A DNA stretch of 64,000 bases from an uncultured Bacteroidales bacterium (GTDB taxonomy: Bacteria; Bacteroidota; Bacteroidia; Bacteroidales; UBA932): positions 2,332 to 66,331 of the forward strand of contig CAMVSK010000012.1 in NCBI GenBank assembly GCA_947170165.1, read 5' to 3'. The translations under genes and the position numbers were made by a program. The stretch's first letter is position 1, and every line of letters starts with the position of its first letter. Shown piece by piece: positions 1 to 64,000 of the stretch. The notes below the pieces were generated by a model that ran no database searches, was not told the origin of the DNA, and worked only from the letters and a program-made list of their open reading frames with translations.

Positions 1-657
1 CGCAATCGGGTTTCCGCCGAACATGCCGACTATCTTCATGCAGGGGATATCCGTTTCTCCGTCCCCGAAATAAATCATGTGCGAGAAGGGAATGCGCTTC
101 TTGTCGTCGGCTATGCTTGCATTAACCATCTTTGAGTCGTGCTGGCTGGTGATGCCCTTGCTGATCTTGAACAGGAACTGGGTCTTTGCAGTATGGTCCA
201 CCGCGATGCCTGGCCACTCAGCTATTCCTTCTTCATTATATATAAAGGTTCCGGCGTAGATGTGGTGGAACTCCTTAGCGATGGACGAGCCCTCAATTAT
301 CTCCTTGAGGCCGGAGGAGTTGATGTAGTGCTCCACCCGCACACCCTTCTGCCTGCCGTACTCGTTAACGATTCCGAACCACTCCCTGACTCCCTCGTAG
401 AGTTGGATATGCTTGCCGAATTCCTTGAATTTGCTGCGGCGGAGGGGAATGCCGGCCTTTCGGGCCTCGTCGAACATCAGTTTCATGTAGGCAAGCACGT
501 TGCTCGCATCCTGCCCGACAGCTATTCCGTCGCTCATTTTCCAGAATTCTTCTTTGGTCTTGCCTACTGCCTGGATGAAGCCGAACTCCTGCATATTTCC
601 CGGAGAAAGGGTGCCGTCGAAGTCGTAGATCAGTGCAACTATAGGTTTTCTCGCCAT
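1..657 (-). CDS. HAD-family hydrolase (3'-truncated by window edge)
   Basis: Manual translation from ATG at 657 is open to the edge: MARKPIVALIYDFDGTLSPGNMQEF (motif I DxDGT) and YFGDGETDIPCM (motif IV). It is absent from the ORF track because no stop lies in the window. Confidence 0.85.
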   Translation of the reverse strand, partial: MARKPIVALIYDFDGTLSPGNMQEFGFIQAVGKTKEEFWKMSDGIAVGQDASNVLAYMKLMFDEARKAGIPLRRSKFKEFGKHIQLYEGVREWFGIVNEYGRQKGVRVEHYINSSGLKEIIEGSSIAKEFHHIYAGTFIYNEEGIAEWPGIAVDHTAKTQFLFKISKGITSQHDSKMVNASIADDKKRIPFSHMIYFGDGETDIPCMKIVGMFGGNPIA

Positions 658-688
658 ATTTTTTACCCCTTATTTTCAAATTTCGCCA

Positions 689-696
689 CAAACATA
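689..696 (-). promoter_or_regulatory. Bacteroidetes primary-sigma -7 box (TATGTTTG) for HAD gene
   Basis: Exact TAnnTTTG match 31 nt upstream of ATG 657. Confidence 0.6.
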
Positions 697-750
697 ATCA
701 ATTTTCACCACATACTCTCAATTATTCTTGTCCACTCTTATTATTGACAG

Positions 751-758
751 TACTTTTG
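751..758 (+). promoter_or_regulatory. -7 box (TACTTTTG) for acyl-CoA ligase
   Basis: Exact TAnnTTTG match in the AT-rich divergent intergenic region. Confidence 0.55.
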
Positions 759-765
759 TCTATCC

Positions 766-847
766 GTCGGCAGGCTGTCCGCTGACGAAGTTTTTTGAGC
801 GGGCCACGTGCGTGGCGGTAGCGGATGTCAGCGGACAGCCTGCCGAC
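766..847. repeat. Perfect 21-bp inverted repeat with 40-nt spacer in the acyl-CoA ligase leader
   Basis: GTCGGCAGGCTGTCCGCTGAC (766-786) is the exact reverse complement of GTCAGCGGACAGCCTGCCGAC (827-847). An inner mini-hairpin GCCAC/GTGGC lies at 803-816. Confidence 0.95.
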
Positions 848-880
848 AGAAAGAATGAAGTTTAACTGAAAACAATAAGT

Positions 881-2551
881 ATGTACAAAAGACCAGCAGC
901 TCCAAAGGCGGAGCATTACCTGAGCAAACTCCAGAAGTCCATGGCCACATGGTGGAACGGACTTGCAGTCTGCGATTTCCACGGACAACAGTACACCTTT
1001 GGCGGGCTTGCCCGCAAAATCGAACGCATCCACCTCGTATTCGAGGCGGTGGGGATCAAGAAGGGCGACAAGATCACCCTCTGCGGAAAGAACTCTGCCA
1101 ACTGGGCAGTCTCCTTCCTTTCCATATCCACATACGAGGCAGTGGTTGTTCCGCTCCTTGCAGACTTCCTTCCCGAAGCTGTGCAGCGCCTTACCGACCA
1201 TTCCGACAGCACCGTCCTCTTTACCGACCCCGAAATGTTCGAGAAACTGGATGTTGCGGCGATGCCCAAACTCCGCTATGTAATCAGCCTTTCCGATTTC
1301 ATGCCTCTTTGGGGCGCAGATGATGCCCTCATGAAGGCTTATACCACCCTGGACGAGCGCTTCAACGCCAGATTCTCCGATGGTTTCGATGCTTCCAAGA
1401 TCAAGTATCCTACCAATAACGACAAAGACCTGAACGTCATCAACTACACTTCCGGTTCTACCGGCAACCCCAAGGGAGTCATGCTTCGCTACGAATGTTT
1501 CAGCGCCACCATCGATTTTGGACAGCGCTACATTCCCTGCAGCAATGCCGATAACATCGTTTCGATGCTTCCCATGGGGCACATCTACGGGCTCACCTAT
1601 GAGTTCCTCTACCCGCTCATCAGCGGCGTGACGGTTTACTATCTTGGCAAGACCCCTTCTCCTTCGCTCCTTCTGAAGGCAATGCATGAGGTTCAGCCTT
1701 ATATCGTGATCACAGTTCCGCTCGTGATGGAGAAGGTATACAAGTCTTCCATCAAGCCGGTACTCGGCAAGTGGTACATGAAAGTCCTGACCGCCATTCC
1801 CGGAATCAGCGGCATAATTTACAAGAAAGTCGGTGAAAAACTTCAATCTGCGTTCGGCGGGAATGTCCGTGAATTCGTCATGGGAGGCGCCCCTCTCAAC
1901 CCCGAAGTGGAACATTGCTTCCGCAAGATAAAACTTCCTTATACTGTTGGTTACGGTATGACGGAAGCCGCCCCGCTACTTGCCTATGAACATCCTTGTG
2001 ACTATGCCCCCGGCTCCTGCGGCAAGGCCGTAGACTGCGCCGAAGTGCGCATAGATTCCGAGGATCCTGAAAACGTGGCCGGAGAAATCCAGGCCAAAGG
2101 CACGAATATCTGCAGCGGATATTACAAATATCCCGAAGCAGACTCTGCCGTTTTCACACCTGACGGATACCTTCACACAGGCGACCTCGGTACCATCGAC
2201 ACAAACGGCAACATCTTCATCCGCGGCCGTTCCAAGAGCATGATCCTCGGCCCCAACGGGCAGAACATTTATCCCGAAGAGGTTGAAGCCGCAGTCAACC
2301 AGCGCCAGTTCGTGGCAGAAAGCGTGGTGGTAGACCGTGCAGGCAAGCTCGTCGCCCTCGTGTATCTCGATTCCGACGCCATCAAGAATGCCGGCCTCGA
2401 CGAAGAAGCCATCTCCGACATCCCCGAACAGGTGAGGCGCGGTGCCAACAGGCATCTGCCACCTTACAGCCAGATCACAAAGGTGGAGGTCGTCCTTCAG
2501 CCCTTCGAGAAAACCCCGAAGATGAGTATCAAGCGATTCCTTTACAAATAG
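881..2551 (+). CDS. fadD: Long-chain fatty-acid--CoA ligase (AMP-binding family)
   Basis: Motifs YTSGSTGNPKG, GYGMTE, HTGDLG, GRSKSMI, NIYPEEVE and a C-terminal KxKR. Confidence 0.88.
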   Translation: MYKRPAAPKAEHYLSKLQKSMATWWNGLAVCDFHGQQYTFGGLARKIERIHLVFEAVGIKKGDKITLCGKNSANWAVSFLSISTYEAVVVPLLADFLPEAVQRLTDHSDSTVLFTDPEMFEKLDVAAMPKLRYVISLSDFMPLWGADDALMKAYTTLDERFNARFSDGFDASKIKYPTNNDKDLNVINYTSGSTGNPKGVMLRYECFSATIDFGQRYIPCSNADNIVSMLPMGHIYGLTYEFLYPLISGVTVYYLGKTPSPSLLLKAMHEVQPYIVITVPLVMEKVYKSSIKPVLGKWYMKVLTAIPGISGIIYKKVGEKLQSAFGGNVREFVMGGAPLNPEVEHCFRKIKLPYTVGYGMTEAAPLLAYEHPCDYAPGSCGKAVDCAEVRIDSEDPENVAGEIQAKGTNICSGYYKYPEADSAVFTPDGYLHTGDLGTIDTNGNIFIRGRSKSMILGPNGQNIYPEEVEAAVNQRQFVAESVVVDRAGKLVALVYLDSDAIKNAGLDEEAISDIPEQVRRGANRHLPPYSQITKVEVVLQPFEKTPKMSIKRFLYK

Positions 2552-2563
2552 CCGTATTTTTGC

Positions 2564-2571
2564 TATATTTG
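2564..2571 (+). promoter_or_regulatory. -7 box (TATATTTG)
   Basis: Exact TAnnTTTG match 19 nt before ATG 2591. Confidence 0.65.
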
Positions 2572-2590
2572 TGGAATAACTCCACAGATA

Positions 2591-4159
2591 ATGAAACTGC
2601 ATAATCTTTTACTTATCGCCGCCAGTACCTTGTTGCTAGCGGCGAATTCTGTTCCTGCCTCTGCCAAGGCCAGGAGAACAGTTATTCCCTCAGAAGTGAA
2701 AATGACCAAACAGGCGCTTCAGGACAAGATACGCGGTGCCTGGGCCGGACAGGTCATCGGCTGCACCTATGGCGGCCCTACCGAATTCAAGTTCTCCAAC
2801 TTCATTCCGGACCAGTATACCATAGACTGGAATGAACACCTGGTCAAGTGGTGGTATGAGCATTCCCCCGGTTTATATGACGACGTGTACATGGACCTCA
2901 CTTTCGTCGAGGTCTTCGACAAGGAAGGCCTGGATGCCCCGGTGGAGTCTTTTGCCAGGGCATTCGCCAATGCTGGTTATCCCCTCTGGCATGCCAACCT
3001 GCAGGCAAGGTACAACATCCTGCAGGGAATCATGCCCCCTGAATCCGGCCATTGGAAGAACAATGCCCATGCCGACGACATCGACTTCCAGATCGAGGCG
3101 GACTATGCCGGCATCATGGCCCCGGGCATGGTGAACAGCGCAGTGAAGTACACCGATGAGATAGGACATATAATGAACTACGGAGACGGTTGGTACGGCG
3201 GTGTCTATGTGGCGGCGATGTATGCTCTCGCCTTCGTGACGAACGATATCCCCTTCATCGTCAAAGAGGCTCTCAAGACCATTCCGGCCCAGAGCAGGTA
3301 TTACAAATGTATGGCGGACGTGATCAAGTGGTGGGAGAAGTACCCGGACAACTGGCACATCACCTGGGCTCTTGCCAACGAGAAGTACGGTTTCGACATC
3401 GGCTGCCCCAGCGGCTTCAACTCCGCTTTTAATATAGATGCCGTCATCAACAGCGCCTACATCATCATCGGCCTGCTTTACGGCAATGGCAATTTCTACC
3501 GCACCATCGATATATCCACGCGCTGCGGCTACGACTCCGACTGCAATCCCGCTTCTGCCGCAGGTATCCTGGGCACCATACTCGGCTTCAACAAGATTCC
3601 TGCATACTGGAAGACCCCCATCTATGAGGTGGAGGATATGGATTTCAAGTATACCGACATTTCCCTGAACCGCGCATGTAAAATGAGTTTCAAGCAGGCT
3701 CTTCAGGTAATCGAACAGGGCGGCGGCAGCATAGACGGGCCTTTCGTTACTATCAAGACCCAGAAACCTCAGGCTGTACGTATGGAGAAGAGCTTCGATG
3801 GCTACTGGCCTGTTGCCAAGAAGGATATCAAGAAGACTCCATGGCAGATGGGTGAATATGAATTCACCGGCAAGGGAGCAGTGCTTACATATCATTTCAC
3901 CCTTCCCAAACCCTATAATGTAAAGGACTACAAGGCCGACGTGGAGGTCTGGGTGGACGGAACCCTGTATAAGACAGTCCAGCTGCCAAGCGCAGGCAAT
4001 GGCCAGTCCCGCGAGATTTGCGGCATCTGGGACCTGCCTCTCGGCAGTCATAAGGTGGCGGTCAAATGGATCAACAAGCCCGGCGACATCAACATGGTGG
4101 TCGATTGCATCAACATCTTCTCCGACAAACCCGCACCCGTCAAACACGTAGACAAATGA
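2591..4159 (+). CDS. Secreted ADP-ribosylglycohydrolase-family protein with C-terminal beta domain
   Basis: Signal peptide (LLLAANSVPASA); DKIRGAWAGQVIG, YDDVYMD, DDIDFQIEAD and GYDSDCNPA acidic motifs typical of the family. Confidence 0.75.
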   Translation: MKLHNLLLIAASTLLLAANSVPASAKARRTVIPSEVKMTKQALQDKIRGAWAGQVIGCTYGGPTEFKFSNFIPDQYTIDWNEHLVKWWYEHSPGLYDDVYMDLTFVEVFDKEGLDAPVESFARAFANAGYPLWHANLQARYNILQGIMPPESGHWKNNAHADDIDFQIEADYAGIMAPGMVNSAVKYTDEIGHIMNYGDGWYGGVYVAAMYALAFVTNDIPFIVKEALKTIPAQSRYYKCMADVIKWWEKYPDNWHITWALANEKYGFDIGCPSGFNSAFNIDAVINSAYIIIGLLYGNGNFYRTIDISTRCGYDSDCNPASAAGILGTILGFNKIPAYWKTPIYEVEDMDFKYTDISLNRACKMSFKQALQVIEQGGGSIDGPFVTIKTQKPQAVRMEKSFDGYWPVAKKDIKKTPWQMGEYEFTGKGAVLTYHFTLPKPYNVKDYKADVEVWVDGTLYKTVQLPSAGNGQSREICGIWDLPLGSHKVAVKWINKPGDINMVVDCINIFSDKPAPVKHVDK

Positions 4160-6969
4160 AAAAGATTCTCTTCAGCCTGGCGGCCTTGATTCTGGCGCTC
4201 CCGGCGTTCCCGATCAGTTCCAAATCAGTATTCCAGGCTTTCCAGAACCCCTCCGACACCTACCGGCCCTATGTGCGCTGGTGGTGGAACGGGGACCGTG
4301 TGGATGAAGCCGAAATCCGCCGCGAGCTGAATCTGCTGAAGGAAGCAGGCATAGCCGGTGTGGAGATCAATCCCATCTCCTTCCCAGGGCGTCCCGAGGA
4401 TGCGGCAGGCCGCAAATCCCTCGTGTGGCTGAGCGACGAATGGATAGACATGCTCGGCGTGGCCTTCGATGAGGCTGGGAAGCTTGGCATGACCTGCGAC
4501 CTGATAGTCGGGTCTGGATGGCCTTTCGGTGCAGAATCTCTTCCCCGCGAAGAGCGCGCATCGGTCATCCGCACACTGTGCGACAAGGCGACAGGTGGTG
4601 CCCTCTACGACAAATCGCTGTTCCATGTTTTCCGGGAGCTGGATCCCAAGTCCTCAATCCCCAATCCCAGCCGCACTCCCGAGCTGCTTCAGGTCCTGCT
4701 CGTCCCTGATCCGATCAACGACCTTTCTGAGGCGCAGGATATCACCGGCCGTGTGAAAGACGGAGTGCTCAGGATGAAGATGCCCGCCGGCAACTGGCAG
4801 GTTTACTACATGGTGAAGTACAATTCCTTTGCCAGCGTGATAAATGGTGCTCCGGGTGCCGCCGGCCCTATCCTGGACCATATGAACGCGCAGGCCGTAC
4901 GCAAGTATCTCGACAGGATGTCCGACCGGATCGAAGCGAAACTCGGACCTCTCTCGAAGTATCTGCGCGCCTTCTTCGTGGATAGTATGGAACTCGAAGG
5001 GGCCAACTGGACCGCCGATTTTGCAGAACAGTTCAAAGCCCGCAGGGGATATGACATCCTGCCCTGGCTGCCCTTTACCATGTTCAAGCTGCGACGCCTG
5101 GGCGAGGTGGAGGATTTCAACTATGGATGCGCCAAAGGTGAGAAGTTCCAGGACCAGGTTAACCGGGCCCGCTATGATTTTGAACTCACAAAGGCAGAAT
5201 TGCTGGAGGAGCGCTTCTTCAAAGTATACGAACAATGGGCCCGCGAACACGGGGTGAAGGCCCGCGCCCAGGCCTACGGATGCGGATTCTTCCCTCTGGA
5301 ACATTCCATGGGCCTTGATATCCCCGAAGGAGAATCCTGGACCACCAACTGGCTGCGTCACGTGGTGGGAGAGGAGATGGGAGACGAAGACTATCGCCGC
5401 GGCCGCGGGTACACAATGATAGATAAATACGTCTCTTCCGCCGCGCATCTTACAGGCAAGCGCCTGGTGAGCTGCGAGGAGATGACCAATACCTACAACG
5501 TCTTTTCCACCTCGCTGGAATACCTGAAGGTGGGTTCGGACATGAGCTGCATTTCCGGCATCACCCATTCCGTGTGGCACGGATTCAACTACTCTCCCAA
5601 GGAAGCCCCGTTCCCCGGCTGGGTGCAGTACGGAAGCTACTATAACGAAAAGAACACCTGGTGGCCATACTGGAAGTTGCTTAACGACTACCGTGCCCGG
5701 ATCGGAGCACTGGTCCGCAATGCGGATATGTGCACCGATATTGCCGTCCTGCCTGCCAATGCGGACCTCTGGTCTACGATGGGTGTGCAGACCGAACCTT
5801 TTCCGGTGAAGTTGAACGTGCCCTATACCTCTTTGGTATGGGAGGCAATCCACAAGAACGGCGGCGGCGCGGATTATGTGTCCGAGAGCGTTCTGGAAGG
5901 AGCTGCGGTAAAGAACGGCAAACTCTGCTATGGCCCGAAGAAGTACAGCGTGCTCTTTACCGTCGAGGTGCGCGGCACCACCGTTGAGGCTATGGAGAAG
6001 ATACGTGAGTTCGTGCTTGGCGGCGGCCGTGTGTTCTGCATCGAAGCAATGCCCGAAAAGTCTGTCGGAATGGCGGATTTCAAGGCACGCGATGCCCGCA
6101 TCCGGGCGATTGTGGACGAACTCGAGAAAACAGGCCGTTTCATCCTGCTTCCCAAGCCGGAAGGCGACCATTTCCTGGAGTGGTATGCCGATGTGATGAA
6201 GCAGTATGATCTTCCACACACCGTGACTATCAGCAATCCCGACCGTTTCCTTCTCCAGAATCAGTACAAGATGGATGACGGCAGCGATTTCTTCCTGTTC
6301 GTGAATGCCAGCAGGCTTGAAAAGAAATCTACCGACATCACTTTCCCCGCATCCGTCACCAAGGGACGCAAAGCCTGGCTCTACGATCCTGCAACAGGCA
6401 AGAGACACGCTTTGAAGGTCCCTGCCTCCGGCAAGGTGCATTTCGATTTCGGCCCGTCGGAGAGTTTTGTTTTCATGTTCAACAAAATGGGCGGCAAGGC
6501 TCCTGAATATAAACCCCTGCCCGTGAAGACGGAAGGTCTGGAATTGAAGAACTGGACTGTCACTTTTGTGAACCCCGAGGTTCCGGACGTCCCCGGCACT
6601 GTCATGGAAACCCTTGTGGATCTCAAGGATACGGAGGAATACAAGAACTTCATGGGCACCGCTACCTACACTGCATCCTTCACGGTGGACGGCCCGCTGC
6701 CCAAATACCTGAATTTGGGCAAGGTCGGCAACATCGCCGAAGTGAAGATAAACGGCAAGCCCGCTGGTCTTTATTGGTACGGTGAGCCCATAATGAATAT
6801 CACCAGCCTGGTGAAGACTGGTGATAATGTAATCGAAGTTAAGGTGACTACCCTGATGAGCAACTATCTTCAGACTCTCAAGGATAACCGAGTTGTCCAG
6901 CGCTTCGTGCTCCGCCGCAATACGCCTCTCAAGCCTTCAGGGCTGATCGGCCCTGTATTGCTTTATTAG
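4156..6969 (+). CDS. GH106-like glycoside hydrolase (alpha-L-rhamnosidase family) with C-terminal sugar-binding domain
   Basis: RPYVRWWWNG...ELNLLKEAGIAGVEINPI, GSGWPFG, FFVDSMELEG, YLNLGKVGNIAEVKING. Start placed at the MKKILF signal peptide, which overlaps the upstream stop (ATGA). Confidence 0.75.
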   Translation: MKKILFSLAALILALPAFPISSKSVFQAFQNPSDTYRPYVRWWWNGDRVDEAEIRRELNLLKEAGIAGVEINPISFPGRPEDAAGRKSLVWLSDEWIDMLGVAFDEAGKLGMTCDLIVGSGWPFGAESLPREERASVIRTLCDKATGGALYDKSLFHVFRELDPKSSIPNPSRTPELLQVLLVPDPINDLSEAQDITGRVKDGVLRMKMPAGNWQVYYMVKYNSFASVINGAPGAAGPILDHMNAQAVRKYLDRMSDRIEAKLGPLSKYLRAFFVDSMELEGANWTADFAEQFKARRGYDILPWLPFTMFKLRRLGEVEDFNYGCAKGEKFQDQVNRARYDFELTKAELLEERFFKVYEQWAREHGVKARAQAYGCGFFPLEHSMGLDIPEGESWTTNWLRHVVGEEMGDEDYRRGRGYTMIDKYVSSAAHLTGKRLVSCEEMTNTYNVFSTSLEYLKVGSDMSCISGITHSVWHGFNYSPKEAPFPGWVQYGSYYNEKNTWWPYWKLLNDYRARIGALVRNADMCTDIAVLPANADLWSTMGVQTEPFPVKLNVPYTSLVWEAIHKNGGGADYVSESVLEGAAVKNGKLCYGPKKYSVLFTVEVRGTTVEAMEKIREFVLGGGRVFCIEAMPEKSVGMADFKARDARIRAIVDELEKTGRFILLPKPEGDHFLEWYADVMKQYDLPHTVTISNPDRFLLQNQYKMDDGSDFFLFVNASRLEKKSTDITFPASVTKGRKAWLYDPATGKRHALKVPASGKVHFDFGPSESFVFMFNKMGGKAPEYKPLPVKTEGLELKNWTVTFVNPEVPDVPGTVMETLVDLKDTEEYKNFMGTATYTASFTVDGPLPKYLNLGKVGNIAEVKINGKPAGLYWYGEPIMNITSLVKTGDNVIEVKVTTLMSNYLQTLKDNRVVQRFVLRRNTPLKPSGLIGPVLLY

Positions 6970-7904
6970 CGCTTGTAAATCCAGGGACTGAGGCCGACGG
7001 CTCCGCCGTAGGCTTCGGTTCCATTGGCTGCGACGCAGAGGTCGAAGTCGAGGAATGCCTGTGCATTATCATGCAGGTTTTCGCCGTAGTCGTAGATCAT
7101 GTATTTGAACATGTATCTTTCATTCTCGTAGCTGGGATCACCCGGCCTGCGCTTTTCTCCCATAGCGAGAATCTGGTTGACGGTGTACCAGGTATAGGGG
7201 CTTTGTATGGTGAAGTTCTCTGCATCCATAGCGCCGTAGGTGTCATCCCAGGTGCTTTCGTAAGCTTCGTCGGGGCAGCCCCATGCGTTCCACCCTATTG
7301 AGCCTTCCTCTGCATCGCCGGTCTTGTAAGCGGCCTGCCAGATGTGGTCGTCATCGGCGTTGATATGCATCTTTCCGTCGGTAAGGGTGAATGTGCCCTG
7401 GATGTGCCAGCCATATGCGGGCACATACAGATCCACCGTGTTGCCTTTTACTACCATGCAGAAAGTGTAATCGGTGCTTTTTTCATATTTTGCGGGTTTG
7501 TATCCGCTGCGGGTTGCGTCCCATCTGCCGTCGGTGAGTTTGCCGGAACTGACGGTGGCACCGATTTTTCTGAAATTCTCGAAAGAACGGTACTTGTTAC
7601 CGCCCTGATTGTCTTCATAGACCAGCACCAGCCAGGCATTGCCGCCGGTGAGTATGATGTTTGCGTCCCAGGCTTCTTCGCCATTGGGGGTGCAGGTGAG
7701 TTTGTCGCCTTTCAAAGACCACTTGCCGGTAACATTTCCCTCCCATCTGGTGTCTTTGTAAGACCCGTCGTTATTGAAAACGAGCTGTGGAGTTTCATTC
7801 CAGCCCCAACTGCCGACAAGGCCGGAGGTGGGTTCCTCTTTCTTGCAGCCTGCCATCAGAAGGGTAGCCGCGGCGAGGATAGCGATAAATAATCTCTTTG
7901 ACAT
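6966..7904 (-). CDS. Hypothetical lipoprotein, lipocalin-like beta domains
   Basis: Lipobox LLMAG-C-KKEE; LVGSW and VTGKWSLKGDKL patterns. Its stop overlaps the GH106 stop. Confidence 0.7.
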   Translation of the reverse strand: MSKRLFIAILAAATLLMAGCKKEEPTSGLVGSWGWNETPQLVFNNDGSYKDTRWEGNVTGKWSLKGDKLTCTPNGEEAWDANIILTGGNAWLVLVYEDNQGGNKYRSFENFRKIGATVSSGKLTDGRWDATRSGYKPAKYEKSTDYTFCMVVKGNTVDLYVPAYGWHIQGTFTLTDGKMHINADDDHIWQAAYKTGDAEEGSIGWNAWGCPDEAYESTWDDTYGAMDAENFTIQSPYTWYTVNQILAMGEKRRPGDPSYENERYMFKYMIYDYGENLHDNAQAFLDFDLCVAANGTEAYGGAVGLSPWIYKR

Positions 7905-7925
7905 ATAAAGTGTTATTGGTTTTCG

Positions 7926-7933
7926 CAAAGATA
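7926..7933 (-). promoter_or_regulatory. -7 box (TATCTTTG) for the lipoprotein gene
   Basis: Exact TAnnTTTG match in the short gap after GH78. Confidence 0.55.
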
Positions 7934-7940
7934 TGTATCT

Positions 7941-10112
7941 TTATTCAATAATCAAAATCCGGTGTTTGCCTGACTTGAGCCGAAGGGTGTCGCCGTGAGA
8001 ATCTTCTACTACCGCCGTGGTGCCTTCAGGAACGGTCAGGGTGGCATTGATGCGCTTCCCTTTGCGGTCCAGGACGGCCTCAATCATGCCGTAGGCGGTT
8101 TCCAGCCCGCATTCGATATGCTTTAGTGAAGCCATCTGCGGACGCACTCTGAATTTCTTGAACCCAGGCTCAAGGGGCTCGATGCCCGCAAGGCGCTGGC
8201 CGCAGAGGATTATGCCGTGCCCGCTCCAAGCATGGTTGCTGGAGTTCCTGGGGCCGCGTTGCTCCCACAAGGTGCTGTAGCTGTTCATCACCTGAGGGAT
8301 GTACTCACGAAGGCGGGCGAGGGCGAGGTCAGGCCTGCCCATGACGAAGAAAGCATCGATTACATAGCGCATGAAGTAAGTCTCGGCCTCCCTGCGTTCT
8401 GCAAGTACTTTCAGTATCGCATCGTATTTGTCAGGTCCGGCTATGCCTGAAACCACGGCGAGGGCATGAACGCGGTCATCCGCAGGGCCTTCATAGCCTG
8501 GAGTCTTGTAGCAGCTGCCGTTCCAGAAAAGCCGGTTGTAGGATTCTTTCAGGCGGTCCATCATTGCCTCGTCCGAGCCCACGTCATCTATTTTGCCCAG
8601 CTGCCCGGCCAGGTCCCTTTCGCCCTTCAGGGCAAGGTAGTACCACGGGTGCAGCAGGGCGACCCTGTCGATATCGCGGCCGGCATCGGCCCAGTTCCAG
8701 CCCTTGCTGCGCTCCAGGGGCAGATCGTCGGAATCCACTATCCAACTTTCGTGCAGATACCTGTGCAGGGCGGGATATACCTCGGGGATGAATGCATCGT
8801 CGGCGCTGTAGAACCAGTAATCGTGGAAGCCGTACCATCCGGCGGCGGCAAGACTCTGCTGGGCGAGTTCCCTGTACCAGTTGGAGCAGGGAACGGGAGC
8901 GTACAGGCCTCCGTCCGGGGCGGCCCAGTTCGCGAACTCGATGAAACCCTTGCGGGCCAGTTTCCAGGAAGACGGACTCAGTGCGTAGAACGCCTCCATC
9001 ATCTCGTGGACCTCGTCTCCTATCCACTGTGCGCGTTCGCGGTCGGGGCAGTCCATCCAGGTGTCCCGCATGCAGATGTATGCCGTGCGCTGAGCCTTTT
9101 GCCAATATTCGTTCAGCAGGGGATCATCGCAGCGGAACCAGCCGCTGAAGGCGGTGTCGTAGCCGGTTTCGCGGAACTGCACTTTGCTGATGGTAACTCC
9201 TTGGGGGATAATGTAATACATGTACTCCCCGTTCATCCACGGAAGGTGCTCGTAGATCTGGGAACCATCCCGGGTGACATACTCTCCGCTCACGCATTTT
9301 GCGTTGCCGACGGCATCGTGGTCGGTGACCAGTCGGACGGTCTTGCCGGCGCTGGCATTCAGTTCCATATAGGGGGAGAACTGGGCATTGTAGGGGAGAT
9401 GGCAGATGAGTGTGTCCCCGCTGCGGCGCACATCGTCATAATCCTTCAGTCCATGGTCTTTCCAAAGGGGAATGGGGCGGGGGATGAGCTTTCCGAGCGG
9501 AGCTTTGCCGGGCTCGATGGCAAGTTCGAAAGCGCTGCCCATGCGTTTGGAAGTGCCCTTGAACCAGTCCGGGTTGAACTTGCGGGCATCGTAGCGGACG
9601 TTGCTTTCGCTCAGGCGGTAGTTCGGGGCTTCGCCGGATGCGTTGCCGTAGGCGAAGTGCACGCATGCATCCCAGCTGGCATCGGAGAGGATTTCCACGC
9701 CGCCTCCCACCGCCTCGAACAGCAGTGCGCAGATGCCGCTGCCCATGTGGCTGAAGCCGCTGCGTCCGAAATACCACACCAGGACGGAGATGACGTTCTC
9801 TCCCGTTTTAAGGTATGGAGCGATGTCCACTGTGTCGTAATAGCCGTCTCCTGGGGCCGGGCCGCGTTTGAGGCCGCCCTCGTTCACGACCATTTCGCCG
9901 TTGATCCAGAGCCAGTATTTGCTGTCTGCGGCAATCCTTGCCAACAGTTCGGCGGGAACCGACTGCAAGTCGACTTTCTTCTGGAAGGCGATCCAGGTGT
10001 TGGCATCGCTGGGGCTGTAGGCCCGCGATATCCATCGGGCCTTCCACGTGTCTGCTCCAAACAATTGCAGCGCCGTCAAAAGCAGCGCTGCAACCAAAAT
10101 GAGTCTTTTCAT
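7941..10112 (-). CDS. GH78 alpha-L-rhamnosidase family
   Basis: WKARWI, IAADSKYWLWING, DCPDRERAQWIGD, TLWE, SSNHAWSG, LEPGFKKFRVRPQ; signal peptide. Confidence 0.85.
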   Translation of the reverse strand: MKRLILVAALLLTALQLFGADTWKARWISRAYSPSDANTWIAFQKKVDLQSVPAELLARIAADSKYWLWINGEMVVNEGGLKRGPAPGDGYYDTVDIAPYLKTGENVISVLVWYFGRSGFSHMGSGICALLFEAVGGGVEILSDASWDACVHFAYGNASGEAPNYRLSESNVRYDARKFNPDWFKGTSKRMGSAFELAIEPGKAPLGKLIPRPIPLWKDHGLKDYDDVRRSGDTLICHLPYNAQFSPYMELNASAGKTVRLVTDHDAVGNAKCVSGEYVTRDGSQIYEHLPWMNGEYMYYIIPQGVTISKVQFRETGYDTAFSGWFRCDDPLLNEYWQKAQRTAYICMRDTWMDCPDRERAQWIGDEVHEMMEAFYALSPSSWKLARKGFIEFANWAAPDGGLYAPVPCSNWYRELAQQSLAAAGWYGFHDYWFYSADDAFIPEVYPALHRYLHESWIVDSDDLPLERSKGWNWADAGRDIDRVALLHPWYYLALKGERDLAGQLGKIDDVGSDEAMMDRLKESYNRLFWNGSCYKTPGYEGPADDRVHALAVVSGIAGPDKYDAILKVLAERREAETYFMRYVIDAFFVMGRPDLALARLREYIPQVMNSYSTLWEQRGPRNSSNHAWSGHGIILCGQRLAGIEPLEPGFKKFRVRPQMASLKHIECGLETAYGMIEAVLDRKGKRINATLTVPEGTTAVVEDSHGDTLRLKSGKHRILIIE

Positions 10113-10700
10113 CTATTCGCGGGTGTCGGTGAAGCAAGCGTCGTTGACGACCTCGCTATTCACGGCTTCGTAGAACTTGCCGGGAACGGCAGAGTTGCGG
10201 TAAAGGACCTTGACGAGCTTGATATTCTTGCAGTTCTCGAAGTAGAACAGGGTTGGAACGGGAGTACCTTCGGGGAGGTAGCCCTTGGCCTTCTGGTCCT
10301 TGTAGCTGGCAAGCACAAGATCCGCCCGGCCGTCCACGACTCCGTTTCCGCGGGTGGCAAAGATGCGCACGTTCTCAACGCCTATGCCGTTGAAAATGGC
10401 CTTCTGGCCCTTGTAGCCGTAGATGTTGTCGGTGCCGATGATATCGGCGGCGGCATCGAGGCGGATGTTCACTCCGCTCCTGAGATACACCGCACCGGTA
10501 AGATAACGTCCGACGCAGAAAGTGAGGGTTCCGCCACCTTTTTCAGCAATGAAATCGATAGCTTTCTGGATGCTGGTGGTGTTGTCGATGAGACCGTTAC
10601 TCTTGATGCCGAAATAAGAGGCATTCCATTCCTTGTTGTTCTGTGCGAGCGCGCTGATGCATAGAAGAGCGGCCGCCGCTATTGCTATAATCTTTTTCAT
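10113..10700 (-). CDS. Short GH28-like beta-helix protein (N-terminal rungs only)
   Basis: FGIKSNG...NTTSIQKAIDFIAEKGGGTL...LTGAVYLRSGV matches the N-termini of the adjacent GH28s. It ends at 195 aa without the NxD/DD catalytic region. Confidence 0.7.
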   Translation of the reverse strand: MKKIIAIAAAALLCISALAQNNKEWNASYFGIKSNGLIDNTTSIQKAIDFIAEKGGGTLTFCVGRYLTGAVYLRSGVNIRLDAAADIIGTDNIYGYKGQKAIFNGIGVENVRIFATRGNGVVDGRADLVLASYKDQKAKGYLPEGTPVPTLFYFENCKNIKLVKVLYRNSAVPGKFYEAVNSEVVNDACFTDTRE

Positions 10701-12199
10701 TATTTCTTGTTCTTGAATTTCTTGACATTGTTGGTGACGATCTGCTTCTTTTTCCTGTCGGCGCCGGGCTGGTTGACCTGCACGCCCTGGAAGTTGAGGC
10801 CGACTACATCGTCGGCAACGATGGCGGGACGGTAATCCTCACCGGCTACGCTGACCTTCACGTTCTTGAAGGTGACTCCTTCGGCATGGCGGATATAGAA
10901 TCCCCATGCGGGGAGTTCTTTCCAGTTGGAAAATTCGGGATAACTCTTCTCCAGTTCGGGAATGGCCTCAAGTTCGGCCTTGGAACTGCCGCGGTAGGCA
11001 TAGTTCTTATCTGCCTGGCCGGGATAGACAATCTCTATGTTTTCAAGGGTTATGTTCTGGATAGGAATGCCTGGAATGCCCTGGATGCCGCTGGGACATA
11101 CGTTACGGGGCAGATCCTCCACGGGACCCTCGTACATGTAGCCGGCGTCCGGTTTGTCGAAAGGAACCTCGGCATATACGTTCTTGATCACGATATCCTT
11201 CATATATGGAGTCTGCTCCTGACGGCGGCGGGAACCGGTGCGGATGAAGATGGGATTGCCGGTATGGAGGCTCTTGAGGCCATCGATGACCACATCTTCG
11301 ATCTGTGCTCCGTCCACGGTCGCTATGGTGATGGCTGAACGGTAGGTGTCTACGATCTCCATGTTATGGAAGCGGAAATGCTTGAACTTGCCGAGGGTAT
11401 AGGTGCCGAACTTGATGCCGTTGGCACTTGACCTTCCCCAGCAGTTTTCCACGAGGATGTTCTCGGAGAGGCCGTCCTTGCTGTGGCTCTTGAAGCAGTA
11501 GACATCGTCCGCGGCGTCGAAACGGCAGTTGCGGATAATCACGTCGGAGCAGTCCACGATGTCGATGCCGTCGTTGTTCCAGTAGGACTTCGCATCCACC
11601 GAAACCCCGTCTACCAGGATGTTGCGGCACTTGTCGTACTGCTGGTTCCAGGATGCCGGGTCCTTGAGCGTGATGCCCGTTACGGTGATGTTCTCGCACT
11701 TGTAGAAGTGGAGGTTTTCGGGGCGCTTGCCTTCCTGCAGACGGTCCAGCTTGAGGGGATCGTCGATCAGACCGAGGTGGCAGTAATCCACGCCCTTGGT
11801 GGCCACCAGGAAGCCGCGGCAGTTGATTTCGCCTTTGCCGGTGATGCCTATGTTCTTCTGGCCGATGGAGAAGATCATCGAGGTCCACTTGGCATCGGGA
11901 TCCTTGATGTAGTCCCACGGGTTAAGGGATCCGAGGATGCGGGCACCCTCCTCGATGTGCAGGGTTACATCGTTCTTGATGTAGATGGTGCCGGTGACGA
12001 AATCGCCGCCCTTGAGGATGAGGCGTCCGCCTCCATGGGTGGAGATGTAGTCGATGGCTGCCTGGAGGGCCGCCGTGTTCAGCGTTTCCCCGTCAGGCCT
12101 GGCACCGAATTCGGTGGCAAGGTAATCCTTGGCGCCAGCCTGTACCGCAAACGCGGAGGTAAGGACAAGGACAGATACGATTCTGAGTAATTTCTTCAT
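10700..12199 (-). CDS. GH28 glycoside hydrolase (polygalacturonase/rhamnogalacturonase family)
   Basis: FGARPDGETLNTAALQAAID, WNNDGIDIVDC, DAADDVYCFKS, NGIKFGT; signal peptide. Confidence 0.85.
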   Translation of the reverse strand: MKKLLRIVSVLVLTSAFAVQAGAKDYLATEFGARPDGETLNTAALQAAIDYISTHGGGRLILKGGDFVTGTIYIKNDVTLHIEEGARILGSLNPWDYIKDPDAKWTSMIFSIGQKNIGITGKGEINCRGFLVATKGVDYCHLGLIDDPLKLDRLQEGKRPENLHFYKCENITVTGITLKDPASWNQQYDKCRNILVDGVSVDAKSYWNNDGIDIVDCSDVIIRNCRFDAADDVYCFKSHSKDGLSENILVENCWGRSSANGIKFGTYTLGKFKHFRFHNMEIVDTYRSAITIATVDGAQIEDVVIDGLKSLHTGNPIFIRTGSRRRQEQTPYMKDIVIKNVYAEVPFDKPDAGYMYEGPVEDLPRNVCPSGIQGIPGIPIQNITLENIEIVYPGQADKNYAYRGSSKAELEAIPELEKSYPEFSNWKELPAWGFYIRHAEGVTFKNVKVSVAGEDYRPAIVADDVVGLNFQGVQVNQPGADRKKKQIVTNNVKKFKNKK

Positions 12200-12205
12200 C
12201 TTATG

Positions 12206-13696
12206 CTATTTTAGTTTGTAGATTCTCACTTTATTGAACACTGTCTGCTTCTTCCCCTTCGCTGCACTCTTCTGCACTATCGTTAGGCCCTTAAGGTCCA
12301 GTCCGTTCACATCGTCCGCCACCAGTGCGGGGCGGTAGTCCTCATCTTCCACCACCAGCTTCACGTTCTTGAAGGTAATGTTGTCGGCATGGCGGATATA
12401 GAACCCCCAGGCGGGAAGTTCCTTCCAGTTGGAGAACTCCGGATAGCTTTTCTCCAGTTCGGGGATGGCCTCCAGTTCAGCCTTTGAGCTGCCGCGGTAC
12501 GCATAATCCGGATCGGCCTTGCCGGGGTAGTGTATCTCCACATTTTCAAGCAGCACGTTTTCGATGCGGAGCCCGGGAATGCCCTGGATGCCGCTGGGGC
12601 ACACGTTGCGGGGGAGATCCTCCACCGGACCCTCGTACATGTAGCCGGCGTCCGGTTTATCGAAGGGTACCTCGGCGTACATATTCCTGATGGTGATGTT
12701 TCGCAGGCACGGGGCCTCTCCTTCACGGCGGGATCCTGTGCGGAGGAAGATGGGATTGCCGGTGTTGATGCTGCGCAGCCCGTCCACGGTTATGTTCTCT
12801 ATGGTGGCACCGTCCACGCTCGCAATGGTGATGGCAGAGCGGAAGGTGTCGTAGATTTCAATATTCCGGAAGGTGAAGTTGCGGAAGGTGCCACGGGTGA
12901 CCGTGCCGAACTTGATGCCGTTGGCGCTCGACCGGCCCCGGCAGTTCTCCACCAGCACGTTCTCGCTGACGCCATAGGGGACGTGGCTCTTGAAGCAGAA
13001 GACATCGTCGGATGCATCGAAATCGCAGTCGCGGATGACCACGTCGGAGCAGTCTACCACGTCGAGGCCATCGTTGTTCCAGTAGCATTTCGAATCAACC
13101 TTCACACGCTCTATAAGCAGATCCCTGCACTGGTCGAACTGCATGTTCCAGCAGGCGGGGTGGCATACGCGTACATCGCTCACGCGAATGCCTTCGCAGC
13201 GGTAAAAATGTATATTCTCGGGGCGGTTCGGTGCCTCGTTGCGGTCCAAGGCAAGACGGTCGTTGATGAGTCCCAGATGCGTGTACAGCACGCAGGTATT
13301 GGCAACCTCGAAGCCCCGGCCGTCAATCTCCCCGCTGCCGCTGACGGCAATGTCTTTCTGCCCGACGGCGAGAAGGAAGGAGGACCAGCGGGCCACGGGA
13401 TCGATGATATAATCCCATGGATTCAGCGACCCTAAGAGGCGAGCCCCGGCGCTGATATGGAGGTCTACTCCGGATTTCAGATAGAGGGATCCGGAGACGA
13501 AATCTCCTCCGGAGAGGATGAGGCGGCCGCCTCCAGCGGCGGAGATGTGGTCAATTGCAGCCTGCAATGCGCTTGTGTTCAAGGTAGTACCATCGGCCCG
13601 GGCACCGAAATCCGTAGCGAGCCAGTCGCGTGCTCCGGCAGTAATGGAGAAAAGGACCGCTGCCAGGGAGAGTGAAATTATGCGGCTTGTATTCAT
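12206..13696 (-). CDS. GH28 glycoside hydrolase, tandem paralog
   Basis: WNNDGLDVVDC, DASDDVFCFKS, NGIKFGT. Start placed at MNTSRII, just downstream of a -7 box. Confidence 0.85.
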   Translation of the reverse strand: MNTSRIISLSLAAVLFSITAGARDWLATDFGARADGTTLNTSALQAAIDHISAAGGGRLILSGGDFVSGSLYLKSGVDLHISAGARLLGSLNPWDYIIDPVARWSSFLLAVGQKDIAVSGSGEIDGRGFEVANTCVLYTHLGLINDRLALDRNEAPNRPENIHFYRCEGIRVSDVRVCHPACWNMQFDQCRDLLIERVKVDSKCYWNNDGLDVVDCSDVVIRDCDFDASDDVFCFKSHVPYGVSENVLVENCRGRSSANGIKFGTVTRGTFRNFTFRNIEIYDTFRSAITIASVDGATIENITVDGLRSINTGNPIFLRTGSRREGEAPCLRNITIRNMYAEVPFDKPDAGYMYEGPVEDLPRNVCPSGIQGIPGLRIENVLLENVEIHYPGKADPDYAYRGSSKAELEAIPELEKSYPEFSNWKELPAWGFYIRHADNITFKNVKLVVEDEDYRPALVADDVNGLDLKGLTIVQKSAAKGKKQTVFNKVRIYKLK

Positions 13697-13704
13697 ACTT
13701 CCTA

Positions 13705-13712
13705 CAAATTTA
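13705..13712 (-). promoter_or_regulatory. -7 box (TAAATTTG) for the GH28-GH28-short GH28-GH78 operon
   Basis: Exact TAnnTTTG match 8 nt before ATG 13696. Confidence 0.6.
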
Positions 13713-13746
13713 ATCGCAAGCGGACAAAAAAGCAAAAAAAATTAGG

Positions 13747-13754
13747 TAACTTTG
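13747..13754 (+). promoter_or_regulatory. -7 box (TAACTTTG) for the DUF6057 operon
   Basis: Exact TAnnTTTG match 7 nt before ATG 13762; divergent from the GH28 promoter. Confidence 0.6.
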
Positions 13755-13761
13755 GGGCAAG

Positions 13762-15465
13762 ATGATAACCGATCTTCCCTATATTTTGTCGTATCGTGAA
13801 CAGCAGCAGCTGTTTCTTTTCGACTGGAACTATATTGCAGACATTCTTTTTCATCCCGGCGGAGCAAGTACCCTCATTGGCCGCTTCCTTGTGCAGTTCT
13901 TCTATTCTCCGGCAGCCGCGGTAGCAATCACGCTTCTCTGCCTCTGCGGAATCGGCTGGTTCCATCGCCGGCAGTTGCCGCTGATCATCGCGCCGCTGCT
14001 CTTCCTTCTGGCTTCGCTGCCGGATTACCGTCTACACTTCGACGTGGTGGCCGCATGTCTGTTCGCATCTGCGGGATTCAGTATCTGGGAGCGCTGCAGC
14101 AGGAAACTCCTTGCAGGCATCGTGATACCCATCTTATTGTTCTTCCTTGCAGGCAGCGGGGCTTTCCTGTTCGCAGCCTGTGCCTTTGCGGTTTCAGTCG
14201 GGAAGGGCAGATGGGAAGGAGCCCTGCCTGTGGCGGTGTCGTTGCTTATGGGGCTGGTGGCGTTGTCCATGAATCTGATTCCTACTTTTGGACATTCCCT
14301 GTCGCCGGTGTTCTTCTACGACGTCTCTTCGGCCATGCCGGGGTTCCACCTGGTTTTCTGGATACTTATGCCGGTTGCTGTACTGGTCTCGACCCTTTTT
14401 GGGCGTTTCGTCCGGAAAAGAGCCGCCGTCGTGGCGTCCTGCCTGCTGGTGCTGGTCGCAGTACCATTCTCCTGGAGCATTTTTGCCAGGCAGGGGAAGG
14501 ACGGAGCCTACAACATATATAAATATGAGTATCATGGGGTACGCGGAAACTGGGAAAAGCTCGAGAAGATTACCAAAGAGCGTCTGGAATATCCGGTTAC
14601 CGCAAACTGGTATTATCTTGCGAAGTCTTATCGGGGAACCCTTTTGAAAGACCTGATGAAGAACAGGCACAACAGGGAGTATGACCTGCTTTTCATTCCG
14701 GAAGACAGGAGCACCACGACAGTGCTGCCCCATGTGTTGTTCAGGATGGGCAATATGGCTTCAGCCCAGAACATATCGTTTAACCTGATGTTCGCGTCCT
14801 GCGGATACAATCCGACACTGTTGAAAATGCAGGCAGACATAGAGCTGGTCCGTGGAAACTACAAGGTTGCGGATAAGTATCTGAGCCTTTTGGAAAGAAG
14901 TCTGAACTATAAGAAATGGGCAAGGGATAGAAAGCGTTTTCTGTATAACGATGCGATGGTGGATGACGATCCCTGCCTTGCAGAGGGAAGGCGTGATCTG
15001 CCTTCTACAGATGGTTTTGTCTCCCCTCTGTACCCCATGCATGCTCTCTATTCGATACTGCGTACCAATCCTTCGGATAAAGTAGCCATGGAGTATGGAC
15101 TTGCATATCTGCTCCTGGCAAAAGACATAGTGAACGTGGCTAAATTCATAGAAGAATTCTACGGTACACCCGGCCTTCCTGAACTCCCTCCCTGCGCCCA
15201 GGAGGCGCTCTGTTTCTTTGCGGATTACCAGCAGAACCTGGCCCATGAAGAAGAGTTCAGGCACATGGACATCGACTGGTGCCTGCGGCACGGAGTGCAG
15301 CCTCAGACCATATCCCGTATGTATGATTTGCAGAATGCCACGCTCCAGTCCGGAGGCAAGGCTCCGAAAGGATTTCGGGGTACGTACTGGTATTATTTCC
15401 TCTACGACGATATGATGGTCCGCGACAACACTGCGAAGACGGAGGACAACAATGCGATTTATTAA
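13762..15465 (+). CDS. DUF6057-family membrane protein (N-terminal TM helices, C-terminal TPR-like region)
   Basis: YREQQQLFLFDWNY...PGG...IGRFLVQFFY N-terminus, about 8 hydrophobic segments, LVRGNYKVADKYLSLLERSLNYKKWA. Confidence 0.65.
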   Translation: MITDLPYILSYREQQQLFLFDWNYIADILFHPGGASTLIGRFLVQFFYSPAAAVAITLLCLCGIGWFHRRQLPLIIAPLLFLLASLPDYRLHFDVVAACLFASAGFSIWERCSRKLLAGIVIPILLFFLAGSGAFLFAACAFAVSVGKGRWEGALPVAVSLLMGLVALSMNLIPTFGHSLSPVFFYDVSSAMPGFHLVFWILMPVAVLVSTLFGRFVRKRAAVVASCLLVLVAVPFSWSIFARQGKDGAYNIYKYEYHGVRGNWEKLEKITKERLEYPVTANWYYLAKSYRGTLLKDLMKNRHNREYDLLFIPEDRSTTTVLPHVLFRMGNMASAQNISFNLMFASCGYNPTLLKMQADIELVRGNYKVADKYLSLLERSLNYKKWARDRKRFLYNDAMVDDDPCLAEGRRDLPSTDGFVSPLYPMHALYSILRTNPSDKVAMEYGLAYLLLAKDIVNVAKFIEEFYGTPGLPELPPCAQEALCFFADYQQNLAHEEEFRHMDIDWCLRHGVQPQTISRMYDLQNATLQSGGKAPKGFRGTYWYYFLYDDMMVRDNTAKTEDNNAIY

Positions 15466-15466
15466 G

Positions 15467-16906
15467 ATGAAAAGACTGTTACATATCCTGCTTCCGTTGG
15501 TTCTCTGCGCATGTTCCACCATGCCTGGGCAGTACGTAAAATCCGATGAAGAAGCCCAGGTCTGGCCTGATTATAAGGAAGTTACTGTTCCGCAGAACAT
15601 AGCTCCTCTGAATTTCTCCTACACGGGGGATGCCGAAAAGGCCGTGCTGGCCGTCAACGGCAAGGCTTTTGGCGCCCGCAGAGGGCTGTTTCGCTTCGGA
15701 CGAAGGCAGTGGCGGAAGCTGGTGGCAGCCGATACCCTGGAGTGCAGACTGTACGTTCTTCGTAACGGTGCATGGAGCGAATTCCTTCCGTTCAATATAT
15801 ATGTCTCCCGCGACTGCATTGACCCCTATGTGTCTTATCGCCTGATTCCTCCCGGATATCAGGGCTGGGACAAGCTGGGTCTTTACGAGCGCAATATCGA
15901 AAACTATCAGGAGGATGTCTTCGTGGACAACGATCTCACCGGCGGCAACTGCCTGAACTGCCACACCTTCCCTGAAAGGAATCCCGACAAATTCGTATTC
16001 CATGCCCGCGCCGCTTTCGGCGGCACCATGCTGGTTGACGGTAACAATGTCGAGAAACTCAATACCAAGACCGATTCTACAATAAGCGCCCTGGTTTACC
16101 CGTACTGGCACCCGGACGGCAAGTTGATAGCATTCTCTACAAACAAGACCTTCCAGAATTTCTACAATCACGGTGATGACCGCATAGAAGTGTATGACGA
16201 GGCATCTGATATTGTAATCTACAATACCGAAACCCATACTATATCATGGTCTCCGCTCACAAAGGCAAAGGATGCATTCGAGACCTTCCCCGCTTTCTCT
16301 CCGGATGGTAAGTGCCTGTATTTCTGCTCCGCGGATGCGGTGGAAATGCCTCAGAAATACAACGAGGTGCGCTATGCCCTCAAGCGCATAGCCTTCGATG
16401 CGGCCACCTGCTCTTTTGGGAACAAGTTGGAAACGGTTTTCGATGCTCCTGCCATCGAAAAGAGCGTCTCCTTCCCAAGGGTGTCGCCGGACGGCCGTTT
16501 TGTCTGCTTCACCCTGCATAAGTTCGGCAATTTCTCCATCTGGCATCAGGATGCCGATCTTTGGCTTCTGGACCTTCGGACAGGAGAAGCCAGACCTATG
16601 GACGCTCTCAACTCCGACAGTGTGGACAGTTTCCACAGTTGGAGCGGCAACAGCCGCTGGCTGGTCTTCAGCAGCCGTCGGGACGACAAACTCTACACGA
16701 GACTATATTTCTCCCATATAGATGCCGATGGAAACGCTTCCAAGCCTTTCCTCCTGCCGCAGAGAAACCCGGTGGATTACTACAGGGACCTGGTCATGTC
16801 GTATAATCTGCCACAGTTTACAAGCGGCAGAATCCGCGTGAACAGACGCAGCATAGTTTCGGTAATGCGCAATTCTAAAGGAACAGATATCAAACCTGAA
16901 CAATGA
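15467..16906 (+). CDS. TolB-like/PD40 beta-propeller lipoprotein with CxxCH motif
   Basis: Lipobox LVLCA-C; repeats YPYWHPDGKLIAFS, FPAFSPDGKCLYF, FPRVSPDGRFVCF, FHSWSGNSRWLVFSSRR; CLNCH at 15950-15964. Confidence 0.8.
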   Translation: MKRLLHILLPLVLCACSTMPGQYVKSDEEAQVWPDYKEVTVPQNIAPLNFSYTGDAEKAVLAVNGKAFGARRGLFRFGRRQWRKLVAADTLECRLYVLRNGAWSEFLPFNIYVSRDCIDPYVSYRLIPPGYQGWDKLGLYERNIENYQEDVFVDNDLTGGNCLNCHTFPERNPDKFVFHARAAFGGTMLVDGNNVEKLNTKTDSTISALVYPYWHPDGKLIAFSTNKTFQNFYNHGDDRIEVYDEASDIVIYNTETHTISWSPLTKAKDAFETFPAFSPDGKCLYFCSADAVEMPQKYNEVRYALKRIAFDAATCSFGNKLETVFDAPAIEKSVSFPRVSPDGRFVCFTLHKFGNFSIWHQDADLWLLDLRTGEARPMDALNSDSVDSFHSWSGNSRWLVFSSRRDDKLYTRLYFSHIDADGNASKPFLLPQRNPVDYYRDLVMSYNLPQFTSGRIRVNRRSIVSVMRNSKGTDIKPEQ

Positions 16907-19305
16907 AAAAGTCTTTGTTACTCAGTTTATTCCTGCTGTCATCAGCCCTGATGTCAGCGAATCCGGTCCGGACAGTCAAACTCGACAACGGCCTCACCGT
17001 AGGCGTGGAAGTGTGCAGCGATGCGATCTTCCATATTACCATTTCTCCGAGAGGCTCCTTCACCGAGGCCCTGTTGAACAGGTATGGTGTGGTGAAAACC
17101 GACTGGGATCCGGTAGAAAGCACATATACCTTCGATGAAGGCCAGCCCGCCGGCCTGAACGAGAGTTACATATTCCAGACTGCGAAGGGCAGCCTGACCA
17201 TAGCCAAGGCCGACGGGGCCATCTGCCTGAAAGATGCCTCCGGGAATGTGGTTGTGAAGGATATCCTTTTCCGCAAGCCGGGGACGCCTGAAGTACGTGC
17301 CCTTGCGGAAGCTGTGATCGACAAGTTCGGCAGCCTCGTGGTTGCAAAGAACGACGGCATCATCGGCGACGACACCAATAGCAAGAACAAGCGGGACACC
17401 GCCGAGGCCGGCGATCCTGCCAAAGCCAGCATCATCTCGCTCAGCATGGCGGACGGAGAGCGCTTTTATGGCGGTGGGAGCACTTCCCGCGAGCATATCC
17501 AGCACCGCGGAGAGATGCTCCGCATGTGGACGGCCTACCAGCACACCGAGATCCCCATGCCCTTCATGATGAGCTCACGCGGATGGGGGATTTTCAACAA
17601 CACCACCCGCAAGTGCCACTTCGACGTTGGCTGCACCGATCCTGCGCGCTTCAATATCTACAATACCTTCGACGAGGCCGACTTCTACCTGATGATAGGA
17701 ACCGACATGCCCTCGGTGCTAGATCTCTACACCCAGATCACAGGACGCACCTACGTGCTTCCCAAGTGGGCCTACGGATTCGCATTCGGCCCCAACATGC
17801 GCGAAGACCAGTGGGCCATCCTCTCCGACGCCGCCAATTTCCGCCAGATGGGAGTGCCCGTGGACCTCTTCTGGCTGGAGCCTCAGTGGATGGAGAAACG
17901 CTACGACTTCTCCACCCAAAAGAGGTGGAATTACGACAAATTCTCCCCCGAGCCCTACTGGCTGCAGGACAAGATGCCCAAGAAGTTCTATCCCCGCCTG
18001 TTCGTGGGCAAACTCAAGAGTATGGGTATTCATCTGGGCCTCTGGCTTTGCGAGGAATATGACCACAGCATCATAGAAGAAGACCTGATTGCCGAGCGCG
18101 AAGGGCGCGCCCAGTCCGGGCTGGAACACTGGCCGGACCATCTCACCAAGTTTATGGATATGGGAGTGGACGGATTCAAGCTGGATCCCGCCCGCACCAT
18201 CGACGAGCATCCTACCTGGAAATACTATAACGGCTTGACCGACAAGGAGATGCACAATCTTAATCAGGTTCTGCTCGTGAAGCAGGTAGCATCCATGACC
18301 CGCAGGCACACCGGCAAACGCAGTTGGCATCACTACTGCGGCGGATGGGCCGGCACCCAGCACTGGACAGCCGCCAACAGCGGCGATAACGGCGGCGGCC
18401 TGATCGCCCTCTACGACCAGCACAACCTGGGAATGAGCGGATTCATGAATCTGAGCTGCGACGTGATGAGCGTTCCACGCGAGCAGGAGATGCAGGGCCT
18501 ACACTTCGGCATTTTCCTTCCATGGGTGCAGGTGAACAGCTGGTTCAGCATGATGCAGCCGTTCTATTATTCCGGAGTGGAGAAGGAGATGTATAAGTTC
18601 TATGTTAAGCTTCGCTACCAGTTTATACCTTACATCTACTCCAATGCGCTTGAGGGAGCCCTGACTGGCATGCCCATGGTACGTTCAATGCCCCTTGAAT
18701 TCCCGGACGACCGCAATTGCGACGATATGGCCCTGCAGTATATGTTCGGCCATCAGTACTGCGTAAGTGCCTACAGCAACGATATTTACCTCCCTGCCGG
18801 CGAGTGGATCAACGTATGGACCGGTGAACTCATCAACAGTAGGGGAGAGGTGGTCACACGCGAACTTCCCTACAACCGTGCCGGGCAGTTCTTCGTGCGC
18901 AACGGCGCCATCGTGCCCACACAGCCGGATGTGGAATTCATCGGCTCCAAGCCCCAGACAGACTTTATAATAAAGGTATATCCTCACGGCGACAGCAGCT
19001 TCACCATGTATGAAGATGACGGCGAGAGCTACGAATACGAAAACGGGGCGATTTCTTCGACCCTGTTCGAGTGCCGCCAGGAAGGAAAGTTCGCCGATAT
19101 TACTGTTAATCCTGTGCAAGGCAGCTATAAAGGAATGCCTTCAGCACGCAATTACAGCTTCGAAGTCCGCTGCACCTCCAAACCCAGGAAGGTCGTGGTG
19201 AACGGAATCAAGACCAAGGACTGGACCTGGGAAGACAACACCCTGAAAGTTTCCGCCGGCAAGGTGGGTATAAATGAGAAAACTACCGTAAATATTAGCC
19301 TCTGA
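16903..19305 (+). CDS. GH31 glycoside hydrolase with C-terminal DUF5110-like domain
   Basis: LYTQITGR...LPKWAYG, GVPVDLFWLE, KLRYQFIPYIYS, GMPMVRSMPLEFPDD, QYMFG, YEDDGES. Confidence 0.85.
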   Translation: MKKSLLLSLFLLSSALMSANPVRTVKLDNGLTVGVEVCSDAIFHITISPRGSFTEALLNRYGVVKTDWDPVESTYTFDEGQPAGLNESYIFQTAKGSLTIAKADGAICLKDASGNVVVKDILFRKPGTPEVRALAEAVIDKFGSLVVAKNDGIIGDDTNSKNKRDTAEAGDPAKASIISLSMADGERFYGGGSTSREHIQHRGEMLRMWTAYQHTEIPMPFMMSSRGWGIFNNTTRKCHFDVGCTDPARFNIYNTFDEADFYLMIGTDMPSVLDLYTQITGRTYVLPKWAYGFAFGPNMREDQWAILSDAANFRQMGVPVDLFWLEPQWMEKRYDFSTQKRWNYDKFSPEPYWLQDKMPKKFYPRLFVGKLKSMGIHLGLWLCEEYDHSIIEEDLIAEREGRAQSGLEHWPDHLTKFMDMGVDGFKLDPARTIDEHPTWKYYNGLTDKEMHNLNQVLLVKQVASMTRRHTGKRSWHHYCGGWAGTQHWTAANSGDNGGGLIALYDQHNLGMSGFMNLSCDVMSVPREQEMQGLHFGIFLPWVQVNSWFSMMQPFYYSGVEKEMYKFYVKLRYQFIPYIYSNALEGALTGMPMVRSMPLEFPDDRNCDDMALQYMFGHQYCVSAYSNDIYLPAGEWINVWTGELINSRGEVVTRELPYNRAGQFFVRNGAIVPTQPDVEFIGSKPQTDFIIKVYPHGDSSFTMYEDDGESYEYENGAISSTLFECRQEGKFADITVNPVQGSYKGMPSARNYSFEVRCTSKPRKVVVNGIKTKDWTWEDNTLKVSAGKVGINEKTTVNISL

Positions 19306-21656
19306 TGAAAAGATATATGCTTCTGGCCGCCGTCCTGGTGGTCTCCGTATCCTCCTGCGGCGATTGGAAGAATGCTTCCCTTCCTGCTGAAAAGCGTGCG
19401 AAGCTCCTGCTCAAGGAGATGACCCTCGAAGAGAAAATCGGCCAGATGTGCCAGTACGTCGGCCCCTGCTATGTGCCGCCGGATCAGGGGTCGCCATACA
19501 AGAATATAGACGCTTCGGACGAGAATCTGGGCAATCCGGGCCTTGCGGACAAGATACGGGCCGGAAAAGTCGGCTCCTTCCTGCATGTTCTCACCGGGGA
19601 GGAAGCGCATCAGTTGCAGGTGCTTGCGAGCGAATCCCGCTTGGGAATCCCTCTGCTATTCGGCATAGACGCCATCCACGGCAACTGCCTTAGGGTGGGA
19701 TGCACGGTGTATCCCTCTCCCATCAACCTGGCCTCGACATTCAATCCCGGGGCAATGGAAAAGATAGGTGCCGAGACCGCCGAGGAGATGCGCGCCACAG
19801 GCATGTACTGGACTTTCGCTCCCAATCTCGATGTTGCACGCGATGCCCGCTGGGGCAGGATGGGGGAGACGTTCGGGGAAGATCCCTGGCTGGTCTCCCA
19901 GATGGGTAAGTACATGATCTGGGGCCTCCAGGGGCGTGACCGGAATTATGCCGATGGCAAGGTGTTGGCCTGTGCCAAGCACCTTATCGGTGGCGGCGAG
20001 CCGTTCGGCGGCTTGAACGCTTCTCCCATGGACATGAGCGAGCGCAAGTTGCGCGAGATACATCTGCCTCCTTTCGTGGTAGCCGTTGAGGAGGCGGGAG
20101 TTGCTACGGTCATGACCGCACATAATGAGTTGAATGGTATTCCTTGCCATGCAAACAGTTGGCTGATAGAGGATTTGCTCCGGGGAGAGCTTGGTTTCGA
20201 CGGTTTCGTAGTGAGCGATTGGATGGATATCGAGCGCCTGCACAGCATGCATCATCTGGTTCCCAGCGAGGATGAGGCTTTCAAGGTCTCCGTGGAATCC
20301 GGGATCGATATTCACATGCAGGGGGACAATTATTTCGAGTCGGTGCTGGATGGGGTGAAGAGCGGACGTATTCCCGAAAAGCGGATCAACGAGGCGGCGG
20401 GCAAGATACTGACTGCCAAGTTTGCGCTCGGCCTTTTCGAAAATCCTATTCCGGAACTCCCTGCCGAGCGTGGTTTTGCTGCCATCCCTGAACACCGGCA
20501 GACCTCTCTGGAGGCCGCCCGCGAAGGGTTGGTCCTTCTGAAAAATGACGGTATCCTCCCGCTGCTCACCGCGAGAAGCAAAGGGCTGGTCCGTGTCCCA
20601 CAGGGGGACGCCGGTACCAGCATTGCTTCTCCGAAGGCCATCGCACCCCAACGCATCTTTTTATGCGGACCGAACATCGATAGCCAGACGATATTGGGCG
20701 ACTGGGTGGTTCCGCAGGATGACGATGACGTGATTACCGTATTCGAGGGCCTGAAAGCGGTCTGCCCGGGAGCAAGGATAGACACCATGACATTCCGCGG
20801 CCGTGTTACGGCGGTTGATGATGCCGGCATACGCCAGGCTGCTTCAAAGGCCCGTCAGGCTGACGTGAATATACTTGTTCTCGGAGATAATTCCCAGCGC
20901 TATTCCGCATTTGGCCGCACCTGCGGCGAGAATTGCGACAGGGACAACATCGACCTGCCAGGCCGCCAGCAGGAACTGCTGGAAGCGGTCGCGGCGAGCG
21001 GTCGCCCGACCGTGCTCATTCTCATGAGCGGCCGGGCCCTTGGCGTTCAATGGGCGGCGGAGAATCCTTCCGTAAACGCAATCCTGGAGGCCTGGGAGCC
21101 CGGCCAGATGGGCGGCCAGGCAATCGCCGAAGTTCTCTTCGGCCTCGTGAATCCTTCCGGAAAACTGCCTGTAACCATCCCCCGCAACGCGGGTCAGATA
21201 CAATGCGTGTATAATCACAAGCACTCGCAGTACTCGCGCCACTTCGCACTTGCAGAGCAGGGGCCCCTCTATCCTTTCGGATTCGGACTCAGCTATTCCG
21301 GATTCGAGTTCGGGGAGCCGGTTCTCTCGAAATCGGAGATCGGAAAGGATGAAATAGTGAAAATGAGCATCACGCTGAAAAATGCTGGTCATGCGGCCGG
21401 TGCAGAGGTGGTTCAGTTGTATATCCGCGATGAGTATGGATCCATTACTCGTCCTGTCAAGGAACTGAAAGCCATACGGAAAGTGTTCTTGAAACCTGGC
21501 GAAAGCGTTGATATCCAGTTCGATATAACTCCTGAAATGCTTGCCTGCTGGGGAGCGTCGGAGTTTTGGGAGGTCGAGCCCGGGGAGTTTACCCTCATGG
21601 TCGGCCCTTCATCGGCGGATGGTGAGCTTAAGAAAATATCCTTATCCGTTCGGTAG
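19305..21656 (+). CDS. GH3 beta-glycosidase with Fn3-like domain
   Basis: MTLEEKIGQM, RLGIPLLFGIDAIHG, DARWGRMGETFGEDP, ACAKHL, GFVVSDW, EVVQLYIRDEYGSITRPVKELK. Confidence 0.92.
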   Translation: MKRYMLLAAVLVVSVSSCGDWKNASLPAEKRAKLLLKEMTLEEKIGQMCQYVGPCYVPPDQGSPYKNIDASDENLGNPGLADKIRAGKVGSFLHVLTGEEAHQLQVLASESRLGIPLLFGIDAIHGNCLRVGCTVYPSPINLASTFNPGAMEKIGAETAEEMRATGMYWTFAPNLDVARDARWGRMGETFGEDPWLVSQMGKYMIWGLQGRDRNYADGKVLACAKHLIGGGEPFGGLNASPMDMSERKLREIHLPPFVVAVEEAGVATVMTAHNELNGIPCHANSWLIEDLLRGELGFDGFVVSDWMDIERLHSMHHLVPSEDEAFKVSVESGIDIHMQGDNYFESVLDGVKSGRIPEKRINEAAGKILTAKFALGLFENPIPELPAERGFAAIPEHRQTSLEAAREGLVLLKNDGILPLLTARSKGLVRVPQGDAGTSIASPKAIAPQRIFLCGPNIDSQTILGDWVVPQDDDDVITVFEGLKAVCPGARIDTMTFRGRVTAVDDAGIRQAASKARQADVNILVLGDNSQRYSAFGRTCGENCDRDNIDLPGRQQELLEAVAASGRPTVLILMSGRALGVQWAAENPSVNAILEAWEPGQMGGQAIAEVLFGLVNPSGKLPVTIPRNAGQIQCVYNHKHSQYSRHFALAEQGPLYPFGFGLSYSGFEFGEPVLSKSEIGKDEIVKMSITLKNAGHAAGAEVVQLYIRDEYGSITRPVKELKAIRKVFLKPGESVDIQFDITPEMLACWGASEFWEVEPGEFTLMVGPSSADGELKKISLSVR
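20573..20631. repeat. In-frame palindromic (hairpin) segment within GH3 gene
   Basis: Nested pairs GAGAAGCAA/TTGCTTCTC, GCTGGT/ACCAGC, CCG/CGG and GTCCC/GGGAC give about 23 bp in 59 nt. Confidence 0.8.
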
Positions 21657-21779
21657 TTTTTTTAAAGAAATTACCATTCTACTATTGTATATTTAAAGAA
21701 AAATGCGGATATTTGGGTGATTTTATATCATTTTGAAAGCACATAACACAACACTATACCTAATTATTAACAACTGTTT

Positions 21780-24700
21780 ATGGTAAAACGTTTCATTATG
21801 GTAACGCTTGCTCTCCTTACTATAGGAGTGCAGGCCTTCGCCCAGAATGCCATCACCGGTAAAGTGGTGGACGCAAAGGGTGAACCCGTAGTCGGCGCAG
21901 GTGTCCAGATCAAGGGCACTACCGTCGGCGTTGTAACGGACCTGGACGGCCAGTTCAGCCTCAAAGCCGCTGACAAGGCCACCCTGGTTATCTCTTCCAT
22001 CGGTTACAAGACTGCGGAAGTTGCAGTCGGCAACCGTTCCAATCTCAACGTAGTCCTCGAAGAGGATGCACTCTTCCTCGACGACGTGGTGGTCGTGGGT
22101 TACGGCACCGCGCGCAAGCGTGACGTGTCAGGAGCTATCCAGAGCGTGAACTATGGCAATGATGCCAACGTGGCATTGCTCCCTAACCCTAACGCCCTGG
22201 CAGCTCTGTCCAGCAAGGTCGCAGGTCTCAATTATCTGCCCACGACTTCCGCTTCAGGAGACAACACACAGACCATGACTATCCGTGGTAAGAATGCCAT
22301 CCCTTCGGGCGGTAGCGTTTCCGCTTCTTCGCAGGCGGTCAACCAGCCTTTGCTCGTCATCGACGGAGTTCTTTCCTATGGTTCAATCAACTCGATCAAT
22401 ACCGCCGACATCCAGAGTATTGACGTGTTGAAGGATGCATCTGCTGCAGCCATCTACGGATCCCGTGCTGCTAACGGTGTTATTGTGATCACGACCAAGC
22501 GTGGTGCAAGCGCAAAGCCGACAGTTGCTTTCAACGCAAGTTGGAGCGTGTCTGACTGGAGCCGTCTTCCCAAGATGGTTACCGACAAGGAGACCTTCCT
22601 GAAGAACCGTTTCTATTCGAAGGTTGGGGCTGGTGATGAGAGTTTTAAAAACAAGAAATGGGAAGATTATGCAGACCTGGACGCAGCTGCCACCGAGTTG
22701 CTGAATACTGTTGAAAAGCAGGCTTGGGACGAGGGTATTTATACCGACTGGGTAAGGGAGATTTCCCGCAAGGGCGTTGGCCAAAAGTATGACGTAAGTC
22801 TCAGCGGAAAAGAAAGCAGAGTTAGTTACTATGTGTCTGCCGATTATACCCGTCAGCAGGGCATCCGCAAGGGTGATGATTACGAGAAAGCCGGTGCAAT
22901 GGTTAAACTCGATTTTAATGTTACTGATTGGCTTACCGCCGGTGTTAAAGCCAACTATCTTGCTTCAAGCAGTTGGGGACAGACCGCCAGCCTCCGTCAT
23001 GCCATGTGGATGTCACCTTATTCCTATGTGCATTCAACTGTCGAAGGATTCACCGATTGGTATAATTCCAAGCCTGACGGAAGCACCGCAAGCCCTTACT
23101 GGGGAGCAGGTGAAAACGACTCCCATCTTTGGACTAACCGCAGCAGCAAGAGCAACAATCTCAATGCCGTTGCCTATGCCCAGATTGATTTCCCCTTCAT
23201 CAAAGGCCTGAGCTACCGCATTACAGCCCAGACTCAGAGGAATGCGGGGTATGGTGATGTATTCAATCGCCCTGAAATCAAGGTGAACACGACCAGCAAG
23301 AACGATATGCTGAATCCTCAGCAGTACAACAGTGCATCGAGTGGCCAATCTTCATTCAGCAACTATGCTGCATGGAATATTGACCAGATTATTACCTACG
23401 TAAAAGAAATCGACCGCAATCACTTTGATTTTATGGCCGGTTACACCCGCGAATACACAAATAGCAATGGACTAGTCATCAAGTTCAACGGTTTCGATAC
23501 TCCTACCGACCTGGGTGTATACAATCTTGCCACCGCGAACAATTTTGTCCCCAACCGTACCCGTGTGGAGTCTTCTGCAGTAGGTTATCTGTTCCGCGCG
23601 AACTATAATTATGATAACACCTACTATGCTACGTTCAACTTCCGTCGTGACGGTTATTCCGCTTTCGCCGCAGGTCACAAGTGGGGTAATTTCTTCGGTG
23701 CATCTGCCGCTTGGGTTCTCAGCAATGAAGACTTTATAAAAGATATAGATGCCATCAACTTCCTCAAGCTTCGTCTTTCCTGGGGTCAGAACGGTTCCCG
23801 TTCGGTCACTCCTTATATAACAAAGCCTACCGTTGGCAAGGATGTCAGCAACAATGGTGCTATTACAATGACATGGCTCGGTGATGCTTCCAACCTTGGT
23901 ATGGCTCCCAGTAATGTTCCTAACCCTGAACTTACATGGGCAACCATCGAAAAGTTCAATGTCGGTTTGGATTTCTCTTTGATGGAGAACCGCATCAACG
24001 GTAGCGTGGATGTTTATTCCGGAGCAACCAAGGACATGCTTGTCAGCCGCTCCGCTCCTTATTTCTCCGGTTTCACAAGTGTTTATGACAATGTAGGTAA
24101 GGTTACTAACAAGGGTGTTGAACTTGTGCTAAATACTGTCAATGTAAACGGTAACGGCAAGGACAGCTTCCGTTGGGAAAGCAATTTCATTTTCGACAGC
24201 AACGTGAATAAGATCGTTTCCCTCTTCGGTAACAACTATGAGGGGAAGGAAGCAGATGATATCGCGAATGCAGTTGCTTATGGCTTCGACAGCTACTATG
24301 CACTTCAGGTCGGTCATCCTATCGGATCTGCATACGACTATAGCGTGAGTATCTTCCAGAGTCAGGATGAGATTGACAATTATGTGAATGAGAAAGGCGA
24401 GCAGTATCAGCCTAAGGCAAAGCCCGGTGACCTTAAGTATGAAGACTGGAACAAGGATGGTAAAATCAGCGATGCAGATATGCACTTCCTTGGTTCCCCC
24501 GACCCGCTGTTTACCTTGAACTTCGGCAACACGCTGAGCTATAAGAACTTCAGCCTCTACTTCAACTTCCGCTGGGCTCAGGGCGACAAGACCCACTTCC
24601 TGTGGTTCGACCCGAACGCATTCGGCACCAGTATGGGCAGCGGCGCACAGCTTGCTCGTGTGAAACCTTGGACCGAGGAGAATCCTTCCACGGTGTTCCC

Positions 24701-25004
24701 CCGTTATGGATTCAACAACACTGAGAATAATAACGCTCTGTTCTATCGTTTCTGGAACCAGCGCTCTTTCCTGAAGCTGAAAGACCTTGTGTTCTCATAC
24801 AATATCGATCAGACTCTCACCAGGAAGATCGGTGTTTCCGCAGCACGTGTCTATGTTGCAGCCACCGACCTCTTCACGATTTCCAATTGGTCGGGTATCG
24901 ACCCTGAAAACGCCGGAACGATTGCACTCGGTGCAAGCTCCGACCGTTATGGCAGCAACGGCACATACAAGACCGTCACCTTCGGCGTCAACCTGACATT
25001 CTAA
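21780..25004 (+). CDS. susC: SusC-like TonB-dependent transporter
   Basis: LDDVVVVGYGT, PLLVIDGV, IDVLKDASAAAIYGSRAANGVIVITTKRG, C-terminal FGVNLTF. Confidence 0.95.
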   Translation: MVKRFIMVTLALLTIGVQAFAQNAITGKVVDAKGEPVVGAGVQIKGTTVGVVTDLDGQFSLKAADKATLVISSIGYKTAEVAVGNRSNLNVVLEEDALFLDDVVVVGYGTARKRDVSGAIQSVNYGNDANVALLPNPNALAALSSKVAGLNYLPTTSASGDNTQTMTIRGKNAIPSGGSVSASSQAVNQPLLVIDGVLSYGSINSINTADIQSIDVLKDASAAAIYGSRAANGVIVITTKRGASAKPTVAFNASWSVSDWSRLPKMVTDKETFLKNRFYSKVGAGDESFKNKKWEDYADLDAAATELLNTVEKQAWDEGIYTDWVREISRKGVGQKYDVSLSGKESRVSYYVSADYTRQQGIRKGDDYEKAGAMVKLDFNVTDWLTAGVKANYLASSSWGQTASLRHAMWMSPYSYVHSTVEGFTDWYNSKPDGSTASPYWGAGENDSHLWTNRSSKSNNLNAVAYAQIDFPFIKGLSYRITAQTQRNAGYGDVFNRPEIKVNTTSKNDMLNPQQYNSASSGQSSFSNYAAWNIDQIITYVKEIDRNHFDFMAGYTREYTNSNGLVIKFNGFDTPTDLGVYNLATANNFVPNRTRVESSAVGYLFRANYNYDNTYYATFNFRRDGYSAFAAGHKWGNFFGASAAWVLSNEDFIKDIDAINFLKLRLSWGQNGSRSVTPYITKPTVGKDVSNNGAITMTWLGDASNLGMAPSNVPNPELTWATIEKFNVGLDFSLMENRINGSVDVYSGATKDMLVSRSAPYFSGFTSVYDNVGKVTNKGVELVLNTVNVNGNGKDSFRWESNFIFDSNVNKIVSLFGNNYEGKEADDIANAVAYGFDSYYALQVGHPIGSAYDYSVSIFQSQDEIDNYVNEKGEQYQPKAKPGDLKYEDWNKDGKISDADMHFLGSPDPLFTLNFGNTLSYKNFSLYFNFRWAQGDKTHFLWFDPNAFGTSMGSGAQLARVKPWTEENPSTVFPRYGFNNTENNNALFYRFWNQRSFLKLKDLVFSYNIDQTLTRKIGVSAARVYVAATDLFTISNWSGIDPENAGTIALGASSDRYGSNGTYKTVTFGVNLTF

Positions 25005-25023
25005 TTTTAACAAAGAAGGAATT

Positions 25024-27060
25024 ATGAAAATCAACAAAATAATTGCAATCCTTGCTCTAGGTGCTTTTATGGTCACCTCCTGCAATGATGACAAGTTCCT
25101 TGAAGAGAAATCTTACCAGCATGACTCTGAGACCTTCTACACATCTCAACGCTCGATGGAAATTGGTCTTGCCGCTTGCTATGCCGAGGTTCAGTATGTA
25201 ATCTATGGCTGCATGCGTACTACTCACTCATGGATGCTCATGGGCTGCAACCTTGATACATTCACGGAGACTAGTGCAACAGGTAATGTCAACTGGGGCT
25301 CCATGGGACCTAATAGCGGATATGCTCGTCACTGGGCAGACTATATGTATAAACTCGCCAATCGTGCCAATACCGTTATTGATGGTATAGACGAGCATCC
25401 TGAAATCGTTTATAAGAATGACACATATAAAAACGAACTTCGTGCCGAAGCCGTTTTCATGCGTGCATTTGCTTATAGGGTCCTCGCCGGCATGTATGGC
25501 GGAGTCGTTTACAACGAGCATAGGACTACCGAAGCACGTTATGACTATGAACTTATTTCCCGTGAAGCAGCATGGGAGAAAATAGCCGCCGACTTCAAGT
25601 GGGCTGAGGACAACCTTCCCAAGACACCCCGTCTTAAGGGAACCGTTACCAAAGCTGCTGCAGCACACTATCTTGCCGAGACATATCTTGCCCTTGGTAA
25701 GTTCTCCGATGCTGAAAAAGCTGCCACTCGAGTTATTGACAAGACTGACGGCGATTACAGTATCATGCTCACTCGCTTCGGCAACCGCGCAGACCAGGCC
25801 ACAGACCGTTATGGCAATTCCCTTGCTGCTCCTCAGGGGGCTTACTGGGATCTTTTCCGCAGTTCTATGACTACTAGCGGTAAGACCGCAAATGACGGTA
25901 ACTCCAATGATCCTGCAAACAAGGAAGCTATCTGGGTCTGCCAGTCTGACTTCTCAGACGAAGATATGTGGACTCAGGGTGGTTCCGGAGACTCTTGGTG
26001 GCGTACTCATACTGCTCCTGTTGAGGCTTGCTGGGCACCATGGCTCCCCATGGGAGGGAAAAACGGCGTTCGTAAGGACAAAGACGGCAAATCCTTCTAT
26101 ATCTTTACTACAGACGCGGTTTGCTTCCCTGCAGGTGTAACTATAGATGGCATGGGTAAACCTAATGCGAATGTGGCAGATGCCGCCGGTCGTGGAGCTG
26201 CTATAGACGCTTGTTATTACATAGATTCTCTTGCTTCCAAATCTCTTGGAAATGGAGCAAACTACGGACTCACCTGTATCGCTACTGAATACATGACTCG
26301 TCCTTATGGTGACATCAATGGCAGTGTCTGGAACGATCCTAATGACTTCCGTGGTTCAGATGTTATGATCCAGCGTGATCCTTATTGTATCGCCAATGGT
26401 AAGAAATGGTCTGAGATTAAAGCTGATATAGCTGCCCGTGCCGCTGCTCATCCAGGCGATAACTCTTATCTTCTGACAGCAGGTGATACCATGAATGTCA
26501 CTCCTCGTTTCTGGAAGTTCTCCGATGATATGCATGCTTTGAAAGATCAGTACTACAAGATCAATGTCTATGACTGCGACTGGTACATGATTCGTATCGC
26601 CGAGACCTATCTGCTTCGCGCTGAGGCATATCTTGGACTCAACCAGAAGGATAAGGCTGCCGATGACATCAATGTTGTCCGTGGTCGTGCAGGCGCTGCA
26701 AATGTGGCCGCTTCCGACGTTGACATCGACTACATCATGGACGAGCGCGCTCGCGAGCTCTTTGGTGAGGAACATCGTTTCATTACTCTTAGCCGTCTGA
26801 GCTGCAACCCCAAAGCGACCTATGTGACTGCTAAGTATCCTACCCAGAACACAACTACTACCAACTACATGTATGAGCGTGTTCACAAGTATGGATTCGG
26901 TTTCGAAGGTGCTCCCGGCACCCGTGAGGCTTACACAGACAAGATGGGCAAGACCCGTCACTACAGCAACTTCAAGCCTCACAACTACGTATTCCCTATT
27001 CCTATCCAGATTATCCAGTCCAACAAGGACAAAGAGATTCCTCAGAATCCTGGCTATTAA
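25024..27060 (+). CDS. susD: SusD/RagB-family lipoprotein
   Basis: Lipobox MVTS-C-NDD; AEAVFMRAFAY, IRIAETYLLRAEA, IMDERARELFGEEHRF, QNPGY. Confidence 0.93.
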   Translation: MKINKIIAILALGAFMVTSCNDDKFLEEKSYQHDSETFYTSQRSMEIGLAACYAEVQYVIYGCMRTTHSWMLMGCNLDTFTETSATGNVNWGSMGPNSGYARHWADYMYKLANRANTVIDGIDEHPEIVYKNDTYKNELRAEAVFMRAFAYRVLAGMYGGVVYNEHRTTEARYDYELISREAAWEKIAADFKWAEDNLPKTPRLKGTVTKAAAAHYLAETYLALGKFSDAEKAATRVIDKTDGDYSIMLTRFGNRADQATDRYGNSLAAPQGAYWDLFRSSMTTSGKTANDGNSNDPANKEAIWVCQSDFSDEDMWTQGGSGDSWWRTHTAPVEACWAPWLPMGGKNGVRKDKDGKSFYIFTTDAVCFPAGVTIDGMGKPNANVADAAGRGAAIDACYYIDSLASKSLGNGANYGLTCIATEYMTRPYGDINGSVWNDPNDFRGSDVMIQRDPYCIANGKKWSEIKADIAARAAAHPGDNSYLLTAGDTMNVTPRFWKFSDDMHALKDQYYKINVYDCDWYMIRIAETYLLRAEAYLGLNQKDKAADDINVVRGRAGAANVAASDVDIDYIMDERARELFGEEHRFITLSRLSCNPKATYVTAKYPTQNTTTTNYMYERVHKYGFGFEGAPGTREAYTDKMGKTRHYSNFKPHNYVFPIPIQIIQSNKDKEIPQNPGY

Positions 27061-27081
27061 TAGTTGATTACTTATAGAATT

Positions 27082-27110
27082 GACCGGCTCCATGAGGGGC
27101 CGGTCTTTTT
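27082..27110 (+). terminator. Intrinsic terminator after susD
   Basis: GACCGGCTCC-ATGA-GGGGCCGGTC stem (one G.T) followed by TTTTTATTT, at the convergent junction with GH92. Confidence 0.8.
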
Positions 27111-29331
27111 ATTTCATTATGAATACCAGCTCCGCGCCGTCCTTGATGTCTTCGTAGCGGAGGGTGGTTCCCTTAAGCTTGACGCCATTCAGATAAACGG
27201 CTTTCACATACACGTGCTCGGGGCTCCAGTTTTTCGTGCGTACCGTGAGGGTGCCTCCGCCGGAAAGACGGACCTTCAGCCCAGGAACGCAAGGGGAGCC
27301 AAGTTCATATTCGTTGCTGCCGGGGCAGACGGGATAGAAGCCCAGGCAATTGAAAATGTACCAGGCACTCATCTGCCCGCAGTCGTCGTTGCCGCTTAGG
27401 GCGTCCGGGGTGTTGCCGTAGAAATGATCTGCCACGTAGCGCACCCATTTCTGGCATTCGCGGGGTTTGCCTAACTTATTGTAAAGATAGAGTACGTGAT
27501 GGCAGGGTTCGTTGCCGTGCCAGTATCCGCCGATGCGGCCCCAGATGTCGTGGGCGCCGGGGATGTCGTCGCTCATTTCGAGCTTGAAGATGCTGTCCAG
27601 ACGGTCCCGCAGGAACTTCTTGCCGGCAATCTGCATATACTCTTCGAATGCGTGCGGAACAGTCCAGGTGTACTGCATGGTGAAGCCTTCGGTGATATCA
27701 CCCCAACCGTTCACGGAGCCGGGGCCCTGGTAAGCGATGGGGGCGAAAGGTGTGCGCCAGTTGCCCTCTGAATCGCGCCCGCGGGTGTAGAATGTCTCTG
27801 GATCCACGAGATTCTTCCAGTTGCCGGAGCGCTTCAGGAAGAACTCGTAATCCTCCTCATGCCCGAGGAGTTTGGCGGCCTGGGCTATGCACCAGTCGTC
27901 GTAGGCGTATTCCAGAGTCTTGGAAACGGATTCCTTCTCCTTGTCGAAGGGAACATAGCCGAGCTCAGTGTATTCCGGGATGCAGTCGTAATGAGGGTTC
28001 GTGGCGGTGGTTTTCATCGCCTGGAAGGCACGCTCGTAGTCGAAGCCCTTCACGCCCTTCACCATCATGTCTGCAAGCACGGAACAGGAGTGGTAGCCTA
28101 TCATGCACCAGGTCTCGCCGCCGTAGAACGACCAAATTGGAAGCATGTGCTCGGTGCTCTTGTCGTAGTGCTCCAGCATGGAGTTGGCGAGGTCGGCCTG
28201 GAGAGGTTTGTTAACGAGGTTCAGCAGGGGATGGAAGGCTCTGTAGGTGTCCCAGAGCGAGAAAGTGGTGTAGTTGGTGAAGCCTTTGGCAGTTTCCACA
28301 GTGCCGTCGTGGGCGCGGAAACGACCGTCTATATCCTGGAAGAGGAAGGGGTGCTGGGCGGTGCGGTAGACGCTGGTGTAGAAAGTTTCCTTTGTGCGGA
28401 GGTCGCAGGAAGGATCCAGCTCGTACTTGCCGAGTTCCTTCTCCCAGAGATTCTCCGCCTCGGCGCGAACCGTTTCGAAGCCCTTGCCGTCAAGTTCGGA
28501 GAGATTCTTCAGCGCTCCGTCTGTGCCTACGGCAGATACCGCCACCTTGACGCTGACCTGCTGGCCGGCTCGGGTGGGGAATTTGATGCAGGCCTGAAGG
28601 CCGCGCCCCCAGGCTTCGAGCGAACTGCGGAAGCGTTTGGTGTTGTATATCACCGGCTTGCCCTCCTGAAGGATGACGAAATCCTTTATGGGCTCCGAAA
28701 AGCGAGCTGCAAAATAGACCTGGCGGCTGGGATTCCATCCGGCTACTATCTTGCTGCCTATGATGGTATGGTCGTCCAGCAGGCGGACGGTGGACCATTC
28801 GCACTTCCAGCGAAGAGTATGGTCAAGATCCACCATAATAAATGACTCCTTGCTCTCGGGATAGGTGAAGCGGAGTATGCCGCTGCGGGCGGCCGCGGTC
28901 ATCTCGGCCGTCACTCCGTAATCCGTAAGCTCCACGGTGTAGTAGCCGGGTGAGGCGGCCTCCTTTTCGTGGCTGAAACGGGACCTGTAGCCGCTGTCCG
29001 GATCCTCTGCCGTTCCCGTGGCAGATTTCAAAGTTCCGGTGCCGGGAACGAAGAGAAAGTCTCCCAGATCGGGAATGCCGGTGCCACTCAGGTGAGTGAG
29101 GCTGAAGCCCATTATCGTGGGCTTGTTATACTTGTAGCCGGCGGCCACATCGTAGTCGTAATCATCTGTGTCAGGGCTGATTTGGATTCCTCCAAAGGGG
29201 ATCTGGGCACCCGGGTAGACATTGCCGAACCCGTCGGTGCCTATGAAGGGATTGACATACTGAATCAGGCGTTCCTGCCCATTGGCGCTGATAGCAATAG
29301 CTATTGCCAGAACTGAAAGTATTCTTCTCAT
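27109..29331 (-). CDS. GH92 alpha-mannosidase
   Basis: YVNPFIGT, PGAQIPFGGIQISPDT, FSLWDTYRA, HGNEPCHH, GNDDCGQMSAWY. Confidence 0.93.
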   Translation of the reverse strand: MRRILSVLAIAIAISANGQERLIQYVNPFIGTDGFGNVYPGAQIPFGGIQISPDTDDYDYDVAAGYKYNKPTIMGFSLTHLSGTGIPDLGDFLFVPGTGTLKSATGTAEDPDSGYRSRFSHEKEAASPGYYTVELTDYGVTAEMTAAARSGILRFTYPESKESFIMVDLDHTLRWKCEWSTVRLLDDHTIIGSKIVAGWNPSRQVYFAARFSEPIKDFVILQEGKPVIYNTKRFRSSLEAWGRGLQACIKFPTRAGQQVSVKVAVSAVGTDGALKNLSELDGKGFETVRAEAENLWEKELGKYELDPSCDLRTKETFYTSVYRTAQHPFLFQDIDGRFRAHDGTVETAKGFTNYTTFSLWDTYRAFHPLLNLVNKPLQADLANSMLEHYDKSTEHMLPIWSFYGGETWCMIGYHSCSVLADMMVKGVKGFDYERAFQAMKTTATNPHYDCIPEYTELGYVPFDKEKESVSKTLEYAYDDWCIAQAAKLLGHEEDYEFFLKRSGNWKNLVDPETFYTRGRDSEGNWRTPFAPIAYQGPGSVNGWGDITEGFTMQYTWTVPHAFEEYMQIAGKKFLRDRLDSIFKLEMSDDIPGAHDIWGRIGGYWHGNEPCHHVLYLYNKLGKPRECQKWVRYVADHFYGNTPDALSGNDDCGQMSAWYIFNCLGFYPVCPGSNEYELGSPCVPGLKVRLSGGGTLTVRTKNWSPEHVYVKAVYLNGVKLKGTTLRYEDIKDGAELVFIMK

Positions 29332-31640
29332 AGCGAGTAGGGTTTTGTGCCGGCTGCGATGCCGCGGCGCTTATTGGGATTCTTGCTCATTACGAACTCT
29401 AGAGTGCCTCCTTGGAGCAGTTCGTCGTGAGTGATATAGAGCTTGTCGTAAACCTTGCCGTTAAGCTTCACGCTCTTTACATAACGGTTGCGGTCGCTGA
29501 CTCCGGGTGCCTTGATCTCGAGGGTTTTTCCGTTGGCGAGTTGAAGCTTTGCGTAGGGGAGATAGGGGGCTCCGATTACATACTGGTCGGTGCCGGGGCA
29601 GACAGGGTAGAATCCGAGCACGGAGAAGATGTACCATGCGCTCATCTGACCGCAGTCGTCGTTGCCGCCCAGGCCACGGATCTCGGGCTTGTAGAAGCGG
29701 TCAATTATCTCCCTTAGCCAGTACTGGGTCTTCCAGGGCTGGGAAGTCCAGGCATAAAGATAAGGGATATGGTGGCTGGGCTCGTTGCCGTGCACATATC
29801 CGCCGAGCAGGCATTCAGCCGTGATATCTTCATTGTCGGCGTAGCAATACTCGGGGAGATCGCTGCCGAAGAGGTCGTCGAGATTGGCGATGAATTTCTT
29901 GTCTCCGCCCATAATCTGTTTGAGGCCGTTCACATCCTGAGGCACGTGGAAGGAATAGTTCAGGCTGTTGCCCTCGATAAATCCCTGGCCCACAGTCTGT
30001 TTGATATCGAACTCGGGCTTGAAGCTGCCGTCGGTATAACGGGGGCGGGCAAGACCCAGACCGGTGTCGAAAACGTTCTTCCAGTAGCCAGCGCGCTTCA
30101 GGTACTGCTCCGCAACCGCGGTGTTGCCCAGGCGCTGGGCGGCCGAGGCAATGGTCCAGTCGTCGTAGGCATATTCAAGGGTATTGCTGGCGGCGGTGGA
30201 TGTCTTGTCCAGCGGCACATATCCAAGCTTCATGTATTCGCCGAGGCCGCTGTACCACGGCACGGTGGAGGTGGAAACCATCGCCTTTAGTGCTTCTTCC
30301 GCGTCGATCTTCAGGCCTTTGGCAATCGCATCGGACAGCACGCTCACGCTGTGGTATCCCGTCATGCACCAGTTCTCGTTTGCCATGTGGCTCCAGATGG
30401 GAAGCATACCGTGGGGGCTCTGCTCGTAGTGGGCGAGCATCGAGGCAATCATATCTTCTGCCTGAGCAGGCTTGAGAAGCGCCAGGAAAGGGTGTTCCGC
30501 ACGGTAGGTGTCCCAGAGGGAGAAGACTGTGTAGTTGGTGAAGCCCTCCGCCCTGTGGAGTTCATGGTCGAGGCCGCGGTAGAGCCCGTCAACATCCTGA
30601 TAGACGGAAGGATTGATCATGGTGTGGTAGAGGGAGGTGTAGAACATTTTCTTCTCGGCCTCGCTGCCTTGGATGTCGATGCAGGAGAGCTCTTTCTCCC
30701 ATGCTGCCTCCGCTTCGGCGAGTATGCGGTCGAAGCTCTTTCCCTCGGCCTCCGCCTTCAGGTTCTTGAGTGCACCTGTGGTGCCGGTGGCGGAGATGCC
30801 GACCTTCACGGTGAGTTCGGGGTTGGCGGCAGTGTCGAACTTGAACCAGGCCGCGAGCTTGCGCCCGGCCATCTCCGGGAAATTGTGGTACTGGGGGAAC
30901 TTGCTGTATCCTCCTTTATAATAAATGGGGGCCTTGTCCTTGTAGCCATATTCGGTGACTGGTTGGGAGAAACTAATTGCGAAGTAGGTGTAATTCGTTC
31001 TTGCCCAGCCGTTTGTGATACGGTAGCCGGTTATCAGGGTGGGAGAAACCACGCGGACCTCCGCCCAAAGGGTCTTGCCGTCGTAATTATAGATGCCGTG
31101 GTCGAGGTCCAGCACCAGATGGCCTCCGGCGGAAGGGAAGGTGTAGCGGTGCACGCCAACCCGCTGCGTGGCGGTCAGTTCCGCCTTGATGCCGGAGTCC
31201 GCGAGGGTGACTTCGTAATGCCCTGCACCGGCGGATTCGGTGCTGTGGCTGAAGCGCTGGCGGTATCCCGCATCGGGATCCTCAGCAGTGCCGGGAACCA
31301 GCTTCACCTCGCCCATGCCGGGCATGATGAGGATGTCTCCCAGGTCGGAGTGGCCGGTGCCGCTGAAATGGGTGTGGCTGAAGCCGACTATGGTGCTGTC
31401 GTCGTACTGGTAGCCGGCGCAATATTCATAGGTGCGCGGCTGATACTTGCCCTTGATGTTGTGGGGAATCATGTCGGTGTCCGGGCTGAGCTGCACGCCC
31501 CCGAAGGGAACGCAGGCACCGGGGAAGGTGTGCCCCATGCCGGCTGTGCCGATGAAAGGATCGACGTATTGCGTTTTTTGTGCGTAAAGGCTGAAAGTCA
31601 GGCAGATAAGTGCTGTGGTTACTAATACTCGTGTTTTCAT
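29328..31640 (-). CDS. GH92 alpha-mannosidase
   Basis: YVDPFIGT, HTFPGACVPFGGVQLSPDT, FSLWDTYRAEHP, FIEGNS, HGNEPSHH, GNDDCGQMSAWY; ATGA overlap with the next GH92. Confidence 0.93.
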   Translation of the reverse strand: MKTRVLVTTALICLTFSLYAQKTQYVDPFIGTAGMGHTFPGACVPFGGVQLSPDTDMIPHNIKGKYQPRTYEYCAGYQYDDSTIVGFSHTHFSGTGHSDLGDILIMPGMGEVKLVPGTAEDPDAGYRQRFSHSTESAGAGHYEVTLADSGIKAELTATQRVGVHRYTFPSAGGHLVLDLDHGIYNYDGKTLWAEVRVVSPTLITGYRITNGWARTNYTYFAISFSQPVTEYGYKDKAPIYYKGGYSKFPQYHNFPEMAGRKLAAWFKFDTAANPELTVKVGISATGTTGALKNLKAEAEGKSFDRILAEAEAAWEKELSCIDIQGSEAEKKMFYTSLYHTMINPSVYQDVDGLYRGLDHELHRAEGFTNYTVFSLWDTYRAEHPFLALLKPAQAEDMIASMLAHYEQSPHGMLPIWSHMANENWCMTGYHSVSVLSDAIAKGLKIDAEEALKAMVSTSTVPWYSGLGEYMKLGYVPLDKTSTAASNTLEYAYDDWTIASAAQRLGNTAVAEQYLKRAGYWKNVFDTGLGLARPRYTDGSFKPEFDIKQTVGQGFIEGNSLNYSFHVPQDVNGLKQIMGGDKKFIANLDDLFGSDLPEYCYADNEDITAECLLGGYVHGNEPSHHIPYLYAWTSQPWKTQYWLREIIDRFYKPEIRGLGGNDDCGQMSAWYIFSVLGFYPVCPGTDQYVIGAPYLPYAKLQLANGKTLEIKAPGVSDRNRYVKSVKLNGKVYDKLYITHDELLQGGTLEFVMSKNPNKRRGIAAGTKPYSL

Positions 31641-31644
31641 ATTT

Positions 31645-31652
31645 CAAAGATA
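31645..31652 (-). promoter_or_regulatory. -7 box (TATCTTTG) for GH92 pair
   Basis: Exact TAnnTTTG match 4 nt before ATG 31640. Confidence 0.6.
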
Positions 31653-31714
31653 AGGATTTTTTTATTAGAAAAATTGCTATCTTTAACGGATTATTGACAA
31701 TAAAACTAATTCTG

Positions 31715-34519
31715 ATGAAAAGATTCATCTATTTCCTGATTGTCTCTGCGGCATTGCTTGCCGCCGGATGCTCCGAGTACGACGACAGCGGCATACTGTC
31801 GCGTCTGGAGAAACTCGAAAAGGATGTGGCGGAACTGAAGGCGGACGTAGCCCGCGCCAACAGTGACATCGCCGCTCTCCGCACTTTGATTGATGTGGTC
31901 CAGCAGAACCAGGTAAAGCCCGAAGACATTGTCAGCGTGACGAGCGTCAAAGCTGTGGAGAAGGATGGAGTCAGCGGCTGGCAGATAAACTTTTCTGACG
32001 GCCGGGATCCTATCACCATATGGAACGGAAAGGATTCATCGGCGCCGGTGATGGGCGTCACAACCATAGACGGCATACTCTATTGGACAGTGAATGGAGT
32101 GCCTGTAATCGACCCTTCCACCTTACAGAAGATTCCGGTCCGGGGAAAGGACGGCATCAACGGCACCAACGGCATCACCCCGAAACTCAAGATAGAGGAC
32201 GGATACTGGTATGTTTCGTATGATGATGAGAAAACCTGGATCAAGTTGGACAAAGCCACATCCGGAAGCGGCAGCGGCGTGATTTTCCGAAGCGTGGAGG
32301 TTGTGGGCGGAAATGTGGTCTTTACCCTTTCCGACGGAACTCAGTACACGATTCCGCTCATAAGCGTGGCAAAGACTTCAGTCTTCGACGAAAACGATAT
32401 CGTCCTCTCGCTGGGAGCTGTCAGCGACGTGCATATCGGCAACGGATACGGCTCCGAAGCCAAGTTTACCGCAGCGCTCAATCAGTTGAAGATGAGGGCT
32501 GCGGAGCAGGATGCGAACGGACTGGATGCCGTCGTTGTTGCCGGAGACCTGATAAACACAAAGAATACCGGTCAAATCAGTACGTTCAAGTCTCTCTACG
32601 AACAGGTGTTCGACCCCAAGAAAGTGCCGATGATCTACACCGTGGGCAACCACGATATGAACGGCGGTTATGCATGGTCGGCCAACACAGTTGCCGACAA
32701 TGCTGCATTCCATTCCATACTCGGGGATGATTACTTCCTTACCGACCAGGATCAGACTGCGCGCAAGAACTTCGAGTGCAGGCACTGCATAGTGGGGAAT
32801 TACCATATCCTTTGCGTGACCCCTAACAGCTCCAAAACCGACGGCTCCATCCCGACGGTTTACGATGCTCAGGCCATTACCTGGCTGAATTCCAAGCTGA
32901 AAGCAATTACCGAAGCGAATCCGGACCGCTATGTGATGGTGGTTACCCACCCCATGATTTACAATACGGTTTACGGAAGCGATCTGGGCAGATTCTGGTA
33001 CACCGAATCTCTGACATCCATACTCGAAGGATATCCTCAGGTGGTGACTTTCAGCGGGCACCTCCATTTCCCTCTGAACGATCCGCGCAGCATCTGGCAA
33101 GGTACTTTCACTTCTTTAGGATGTGCCTCGGTCAGTTATATGGCTTTCGAGGGTGGTAACTACGTCAACAAATCAAGTAGTACTGTTCTCAAGGATGCCG
33201 GAGAGTTCTCCGAAGGCCTTCTGGTGCAGTTCGACCGCAGCGGCAACGCCCGTTTCACCCGCATGGATTTCTATCGCTCCGCCGCCATTGGCAAGCCTTG
33301 GATAATCGATGCTCCCAAGGGGGACAAGTCGCATCTGGCCACCTATGACCATGTCGCTCTCGCGGCCGCGAATGAGGCTCCGACCCTTTCCACGCTGGAC
33401 GTCGAAATCGGTGAACTCAGCGATGGTCGGGCTCCTGTCACCGCTTGCTGGGCGGCAGGCTCTGATGATGAATTCGTTCATCATTATTCCTACACCCTGT
33501 CCAAGGGAGGAACTGTCGTAGATTCCAAATTGGTAATGTCGGATTTCTACCGTTCTCCCCAGGTCTCTATGATGAAGTCGGAATACGAAATGTCTTTGGG
33601 GACGCTCGAGAGCGGTGATTATGTTTTAAGTCTCTCTGCAGTGGATTCGTGGGGTGCCGTCAGTGCTCCGATAGAAAAAGCATTCACCGTTGGTGAGCCC
33701 AAGTATGGGGCTTGGGTGAACGATGCCGCAGGGAATACTGCTTTTGATGGAGGAAGTGGCTCTGTCAGTGGTTCCTGGGTCAGCTATTCAACTGGTTCCG
33801 TGTCTTGGACTGCAAATAATACTGGTAAACCAAGGTCAGAAGAGATAACTCTCCCCAATGGTTTGAAATATACTGTTACCCAGTTGGTTCCTTCTGATTT
33901 CAAGGGGACCTGGAGTTTCCGTGCCCAGCGTTTCTCGAAAAATTCAAATGTGACTTCTGAAGCTTCTGATATCACTTTTGACGTAACCTTCCAGAATCCG
34001 CTATATGGCGAGACGTTAACTGATTACAATGGAATTGAGTATACGAACAACCTTGGATTGAGTGGCTTGTACCTGAATGCCGTGGCTGATGCGACGGTAG
34101 TTATCGACTACGCTAATAAGACTGTAAAATTCGGGCTTTTCCTCGATGAACGCAAGGCACAGCCGGTCAGCAACGGCAAGAGCGGCTATCCCTATGTATG
34201 CTTCATCCCTGAATGCGCCACAAACTGGATGGCGAGCCCCTGGAACTTTGTTCCCGTGCCCATCCACGCCAGCCAGAACTACACCTGGCTCTGGTTCAAC
34301 GTCAGCAGCGACTTTTCCACCCTCAACTACGACCAGCCCAACAAGCAGTACCTTCCCGGCACCAGTTCCGGTGCCTCTATGATCATAGGCATCACCTGTG
34401 CGGTATGCGCTAATGCCACTCCGGCCGCATCCGACATCAATAGCACCTATGATGTGATATATCAGGCCAATCCCAATAAAGTAAACACCAACGGCGGTTT
34501 CACCCTCACACGTAAATAG
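31715..34519 (+). CDS. Surface lipoprotein: DUF4988-like coiled coil/collagen-like stalk plus calcineurin-like metallophosphoesterase plus C-terminal domains
   Basis: Lipobox LAAG-C-SEYDD; GKDGINGTNGITPKLKIEDGYWYVSYD; metallophosphoesterase motifs SDVH, GDL, GNHD, HP, GHLH. Confidence 0.8.
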   Translation: MKRFIYFLIVSAALLAAGCSEYDDSGILSRLEKLEKDVAELKADVARANSDIAALRTLIDVVQQNQVKPEDIVSVTSVKAVEKDGVSGWQINFSDGRDPITIWNGKDSSAPVMGVTTIDGILYWTVNGVPVIDPSTLQKIPVRGKDGINGTNGITPKLKIEDGYWYVSYDDEKTWIKLDKATSGSGSGVIFRSVEVVGGNVVFTLSDGTQYTIPLISVAKTSVFDENDIVLSLGAVSDVHIGNGYGSEAKFTAALNQLKMRAAEQDANGLDAVVVAGDLINTKNTGQISTFKSLYEQVFDPKKVPMIYTVGNHDMNGGYAWSANTVADNAAFHSILGDDYFLTDQDQTARKNFECRHCIVGNYHILCVTPNSSKTDGSIPTVYDAQAITWLNSKLKAITEANPDRYVMVVTHPMIYNTVYGSDLGRFWYTESLTSILEGYPQVVTFSGHLHFPLNDPRSIWQGTFTSLGCASVSYMAFEGGNYVNKSSSTVLKDAGEFSEGLLVQFDRSGNARFTRMDFYRSAAIGKPWIIDAPKGDKSHLATYDHVALAAANEAPTLSTLDVEIGELSDGRAPVTACWAAGSDDEFVHHYSYTLSKGGTVVDSKLVMSDFYRSPQVSMMKSEYEMSLGTLESGDYVLSLSAVDSWGAVSAPIEKAFTVGEPKYGAWVNDAAGNTAFDGGSGSVSGSWVSYSTGSVSWTANNTGKPRSEEITLPNGLKYTVTQLVPSDFKGTWSFRAQRFSKNSNVTSEASDITFDVTFQNPLYGETLTDYNGIEYTNNLGLSGLYLNAVADATVVIDYANKTVKFGLFLDERKAQPVSNGKSGYPYVCFIPECATNWMASPWNFVPVPIHASQNYTWLWFNVSSDFSTLNYDQPNKQYLPGTSSGASMIIGITCAVCANATPAASDINSTYDVIYQANPNKVNTNGGFTLTRK

Positions 34520-34522
34520 AAT

Positions 34523-35860
34523 ATGATAACATCGATGCTTCTTTCTGCCCTGATGGCTCTCGGCATGGCCGGTGCCGATATCGACGAAGGTATAAAGGGT
34601 TATGTTCCTACTGCCGAGGCGGCTGCCGCCAAAGAGCAGTTCCGCGACGACAAGTTCGGCGTATTCATCCACTGGGGCGTGTATTCCATGCTCGCCCGTG
34701 GCGAATGGGTGATGAACGTCGACAAGATCCCCTACAAGGAATACTCCAAACTTCCGGGCGGATTCTATCCGTCGAAGTTCGATGCCGACCGCTGGGTTGC
34801 CCAGATCAAAGCCTCCGGCGCCAGGTACATCACCATCACCTCACGCCATCACGACGGATTCTCGATGTTCGACACCAAGGCGTCCGACTATGATATCATC
34901 GATGCATCCCCCTTCAAGAGGGACGTGCTCAAGGAACTTGCCGACGCCTGCCACCGTCAGGGAATCAAGCTGAACTTCTACTATTCCCTGCTGGACTGGG
35001 GCCGGGACGACTATCCCCGCGATCCCGCCATCGCACATACCGATAAGGAAAGGGAGATGTACGCCAAATATCTGGACTTCATGTGCGCCCAGATAACCGA
35101 GCTCCTCACCAACTACGGCCCCATCGGCTGCATCTGGTTCGACGGCGACTGGGCGAAGATCAAGAAGCCAGCTCCCGGCGAGCAGATCAAGATAGATTTC
35201 GACTGGGGATATGAGCGCATCTACACCCTCATCCACAGCCTTCAGCCTTCCTGCCTGGTGGGCAATAACCACCACCGCGTTCCCATTCCCGGGGAGGATA
35301 TCCAGATATTTGAACGCGACATCCCCGGAGAGAACCAGGCCGGTTACGGCCGCACCAGCCACGTCAGCACCGAGCTGGCCCTTGAGACCTGCAAGACCCT
35401 TAACAAGAGCTGGGGATATGACATCAAGGACGAGAACTGGAAGTCTGTTCCCGAACTTATCCGCATCCTGCTTGCAACCTCCGGCCGCAACGCCAACCTT
35501 CTGCTGAACGTAGGCCCTCAGCCTGACGGATGCATCCCCGAAGAGAGTGTCGTACGCCTGGCGGAGATGGGTAAGTGGCTGAGTGCCAATGGAGAGACCA
35601 TCTTCGGCACCCGCGCCACCATGCTCAAGCCTCAGCCCTGGGGAGTGCTCACTCACAAGGAAGGCAAGATATATCTTCACGTTATGGAGGCCCCCGAAGG
35701 CGGTGTTATAACCCTGCCCTTCAAGCTTAAGGCAAAGAAGGTAAAGGAGTTTGCCACCGGTGCTCCTCTCAAGTTCAAGAAGGGCAAGAAGGATTTCACC
35801 GTCACAGTGCCCTCCGGCATAGACTGCAGCATAGATTATATAATTGAAATAGATTTATAG
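34523..35860 (+). CDS. GH29 alpha-L-fucosidase
   Basis: DKFGVFIHWGVYS, ITITSRHHDGF, IWFDGDW, ETCKTLNKSWGY, NLLLNVGPQPDG. Confidence 0.92.
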   Translation: MITSMLLSALMALGMAGADIDEGIKGYVPTAEAAAAKEQFRDDKFGVFIHWGVYSMLARGEWVMNVDKIPYKEYSKLPGGFYPSKFDADRWVAQIKASGARYITITSRHHDGFSMFDTKASDYDIIDASPFKRDVLKELADACHRQGIKLNFYYSLLDWGRDDYPRDPAIAHTDKEREMYAKYLDFMCAQITELLTNYGPIGCIWFDGDWAKIKKPAPGEQIKIDFDWGYERIYTLIHSLQPSCLVGNNHHRVPIPGEDIQIFERDIPGENQAGYGRTSHVSTELALETCKTLNKSWGYDIKDENWKSVPELIRILLATSGRNANLLLNVGPQPDGCIPEESVVRLAEMGKWLSANGETIFGTRATMLKPQPWGVLTHKEGKIYLHVMEAPEGGVITLPFKLKAKKVKEFATGAPLKFKKGKKDFTVTVPSGIDCSIDYIIEIDL

Positions 35861-35861
35861 T

Positions 35862-38015
35862 ATGAAAAGGACCATTTTCGGCATTGCCGTGATTCTGCTC
35901 TCGGTATCACTCCGTGCAGCCGCCCCCATCAACTATCAGAACGACCTCCGTGCACCGGCATACCCTCTGGTGACGGTGGATCCCTACTTCTCCGTATGGA
36001 GTTTCGCCGATCAGGCGAATGCGGACATGACCCGCCACTGGAGCGGACGTAAGCAGCCCATGATCGCCGCAGTGCGCGTGGACGGCGTGACCTACCGCCT
36101 CCTGGGCAACGAGGAGCAGGTTCCCGACCCGATGTTCGGACGCAAACCCAAGAAGCAGCCGGAAGATCCCCTGTACAGCCGCCAGGGCAGGATAATCTTT
36201 GAGAATGCCGCGTTGCAGACGGGCGTGAACGTGCTTCCTACCAGCACCACGTACACCTTCGACTGTGGCCCTGTGCAGGTCAAGATGCGTTTCGTGGCGC
36301 CGTTGCTGATGGACGACCTTGCGCTCCTCAGCCGTCCTGTCAACTATGTGAGTTTCACGGCGACTCCAATCGATAACAAGAAGCACTCCGTGGAGCTTTA
36401 TTTCGAGGTGTCTCCCCGTATCGCGGTGGATCTCGACGTTGTGCCAGTAGTGCTTGAGAACGGGTCTGCAGACGGAGTGAAGTATCTGCGCACCGGCACC
36501 GTCGACCAGAAGGTGCTTGATAGGCGCGGCGACGACATCCGCATCGACTGGGGCTACTTCTACATGGCACCCGTATCCGGCAAGGGCGTGCTTGCCATGG
36601 TAAAGGGAGAGGCCGCCAGGATGACGTTCGCATCTTCCGGCAAGATAGACGCTAAGATGTTCGGTAAGGCAAAGACCATCACCTCCGGCAACTTCGTGGA
36701 TGAAGACGTGGCCCTTGCCTGGTGCTTCGATATGAAGAAAATCAAGAAGGAGACCGAGGAGGTGCTGATGCTTGCATATGACGACATCTACTCGATCAAG
36801 TTCCTTGGCCAGAACATGCGACCTTACTGGAATGCCGACGGCAAGAATACCATTACTAAGGAGATGTCCAAGGCTGCGAAAGAATGGTCCAAACTTGGTG
36901 ACCGCCTTAATGCCTTCGACAACTCCATGATCCAGGAAGCGACACAGTCCGGCGGCAAGGAATACGCCGACCTCTGCGCCCTCGCATACAGGCAGGCCGT
37001 GTCTGCGCACAAGCTGATCTACGGACAGAACGGTTCGCTCTATTTCATCTCCAAGGAAAATTTCTCGAACGGCTGCGCAGGCACCGTGGACGTGACCTAC
37101 CCTTCAATACCCCTGTTCCTGCGCTATAACACGGAACTTGCCAAGGGATTGCTCAATTTCATATTCGACTATGCTGAAGGCAGCGACTGGGGCAAGGTCT
37201 GGGCTCCCCATGATGTGGGCCAGTATCCGGATGCCTATGGCCAGCACTATGGTAACTGGATGCCTTTGGAGGAGAGCGGAAACATGCTCCTGCTCACAGC
37301 AGCCATCCTGAAACAGTCCCCTGATGCCAGCTTCGCGCAGAGGCATTGGGTAACCCTTACCAAGTGGGCCCTCTATGCATTGCAGAACGGCCAGGACCCT
37401 GAAAACCAGCTCTGCACCGACGACTTCGCCGGCAAGCTCGCGCACAACGTGAACCTGTCTGCCAAGTCTATCTTGGGGATTGCAGCTTATGCAAAGATGG
37501 CACGCCTGCTGGGCAAGGTGGATGAGTCTCGGGCTTTCCAGGAGTTTGCCGAGAATATGGCTGCCAACTGGAAGGAAAAGGCTTTCGAGGAAGACCACTA
37601 CCGCCTAACATACGATGGAGAGGGAACCTGGAGCCAGAAATACAATCTCGTATGGGACAAGGTGCTGGGCCTCAATGTCTTCGGAGACGAAGTGGTTAAC
37701 ACCGAACTTGAATATTATAAGAAGCAGTTCAACCCTTACGGCCTGCCGCTGGACAGCCGCCGCCAGTATTCAAAGACAGACTGGCAGCTCTGGACCGGCT
37801 CCATGGCCGGCAGCGTGGACGGCTTCCGCGAATTCATGCTTCCTGTCTATAAGTTTTATAACGAGACACAGGACCGCGTGCCCCTGGGCGACTGGGTCAA
37901 TACGGACGAGCCTACCTTCGTTGGCATGCAGGCCCGCTCGGTGGTCGGCGGTTTCTTCATGAAACTGTATATAGACCATCCGGTCAGTCCGCTCGCGGCC
38001 TCCCGCAAGAAGTAA
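35862..38015 (+). CDS. Glutaminase A-like (DUF4965/DUF5127/DUF1793) six-hairpin protein
   Basis: PAYPLVTVDPYFSVWS, SKENFSNGCAGTVDVTYP, PHDVGQYP, PLEESGNM, QLCTDDFAG, WSQKYNLVWD, ARSVVGG; signal peptide. Confidence 0.85.
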   Translation: MKRTIFGIAVILLSVSLRAAAPINYQNDLRAPAYPLVTVDPYFSVWSFADQANADMTRHWSGRKQPMIAAVRVDGVTYRLLGNEEQVPDPMFGRKPKKQPEDPLYSRQGRIIFENAALQTGVNVLPTSTTYTFDCGPVQVKMRFVAPLLMDDLALLSRPVNYVSFTATPIDNKKHSVELYFEVSPRIAVDLDVVPVVLENGSADGVKYLRTGTVDQKVLDRRGDDIRIDWGYFYMAPVSGKGVLAMVKGEAARMTFASSGKIDAKMFGKAKTITSGNFVDEDVALAWCFDMKKIKKETEEVLMLAYDDIYSIKFLGQNMRPYWNADGKNTITKEMSKAAKEWSKLGDRLNAFDNSMIQEATQSGGKEYADLCALAYRQAVSAHKLIYGQNGSLYFISKENFSNGCAGTVDVTYPSIPLFLRYNTELAKGLLNFIFDYAEGSDWGKVWAPHDVGQYPDAYGQHYGNWMPLEESGNMLLLTAAILKQSPDASFAQRHWVTLTKWALYALQNGQDPENQLCTDDFAGKLAHNVNLSAKSILGIAAYAKMARLLGKVDESRAFQEFAENMAANWKEKAFEEDHYRLTYDGEGTWSQKYNLVWDKVLGLNVFGDEVVNTELEYYKKQFNPYGLPLDSRRQYSKTDWQLWTGSMAGSVDGFREFMLPVYKFYNETQDRVPLGDWVNTDEPTFVGMQARSVVGGFFMKLYIDHPVSPLAASRKK

Positions 38016-38018
38016 AAA

Positions 38019-38050
38019 AAAAAGATTGGCTCAGTCGAGCCAATCTTTTT
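38019..38050. terminator. Bidirectional intrinsic terminator
   Basis: Perfect 14-bp stem AAAAAGATTGGCTC-AGTC-GAGCCAATCTTTTT between convergent genes. Confidence 0.85.
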
Positions 38051-39482
38051 CGTCTAGAGGCCAATTGTCTGTCCTGAACGGACCGGCGGGGATGCCGAAG
38101 TTGTTATATAACCCTCCGACACACCAGTTCCGCCAGCAATAACGAACGGCAACCGGTTCGGGGACTTCGTCGCTCCAGACATCCACGACATCGCCTTTCT
38201 TTGGATTGCGCATTGCCTTGGCAGGCACGAACTTGCGGTCGGGTCCGGCAATCTCGAATCCGGGGATCTCTGCCCCCATTGGTGATAGGCCGAGCCTTCC
38301 GACCTTCATCTGCACGAATGCCTTGCCATCGTGGAACTCAACTATCTTGTAGTAAGGAGCATAGGCCTCGATGGCATCCATGCCGTAGTCGTTATAAAGG
38401 GCGAGCATTGCAAGGCGCTGGCCGACTTCCTGTTTGCGGCAGGGGTGGATTGTGCCGTATTCGCCTATATCTACCGTGGTCACATAACCGGCATGTTTCA
38501 TTCCTTCGACCGATTTCTGCTGGGCCTCGCAGAAGTAGCCGCTGTGGGTCTTGCGGCCGTTGTCGTAGGGGTAGGGGGCAATCTGCACACAGTAGAAAGG
38601 TGCTTCAGGAACTTCGAAGTCGGCACGCAGCATGTCTACGAAAGAACGCTGGAGAAGGATATACTGGTCGGGACGTGCGCGGTTGGCTTCTCCCTGATAC
38701 CAGATGATTCCCTTGAAGGTGAAGGGGATGAGGGGTGCAATCTGGCCATTGTAGAGGAGGCAGGGATCCTGATGCTTGCGCCTGATCTCCCTGGTGCCTT
38801 TAAGGTGCCCCAGGTCGATATCGGGATAATCCTTTTCGAATACTTCCTGCTTGATCCAGGTCTCGATACTGCTGCCGCCCCAGGAACTCTCGATAATGCC
38901 TACGGGGATGTCCAGGGCGCCCTGGAGGGCTTCGGCGAAAAAGTAAGCGGTCGCGCTGGCATTGGCTACGGCGTTGGGCGTATGCTTCTCCCAGACTCCT
39001 TCGCAGCTGTCCATAACGGTGGTGGAGGACTGGCGCTTGATGTGGCAATAGCGTATGGGACGTGACGCGCGCGCACCTATGATATATTTGGAACCGTCCT
39101 TGGCGGGCTGGGAACCGTATCCCTTTACGGGCATTTCCATGTTGGACTGCCCGGATGCGAACCATACTTCACCGATCAGAACGTCCTTCAGGGTGACTTT
39201 CTCGCCGTCGGAGATGGTGATCTCATAGGGGCCTCCGGCGGATGGGGTCTGCACGCGCACCAGCCAGCGGCCGGTTTCGGCATCGGCAGTGGTGCTGACC
39301 TTCTTCTTGTTCCAGGAAGTCTTGACGGTAACGGTCTTGCCGGGCTCGGCCTTGCCGAAGATGGCGGCGGAAGTCTGCTGCTGGAGCACCATGTTGTCGC
39401 CAATTACGGGCGGGAGGATGATTTTTGCATTGAGGATGCAGCCGGCGCACAGGAGAGCTGCAGCGATGAGGAACTTTTTCAT
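38031..39482 (-). CDS. Sialate O-acetylesterase (SASA/SGNH) family
   Basis: LPPVIGDNMVLQQ, GEVWFASGQSNMEMP, WGGSSIETW, GIIWYQGEAN, IHPCRKQEVGQRLA, PFRTDNW. Confidence 0.9.
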   Translation of the reverse strand: MKKFLIAAALLCAGCILNAKIILPPVIGDNMVLQQQTSAAIFGKAEPGKTVTVKTSWNKKKVSTTADAETGRWLVRVQTPSAGGPYEITISDGEKVTLKDVLIGEVWFASGQSNMEMPVKGYGSQPAKDGSKYIIGARASRPIRYCHIKRQSSTTVMDSCEGVWEKHTPNAVANASATAYFFAEALQGALDIPVGIIESSWGGSSIETWIKQEVFEKDYPDIDLGHLKGTREIRRKHQDPCLLYNGQIAPLIPFTFKGIIWYQGEANRARPDQYILLQRSFVDMLRADFEVPEAPFYCVQIAPYPYDNGRKTHSGYFCEAQQKSVEGMKHAGYVTTVDIGEYGTIHPCRKQEVGQRLAMLALYNDYGMDAIEAYAPYYKIVEFHDGKAFVQMKVGRLGLSPMGAEIPGFEIAGPDRKFVPAKAMRNPKKGDVVDVWSDEVPEPVAVRYCWRNWCVGGLYNNFGIPAGPFRTDNWPLDEKDWLD

Positions 39483-42310
39483 ATCTTTACTATGGTTTGT
39501 TTGATTGTGCTGTTGGATGCTGAAACGAGAACGGTGTATCGGCCGGGGGCCAGGCCGGAGACGTCAATCACGGCGGGGAAGTAGGGGTCTGTGCTTATTT
39601 CCTTTGAGTATAATGTCTTTCCTGTAGAGTTGATTATGAGGACTTTAAGTGTGCAGGCGCTAAGACTCTGGATGGTGAGTCGGTCGTTCACGGTCTGAGG
39701 ATACAATTCTGCGAGTTTAACGCCGGAAGAATGTGCGCTTATACGGAAGGTGCCTTCGACGGGAGGAGCGATTCCGTCGCTCGCCCTTACAGTGATGGCT
39801 CCTACACCGGGGCCTTCTGCAAGGATGATCAGTTCGCTGCCCTCGATGTTGGCTTTCAAGCCTTCGGCGGATACCAGGGTGTAGGCAAGCTCATCTCCAT
39901 CCGGATCCTGGAAGAAATCGGGAAGGTCTATGGTTTCGGCCCTGCCGACCGTAACCAGCATGTCCGGGAAGCCGCTCGGCATCTGAGGAGCCGCGTTGCC
40001 CCGGAGAGTGTATTCCAGACTTTTTCCGGCGCTACCGCCAAAGCCGTCGGAAATGCTGATGGATGCAGTGTATGTGCCTGCTGGGGCAGAATCTCCCCGG
40101 ACGGTAAGGATGTAGTTGCCGGCGCCGTCATCCGTCCATGCTGCTGCCGTAGAACCGGGATCGGTGGCAACTGTGAGTTCATCTTTGTCGGCATCGGTGC
40201 AGCAGAAGTTTACGCTTGCATTTTCCCTGTATTTGAGGGGCCCGGATATGCTTCCTTCCTGTGTGATGACCGGAGGATTGTTGGGGAGAATAGAATACTG
40301 GATGCTGAGTTCACTGGTGAAGATGCTGTCGCTGAATGATGCGGTGGCAACATATGATCCTGCGGGTGCGTCCTTGCCGACTATGGTGAGAGTAAGGGTT
40401 CCAGCGCCGTCATCATTCCACGTGGCGGCGGAAGATCCGGCCCTGAGGGTGATGTCCAGGGGGTCATTGTCCGGGTCGGAATAATGGACGGTATAGGTCT
40501 TGGTTCCGTGGTGGTCCATCGAAATCGCCCCGTAGTAATCGTGTGTTATGATGGGGGCGCTGTTGGACCGCAGATGCTGTTTTCCGACAGCGCTGCAGGG
40601 GGAGACCTGGTTCTGCCTGGTGAAGTTGACGACGGTATAGTAGTAATCTTTGTCCAGTGCCAAACCGTCCAGGGTGACAGTGACCGTTTGCCCTGGAGTG
40701 TAGGAAGCGCCGGAAAGTGTTCTTATTGTTACGCCAGAAGGGATATTGAAAGGATCCAGGTTCTCGAGTTTTGAGGCGTCGGTACTGACGGCGAGGACGC
40801 TCCTGTAGAAGTTCCGGGGGCCGTATTTCGTGAACGGCCACTGCACTTCAAGGGCATTTTCGGGAGTCTGGCGGGATGTAAGTCCGGTTGCAGGACTGAG
40901 TTCGGTGCCAAGGGCGTACATGAACGAACCATAAGCGTCCAGCATAGGGCCGATGTTCCTGGCATGCTTTCCAATCATTTTCCTGTCAGCACCGTTTATA
41001 AGGATCTCGCGCAGGCGCTCGACGGTGAAGCCCGGACCGCCGAAGTAAGATACTATCAGTGCGGCGACGCCGCTGACCATGGGCGCAGCCTGGGACGTGC
41101 CCTGCATCTGCCAATAGACCTCTTCGGACGACCGCATGGTACTGTAGATTTGGGGATAGGTCGTGTTGCCGTATCCTCCGTTGGCGTTTCCTCCCGGGGC
41201 GCAGATATCTACCCAATCACCGTAGTTGGTATATGTGCTGCTCTCTGCCTTGGGCCCCAGGGCTCCGACCGAAATGTTCTTCTCGTACATCGAAGGCTGG
41301 GCTTTCTGAAAACTGTTGTTGCCGGCGGAGAATACCACGAGGCCTCCTTTCATCGGGCCGGTCTGGTTGCCCTTCTTGTCGGTGCCGGCGTAGGTGACGA
41401 AGTAATCTATTGCGGCCGCGATGAGGTATGAGGTGGTGGTAGGTACAGCGCTTTCATCGCTATAGGAGAAATTCCAGCTGTTGTTTACGATGACGGCGCC
41501 GTGGTCGGCCGCCCAGATTATTGCACTATAGACGTTTCCGTTGTCTCCGACGGCCGCGCAGTCGAGAATGCGCACGCCGCCTCTGCCTTTAATGCCACCC
41601 GCGATTCCGCACACTCCGATGCCGTTGTCGTTGATTGCGCCGATGATGCCGGCCACATGAGTTCCATGGCGCTGGGCAGTGATTTGGTAAGGGTTGTCGG
41701 AATCCTTATCAAAGAAAGATCTGCTACCGTTTTCTCCGCCCGGGATGAGCACTGCTGAAAGGTCCGGATGGTTATGGTCGGCACCGGAATCGACGACTCC
41801 GACTATGACGTTGTTGCTGCCGGCCGTGAATGACTCCCATACCGGCACCACGTTTATATCGGCATCCCTGGCGAAACCGGACCACAGTGTGCCGTCGTTG
41901 TAAAGATGCCACTGGCGTGTGCGGTAGGGATCGTTGAAGGGGATGGCATCCGGCATGAATTCCGGCTCTTTTTCTGCCCTGAGGATGCCTGGGAAGTCTC
42001 CCAGGCCTTGTGCGGCCTTGGTTGCGGGGACCCCGTCCGCACTGGCGAAATACCAGCGGTGGAGACCGGCGGCGCGATGGCGTTCTTCAAACTCGCCATC
42101 TTCTTGGAATATCCTCTCGAACTTGTAGCCGGAAGGAAATACGGTAACTGTGTCGGCAACCTCGACGATTATCCGTTCAGTTTTATCGGTAACGCGTATC
42201 GGGGTGTCGGGATTTTTATCATTTTTCAAAGTTGAATACTCATCTTTTGAAGAACAACCGCAAATTAATGAGGATGCCCATAACAAAATGATAAATAAGC
42301 GCGCGTTCAT
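39479..42310 (-). CDS. S8 subtilisin-like protease with Ig/cadherin-like repeats and T9SS C-terminal sorting domain
   Basis: Triad VGVVDSG / HGTHVAG / GTSQAAP; three NxAP...DPDxD repeats; C-terminus LYPQTV...IDVSGLAPGRYTVLV...TIVKI. Start placed at ATG 42310 (track uses TTG 42316). Confidence 0.88.
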   Translation of the reverse strand: MNARLFIILLWASSLICGCSSKDEYSTLKNDKNPDTPIRVTDKTERIIVEVADTVTVFPSGYKFERIFQEDGEFEERHRAAGLHRWYFASADGVPATKAAQGLGDFPGILRAEKEPEFMPDAIPFNDPYRTRQWHLYNDGTLWSGFARDADINVVPVWESFTAGSNNVIVGVVDSGADHNHPDLSAVLIPGGENGSRSFFDKDSDNPYQITAQRHGTHVAGIIGAINDNGIGVCGIAGGIKGRGGVRILDCAAVGDNGNVYSAIIWAADHGAVIVNNSWNFSYSDESAVPTTTSYLIAAAIDYFVTYAGTDKKGNQTGPMKGGLVVFSAGNNSFQKAQPSMYEKNISVGALGPKAESSTYTNYGDWVDICAPGGNANGGYGNTTYPQIYSTMRSSEEVYWQMQGTSQAAPMVSGVAALIVSYFGGPGFTVERLREILINGADRKMIGKHARNIGPMLDAYGSFMYALGTELSPATGLTSRQTPENALEVQWPFTKYGPRNFYRSVLAVSTDASKLENLDPFNIPSGVTIRTLSGASYTPGQTVTVTLDGLALDKDYYYTVVNFTRQNQVSPCSAVGKQHLRSNSAPIITHDYYGAISMDHHGTKTYTVHYSDPDNDPLDITLRAGSSAATWNDDGAGTLTLTIVGKDAPAGSYVATASFSDSIFTSELSIQYSILPNNPPVITQEGSISGPLKYRENASVNFCCTDADKDELTVATDPGSTAAAWTDDGAGNYILTVRGDSAPAGTYTASISISDGFGGSAGKSLEYTLRGNAAPQMPSGFPDMLVTVGRAETIDLPDFFQDPDGDELAYTLVSAEGLKANIEGSELIILAEGPGVGAITVRASDGIAPPVEGTFRISAHSSGVKLAELYPQTVNDRLTIQSLSACTLKVLIINSTGKTLYSKEISTDPYFPAVIDVSGLAPGRYTVLVSASNSTIKQTIVKI

Positions 42311-42324
42311 TGTCAAATTATTCT

Positions 42325-42332
42325 TATCTTTG
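42325..42332 (+). promoter_or_regulatory. -7 box (TATCTTTG) for second susC operon
   Basis: Exact TAnnTTTG match 63 nt before ATG 42396. Confidence 0.5.
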
Positions 42333-42395
42333 AAAGACTATTGCAAAAATGCACAAAAACTGGATAACCACCAAATAAAGTATAGTTTTTGATCT

Positions 42396-45300
42396 ATGAC
42401 AAAGAGATTTCTCTTAACCGTCTTTACCTTACTACTGCCTCTCGCACTGATGGCTCAGAGCCGTAAAGTGCAGGGTGTGGTATTCGAAGACGAGACAGGG
42501 CAGCCTCTCCCGGGTGCAACAGTGTCGATCGACGGCACCACCCGAGGTGCGATTGCCGACCTTGACGGTTCGTTCGAGATCAACAATGTCAAACCCACCG
42601 ACAAACTCAAAGTGGAGTTCGCCGGCAAGGAGACATTGATAGTCCCTGTGAACGACCAGAAAAATTTCATGTTCAAGTTGAAAGACCAGGCCAACGAACT
42701 GGAGGGAACTACGATCGTCGCTTTCGGTACACAGAAGAAAGAAAGCGTCATCGGTTCCATCTCCACCATCGATGTGGCCACGCTGAAGGTGCCGTCCTCC
42801 AACCTGACCACCGCCCTCGCGGGCAACGTTGCCGGCGTTATCGCCTACCAGCGTTCAGGTGAGCCCGGCCAGGACAATGCCGACTTCTTCGTGCGAGGCA
42901 TCACCACCTTCGGCGCCAACACCAGCCCTCTGATCCTGATCGACAACATCGAGTTGACCGCCACCGACCTTGCCCGCCTCCAGCCGGACGATATCGCCAG
43001 CTTCTCCATCATGAAGGATGCAACGGCGACCGCCCTCTATGGTGCACGCGGTGCAAACGGCGTCATCTACGTCACCACCAAGCGTGGCCAGGAGGGCCCG
43101 GCGAATATTTTCGCCCGTGTCGAGACCTCGATCTCGGAACCTACGAGAAATATCGAGTTGGCGGATCCTGTCACCTATATGAAGGCCTACAATGAGGCTA
43201 TCTCCACTCGAGACCCTCTCGGCGATCTGAAATACACCTACGACAAGATTGAACAGACCGGCAAGCCCGGAGCCAACCGCATCATTTATCCTGCCAACGA
43301 CTGGTACGATATGCTTTTCAAGAAGCGCGCTACCAGCTACCGTGCCAATGTTTCGGTAAAAGGTGGCGGAAAGGTCGCCCGCTATTATGTTGCAGGTGCA
43401 TTTACGGAGGATACAGGTATCCTGAAGGTGGACAAGCGCAACTCCTTCAACAACAATATCGACCAGAAGACCTATACCCTGCGTTCGAACGTAGATATCA
43501 ACATCACCCCCACAACCAAGCTTGCTGTCCGCCTTACCGGTAACTTCACCGACTACACCGGCCCTCTGAACGGTGGTGACGCCGTTTACAAGCAGGTGGT
43601 CCATTCCGATCCGGTGTTGTTCCCTGCATATTATCCTGCAGACGACGATCACGTAGGTATCCAGCATACTATGTTCGGTAACTATGATTCCGGAAACTAT
43701 TCCAACCCTTATGCCGACATGGTCCGGGGTTACAAAGACAACCAGCGTTCCCAGATGATAGCGGCCGTGGAGTTGAACCAGGATCTGGATTTCATCACAA
43801 AGGGCCTCAAGTTCATGACGCTCTTCAACCTCACCAGGCTATCGAACTGGTCGGTCAGCCGTTATTTCTCTCCTTATTGGTATGCTCTCGACAGGTATGA
43901 TTCATACACCGGGGAATACCACATACAGCGTATCAATGATTCGGGTACTGACTATCTGAATTATTCCGAAGGGGCCAAGAATATTACCAATACGATGTAT
44001 TCTGAGAGCCGCCTCAACTGGGCGCGCGAATTCGGCCGCAGTGATGTCACCGGCCTTCTGGTTCTCACTGCCCGCGAGCAGTTGAACGCCAACGCAGGTT
44101 CCCTGCAGCTTTCCCTGCCTTCCCGTAACGCAGGTCTTTCCGGGAGATTCACCTATGGCTGGGACAAGAAATACTTCGCTGAGTTCAACTTCGGTTACAA
44201 CGGTTCCGAGCGTTTTCACAAAAGCCATCGCTGGGGTTTCTTTCCTTCTGCAGGTCTTGCCTGGGTGATATCGAACGAAAAGTTCTTCCAGCCCCTCACC
44301 AAGTATGTTCACAATTTGAAACTGCGTGCTTCCTATGGTCTCGTGGGTAACGATAACATCGGATCTTCATCGAACCGTTTCTATTATCTCTCCCAGACAA
44401 ATATGAACACAAGTTCGCGTGCGGCATACTTCGGCGAAACCAGACAGACGTCAACTAATGGTATCAGCGTTTCCCGCTATGCCAACGAAGCAATTACCTG
44501 GGAAAAATCCTATAAGGCCAACTATGCTGTAGAGCTCGGTCTGTTCAAGAAACTGGATGTAATTGCCGAATATTTCACCGAGCACCGTACCGATATCTTC
44601 ATGACCCGTGCGGATGTTCCCGAGACCATGGGCCTCGAGGCAAGCATCTCCGCCAACATCGGTGAGGCAACGGCACACGGTATCGACATCCAGGCGGATT
44701 ACAAGCATGTTGTGAACAAAGACCTCTGGATGTCCGCCCGTGGTAACTTTACTTACTCATCCAGCAAGTATCTGGTTTACGAGGAACCCCAGTATAAGGA
44801 GCCTTGGCGCCAGCATGTAGGATATTCTCTGAAGCAGAAGTGGGGTTACATAGCGGAGCGCCTCTTCATTGATGACGAAGAAGCTGCGAACTCTCCTTCT
44901 CAGCAGTCTTTCGGCAGCCAGTATGGCGGTGGCGACATCAAGTATACCGATGTCAATGGTGACGGTGTCATCACTGAAGCTGACCGCGTACCCATCGGCT
45001 TGCCTACCTCTCCGGAAATCATCTATGGTTTCGGCTATTCTCTGGGTTATCGCGGATTCGATTTCTCGGTATTCTTCCAGGGCCTTGCCAACGAGAGTTT
45101 CTGGATCGATGCAACCACGAATTACAATCCCTCCAACAATGTTGCCGGTACAGCCCCCTTCGTGAACAATACCCAGTTGCTCAAGGCCTATGCCGACAGC
45201 CATTGGAGCGAGGATAACCGTGATATTTATGCGTTGTGGCCGCGTTACAGCGCATATTCCAATTACAATAACTCTGCAGTGAGCACATGGTGGATGCGCG

Positions 45301-45521
45301 ACGGTGCATTCCTCCGTCTCAAGCAGTTGGAATTTGGCTATACTATGCCCTACAGGCTGACCAAGAAACTGCGCATCGAAAACCTGCGCATTTACTTCCA
45401 GGGCAATAACCTTCTTTGTTGGAGCCGCTTCAAGCTCTGGGATCCCGAGCTTGCCGATTCCGGACTAAACTATCCTATCCAGCGTACCTTCAACGTTGGT
45501 GTTCATATGACCTTCAAATAG
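42396..45521 (+). CDS. susC: SusC-like TonB-dependent transporter
   Basis: IVAFGTQKKESVIGSI, FFVRGITTF, KDATATALYGARGANGVIYVTTKRG, WDPE...YPIQRTFNVG. Confidence 0.95.
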   Translation: MTKRFLLTVFTLLLPLALMAQSRKVQGVVFEDETGQPLPGATVSIDGTTRGAIADLDGSFEINNVKPTDKLKVEFAGKETLIVPVNDQKNFMFKLKDQANELEGTTIVAFGTQKKESVIGSISTIDVATLKVPSSNLTTALAGNVAGVIAYQRSGEPGQDNADFFVRGITTFGANTSPLILIDNIELTATDLARLQPDDIASFSIMKDATATALYGARGANGVIYVTTKRGQEGPANIFARVETSISEPTRNIELADPVTYMKAYNEAISTRDPLGDLKYTYDKIEQTGKPGANRIIYPANDWYDMLFKKRATSYRANVSVKGGGKVARYYVAGAFTEDTGILKVDKRNSFNNNIDQKTYTLRSNVDINITPTTKLAVRLTGNFTDYTGPLNGGDAVYKQVVHSDPVLFPAYYPADDDHVGIQHTMFGNYDSGNYSNPYADMVRGYKDNQRSQMIAAVELNQDLDFITKGLKFMTLFNLTRLSNWSVSRYFSPYWYALDRYDSYTGEYHIQRINDSGTDYLNYSEGAKNITNTMYSESRLNWAREFGRSDVTGLLVLTAREQLNANAGSLQLSLPSRNAGLSGRFTYGWDKKYFAEFNFGYNGSERFHKSHRWGFFPSAGLAWVISNEKFFQPLTKYVHNLKLRASYGLVGNDNIGSSSNRFYYLSQTNMNTSSRAAYFGETRQTSTNGISVSRYANEAITWEKSYKANYAVELGLFKKLDVIAEYFTEHRTDIFMTRADVPETMGLEASISANIGEATAHGIDIQADYKHVVNKDLWMSARGNFTYSSSKYLVYEEPQYKEPWRQHVGYSLKQKWGYIAERLFIDDEEAANSPSQQSFGSQYGGGDIKYTDVNGDGVITEADRVPIGLPTSPEIIYGFGYSLGYRGFDFSVFFQGLANESFWIDATTNYNPSNNVAGTAPFVNNTQLLKAYADSHWSEDNRDIYALWPRYSAYSNYNNSAVSTWWMRDGAFLRLKQLEFGYTMPYRLTKKLRIENLRIYFQGNNLLCWSRFKLWDPELADSGLNYPIQRTFNVGVHMTFK

Positions 45522-45530
45522 TATTCTGCC

Positions 45531-47489
45531 ATGCGTAAATTGATTTTCAGATTAGTTTTGATTATTGTAGCGGCAGGATCTCTTGCCGGAGTGCAATCTT
45601 GCAACAAGTTCCTTGACGTGGTGCCCGACGATGGGGTAGCCCGTATCGATATGGCTTTCAACCTTCGTTCCACAGCCATCCGCTATCTTGGAACCTGTTA
45701 TTCTTTTATGCCTCAGGATGGCAATGTTGTAGACGACTCTGCCATGCTTACCGGGGATGAACTCTGGGATCTTGTCGGACGCACCAACTCTCTCCCGTAT
45801 GGTGGAACGGTTCGTGTGCCGAACACTTTGTTCCAGATAGCCCGTGGTTTCCAAAGTGCTTCCAATGTTAGGGCCAACGACTGGGCTGATATGTATCAGG
45901 GTATCCGTTGCTGCGACATCCTTGTGGAAAATATCGACAACGTGCCGGATATGACCTACGAAGAAAAGGAGCAGTGGAAAGCTGAAGCGACTTTCCTCAA
46001 GGCTTATTATCACTTCCACCTTATCCGCAAGTGGGGGCCCGTCCCGATCATCCGCGAGAGCCTTCCCATCGACTCGGATATCGAAACCGTGCGTGTTTAT
46101 CGGGAAAACATCGATACCTGTTTCGACTTCGTGCTTCGTCTGCTGGACCAGGCTTTCGACAATCTGCCTATGACTCCTGAGTCTGTTGATATGTACGGCC
46201 GGATAACCAAGCCCATCTGCGCTGCGCTTAAGGCGAAGGTTGCGGTGTATGCTGCAAGCCCGCTTTTCAACGGCAACGAAGAAGAGGCTGCTCTTGTGGA
46301 CAACCAGGGATCTCAGCTCTTCCCTGACAAGACTGACGATGAGAAACTTGAGCGTTGGGAATATGCCGTTGAAGCCTGCAAGAAGGCAATTGAGGTGTGT
46401 GAAGAGGCGAATATTACGCTTTATGACGGAAAGGACATCGCCTATCGTATGACAGATTCACTCAAGACAACTCTGACTCTGCGCAATGCCTTCAACCAGC
46501 GTTGGAACAGTGAACTGATCTGGGGCAACACACAGTCGAGTCCGACATATATGTCGCAATTCCAGCAGTGGACCATGCCCAATATGACTTCAGAAACGCA
46601 TCAACAAGGCGGAAATCGTTTTATCGGGGTGCCCTTGAAAATCGTGGACCAATTCTACACAAAGAATGGCCTTCCCGTAATCAACGACAGCGAATGGAAT
46701 AATGTTAATACCCAAACACTCAGGAAAGTAACAGCAGAATATGGGTTCTATCTGGAGGAAGGTTATACAACTGTAACTCAGAACTTTGACAGAGAGCCCC
46801 GATTCTATGCTTTCCTCGGTTTCGACGGTGGAAAATGGCTTGGACAGCTCTCCAACTACAACGATCTGGATCCTACCGGTATCAGATATATCGAGTGCCG
46901 CAACGGTGGCCACGAGGGCAAGTCCGGAGGTCAGGTAGGGCCAGTTACGGGGTATTTTCCCAAAAAGCTTTATCCTCTTGCGTGTAACTTCACAGGCTTC
47001 AATGCTTTTACTTCTTACTGGTTCCCCTGGCCCATCATCCGCCTGACTGATCTCTACTTGCTATACGCTGAGGCAATCAACGAGGCCGAGGGCCCCAAGG
47101 GTGAGCATAGCGCAGATCTTTTCAAGTATCTGAACGCCATCCGTACCCGTGCCGGTATTCCTGATGTCAAGAAATCGTGGGATACCTACAGCAACAATCC
47201 AGGTTACTACAACACCCAGTATGGCATGCGCTCGATTATCCGTCGTGAACGTTCCATCGAACTCTGTTTCGAGAGCGAACGCTACTGGGATATACGTCGT
47301 TGGAAAGAAGCCCCCAATGAGTATCAGAAGGCTATCTATGGTTACACTATGACCGGTTTTTCCCCTGAAGACTATTATGTTAAGAAGCTGATTGCGACCC
47401 AGACCTTTGGCCTCAAAGATTATTTCTGGCCTATCTACACATACTATCTGGACCGTAATCCCAATCTTGTCCAAAATCTGGGTTGGTAA
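45531..47489 (+). CDS. susD: SusD/RagB-family lipoprotein
   Basis: Lipobox VQS-C-NKFLDVVPD; FLKAYYHF, IRLTDLYLLYAEA, RERSIELCFESERYWDIRRWK, QNLGW. Confidence 0.93.
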   Translation: MRKLIFRLVLIIVAAGSLAGVQSCNKFLDVVPDDGVARIDMAFNLRSTAIRYLGTCYSFMPQDGNVVDDSAMLTGDELWDLVGRTNSLPYGGTVRVPNTLFQIARGFQSASNVRANDWADMYQGIRCCDILVENIDNVPDMTYEEKEQWKAEATFLKAYYHFHLIRKWGPVPIIRESLPIDSDIETVRVYRENIDTCFDFVLRLLDQAFDNLPMTPESVDMYGRITKPICAALKAKVAVYAASPLFNGNEEEAALVDNQGSQLFPDKTDDEKLERWEYAVEACKKAIEVCEEANITLYDGKDIAYRMTDSLKTTLTLRNAFNQRWNSELIWGNTQSSPTYMSQFQQWTMPNMTSETHQQGGNRFIGVPLKIVDQFYTKNGLPVINDSEWNNVNTQTLRKVTAEYGFYLEEGYTTVTQNFDREPRFYAFLGFDGGKWLGQLSNYNDLDPTGIRYIECRNGGHEGKSGGQVGPVTGYFPKKLYPLACNFTGFNAFTSYWFPWPIIRLTDLYLLYAEAINEAEGPKGEHSADLFKYLNAIRTRAGIPDVKKSWDTYSNNPGYYNTQYGMRSIIRRERSIELCFESERYWDIRRWKEAPNEYQKAIYGYTMTGFSPEDYYVKKLIATQTFGLKDYFWPIYTYYLDRNPNLVQNLGW

Positions 47490-47499
47490 AATACTAATT

Positions 47500-48861
47500 A
47501 TGATGAAACTTACGAATATCATATTATGGGCCGGAGCCGCCATGCTGGCAATCGCCTGCTCTGAAGACCTTGGCTCCCGTGTAGACCAGTACGCTAATGT
47601 GGGAATCCCTGTACCCATCACTGTAAAGAGTGTGCGCAGTATCCCAGGTGGTGCAGTTATCAAGGTTACTATCCCCGATGATCCCAATCTCAAGGGTGTG
47701 GTTGCCGAATACAAGCGCGGTAAATCGGTGGTGAATACCAAGATTTCCCGCTATGTAGACAGTCTCACTGTAGAAGGCTTTGCGGATACCGAAAAGCACA
47801 ACATAACCCTTTATTCATTCAATGTGAATGAGGAGCGCTCCAAAGGTGTGGATGTTGAAATCCAGCCTCTTAAGCCTGCTATCCTCGAGGTTAATGCTTC
47901 TATGAAGGAATCATTCGGTGGCGTCAAAGTGCATATCCAGAACAACGTTTCAAAAGCGGATCTTGCGATATGCATTCTCCGGGACGCAGACCTTTCCGAT
48001 TTGGGCAAGCCTGTCAGTAAAATGAAATGGGTTGAGGTTACCACACTGTTTACTGCAAGCGATGATATTTTTCTTTCACGTCGTGGAATAGAACCCAAGG
48101 AGGCTATCTTTGGTATGTATCTCCGTGATCACTGGGGAAATATGTCAGACACTACGGTCACGGTGTTGACTCCAATTGTCGAGGCAAAACTGGATACCGT
48201 AAAATATAATGGCAAGCTGCATTACAAATTCTCGGATGCCCAGATAGCGGATGATATCTGCATATCGCAAAACTCAAGCAGTTATCCTGTATCCGCACTG
48301 TGGGACGGATCCGGGGAATCGAAGGTTCCTCATTTCTTCGTTAGTCAGGAAGTTGATGGTTTTTCGCCAACATGGCTCACCATTGACCTTGGTAACACGG
48401 CCATCCTTAGCCGTATAACGACCCTCCCTCGAATCGAATATGACATATATGCTGGCGGCAATGTCCGAGATTATGAATTCTGGGGCAGCCCGGGCGAACT
48501 GCAGCCTGACGGCACCTATGCGAAACCCTCCGGTAAAAAGGTGGATCCTACAGAGGACAACCCATATGGATTCGATCCTGATGTCTGGTTCTGTCTTGGC
48601 GCTTTCACTACGTTCAAGCCTTCTGGTTATCTGTCGAACGGCCTGCCCGGAGAATATACTCAGGAAGACAGGTTGGCCTTTGATGCGGGCAACGATTTTG
48701 AACTGGACCCCTCCCAGTATCCTCATTGCAACGATCCTATGCGCTATCTCCGTGTAGTTTTTGTGAACACTTTCATTACTTTTGAGTACGGTCACGATAC
48801 CAAGAACCGTTCCGTTCAAACCGGTGAAGTGACTCCTTTCGGACGACCAATTTTTGAATAG
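47500..48861 (+). CDS. PUL accessory lipoprotein (DUF4959/DUF5126/DUF5000-like)
   Basis: Lipobox LAIA-C-SED; VRSIPGGAVI...PDDPNL, EGFADTEKHNITLYS, RDHWGNMSD, PMRYLRV. Confidence 0.7.
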   Translation: MMKLTNIILWAGAAMLAIACSEDLGSRVDQYANVGIPVPITVKSVRSIPGGAVIKVTIPDDPNLKGVVAEYKRGKSVVNTKISRYVDSLTVEGFADTEKHNITLYSFNVNEERSKGVDVEIQPLKPAILEVNASMKESFGGVKVHIQNNVSKADLAICILRDADLSDLGKPVSKMKWVEVTTLFTASDDIFLSRRGIEPKEAIFGMYLRDHWGNMSDTTVTVLTPIVEAKLDTVKYNGKLHYKFSDAQIADDICISQNSSSYPVSALWDGSGESKVPHFFVSQEVDGFSPTWLTIDLGNTAILSRITTLPRIEYDIYAGGNVRDYEFWGSPGELQPDGTYAKPSGKKVDPTEDNPYGFDPDVWFCLGAFTTFKPSGYLSNGLPGEYTQEDRLAFDAGNDFELDPSQYPHCNDPMRYLRVVFVNTFITFEYGHDTKNRSVQTGEVTPFGRPIFE

Positions 48862-48863
48862 TC

Positions 48864-50039
48864 ATGAAGAAGATATATTTATTCCTGATCATTGTTCTGG
48901 CTTTTGTAGCCGCTTCCTGTGCAAAGCAGGATACGGTTTATAAAGAGTTTGTCAAGGATGGTGGGTTCATTTATCCGGCAAAACCGATCAATATTTCCGC
49001 TGACCGTGGCTACCAGCGTATAGTTCTTACATGGGAACTGCCGATGGATCCGTCCATCCGAACTGCCAGGCTTTTCTGGGACAGCCGTACCAAGAGCCAG
49101 GATTTCGATTATTCGGATTATCCTGACGGCAGGGTTTCGGTCGTAATCCCTAACCTCGAAGACAGGTCCTATACCTTCGAGGTGGTCAACTACGATGCGG
49201 CGGAAAACGCTTCCCTGGCTACAGAGATAACTTCTTCTCCTTTCGGAGACAGCTGGCTGGTATCGCATGCTGAACGTTCCGTGGTTATGAACGAGATGGA
49301 TGGCACCGATGCGGTCGTTACCCTAGGCAAGCCAACGAGTGAGATTACTTCTACCAAGTTCCGCTATGTAAATACCTCGGGGCAGACTGTTGAAAAGGTT
49401 TTTCCTGCTACTGACGGAGTGGTCCGGCTTCCCAATGCCGAGAGATGGAAGACCATAGAGTATAAGTCTTCTTTCTGCTCTGCCGAGGGAATCGACACCG
49501 TTTGGTTATCAAGCTGGATGAAAGGGCCATATCCAGTTACCTCGACAGTTGAAAAGACGTCACTGGTCACTGTTACTGCCAACCAGATCCGCGACGCATT
49601 CAAACCCGAACTGGCAATTGACGGCATTAAAGACAGTAACGAGAGCCGCTGGTATAGTTCAAATAATTCCAACTACCGGGGAATCTTTCCCAAGATACTG
49701 GTGATCGATACCAAGTTGACCGGTGCAAATGCGATGACTTTCAATCATTTCGTCTTTTATGAAGATCCTGATCCTGATGGTCAGACCAGGCGGTATATCA
49801 AGTCGGTGGAGATTTTTGTAGGCGATACGAAGTTCAATCCCGACGATGCCAATTATGCCCGTAATTTTGGAGAACCGGTGGTATCGGCAAAATTGAACCA
49901 ACTCAACCCTGTGCAGGATTTTTTCCTTTCCACACCAAAGCGTGGCCGCTACGTTGCCATTGTTTTCAAGGATTCCTTCAACAGTACCGGCTTTGTCGAC
50001 CTATGGGAATTCGAAGCCTTTGGATATGTTGCAAATTAA
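48864..50039 (+). CDS. PUL accessory lipoprotein (DUF4998-like plus F5/8 type C/discoidin domain)
   Basis: Lipobox VAAS-C-AKQD; YKEFVKDGGFIYPAKP, GYQRIVLTW; AIDGIKDS...RWYS, GRYVAI, LWEFEAFG. Confidence 0.7.
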   Translation: MKKIYLFLIIVLAFVAASCAKQDTVYKEFVKDGGFIYPAKPINISADRGYQRIVLTWELPMDPSIRTARLFWDSRTKSQDFDYSDYPDGRVSVVIPNLEDRSYTFEVVNYDAAENASLATEITSSPFGDSWLVSHAERSVVMNEMDGTDAVVTLGKPTSEITSTKFRYVNTSGQTVEKVFPATDGVVRLPNAERWKTIEYKSSFCSAEGIDTVWLSSWMKGPYPVTSTVEKTSLVTVTANQIRDAFKPELAIDGIKDSNESRWYSSNNSNYRGIFPKILVIDTKLTGANAMTFNHFVFYEDPDPDGQTRRYIKSVEIFVGDTKFNPDDANYARNFGEPVVSAKLNQLNPVQDFFLSTPKRGRYVAIVFKDSFNSTGFVDLWEFEAFGYVAN

Positions 50040-50076
50040 TTACACATTATATCAACCACTTAAATAACAAACATCT

Positions 50077-52002
50077 ATGAAGAAAAGTTTTTTTCTGCTT
50101 TCGGCATTCGCGATGCTGCTGATTGCTTCCTGTCAACCGGAAGAAATCGGCAATGTCCCCAGTCCGAATGATCCTCCTGTGCTTACGGCAAATAAGACAG
50201 CTTATTCTGTAAGCTATGAAGAAGGCACCATTACTGTGCCTGTTGATGCGAACTACCCTTCTATCAAGGTGTCAATCTCCAGCGATGCTTCCTCCTGGCT
50301 CTCCTACAAGGAGACCAAGGCTGAGACAAAAGCCGACATGAAGAGCTATAAGGTTGTGCTTGCATACAAAGCCAATCTTATCGCTACTGCCCGTTCTGGC
50401 AAGGCAACCATTACTCTGGCAGCGCAATCACTTGAAGTGACTGTTTCCCAGGCTGCGGCAATCCCTGAAATCTCCATCTCCGAGACTTCCTGGACCGCCA
50501 ATCCCCGTGGTGTGAGCTTCCCTGTCGCGGTTACAACAAACGATGAATATACTGTTACCGCTCCGAGTTGGGCTTCCTACGATAAGACCACGGGCAATGT
50601 TACCGTTCAGTTAAATGGCAGCGGTGCAAAACGTGAATGTGAGATGGTCTTTGCATGTAATGCTGACCCCAATGTTAAGGCTACCCTGGCCATTTCCCAG
50701 AAAGCTGCAAACGTCGACCCTGAGCTTATCAACATATTGTCTGTCGGTGATTCTTATGTAGACAGCACTGCCAACTATCTATATCAGGTTCTCACCAGCC
50801 TCGGATATACCAAGATCCGCATGGTTAACATCCCTCTGGACGGCAAGACTCTAGCCGAGGCGGATGCGCTCCTGAACGGCAGCGGGAAGGTGCCCGTGCA
50901 CGCCATCATCAACGGAGTGCCCGGAGTTGACTCGCTGCTCACTGTAGATATCCTTTCACCCGATGATTGGGATGCTATTGTCCTCCAGCCCGCATTTGAC
51001 TTCGCTGGCGACTATGATGAAACTTCCATCAACAGCATTGTCGGTCTCATCCGCACATACTGCGAATTCACTCCTGTCTTCTGGAACATGACCTGGGCAT
51101 ATAAGAAGGGCGCGACCGCAGCAGGATTCAAGAGTTATGGCAGTGATCAGGCTGCTATGTACACCAGCATTGCCAATGTTGCAAGTTTGGTTGCGCAGAA
51201 TACCGAATTCGCAGGTGTCATCCCTGTCGGTACTCTGGTCCAGAATCTCCGTACCAGCTATGTCGAGGAGAATGTCCTTGTGGATGATTCCAACCTCAGC
51301 GTGAATATCGGCCGTCTCGGCGCTGCCTATATGATGGCACAGTATCTCACCGGAAAGAACCCTATGACGGCAGCTTCACCTTTCCTGCCCAAACTCAGGT
51401 ATGATCCCGACTGCATCCCTGCAATTCAGGAAGCTTATGCAAACGCTGTAAAGAATCCTTTTGAAGTGACCGAAGCTACCCAGTATCCTCCTTATGTGTT
51501 GAGTGTTCCCGAAGCTGATGCCAAGGCTCTCATCGAGGCTGCCGGATTCAAGTTCGAAGAATATGTGGCAGCTCCTTTCGTTGTGATGCACTATGGATTC
51601 TACAACTCCCAAAACGGCAGTTACCTTACTAGCTCCGTGTTCAAAGGCTCCAAAGACGACAACATGGACAAGTACGCCGCCACCCACATCATTCCTAAAT
51701 CAGAGATTCCTAACGGCAGCCTCATTGTTGTTACCAGCGGATATCAATATCGTCCTGAAGGATGGGTAACCCTCTCCACCAAGAACGAAACCCGTCCCGG
51801 CAATGTGAGTACTCCGGTTGTAGAGGTCAACAATGAATGGTGGGGGACCTTCACCTACAGGGCATTCAACCTTTCGAAGACCAGTGGAGCTCCTTCTGCA
51901 GCCGAGATGAAGGCCATCGGCACCAAGTTCGGCATCTATCTCCCCAAGACCGCTGTCAACAACGGACTGCAGGATTATGAAAACGGTGAATGGAAATGGT
52001 AG
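50077..52002 (+). CDS. Lipoprotein with BACON-like domains and DUF4886 (SGNH-like) domain
   Basis: Lipobox LIAS-C-QPEE; RSGKATITL...VTVSQAA and REC...LAISQKA; ILSVGDSY, WDAIVLQ, FWNMTWAY, VIPVGTLVQNLRTS. Confidence 0.7.
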   Translation: MKKSFFLLSAFAMLLIASCQPEEIGNVPSPNDPPVLTANKTAYSVSYEEGTITVPVDANYPSIKVSISSDASSWLSYKETKAETKADMKSYKVVLAYKANLIATARSGKATITLAAQSLEVTVSQAAAIPEISISETSWTANPRGVSFPVAVTTNDEYTVTAPSWASYDKTTGNVTVQLNGSGAKRECEMVFACNADPNVKATLAISQKAANVDPELINILSVGDSYVDSTANYLYQVLTSLGYTKIRMVNIPLDGKTLAEADALLNGSGKVPVHAIINGVPGVDSLLTVDILSPDDWDAIVLQPAFDFAGDYDETSINSIVGLIRTYCEFTPVFWNMTWAYKKGATAAGFKSYGSDQAAMYTSIANVASLVAQNTEFAGVIPVGTLVQNLRTSYVEENVLVDDSNLSVNIGRLGAAYMMAQYLTGKNPMTAASPFLPKLRYDPDCIPAIQEAYANAVKNPFEVTEATQYPPYVLSVPEADAKALIEAAGFKFEEYVAAPFVVMHYGFYNSQNGSYLTSSVFKGSKDDNMDKYAATHIIPKSEIPNGSLIVVTSGYQYRPEGWVTLSTKNETRPGNVSTPVVEVNNEWWGTFTYRAFNLSKTSGAPSAAEMKAIGTKFGIYLPKTAVNNGLQDYENGEWKW

Positions 52003-52034
52003 TAATAATGTCTAACAGCTAAATGAAAGATAAT

Positions 52035-54803
52035 ATGAAAAAGATATATTTATTCCTTCTTGCAGCTGCAGGCATTCTTGCAGTTGCATCTTGTGCCCGT
52101 GAGGAGCTCATCGACAAAGCATTGACAACGGATGAGCCCTCGGAAGTGAGTACTCTCACTTTTTCCTTCGATGGCACAAAGACGGCTCTTGTCGACGGCA
52201 AAACCACATGGGAAGCCGGTGACAAGATCCGTGTCTATACTTCCGATGGCGGTTTCTACCGTGATGTCGAGGTTCCTGCTGAGGCTATCGGGCAGAGTTC
52301 CTTCTCTGCAGAGGTGAACATCAAGGATTCGGTCTACTATGCGGTATATCCCATCGAAGCGAGCAAGGGTATTGCAGACAATAAGATAACGGTTACTCTT
52401 CCCAAGAACCCCGACGGACGCTTTGCAAGTGCGAACATCTGCGTGGCAATCACCAGGAATTCAGAGTTCCAGATGAAGAACGTTACCGCAGTACTCAAAG
52501 TGAATATCCAATCCAACAATGTGGTGGAAATGCTGCAGATCATCGCGCGCAACCCCATTGTAGGCGACTATGCCGTTGGTGTGGAGAAGGATAAAGAAGA
52601 TAAAGATTCTCTGACCTTTACTCCTTCCGCTACCGCACAGTCCCTTACTGTGGCTATCGGCGGTGTTGATGGCGAGTACTTCATCCCCGTTCTCCCCGGC
52701 ACCTATGCAAAGGACTTCTCCATTACTGCCCTCAGGGGTAACGGTGGCTATCAGAACAAAAAGACAACTGTGGACAATGAAATCAAGTTGAACTCCATAA
52801 TCGATCTTGGTTTGATCGGTGACAACCTCTCAATGGGCCTCCCCGGCGAGGGCACCCAGGAGAAGCCTTTTACCATCAGCAACTTTGGTGAAATGCTCGC
52901 ATTTGCATCTTCCGTTACTATGGGTAAATCCTACAAGGATGAGATTGTCAGTCTCGAGGCGGACATCCTCGATACACCTGTCACCGCTCCTGCCGGTTAC
53001 TGGCTCAGCAATGACGACCAGGGATATTTTGCAGGTACTTTCCTCGGCAACAATCACACTGTTAAGGTTGAACTTGATGGAGAGAATTGCAAGGCACAGA
53101 CCTACGTTGCCCTGTTTGGCGTGGTCGATGAGGGTGCAACCGTCAAAGACCTGAAGGTCACCGGCACGGCAACTGCTACCGGCAATTACACATCCGGTAT
53201 CATCGCCTACGTGCGTGGCACAGCTGACGGCACCAGTGCTATTCTCGACAACCTCACAAACGAAGTCAAAGTCACCTCTACCGGCAACAGGGTCGGCGGC
53301 GTAGTAGGTTATGCAAACTATGCGACCATCACCAAGTGCGTCAACAATGCTGCAATCACTGGCAAGGACTGCGTGGCAGGTGTGGTAGGAAAGGCTTCCA
53401 ACGCCACTATGGAGAATTGCACCAACACCGGAGCAGTTACTTCCACTGGTACTGATACCAGAGTCCAGTACTGCTTTAACGGAAGTACCACGAATTATGG
53501 AACCGGTGAGTTTAGCAATATTACAGGATCTCACTCCACGGGCGGCATCTGTGGTTATGTTGACCATGGTTCTCTTGAGAATTGCTCTAATAGCGGAGCC
53601 ATCCAGGGCTATGTAAAGATTGGTGGTGTCGTGGGTGGAACTTACTGGTCCCCCGTTGCCGATTGTGTCAACACCGGAGCCATTACTGCAACAGGCCAAT
53701 TTAACCAAAACATTGCCAGCCAGACCGGCTATGGCTTCGGATCATCCACGGGTGGTATCGTGGGTTGGATGTACACCAACGGCGCAATCACCAATTGCGA
53801 GAACTCCGGAACCGTTAAAGGTAAGGGCGGTCTCGGTGGAATCGTCGGCTTTGCAAGCTGCAATAGCAACAAATCTTCAGGCGTGGCTATCAAGGATTGC
53901 AAGAATACCGGTGAGGTCATTTCTGCAGGTGTGGTTATGGGTGGTGGCACCAAGAACCATAACCCGGCTACCGGCGGCATTGCTGGATCAGTTTCAGCTT
54001 TTGGTGCACAGATTACCAATATCATCAGCTGCCAGAACACAGGAAATGTTACTTCTGATGGTTGCATCGCCGGTGGTATCGTAGGCCGTGTAAACCAGAC
54101 CAGGCATGACGGCGGTGCTGTCAATCTTGTTGACAAATGCGTCAACACAGGTGATGTCACCGCTCCTTACTGGACAGGTGGTATCTGCGGTATGGCCCTT
54201 TCGTTCTACAATGGTGTAATCAGGATACGGAACTCCTATAACACGGGAACTATTACCGGAAACAGGACTGATGCCGATTCTGGAGAAGTTGCCGGTGGTA
54301 TTCTTGGTGCCAACCATTGCTGGAACTCCTCCAACCGCACCAATTGGGGCCAGGTTTACAACTGCTACAATACTGGTAATGTATTCTATGAGGTTGCCGC
54401 CCATACAAAACCTTATTGCGGCGGTATCGTCGGCCGTCTTGTTTCTGCCGGTCACGTGGAGAACGTCTATAACTCCGGCAAGGTTGGCCCTAAGGGCGAT
54501 GCCGTACCTGTAGCAGCTGCCGCGAATCGTCTGGGTGCCATTATCGGCAGCCTCGAAACTGGTAACCGTAATAACTTCTACTATCTGGATGGTGTCTGCG
54601 CTCAGATTGTTGGTGCTTCTTCTACCAACACTACCGTTACCATTGCCAGCGCTTTCAATACCAGCTACAATCTCTTGACTCCCGTTACTATCAAAGACGT
54701 TGAGATAGAAACTCTGCTAGATGCGCTGAATGCTTGGAGCACTTCCACCGATTACTACAAGTGGAAGACGGGTGCCAATGGCCCTGAGTTTGACATTCAG
54801 TAA
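52035..54803 (+). CDS. Fimbrillin-like lipoprotein with C-terminal Gly/Asn/Cys-rich (GLUG-like) repeats; putative adhesin
   Basis: Lipobox AVAS-C-AREE; DGTKT...TWEAGDKIRV; about a dozen CxNxGxV...GG(I/V)xG units. Confidence 0.65.
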   Translation: MKKIYLFLLAAAGILAVASCAREELIDKALTTDEPSEVSTLTFSFDGTKTALVDGKTTWEAGDKIRVYTSDGGFYRDVEVPAEAIGQSSFSAEVNIKDSVYYAVYPIEASKGIADNKITVTLPKNPDGRFASANICVAITRNSEFQMKNVTAVLKVNIQSNNVVEMLQIIARNPIVGDYAVGVEKDKEDKDSLTFTPSATAQSLTVAIGGVDGEYFIPVLPGTYAKDFSITALRGNGGYQNKKTTVDNEIKLNSIIDLGLIGDNLSMGLPGEGTQEKPFTISNFGEMLAFASSVTMGKSYKDEIVSLEADILDTPVTAPAGYWLSNDDQGYFAGTFLGNNHTVKVELDGENCKAQTYVALFGVVDEGATVKDLKVTGTATATGNYTSGIIAYVRGTADGTSAILDNLTNEVKVTSTGNRVGGVVGYANYATITKCVNNAAITGKDCVAGVVGKASNATMENCTNTGAVTSTGTDTRVQYCFNGSTTNYGTGEFSNITGSHSTGGICGYVDHGSLENCSNSGAIQGYVKIGGVVGGTYWSPVADCVNTGAITATGQFNQNIASQTGYGFGSSTGGIVGWMYTNGAITNCENSGTVKGKGGLGGIVGFASCNSNKSSGVAIKDCKNTGEVISAGVVMGGGTKNHNPATGGIAGSVSAFGAQITNIISCQNTGNVTSDGCIAGGIVGRVNQTRHDGGAVNLVDKCVNTGDVTAPYWTGGICGMALSFYNGVIRIRNSYNTGTITGNRTDADSGEVAGGILGANHCWNSSNRTNWGQVYNCYNTGNVFYEVAAHTKPYCGGIVGRLVSAGHVENVYNSGKVGPKGDAVPVAAAANRLGAIIGSLETGNRNNFYYLDGVCAQIVGASSTNTTVTIASAFNTSYNLLTPVTIKDVEIETLLDALNAWSTSTDYYKWKTGANGPEFDIQ

Positions 54804-54821
54804 TCAGAACTTCATGCAATC

Positions 54822-54853
54822 GAAGCCGACCCCTCGGGGCCGGCTTCTTTTTT
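54822..54853 (+). terminator. Intrinsic terminator ending second PUL
   Basis: GAAGCCGACCCC-TC-GGGGCCGGCTTC (one mismatch) followed by T6. Confidence 0.8.
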
Positions 54854-54885
54854 GCTGCAGGCTTGAATAAGTTGCCGGAAAATCT

Positions 54886-54893
54886 TATATTTG
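54886..54893 (+). promoter_or_regulatory. -7 box (TATATTTG)
   Basis: Exact TAnnTTTG match 8 nt before ATG 54902. Confidence 0.6.
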
Positions 54894-54901
54894 TTATCGT
54901 T

Positions 54902-55570
54902 ATGAAAAGGCTGCTGATTATTGTTCTGGCCGTCCTTGCCCTGGCGGGCAGGGAGGCCTGTGCGCAGGACATTATCCACACCAAGAAAGGGGAGAACATT
55001 CTGGCAACGGCCGTCATCTTCGGCCCCTCGCAGGTCAGTTACCGTCTGTATGAGGATCCGACCGGCCCGATGCAGTTCATCGAAACCAGCAAGGTGGAAA
55101 CCATCTATTTCGAGAACGGGGAGAAGATGAAGCTGACGCAGGATGATGCCGAGGTATCCAAAGGTACAAACAGTTTCTACCGTCTCCGCGATAAATATAA
55201 CCCCCGCGACTATCAGCCTCAGCCCGGCGATGCCTACAATCCGGCACTGATGGGCGTGGCATCCTTTATCATCCCCGGCCTCGGGCAGATACTGGAAGGG
55301 GAGTGGGGCACGGGGCTCATCTACATGGCCGGCGATGCGGCGATGATTGCCTTGACCGTGGCTTCGCTTAAAAACAACTATAAGATATACGAGAGCGGCC
55401 TGGGCACCGATAGCCAGATTATTCAGGCCAACAAGCAGGTTACCATCGGCACCGTGTTCTGCCTGGCCGGAGCCGTCGCCTTGAGCGCATTCTCCGCCTA
55501 TGACGCCGTTCGCATAGCCAAGGTCAAGAACTTGCACGTCAGAGGCTTCTCAGTACAATATGACTTTTAA
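54902..55570 (+). CDS. Hypothetical membrane protein (DUF5683/TM2-like SFIIPGLGQ motif)
   Basis: Signal peptide; QDIIHTKKGE N-domain; ASFIIPGLGQ followed by hydrophobic helices. Confidence 0.6.
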   Translation: MKRLLIIVLAVLALAGREACAQDIIHTKKGENILATAVIFGPSQVSYRLYEDPTGPMQFIETSKVETIYFENGEKMKLTQDDAEVSKGTNSFYRLRDKYNPRDYQPQPGDAYNPALMGVASFIIPGLGQILEGEWGTGLIYMAGDAAMIALTVASLKNNYKIYESGLGTDSQIIQANKQVTIGTVFCLAGAVALSAFSAYDAVRIAKVKNLHVRGFSVQYDF

Positions 55571-55581
55571 ACAATATTAAT

Positions 55582-56160
55582 ATGTTCTCACTCATCACCC
55601 TTCCTTACGCACCCGACGCGCTTGCACCTGCAATCAGCGCCGAGACCATAGCCTTCCACCACGGAAAGCACCTGCAGGCCTATGTAAACAACCTGAACGC
55701 GGCCATCGCCGGCACTCCTTTCGAGGGCAAGCCCCTCGAGGAGATAGTCCGCACGGCCGAAGGTGGCATCTTCAACAACGCAGGGCAGATCCTCAATCAC
55801 AATATGTACTTCCTGCAGTTCCGCGCGCCCAAGGCGGATAACAAGCCAACCGGCCGCATTGCAGAGCTCATCGACGCACAGTTCGGCAGTTTCGAGGCCT
55901 TCCAGAAGGAATTCGCTGCAAAAGGCGCCGGCCTCTTCGGCTCCGGCTGGGTCTGGCTCAGCGCAGATCCGTCCGGCAAGCTCGTCATCACTCAGGAAGG
56001 CAACGCCGGCAACCCCATCACCAAGGGGCTCAAGCCGCTGCTGACCTTCGACGTGTGGGAGCACGCCTATTATATAGATTATAGGAACGCGCGCCCGGGG
56101 TACATCAGCGCCCTGTGGAGCATCATCAACTGGAACGAGGTCAACGCACGCCTGAAATGA
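55582..56160 (+). CDS. sodB: Superoxide dismutase, Fe/Mn family (Fe-type signature residues)
   Basis: LPYAPDALAP, FHHGKH, FNNAGQILNH, FGSGWVW, DVWEHAYY. Confidence 0.95.
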   Translation: MFSLITLPYAPDALAPAISAETIAFHHGKHLQAYVNNLNAAIAGTPFEGKPLEEIVRTAEGGIFNNAGQILNHNMYFLQFRAPKADNKPTGRIAELIDAQFGSFEAFQKEFAAKGAGLFGSGWVWLSADPSGKLVITQEGNAGNPITKGLKPLLTFDVWEHAYYIDYRNARPGYISALWSIINWNEVNARLK

Positions 56161-58058
56161 TTCTGAATCTGATTCTATCGGTAGTGGTCGGCGGAATGCT
56201 GGGCCACGCAATCGACGCGGGCTACGACGGCCGCCTCGCCCAGTACATCACCGGCCCCGACAGCTACGCCATCAACCTCTTCTCGCCCGAAAAGATAGCC
56301 CAGGGCAAGGGCGGATGGCAGGGGGAGCACGCCGGAAAATGGCTCTACGCCGCATCCAAGGCTTACGAGCGCACCGGCGACCCGGTCCTGCTTGGTAAGC
56401 TGGTTGCGGTCGCGGACTATCTCATCTCCCGCCAGGAGAAGGATGGATATCTGGGCTGCTACCGCGAAGACAAGCGCTATTACCACCGGCCGGGTCCGGA
56501 GGCGATGAAGGTGGACTGGGATACCTGGATCATGGCATATTTGATTAAGGGCTTCACCGAGGCGAGCGTGGCAACTGGCGACCCCAAGTACGCCGACTGC
56601 GCGCTGCGGATAGTGGAATTTCTGCACTGGACCGTGTTCGAGCAGGGAATCAAGATCGCCCAGACCGGGCAGCACAGCGGAATGGCCGGCTGTGGAATAC
56701 TGGATCCCCTCTGCGACCTGTATGCCCTGCGGCCCGAGCCCAAGGTCCGGGAGATGATCGAGCGCTGTATTTTTGAGCTGGACGACACGCCCTGCCTGCA
56801 GCTGATCACGCTGGCGGGGAAGGGGTACGACGTTGCGCTGATAGGCAACGGCAAGATTTACGAGATGCTGCGTTGCCTCACCGGTATGGCGAAGGCCTAT
56901 CAGCTTTATGCAGACGGGTCCCTGCCTGGCGGGAAGTCCAGCTCCGATCCTCTGCTGGCGGCCTGCACCAACGCCTGGGAAAGCATATGCAAATGGCATC
57001 TGACCACCCTCGGAGGCCCCTGGGGCGGCATCAACTTCTGCTGGGAGCTTTTCAACCGCCTGGCCGAGTGGGCGCCCTACGAGTGCACGGAGACCTGTTC
57101 CGTGATGCAGTGGCTGAACTTCAACTGGGAGCTGCTGCGCATCAGCGGCGACGGCAAGTTCGCATCCGAGATAGAGAAGACCGCATATAATGCCTTGATG
57201 GCCGCCCGCGCCGAAGATGGCTTGAGGTGGGAATACTACGTGCGCACCAACGGCGAACTCACTCCCCGCGGGGACTGGGCCTGCTGCTGGAGCAGCGGTA
57301 TGGTCGCCCTCGAGGACCTGCCGTGCTATGTGTATGATGTCCGTCGCGACGGGCTCTATGTGAATGTGATTTCGGAGGGAGTGTTCGAGGGCGAGGTCCG
57401 TGGGAAGAAGGTTCGCGTGGAGCAGGTTTCGGACTATGCCCGGACGGGGGTGGCGGAATATGTGGTGGGCGGACCTGGAGTCTCTGGTGTCTCTGATGCC
57501 GCCGCTTCTCCCAAGACTTTCCTGCTGGCCATCCACCTCCCCGAATGGGCCCCCTCCTTCGAGGCCTCGGTTAACGGCAAACCCGTCAAGGTCAGCGTCA
57601 AGAACGGATACATCCGCATCAAACGCAGCTGGAAGGCCGGCGATCGCCTGACTCTGAAGTTCCCCTACGAGATCCGCACCCTGGAGAAGACCTGGGAATA
57701 CCGCAACGCTGGCAAGAAGGAGTACAACTTCTCCAACTGGTACAACGGTTTCACCAAGCACTACGTGACCTTCAGCGCCGGCCCCCTGGTGTATGCCTGC
57801 GACCACGCCGACTCCTTCGAGAAGCAGAATCCGCTCAAGTTGAGTCGGGAAGAGATCGCCTCCGCCCGGCTGGAGAACGGTGCCACCGGCACTTCCGGCA
57901 CCTCTGGCACTGCCGCCTCTGGCACTGCCGCTTCCGCGTCCGTAATGGCCCCTACACCAATTCTGAAGGTCGGCGGCCTGAACCTGACCCCCATCGCCCT
58001 CCTGCCGCCCTTCGGCGACGGCCTCCAGTGGCGCACCACCTGGTTCCAGATACAATAA
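56157..58058 (+). CDS. GH127/GH146 beta-L-arabinofuranosidase-like cysteine glycosidase
   Basis: GEHAGKWL, ETCSV, ACCWSSG (Zn-Cys ligand motifs), GYIRIKRSWKAGDRLTLKFP, GPLVY. Start at MILNL overlaps the SOD stop (ATGA). Confidence 0.85.
   Translation: MILNLILSVVVGGMLGHAIDAGYDGRLAQYITGPDSYAINLFSPEKIAQGKGGWQGEHAGKWLYAASKAYERTGDPVLLGKLVAVADYLISRQEKDGYLGCYREDKRYYHRPGPEAMKVDWDTWIMAYLIKGFTEASVATGDPKYADCALRIVEFLHWTVFEQGIKIAQTGQHSGMAGCGILDPLCDLYALRPEPKVREMIERCIFELDDTPCLQLITLAGKGYDVALIGNGKIYEMLRCLTGMAKAYQLYADGSLPGGKSSSDPLLAACTNAWESICKWHLTTLGGPWGGINFCWELFNRLAEWAPYECTETCSVMQWLNFNWELLRISGDGKFASEIEKTAYNALMAARAEDGLRWEYYVRTNGELTPRGDWACCWSSGMVALEDLPCYVYDVRRDGLYVNVISEGVFEGEVRGKKVRVEQVSDYARTGVAEYVVGGPGVSGVSDAAASPKTFLLAIHLPEWAPSFEASVNGKPVKVSVKNGYIRIKRSWKAGDRLTLKFPYEIRTLEKTWEYRNAGKKEYNFSNWYNGFTKHYVTFSAGPLVYACDHADSFEKQNPLKLSREEIASARLENGATGTSGTSGTAASGTAASASVMAPTPILKVGGLNLTPIALLPPFGDGLQWRTTWFQIQ
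57879..57935 (+). repeat. Degenerate 9/15-bp tandem repeat encoding GATGTSGTSGTAASGTAAS
   Basis: GGCACTTCC GGCACCTCT GGCACTGCCGCCTCT GGCACTGCCGCTTCC. Confidence 0.8.
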
Positions 58059-58109
58059 TCCTGGTTTAATCGGTCTAACCCCGCTTTAGCCGGATTTCCA
58101 TACTCTCTA

Positions 58110-58198
58110 GTGCTGTCGACGTCCTGAAAAACCGGACGTCGACGGCATTTTAGGCCCTTTTGACGTTAACGTCCGGAAAACCCGGACGTCAACAGCAC
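58110..58198. repeat. REP-doublet (REPIN-like) double hairpin, copy 1
   Basis: TGCTGTCGACGTCC-[TGAAAAACC]-GGACGTCGACGGC, spacer, GTTAACGTCCG-[GAAAACC]-CGGACGTCAACAGCAC. The two ends are also 14/15 inverted repeats. Confidence 0.9.
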
Positions 58199-58317
58199 TT
58201 TTGCCTTCTCCTGATCCACATAGACTCCGATTGGAGCCTTCCACCGACAGAAGTTGAATCGGTTAGCACCCCGTCGATTCGATTAAAGATTTTCTTGATT
58301 CTATCATCTGGATTATT

Positions 58318-58325
58318 TATATTTG
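58318..58325 (+). promoter_or_regulatory. -7 box (TATATTTG) upstream of HUH nuclease
   Basis: Exact TAnnTTTG match 99 nt before ATG 58425. Confidence 0.5.
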
Positions 58326-58424
58326 TCAAAGTTGAAACGTGGAGTTGATAGAAGGGCTGAGATCCCATGCTGTCACTTAAATAGAGCGTTAGAATGAAGT
58401 TGAAGTATTTAAATTTATTGACAG

Positions 58425-59285
58425 ATGGCGTGCTTTCTGGTTACGACCGATCACTTGTCGGATCGGATTTGGTTCAAGGATAAGGAGGACTTCAAGGTCG
58501 GGATGAATTACGTGGCAATTGCTGCATTCATTCTGAACGTGAAGGTTGTGGTATTCATTCTGATGTCCAACCACGTACATTTTATTATTATCTGCAACAC
58601 CGAAGCGGAGGCTCGGGAGTTCGCGGATTATTACAAGAACCTGTACAGCAGATACTACAGGAAAAAGTATGGCATCAACGAGTTCTTGAGAGATGTGGGT
58701 GTGGATGTCCGTGAGATTGAGTGGGAAGGGGAGTCATTCGAGAGGGCTACCGCATATGTTATGATGAACAGTGTCGCGGCCAATATCTGCATGAACTGCA
58801 CCCAATATTCGTGGGGAACGGGATCGCTGTACTTTAATCAAAAGCCGGAAAAGGGTACAATGCTGATGAATATCTCGCGCCGGGCACAGATCAGGCTGCT
58901 TCACAGTAATGTGGAACTGCCGCAGAATATGATCGTGCTGGACGAAGGTTACATCTCCCCGGCGTCTTATGTTGATGTGCAGTTGGTAGAGCAGGTATTT
59001 CGAACCCCTAAACGCATGTTGTATTTCTTGAATACTTCATCCAAGGCGAAGGTTAAGTATTCTGCGATGCCATCATTCAGGGATCAGACCATCATCTCTG
59101 CGGCGGAAGACATTTGCCGCACACTTTTCAGTACCGATTCTATAGAGGCTCTGTCGGAAGATCAGAAAACGGACTTGATTCAACAGCTGCGTTTCAGGTT
59201 CAGTGCCGACGTGGCGCAGTTGTGCCGGGTTATTGGAAGTTCGTATGAAAATGCTTCCAAGATGCTGGATCCTCTGCATATTTAG
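58425..59285 (+). CDS. HUH Y1 tyrosine transposase, RAYT (REP-associated)-like, with C-terminal helical/HTH-like extension
   Basis: RIWFKDKEDF, HUH motif FILMSNHVHF, catalytic-Tyr segment AYVMMNSVAANI...QYSWGT (compare RAYT YIxxNPVxAG...YxWSS). At 286 aa it is much longer than IS200 TnpA. Confidence 0.85.
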   Translation: MACFLVTTDHLSDRIWFKDKEDFKVGMNYVAIAAFILNVKVVVFILMSNHVHFIIICNTEAEAREFADYYKNLYSRYYRKKYGINEFLRDVGVDVREIEWEGESFERATAYVMMNSVAANICMNCTQYSWGTGSLYFNQKPEKGTMLMNISRRAQIRLLHSNVELPQNMIVLDEGYISPASYVDVQLVEQVFRTPKRMLYFLNTSSKAKVKYSAMPSFRDQTIISAAEDICRTLFSTDSIEALSEDQKTDLIQQLRFRFSADVAQLCRVIGSSYENASKMLDPLHI

Positions 59286-59403
59286 ACGTTTAGACGGCGC
59301 AGGTTCCCACATCGATTTCTTTTCAGGTTCTATTTCAAACACCTGCCCAAACGCTTTTCAAGTGGCAGATTCCTTTCAAGAATACCGTCAATATGCTTTT
59401 CGA

Positions 59404-59493
59404 CTGCTGTCGACGTCCCCATATTACGGACGTCGACGGCGTTTTAGGCCTTTTTTGACGTTAACGTCCGTGTTTTCCGGACGTCAACAGCAC
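59404..59493. repeat. REP-doublet (REPIN-like) double hairpin, copy 2
   Basis: TGCTGTCGACGTCC-[CCATATTAC]-GGACGTCGACGGC, spacer, GTTAACGTCCG-[TGTTTTC]-CGGACGTCAACAGCAC. Stems are identical to copy 1 and loops differ; same orientation. Confidence 0.9.
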
Positions 59494-59525
59494 CTACGTT
59501 GAACTGAGACGGGTTTGGAGAGATC

Positions 59526-59710
59526 AGGGGGGGGAATGGTGTGGAAAGGGCGGTGAAAGGGGATGGGGATTGGGACGTGGAAAGGGTGAGGGTGGGAATG
59601 AAGTTGGTGAGAAGGGTGAGGAAAATGGAAAGTAGAGGGAGAATAGGAGAGGAATGAAGATTGAGAGGGTGAAGGTGGGAGGGGTGTTGGAATGCGGGGA
59701 TTGGAGTTTT
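59526..59710 (+). other. G/A-rich, C-depleted tract (14 runs of 3 or more G)
   Basis: Only 3 C in 185 nt (59551, 59576, 59695); G8 run at 59527-59534. Confidence 0.9.
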
Positions 59711-59715
59711 TTATG

Positions 59716-59723
59716 TATATTTG
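59716..59723 (+). promoter_or_regulatory. -7 box (TATATTTG) for upxY
   Basis: Exact TAnnTTTG match 5 nt before ATG 59729. Confidence 0.65.
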
Positions 59724-59728
59724 CCTGA

Positions 59729-60328
59729 ATGACCGATCAGAAATACATACTTTCGAAATCTTCCGGCCAGGAGGAGGTTAGGTGGTATGCTATCCGTGCG
59801 TTCAAGCGGAAGGTGATGGGTATCAGGGAAGACTTCGAGAAGATGGGCTTCAAGACCTACATTGCGATGAGGCGCATAACCGAAGCTGCCGAAGGGCGCA
59901 TTACCCATAAGGATGAGCAGATTATCCCTCAACTGCTCTTCGTGTGCTGCTCACTCGCGGAACTGGACTCATATAAACGCGAGCATGACAAGGATTTTAT
60001 GATTTATCGCCACAAGGTTCTGGATAAAGGAGGATTCCCCGTACTGGAGCCGGCGCCCATACCCGAGGAGCAGATGAAGACATTCATGTTCATTACTTCT
60101 ACCGGAGATGGCAAGGATATCGAATACTATGCAGACGTGATGCCGCACTTCGAGGAAGGAGAGCGGGTTGTCGTGAAGGATGGCATCTATAAGGGCCTGG
60201 AGGGCTTTGTCAAACGTATAAAACGCGATCGCAAATTGCTGGTCGCTCTGGAAGGCGTCGCGGTGGTCGCGATTTCGAATATTCCAATCAGCTATCTGGA
60301 AAAGAAGGCCGACCCGCTCACCAAATAA
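59729..60328 (+). CDS. upxY: UpxY-family (NusG paralog) transcription antiterminator
   Basis: RWYAIR, IIPQLLFV, IPEEQMKTF, KOW region GERVVVKDGIYKGLEGFVKRIK...LLVALEG. Confidence 0.88.
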   Translation: MTDQKYILSKSSGQEEVRWYAIRAFKRKVMGIREDFEKMGFKTYIAMRRITEAAEGRITHKDEQIIPQLLFVCCSLAELDSYKREHDKDFMIYRHKVLDKGGFPVLEPAPIPEEQMKTFMFITSTGDGKDIEYYADVMPHFEEGERVVVKDGIYKGLEGFVKRIKRDRKLLVALEGVAVVAISNIPISYLEKKADPLTK

Positions 60329-60381
60329 GGCCCTGCTGCCAAAGACAGCACTTCAACCAAACAGGCCCTCCAGCTACAAAA

Positions 60382-60407
60382 TAAAGGCATCCCGCAGGAT
60401 GCCTTTA
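60382..60407. terminator. Bidirectional terminator between upxY and wzz
   Basis: Perfect 11-bp stem TAAAGGCATCC-CGCA-GGATGCCTTTA with A/T-rich flanks. Confidence 0.75.
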
Positions 60408-60411
60408 ACTA

Positions 60412-61542
60412 TTATTCCGGTTTAGCCGCAAACTGTTCCTTAAGTTTCGGCCAATACCCTTTGCCGAGGACCCAGCCGCAGGCAAGGACAAAGCCGAGGA
60501 AGGTCCAGACAATGAGTTTCTTGGCGCGGCTGTTGGAAGGCTTGGAAGGAACAGTAACAGGCTGGATCACAGCGAGGACAGGGGTGTCCCGCTTGACCTG
60601 GAGTTTGGCTTGCTCGAGCTGTTTGGCCATATCCATATAAACGGCGTTGGCTACATTGTAGCGGGCCTGGATGCGTTCGCGCTGAATGTCTGAGCGGGAG
60701 CCGATCATACCCTGGGAACGGTCGCGGACGGCAGCCAGTGAGGCCTGCAAGGATTCGGCTTCTTTCTTGGCCTCGTCGTAGCGGCCCTGGATGTAATTCA
60801 AGTCGCGCTGGGCTTTCTCCGTGCGGAAACGGGTGATCTCGGTCTGAAGGAGGTTCTGTGCCTTCAAAGCCAGTTCTGCGGTCTGAAGAGGCTCTGTGCC
60901 GACAACTGTGAGCAACAAGGTGCCCTCTTTTTTGTCAACAGTCAGGCTCACACATCTGCCGATAAGTCCCAATAACTTTACCTCATTCTTCGATAGCACA
61001 ACAGGCTTGGGAGACGCATCCACAGAAGTTGAATCGGCAGGAATCACCACATCGGGTTTTTCCTTCTGCAGGGCCCCCAGGATAGTGAAAGGCAAGCCGA
61101 TAGTATACTTCTTGACCTTCGACATGAACGAAGGCTTCAGGATTTCGGTGTAGTAAGTATAGGTGCTAACAGCAGAGTCCGCCTTTGCATAGTGCAGGGG
61201 CTCATAAAGCAGCTCGCGCTTGAAAGGTACGCTGTTCACAATCTGTGGATATACAAGAGGCGACAGATCCTTGGCGCTCAGGTCCATTCCCATATCCACA
61301 CCTGCGAGAGCCGCGAGGCTGCTCAGCTGGGAATTGTTCTTGGAGTTCATCTGAGGCACCATCAGCGACTGGACCGTGTAGGTGTGCTTCATAGTGAGCG
61401 CGGCAACAAAGCCAAGAGCGATGAATACGCAGGTAATGATGATTATGGTCTTGCGCCCGTCCCAAAGCTGGCGCAGCAGCGCCATGATGTCGATGCCCTC
61501 TTCTTCCTCTTCGGGGATGTTATAGTTCCTGTTTTCGTCCAT
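60412..61542 (-). CDS. wzz: Wzz/FepE-type polysaccharide chain-length determinant
   Basis: EEEGIDIMALLRQLW, two terminal TM helices, SSLAALAG, LSPLVYPQIVNSVPF, TPVLAVIQPVTVP. Confidence 0.85.
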   Translation of the reverse strand: MDENRNYNIPEEEEEGIDIMALLRQLWDGRKTIIIITCVFIALGFVAALTMKHTYTVQSLMVPQMNSKNNSQLSSLAALAGVDMGMDLSAKDLSPLVYPQIVNSVPFKRELLYEPLHYAKADSAVSTYTYYTEILKPSFMSKVKKYTIGLPFTILGALQKEKPDVVIPADSTSVDASPKPVVLSKNEVKLLGLIGRCVSLTVDKKEGTLLLTVVGTEPLQTAELALKAQNLLQTEITRFRTEKAQRDLNYIQGRYDEAKKEAESLQASLAAVRDRSQGMIGSRSDIQRERIQARYNVANAVYMDMAKQLEQAKLQVKRDTPVLAVIQPVTVPSKPSNSRAKKLIVWTFLGFVLACGWVLGKGYWPKLKEQFAAKPE

Positions 61543-61549
61543 GGCAATA

Positions 61550-64000
61550 CTACTTTAGACGCTCAGCAAGGAGTATGATGGAAATGACGGACGTGAGTGC
61601 GGAGAGGGTGCTGCGGAACTCGGCTCCCCAGTCGATCTTCTCCTTGGGTTTCTCAAGCCTTTCCTGCTTGTCGGTATCCATCTTCATGGTAATCACCCCG
61701 CCGGGCTCGACGGTAGGATAACTCTTGATGCCGAGGAAGCTTGTGGTCCCGAGCATCTGGCCGTTGGGCATAGTAACGGTAACGCTCCTGCGGTCGGCAG
61801 TCTTCTGGAAGCCGCCGGCAAAATTGTTGATATACCATTTTGCGCTGTGACCACCCTGATACACAATTAATTTCTCCGTTGATGCGTAATCTGCAGGCAC
61901 ATACATTGCCATGCGGGTGCCGGTTTCGCGTATGGTGACGGTATTCTCCTGACGGACGATGTTGATGACGTCCCCGTCCATAAGGATGGGGTCGTGCTTG
62001 AGGCTGCCGTGGTTGCTCTTGACCTTGCGCAGATCCAGACCGATGTTCCCGCGGTTGTTGTAGGTGCGGAACAGGCGGGCGTAAGGGTCGGCATCATCGG
62101 TAAGGCCGCCGGCCATCTGGATTACATCCCAGAGCTGCATCTTGTTGTCGGTGAGAACATAGGCGCCGGGGTACTTCACGCGGCCGTTGATTTCCACGGT
62201 GCGGCCCATAGTAAAGTTAGGCGTCATACGCACCACGAGATGATCGTAAGGCTGGAGCTGGAACTCGCCACCAACCGGGTTGTAGTTCTCATCCACGGTA
62301 AGAGGAATGAGATCGAGTTTAACCTCGTCCTTGTCCGATATGTTAACGCGGAACACTTCAACTTTATCGTATGCTGCACCGACTGCAAATCCACCGGCCA
62401 TAGTAAGCAGGTCGTGAACCGTCACGCCGGGCTCGAAAGTGATTCCGACGGGATTTTTGACCGCACCGCTCACGCGAAGCTCGCCAACATTAGTATAGGT
62501 GGTGTTGTCGTAGATGTTGAGTTCGTCACCAGGCTGCAAAAGAGTATCGCCATCCTTCTGGAGGTCGATGCGGATATACTGCATCTTCAGGGGGTTGGTG
62601 AGGTCTTTGCGGAAGATGTATGCTACGGGGAAGACGCTCTGCTTCAGGCCGTTAGCGTATTCGATAGCCTGTGCAACCGTCATACGGTCGTTGAGGCCGA
62701 AGGTGCGGGTGAAAGGTACGCGCACTTGCCCTCTGACCGAAATGGTATCGACATCACGGAAGGAGGAAAGGCTAAGCACGCTCACTATGTCGCGGGCCTC
62801 CAGAGTGAAGTCTCCAGCGCCTTGATAGCCGGGGAAGGGGACCGTGAGAATCTCAACTGTCTCGTCCGGCCGGCGGCGCTCCACAAGCACATACTCGGTG
62901 CGGGCTGTGTATGTGGGTTTTGCGTTATCCAGCAATGCCTTGAGGCTGCTGTTCTTTGCGAGATCGTAGTTGCCGTCGTAGTAGACATCGCCGTTGATCG
63001 TCACAAACTGATCCAGAGGTTCAGCACCGGGGCGGAGACGTACGACGTCGCCGGGCTCCAGAGCAACCTTCTTCCCGCCGAGAACTTCCTTAAGGTTGAA
63101 CTGCAAATACTTCTTGGTTCCCTCCTGGTAGCGCTCGATCTGCAGGTAGTCGGGATATGCGTCGTTGGTGATGCCGCCGGCATAGTCGATAAGGTCGGTA
63201 AGAGTCTCACCGTCAATGAGTTCATAGGACATCGGGCGTTTGACGGATCCTTCGATTGTAACCACCTTCTGCGCGATGGGCACGAAGATTACATCTCCGT
63301 TCTGGATGTCGTAGGGGGTGCCGATGGTGGGGTTCTTCATGAACTGGTAGATATCCAGGTTCGTCACCTTGCCGCCGCGGGAAAGCTGGATGTTACGGAC
63401 GGATCCCATTGCGGTAGGGCCGCCGGCAGCTGCCAGGGCGTTGAATGCGGTGTTGAGCGCGCTAAGGGTGAATCCTCCCTGAACTCCGACCTCGCCGTAG
63501 ATGCTGACGCTGACGGTGCGGGCGGTGGTGATTGTGACCGCGATCTGGTCGGGCCTGAAGGAGAAATGCTGGCTCAGCTTGCTCTGGATGGCCTTGCGGC
63601 CCTGGGCGAGAGTCATCCCCTTTAAGAATATCTTTGTAGAGCCGGCAGGCTGGATGGAGCCGTCGGCGCTGATGCGCTGATGGATTTCGGTCTGGGACGA
63701 TCCGAAAATGCTGATATGGACCTCGTCACCCTCGCCGAGCACGTAGGAGTCGGGCGCCTGGGCACCGTCGGTGGTGCGGAACACATCCAGACTCTGGCCC
63801 GTGAAGAGGGAGTGGCCGTAGATGCTGCTGCCTGCGGTGGGGGAGACATTGTTGTCTGCCAGGGCGCTCTGTAGGGCGGCTTCCGCAGTTGCCTCGCCTG
63901 CAGTGGTCTGGGGTACAACAACCCCAGCCTCGGCTGCTCCGGCAGGGTTTTCTTCCGTGGTGGCGGCAGGTTCGCCCGTGCCTGTGTTGACGATGACAGT
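61550..64000 (-). CDS. SLBB-repeat polysaccharide export protein (Wza/KpsD-like); 5' part beyond window
   Basis: APDSYVLGEGDEVHISIFG; repeated SLBB units (VTIEGSVKRP, VSGAVKNP, INGRVKYPG; LIDYAGG, LLTMAGG). The frame stays open from 63784 to 64000. Confidence 0.88.
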   Translation of the reverse strand, partial: TVIVNTGTGEPAATTEENPAGAAEAGVVVPQTTAGEATAEAALQSALADNNVSPTAGSSIYGHSLFTGQSLDVFRTTDGAQAPDSYVLGEGDEVHISIFGSSQTEIHQRISADGSIQPAGSTKIFLKGMTLAQGRKAIQSKLSQHFSFRPDQIAVTITTARTVSVSIYGEVGVQGGFTLSALNTAFNALAAAGGPTAMGSVRNIQLSRGGKVTNLDIYQFMKNPTIGTPYDIQNGDVIFVPIAQKVVTIEGSVKRPMSYELIDGETLTDLIDYAGGITNDAYPDYLQIERYQEGTKKYLQFNLKEVLGGKKVALEPGDVVRLRPGAEPLDQFVTINGDVYYDGNYDLAKNSSLKALLDNAKPTYTARTEYVLVERRRPDETVEILTVPFPGYQGAGDFTLEARDIVSVLSLSSFRDVDTISVRGQVRVPFTRTFGLNDRMTVAQAIEYANGLKQSVFPVAYIFRKDLTNPLKMQYIRIDLQKDGDTLLQPGDELNIYDNTTYTNVGELRVSGAVKNPVGITFEPGVTVHDLLTMAGGFAVGAAYDKVEVFRVNISDKDEVKLDLIPLTVDENYNPVGGEFQLQPYDHLVVRMTPNFTMGRTVEINGRVKYPGAYVLTDNKMQLWDVIQMAGGLTDDADPYARLFRTYNNRGNIGLDLRKVKSNHGSLKHDPILMDGDVINIVRQENTVTIRETGTRMAMYVPADYASTEKLIVYQGGHSAKWYINNFAGGFQKTADRRSVTVTMPNGQMLGTTSFLGIKSYPTVEPGGVITMKMDTDKQERLEKPKEKIDWGAEFRSTLSALTSVISIILLAERLK

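Follow-up and report, generated by a model that had tools for sequence, protein, structure and literature searches.

The window analysed here (64 kb, positions 2332-66331 of contig C12 in a 2.55-Mb draft genome of 46 contigs, labelled G000) contains, on the + strand, an open reading frame at 58425..59285 that encodes a 286-residue HUH-Y1 protein. The gene lies between two double-hairpin repeats, hereafter doublets, one of 89 nt at 58110..58198 and one of 90 nt at 59404..59493, both likewise on the + strand. This arrangement, along with a helical C-terminal extension of the protein, had been read from the letters in a preliminary description, and it is confirmed by the reading frame, the catalytic motifs and a confident structural model.

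The protein is divided into a nuclease-like N-terminal domain of about 135 residues and a helical C-terminal domain of about 150 residues. The HUH motif NHVH occupies residues 49-52 (N49-H50-V-H52), and the conserved tyrosine, Tyr111, lies in AYVMMNSVAANI. In an alignment of 36 homologues, N49, H50, H52 and Y111 are invariant, with the tyrosine in the context AYVxMNxVAANI or AYVxMN[SCP]V, which indicates enzymatic function has been retained. Invariant positions are also found in the C-terminal domain, namely in SSKAK, in PSFRDQ and in a terminal HTH-like stretch. At the position of the W-Q motif, with which canonical RAYTs read GTAG, the family has [LF][LF]R as aligned by eye.

Similarity to canonical RAYTs is marginal when judged from sequence. 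The protein matches the Pfam family Y1_Tnp with 23.7 bits (cutoff 23), its score of 25.3 bits against NCBIfam REP_Tyr_transpos (NF047646) is far below the cutoff of 80, and in a PDB sequence search the profile of the 36 homologues reached solved structures only at E >= 0.08. The AF2 model (pLDDT 88.8) has as its best PDB match in Foldseek the structure 4ER8, with E = 2e-4, followed by the IS608 and ISDra2 TnpA structures. Given 4ER8 is the E. coli REP-associated tyrosine transposase in complex with a REP hairpin, the fold bears out the earlier assignment to RAYT-like HUH-Y1 enzymes. When modelled alone, the C-terminal 150 residues reach a pLDDT of 90 and end in an HTH-like three-helix unit. 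This domain gave no significant Pfam, PDB-sequence or Foldseek match, and Foldseek shows only weak resemblance (E >= 0.6), in each case to an HTH DNA-binding module (DnaA, ParB, sigma region 4).

Upstream of the gene, within the segment bounded by the doublets, the sequence TATATTTG (58318..58325, + strand) lies about 100 nt 5' of the ATG and is the gene's putative own promoter. It fits TAnnTTTG, the Bacteroidetes -7 promoter motif, overlaps a promoter-like match at 58295-58323, and is kept in an orthologue of 91% identity (locus L116).

In the upstream doublet (79.8 bits with the doublet covariance model R1; single-stranded fold z = -6.1), hairpin A spans 58111-58147, its arms at 58111-58124 and 58134-58147 forming a 14-bp stem around the 9-nt loop TGAAAAACC. 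A 13-nt spacer, TTTTAGGCCCTTT, follows at 58148-58160, and hairpin B occupies 58161-58197, with arms at 58161-58174 and 58184-58197. The downstream doublet (90.4 bits; z = -4.8) is composed of hairpin A at 59405-59441 (arms 59405-59418 and 59428-59441, loop CCATATTAC), the spacer TTTTAGGCCTTTTT at 59442-59455, and hairpin B at 59456-59492 (arms 59456-59469 and 59479-59492, loop GTGTTTTCC). The joint between the two 14-bp-stem hairpins of each repeat reads TTTTAGGCC(C/T)TTT, and the two doublets at the gene are one element in direct orientation.

All four stems had been described as identical between the copies. This holds except for the outermost base of arm A3' (A vs. G), which is the sole difference. 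The loops are unlike in the two copies and keep their lengths, as had been noted, and each B loop is nearly the reverse complement of the other (GAAAACC vs. TGTTTTC). The palindrome GACGTTAACGTC had been placed in the spacer; it is actually the 5' arm of hairpin B, itself palindromic. The core motif GGACGTCRACRGC has six exact matches in the window, all of them within the two repeats, and one further site elsewhere in the window with a single mismatch brings the count to seven, against 0.33 expected by chance.

As single-stranded DNA, each repeat folds into two hairpins on either strand, with z values from -4.4 to -6.1 relative to shuffles. Neither repeat contains GTAG or GATG anywhere, in agreement with the earlier remark that the GTAG/GATG tetranucleotide is missing, and neither has a GTGG foot; the putative recognition sequence lacks GTAG. 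Beyond the two doublets, no conserved sequence was seen in the flanks. T runs lie 3' of the hairpins on the + strand, and a simple intrinsic-terminator scan did not flag the doublets. A search of Rfam for a known RNA family matching the doublet returned no match.

Doublet copies and doublet design

BLAST and the covariance model together locate 15 doublet loci in the source genome, all of them intergenic. Six flank three family genes, and the other nine are solo. The three doublet-flanked genes are that of the window and two paralogues of about 50% identity, on contigs C17 and C5, and each has its own distinct stem sequence. More distant paralogues of about 310 residues on C4 and C8 bear other hairpin repeats, the C4 gene being flanked by its own. 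Seven of the nine solo doublets are of the window type, at 71-86% identity, and their stems are preserved by compensatory changes, such as TGCGGTTGAC/GTCAACCGCA in C19 and TTCAC/GTGAA in C20. Several solo doublets are located in divergent promoter regions.

Further copies in the genome, on which the REP/REPIN reading of the preliminary description turned, are thus present as seven intergenic doublets of the window type, but their abundance is low. No flanking 16-mer occurs more than three times in the 46-contig draft, which leaves no high-copy master sequence, and the doublets are unlike the proliferating REPIN populations of Pseudomonas. Low copy number, 70-86% identity and the lack of a master sequence leave recent proliferation unsupported. 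At the solo-doublet locus in C20, the species representatives among 61 congeneric genomes are only 65-71% identical in DNA and are non-syntenic, and they yielded no pair of empty and filled sites. A metagenome scan with the doublet pattern returned 18 loci, of which nine are chance matches and the rest represent the same RAYT locus or a C6/C5 block in close relatives; none of the 18 is a clean empty site.

Across the doublets of different families, the geometry is constant and the stems are locus-specific: hairpins measure about 37 nt, and their centres are 51-52 nt apart in 30 of 37 doublets. When 33 doublets are aligned, double-sided changes across families are present in 26 of 28 stem pairs, and 85% of cells pair, vs. 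63% after shuffling and 31-44% with the partner slid; since the doublets were picked for hairpin formation, these counts describe the structure rather than prove it independently. Across the 33 doublets, conservation is seen at the foot, in its T-A and G-C pairs, and at the apex, where one pair is G-C in 32 of 33. The plan of the stem is a foot 5' TG...CA 3', an apex G-C pair within GTCC-loop-GGAC, and a middle that is variable and family-specific. The spacer between the hairpins is T-rich and includes GGCC.

Covariance model R1 was run on 41 genomes, with a close homologue of the protein defined by E <= 1e-70. Exactly the nine genomes with a close homologue have 3-30 matches, and the other 32 have 0-2 (Fisher p = 2.9e-9; 4.9e-7 within the genus). 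The majority of the matches are solo, for instance about 13 of 15 loci in genome G007. The doublet type of the window itself was absent from the 25 other genomes searched, the source genome being the only one of 26 relatives to have it. Stem identity rises with protein identity (Mantel r = 0.48, with none of 2000 permutations as high). This co-divergence of protein and hairpin could reflect mere linkage, and linkage could contribute to the Mantel correlation.

Family distribution and stability of the locus

Close homologues of the protein number more than 1,464; most are nameless in any source, and a few are named "hypothetical protein [Bacteroidales bacterium]". An exhaustive profile search yielded 222 clusters (50% identity) at E <= 1e-30 and 6,163 at E <= 1e-3. 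The carrier genomes are rumen MAGs, some of which are labelled Candidatus Cryptobacteroides. When 201 genomes from 167 genera of the order were searched, matches at E <= 1e-10 were confined to the window's own genus. As far as profile matches define it, then, the family is restricted to one genus, Cryptobacteroides-like. Distribution within this genus is patchy, any one genome having 0-13 copies. Paralogues of the same genome are divergent, the nine in G021 being at most 68% identical and those in G000 at most 51%.

Most family genes have hairpin doublets alongside. In other rumen MAGs, flanking repeats, mostly direct and of 60-95 nt, were found at 43 of 76 assessable loci, and at the remaining 33 a pair of upstream and downstream repeats is absent by BLAST. 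A role connected with neighbouring capsule genes, which had been suggested from the position of the window's gene, is not upheld, given an UpxY-like gene lies within 1.5 kb at only 2 of 91 family loci.

The locus itself is stable. The segment GH127-doublet-gene-doublet-UpxY is identical in five independent samples, and the same order with the same stems and changed loops is present in relatives at 96% (L126), 89% (L142) and 82% (L134) DNA identity, as well as at L116, where the protein is 91% identical. Retention of gene order and stems in relatives is not the behaviour of an actively transposing IS.

Rearrangement was observed at one orthologous locus. Identity between G021 and G007 is 94% as far as the final bases at the 3' foot of the downstream doublet; past that foot, 2.27 kb in G007 stand opposite 0.26 kb of unrelated DNA in G021, after which identity resumes at 96%. 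Around its family gene, G007 has five doublets in the same orientation within 7.8 kb, delimiting four segments, and the genes between them are ordinary and unrelated (GH30, a thioredoxin-like protein, a CAAX protease). L135 has two doublets spaced 985 nt apart with an MGMT gene between them. G007 and G021 share one orthologous solo doublet.

Interpretation of the unit and its rivals

We consider it probable that the unit is REPtron-like, i.e., a fixed chromosomal gene for a divergent RAYT (TnpA-REP)-type HUH-Y1 single-strand DNA nuclease/ligase, bracketed by its cognate repeats. This reading is based on the fold and its invariant catalytic residues, on doublets that flank the gene, are dispersed in the genome and co-occur and co-diverge with the protein, on the stability of the locus, and on the breakpoint at a doublet foot between G021 and G007. 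The mechanism, including the binding, cutting and mobilisation of DNA and the part played by the C-terminal domain, is proposed from the analogous E. coli TnpA(REP) and IS608 TnpA. A dimer would bind the hairpins of a doublet while the DNA is single-stranded, the HUH site and Tyr111 would cut and rejoin at or near the hairpin foot, and the C-terminal HTH-like domain may give additional DNA contacts. Such cutting may occasionally have copied doublets into other intergenic sites and caused rearrangements at doublet edges.

The preliminary description had left the choice between a REP-RAYT pair and an autonomous transposon. The results favour the former, and the latter, an IS200/IS605-like IS in which doublet, gene and doublet move whole through a single-stranded intermediate with the doublets as left and right ends, is very unlikely. 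The HUH-Y1 fold is common to IS608 and ISDra2 TnpA, direct repeats carrying hairpins stand at either end of the gene, the family is patchily distributed in the genus, and many gene-bearing metagenome contigs are only 1.1-1.8 kb long, as if bounded by repeats, all of which an IS would explain. However, many identical copies of gene plus ends, named earlier as the mark of an ordinary IS, were found in none of the genomes examined, where near-identical gene copies are lacking altogether (the maxima being the 51% of G000 and the 68% of G021), and the gene is fixed between GH127 and UpxY in relatives down to 82% DNA identity; both findings make an ordinary IS unlikely. Moreover, solo doublets outnumber genes (9 vs. 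3 in G000, about 13 vs. 2 in G007), the ends are one element in direct orientation instead of distinct left-end and right-end hairpins, and a tnpB partner is missing. The doublets might instead be host cis-elements held for their structure, such as protein-binding sites, sites of transcript end or stability, or replication or supercoiling sites, with an HUH protein that is non-transpositional or merely linked, and with dispersal that is ancient or due to recombination. We regard this as improbable. Copies diverged to 70-86% with stems kept by compensatory changes do suggest selection on structure over recent copying, and the constant geometry across families, the solo copies in divergent promoter regions, the solo doublet shared by orthology between G007 and G021 and the T runs on the + strand are consistent with it. 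Nevertheless, the 0-2 matches in congeneric genomes without the close protein clade argue against any general host requirement, each doublet type is species-specific, neither the terminator scan nor Rfam marked the doublets, and the invariance of the HUH and tyrosine residues points to a retained enzymatic function.

A cassette system loosely like integron attC, in which doublets bound exchangeable gene segments and the HUH enzyme cuts their feet and swaps the DNA between them, is most improbable. It would account for the four segments between same-oriented doublets in G007, for the MGMT gene of L135 and for a replacement between G021 and G007 that begins exactly at a doublet foot. Yet the genes between doublets are ordinary and unrelated, there is one breakpoint only, with one of its two ends at a doublet, and no segment was found at two different places. 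Doublet clustering near the G007 gene, which is the only hint for such a system, is equally expected of a REPtron hopping locally. A bolder proposal, that this is a genus-restricted HUH-Y1 radiation with a new architecture, seems rather unlikely in its full form: on a fixed double-hairpin scaffold, every paralogue would recognise a "middle-of-stem" code of its own, giving a natural set of orthogonal single-strand DNA recognition pairs, and cutting at the foot would drive segment replacement, so that doublets would bound local gene exchange and not be merely selfish repeats.

Relation to described systems

Nearly everything understood about REP-RAYT systems comes from Proteobacteria, in which a GTAG guide is their defining feature, and the REPtrons of Pseudomonas correspond to Bertels groups 2 and 3. 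REPtrons and RAYTs as such are established (PMC2817692, PMC3116915, PMC5581495). Like them, the present unit has the HUH-Y1 fold with one catalytic tyrosine and a gene between cognate hairpin repeats that are also dispersed extragenically. The repeats are two-hairpin doublets, which can alternatively form a single long hairpin, a genome has several divergent enzyme/repeat pairs, and there is one gene per repeat type, without duplicate copies and in a stable chromosomal position. It differs in lacking both the 5' GT[AG]G guide and the W-Q motif, with a TG...CA foot and a GTCC/GGAC apex instead; in its length of 286 residues, including the additional C-terminal helical HTH-like domain of about 150; in hairpin centres fixed at 51-52 nt; in about 2-15 copies per type and no master sequence, vs. 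tens to hundreds of copies; and in its sub-cutoff score with NCBIfam REP_Tyr_transpos (25 bits vs. 80).

Compared with the TnpA of IS200/IS605 elements (IS608, ISDra2), the protein has the HUH-Y1 fold in common and, presumably, the recognition of hairpins in single-stranded DNA. However, there are no identical copies, no tnpB partner and no Y..NQ form of the tyrosine motif, the locus is syntenic across species, and the same direct doublet stands at both ends in place of distinct subterminal left-end and right-end hairpins with a target or cleavage tetranucleotide.

The closest published classes come from Quentin et al. 2018, who sorted TnpA(Y1) proteins into subclasses (PMC6006769). Subclass 2.6 (Bertels group 5) is found mostly in Bacteroidetes and is REPtron-like, with atypical non-GTAG structures flanking the gene (PMC6006769); its members have a median of 179 residues, a WQ motif, the Y motif YIH[QN]NP and structures described as "weaker" (PMC6006769, Table 1). 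The present family resembles it in phylum, in the REPtron-like arrangement, in non-GT[AG]G structures with copies elsewhere in the genome and in the NH[LIV]H form of the HUH motif, and is set apart from its published description by a length of 286 residues, the missing WQ, the Y motif AYVxMN[SCP]V and strong 14-bp stems. Hence, the earlier description of the system as undescribed overstated its novelty, given that a non-GTAG, REPtron-like TnpA(REP) in Bacteroidetes had already been reported as subclass 2.6 (PMC6006769), although the latter is a different, shorter type of protein. No publication describing such a system in Bacteroidales came up in our literature search.

Subclass 2.1 (Bertels group 1, including the TIRYTs) has a C-terminal HTH (Bac_DnaA_C, HTH_23 or HTH_28), and no REP-like sequences are reported for it, some members having terminal inverted repeats (PMC6006769). 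The NHVH motif, a low copy number and a large conserved C-terminal domain, here with weak resemblance to HTH modules, recur in the present family; it, however, is flanked by hairpin doublets, its Y motif is neither YIELNP nor Y[IV]HLNP, and it has no Pfam match to Bac_DnaA_C. The family joins a large C-terminal domain to a clear REPtron arrangement, and its motifs as aligned fit neither subclass 2.1 nor 2.6. The stems contain CGTC, and the CGTC-tagged REPs, whose stems measure 8-9 bp and loops 4-5 nt, whose CGTC tag is terminal and unpaired, and which lack a transposase (PMC3733652), were also considered; the differing geometry and tag and the missing transposase rule them out.

On the REPtron-like reading, a known type of domesticated-transposase system would be extended to a protein family and a repeat design that are both new, the REPtron logic being kept with a different protein architecture and a rigid double-hairpin layout. 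Tools that rely on exact words would miss the system, the top flanking 16-mer being present just three times. The many paralogue/stem pairs within one genus offer a natural experiment on how the hairpin specificity of HUH enzymes changes, and may be a source of orthogonal HUH tags. The doublet repeats also break metagenome assemblies of this abundant rumen lineage.

Further doublets in this and other genomes

A 250-bp block with 96% identity between its two copies is present twice in the window's own genome (C6:100345-100594 and C5:142347-142596). This block comprises a doublet, i.e., the two-hairpin repeat of roughly 90 nt, together with ~120 nt to its left and ~37 nt to its right, and it was found again in related metagenome contigs, where the contexts differ.

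On one metagenome contig (L135:760-1835), a 6-O-methylguanine DNA methyltransferase gene has a window-type doublet on each side, with a doublet spacing of 985 nt around the gene. The homologous contig in the window's genome, C6 (100466 to the contig end), stops approximately at the position that the second doublet has in L135, and a doublet arm was not seen in the final bases of C6.

Five near-identical doublets are present in another genome, G014 (loci L146, L147, L149, L150 and L152), and the flanking sequence these copies have in common extends past the doublet. No gene of the RAYT-like HUH protein family was found adjoining the five copies in this metagenome-assembled genome, which is 81% complete; either these doublets are orphans or the family gene is absent from the bin.

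Other hairpin types and arrays

Around the distant paralogues in the window's genome, proteins of ~310 aa at 24-29% identity, the flanking hairpins are of other types; they are located at C4:13922-14058, C4:15116-15183 and C8:71965-72001. Examples include arrays of GTTTGTTCC-N18-GGAACAAAC, as well as GGGAAAGGTCCCC-N9-GGGGACCTTTCCC. The covariance model of the doublet, R1, did not detect the hairpins flanking these paralogues on C4 and C8.

At three loci from genome contigs (L082, L085 and L088), at least three hairpin units form a tandem array adjoining the family gene, with a unit period of ~52 nt, an arrangement reminiscent of BIME clusters.

Sequences flanking the window copy

To the left, the GH127 protein carries a Gly/Thr/Ser/Ala-rich insert, GTSGTSGTAASGTAASAS, towards its C-terminus, encoded by tandem repeats of 15-18 nt that lie in frame (57883-57930); the L116 orthologue has no such insert.

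To the right, a purine-rich tract of ~200 nt on the + strand (59494-59700), with the sequence GGGGGGGAATGGTGTGGAAAGGGCGG..., separates the right doublet from the UpxY gene and presents an imperfect periodicity of 30-36 nt (repeat family D4). A TATATTTG motif is located only ~6 nt upstream of the annotated UpxY ATG.
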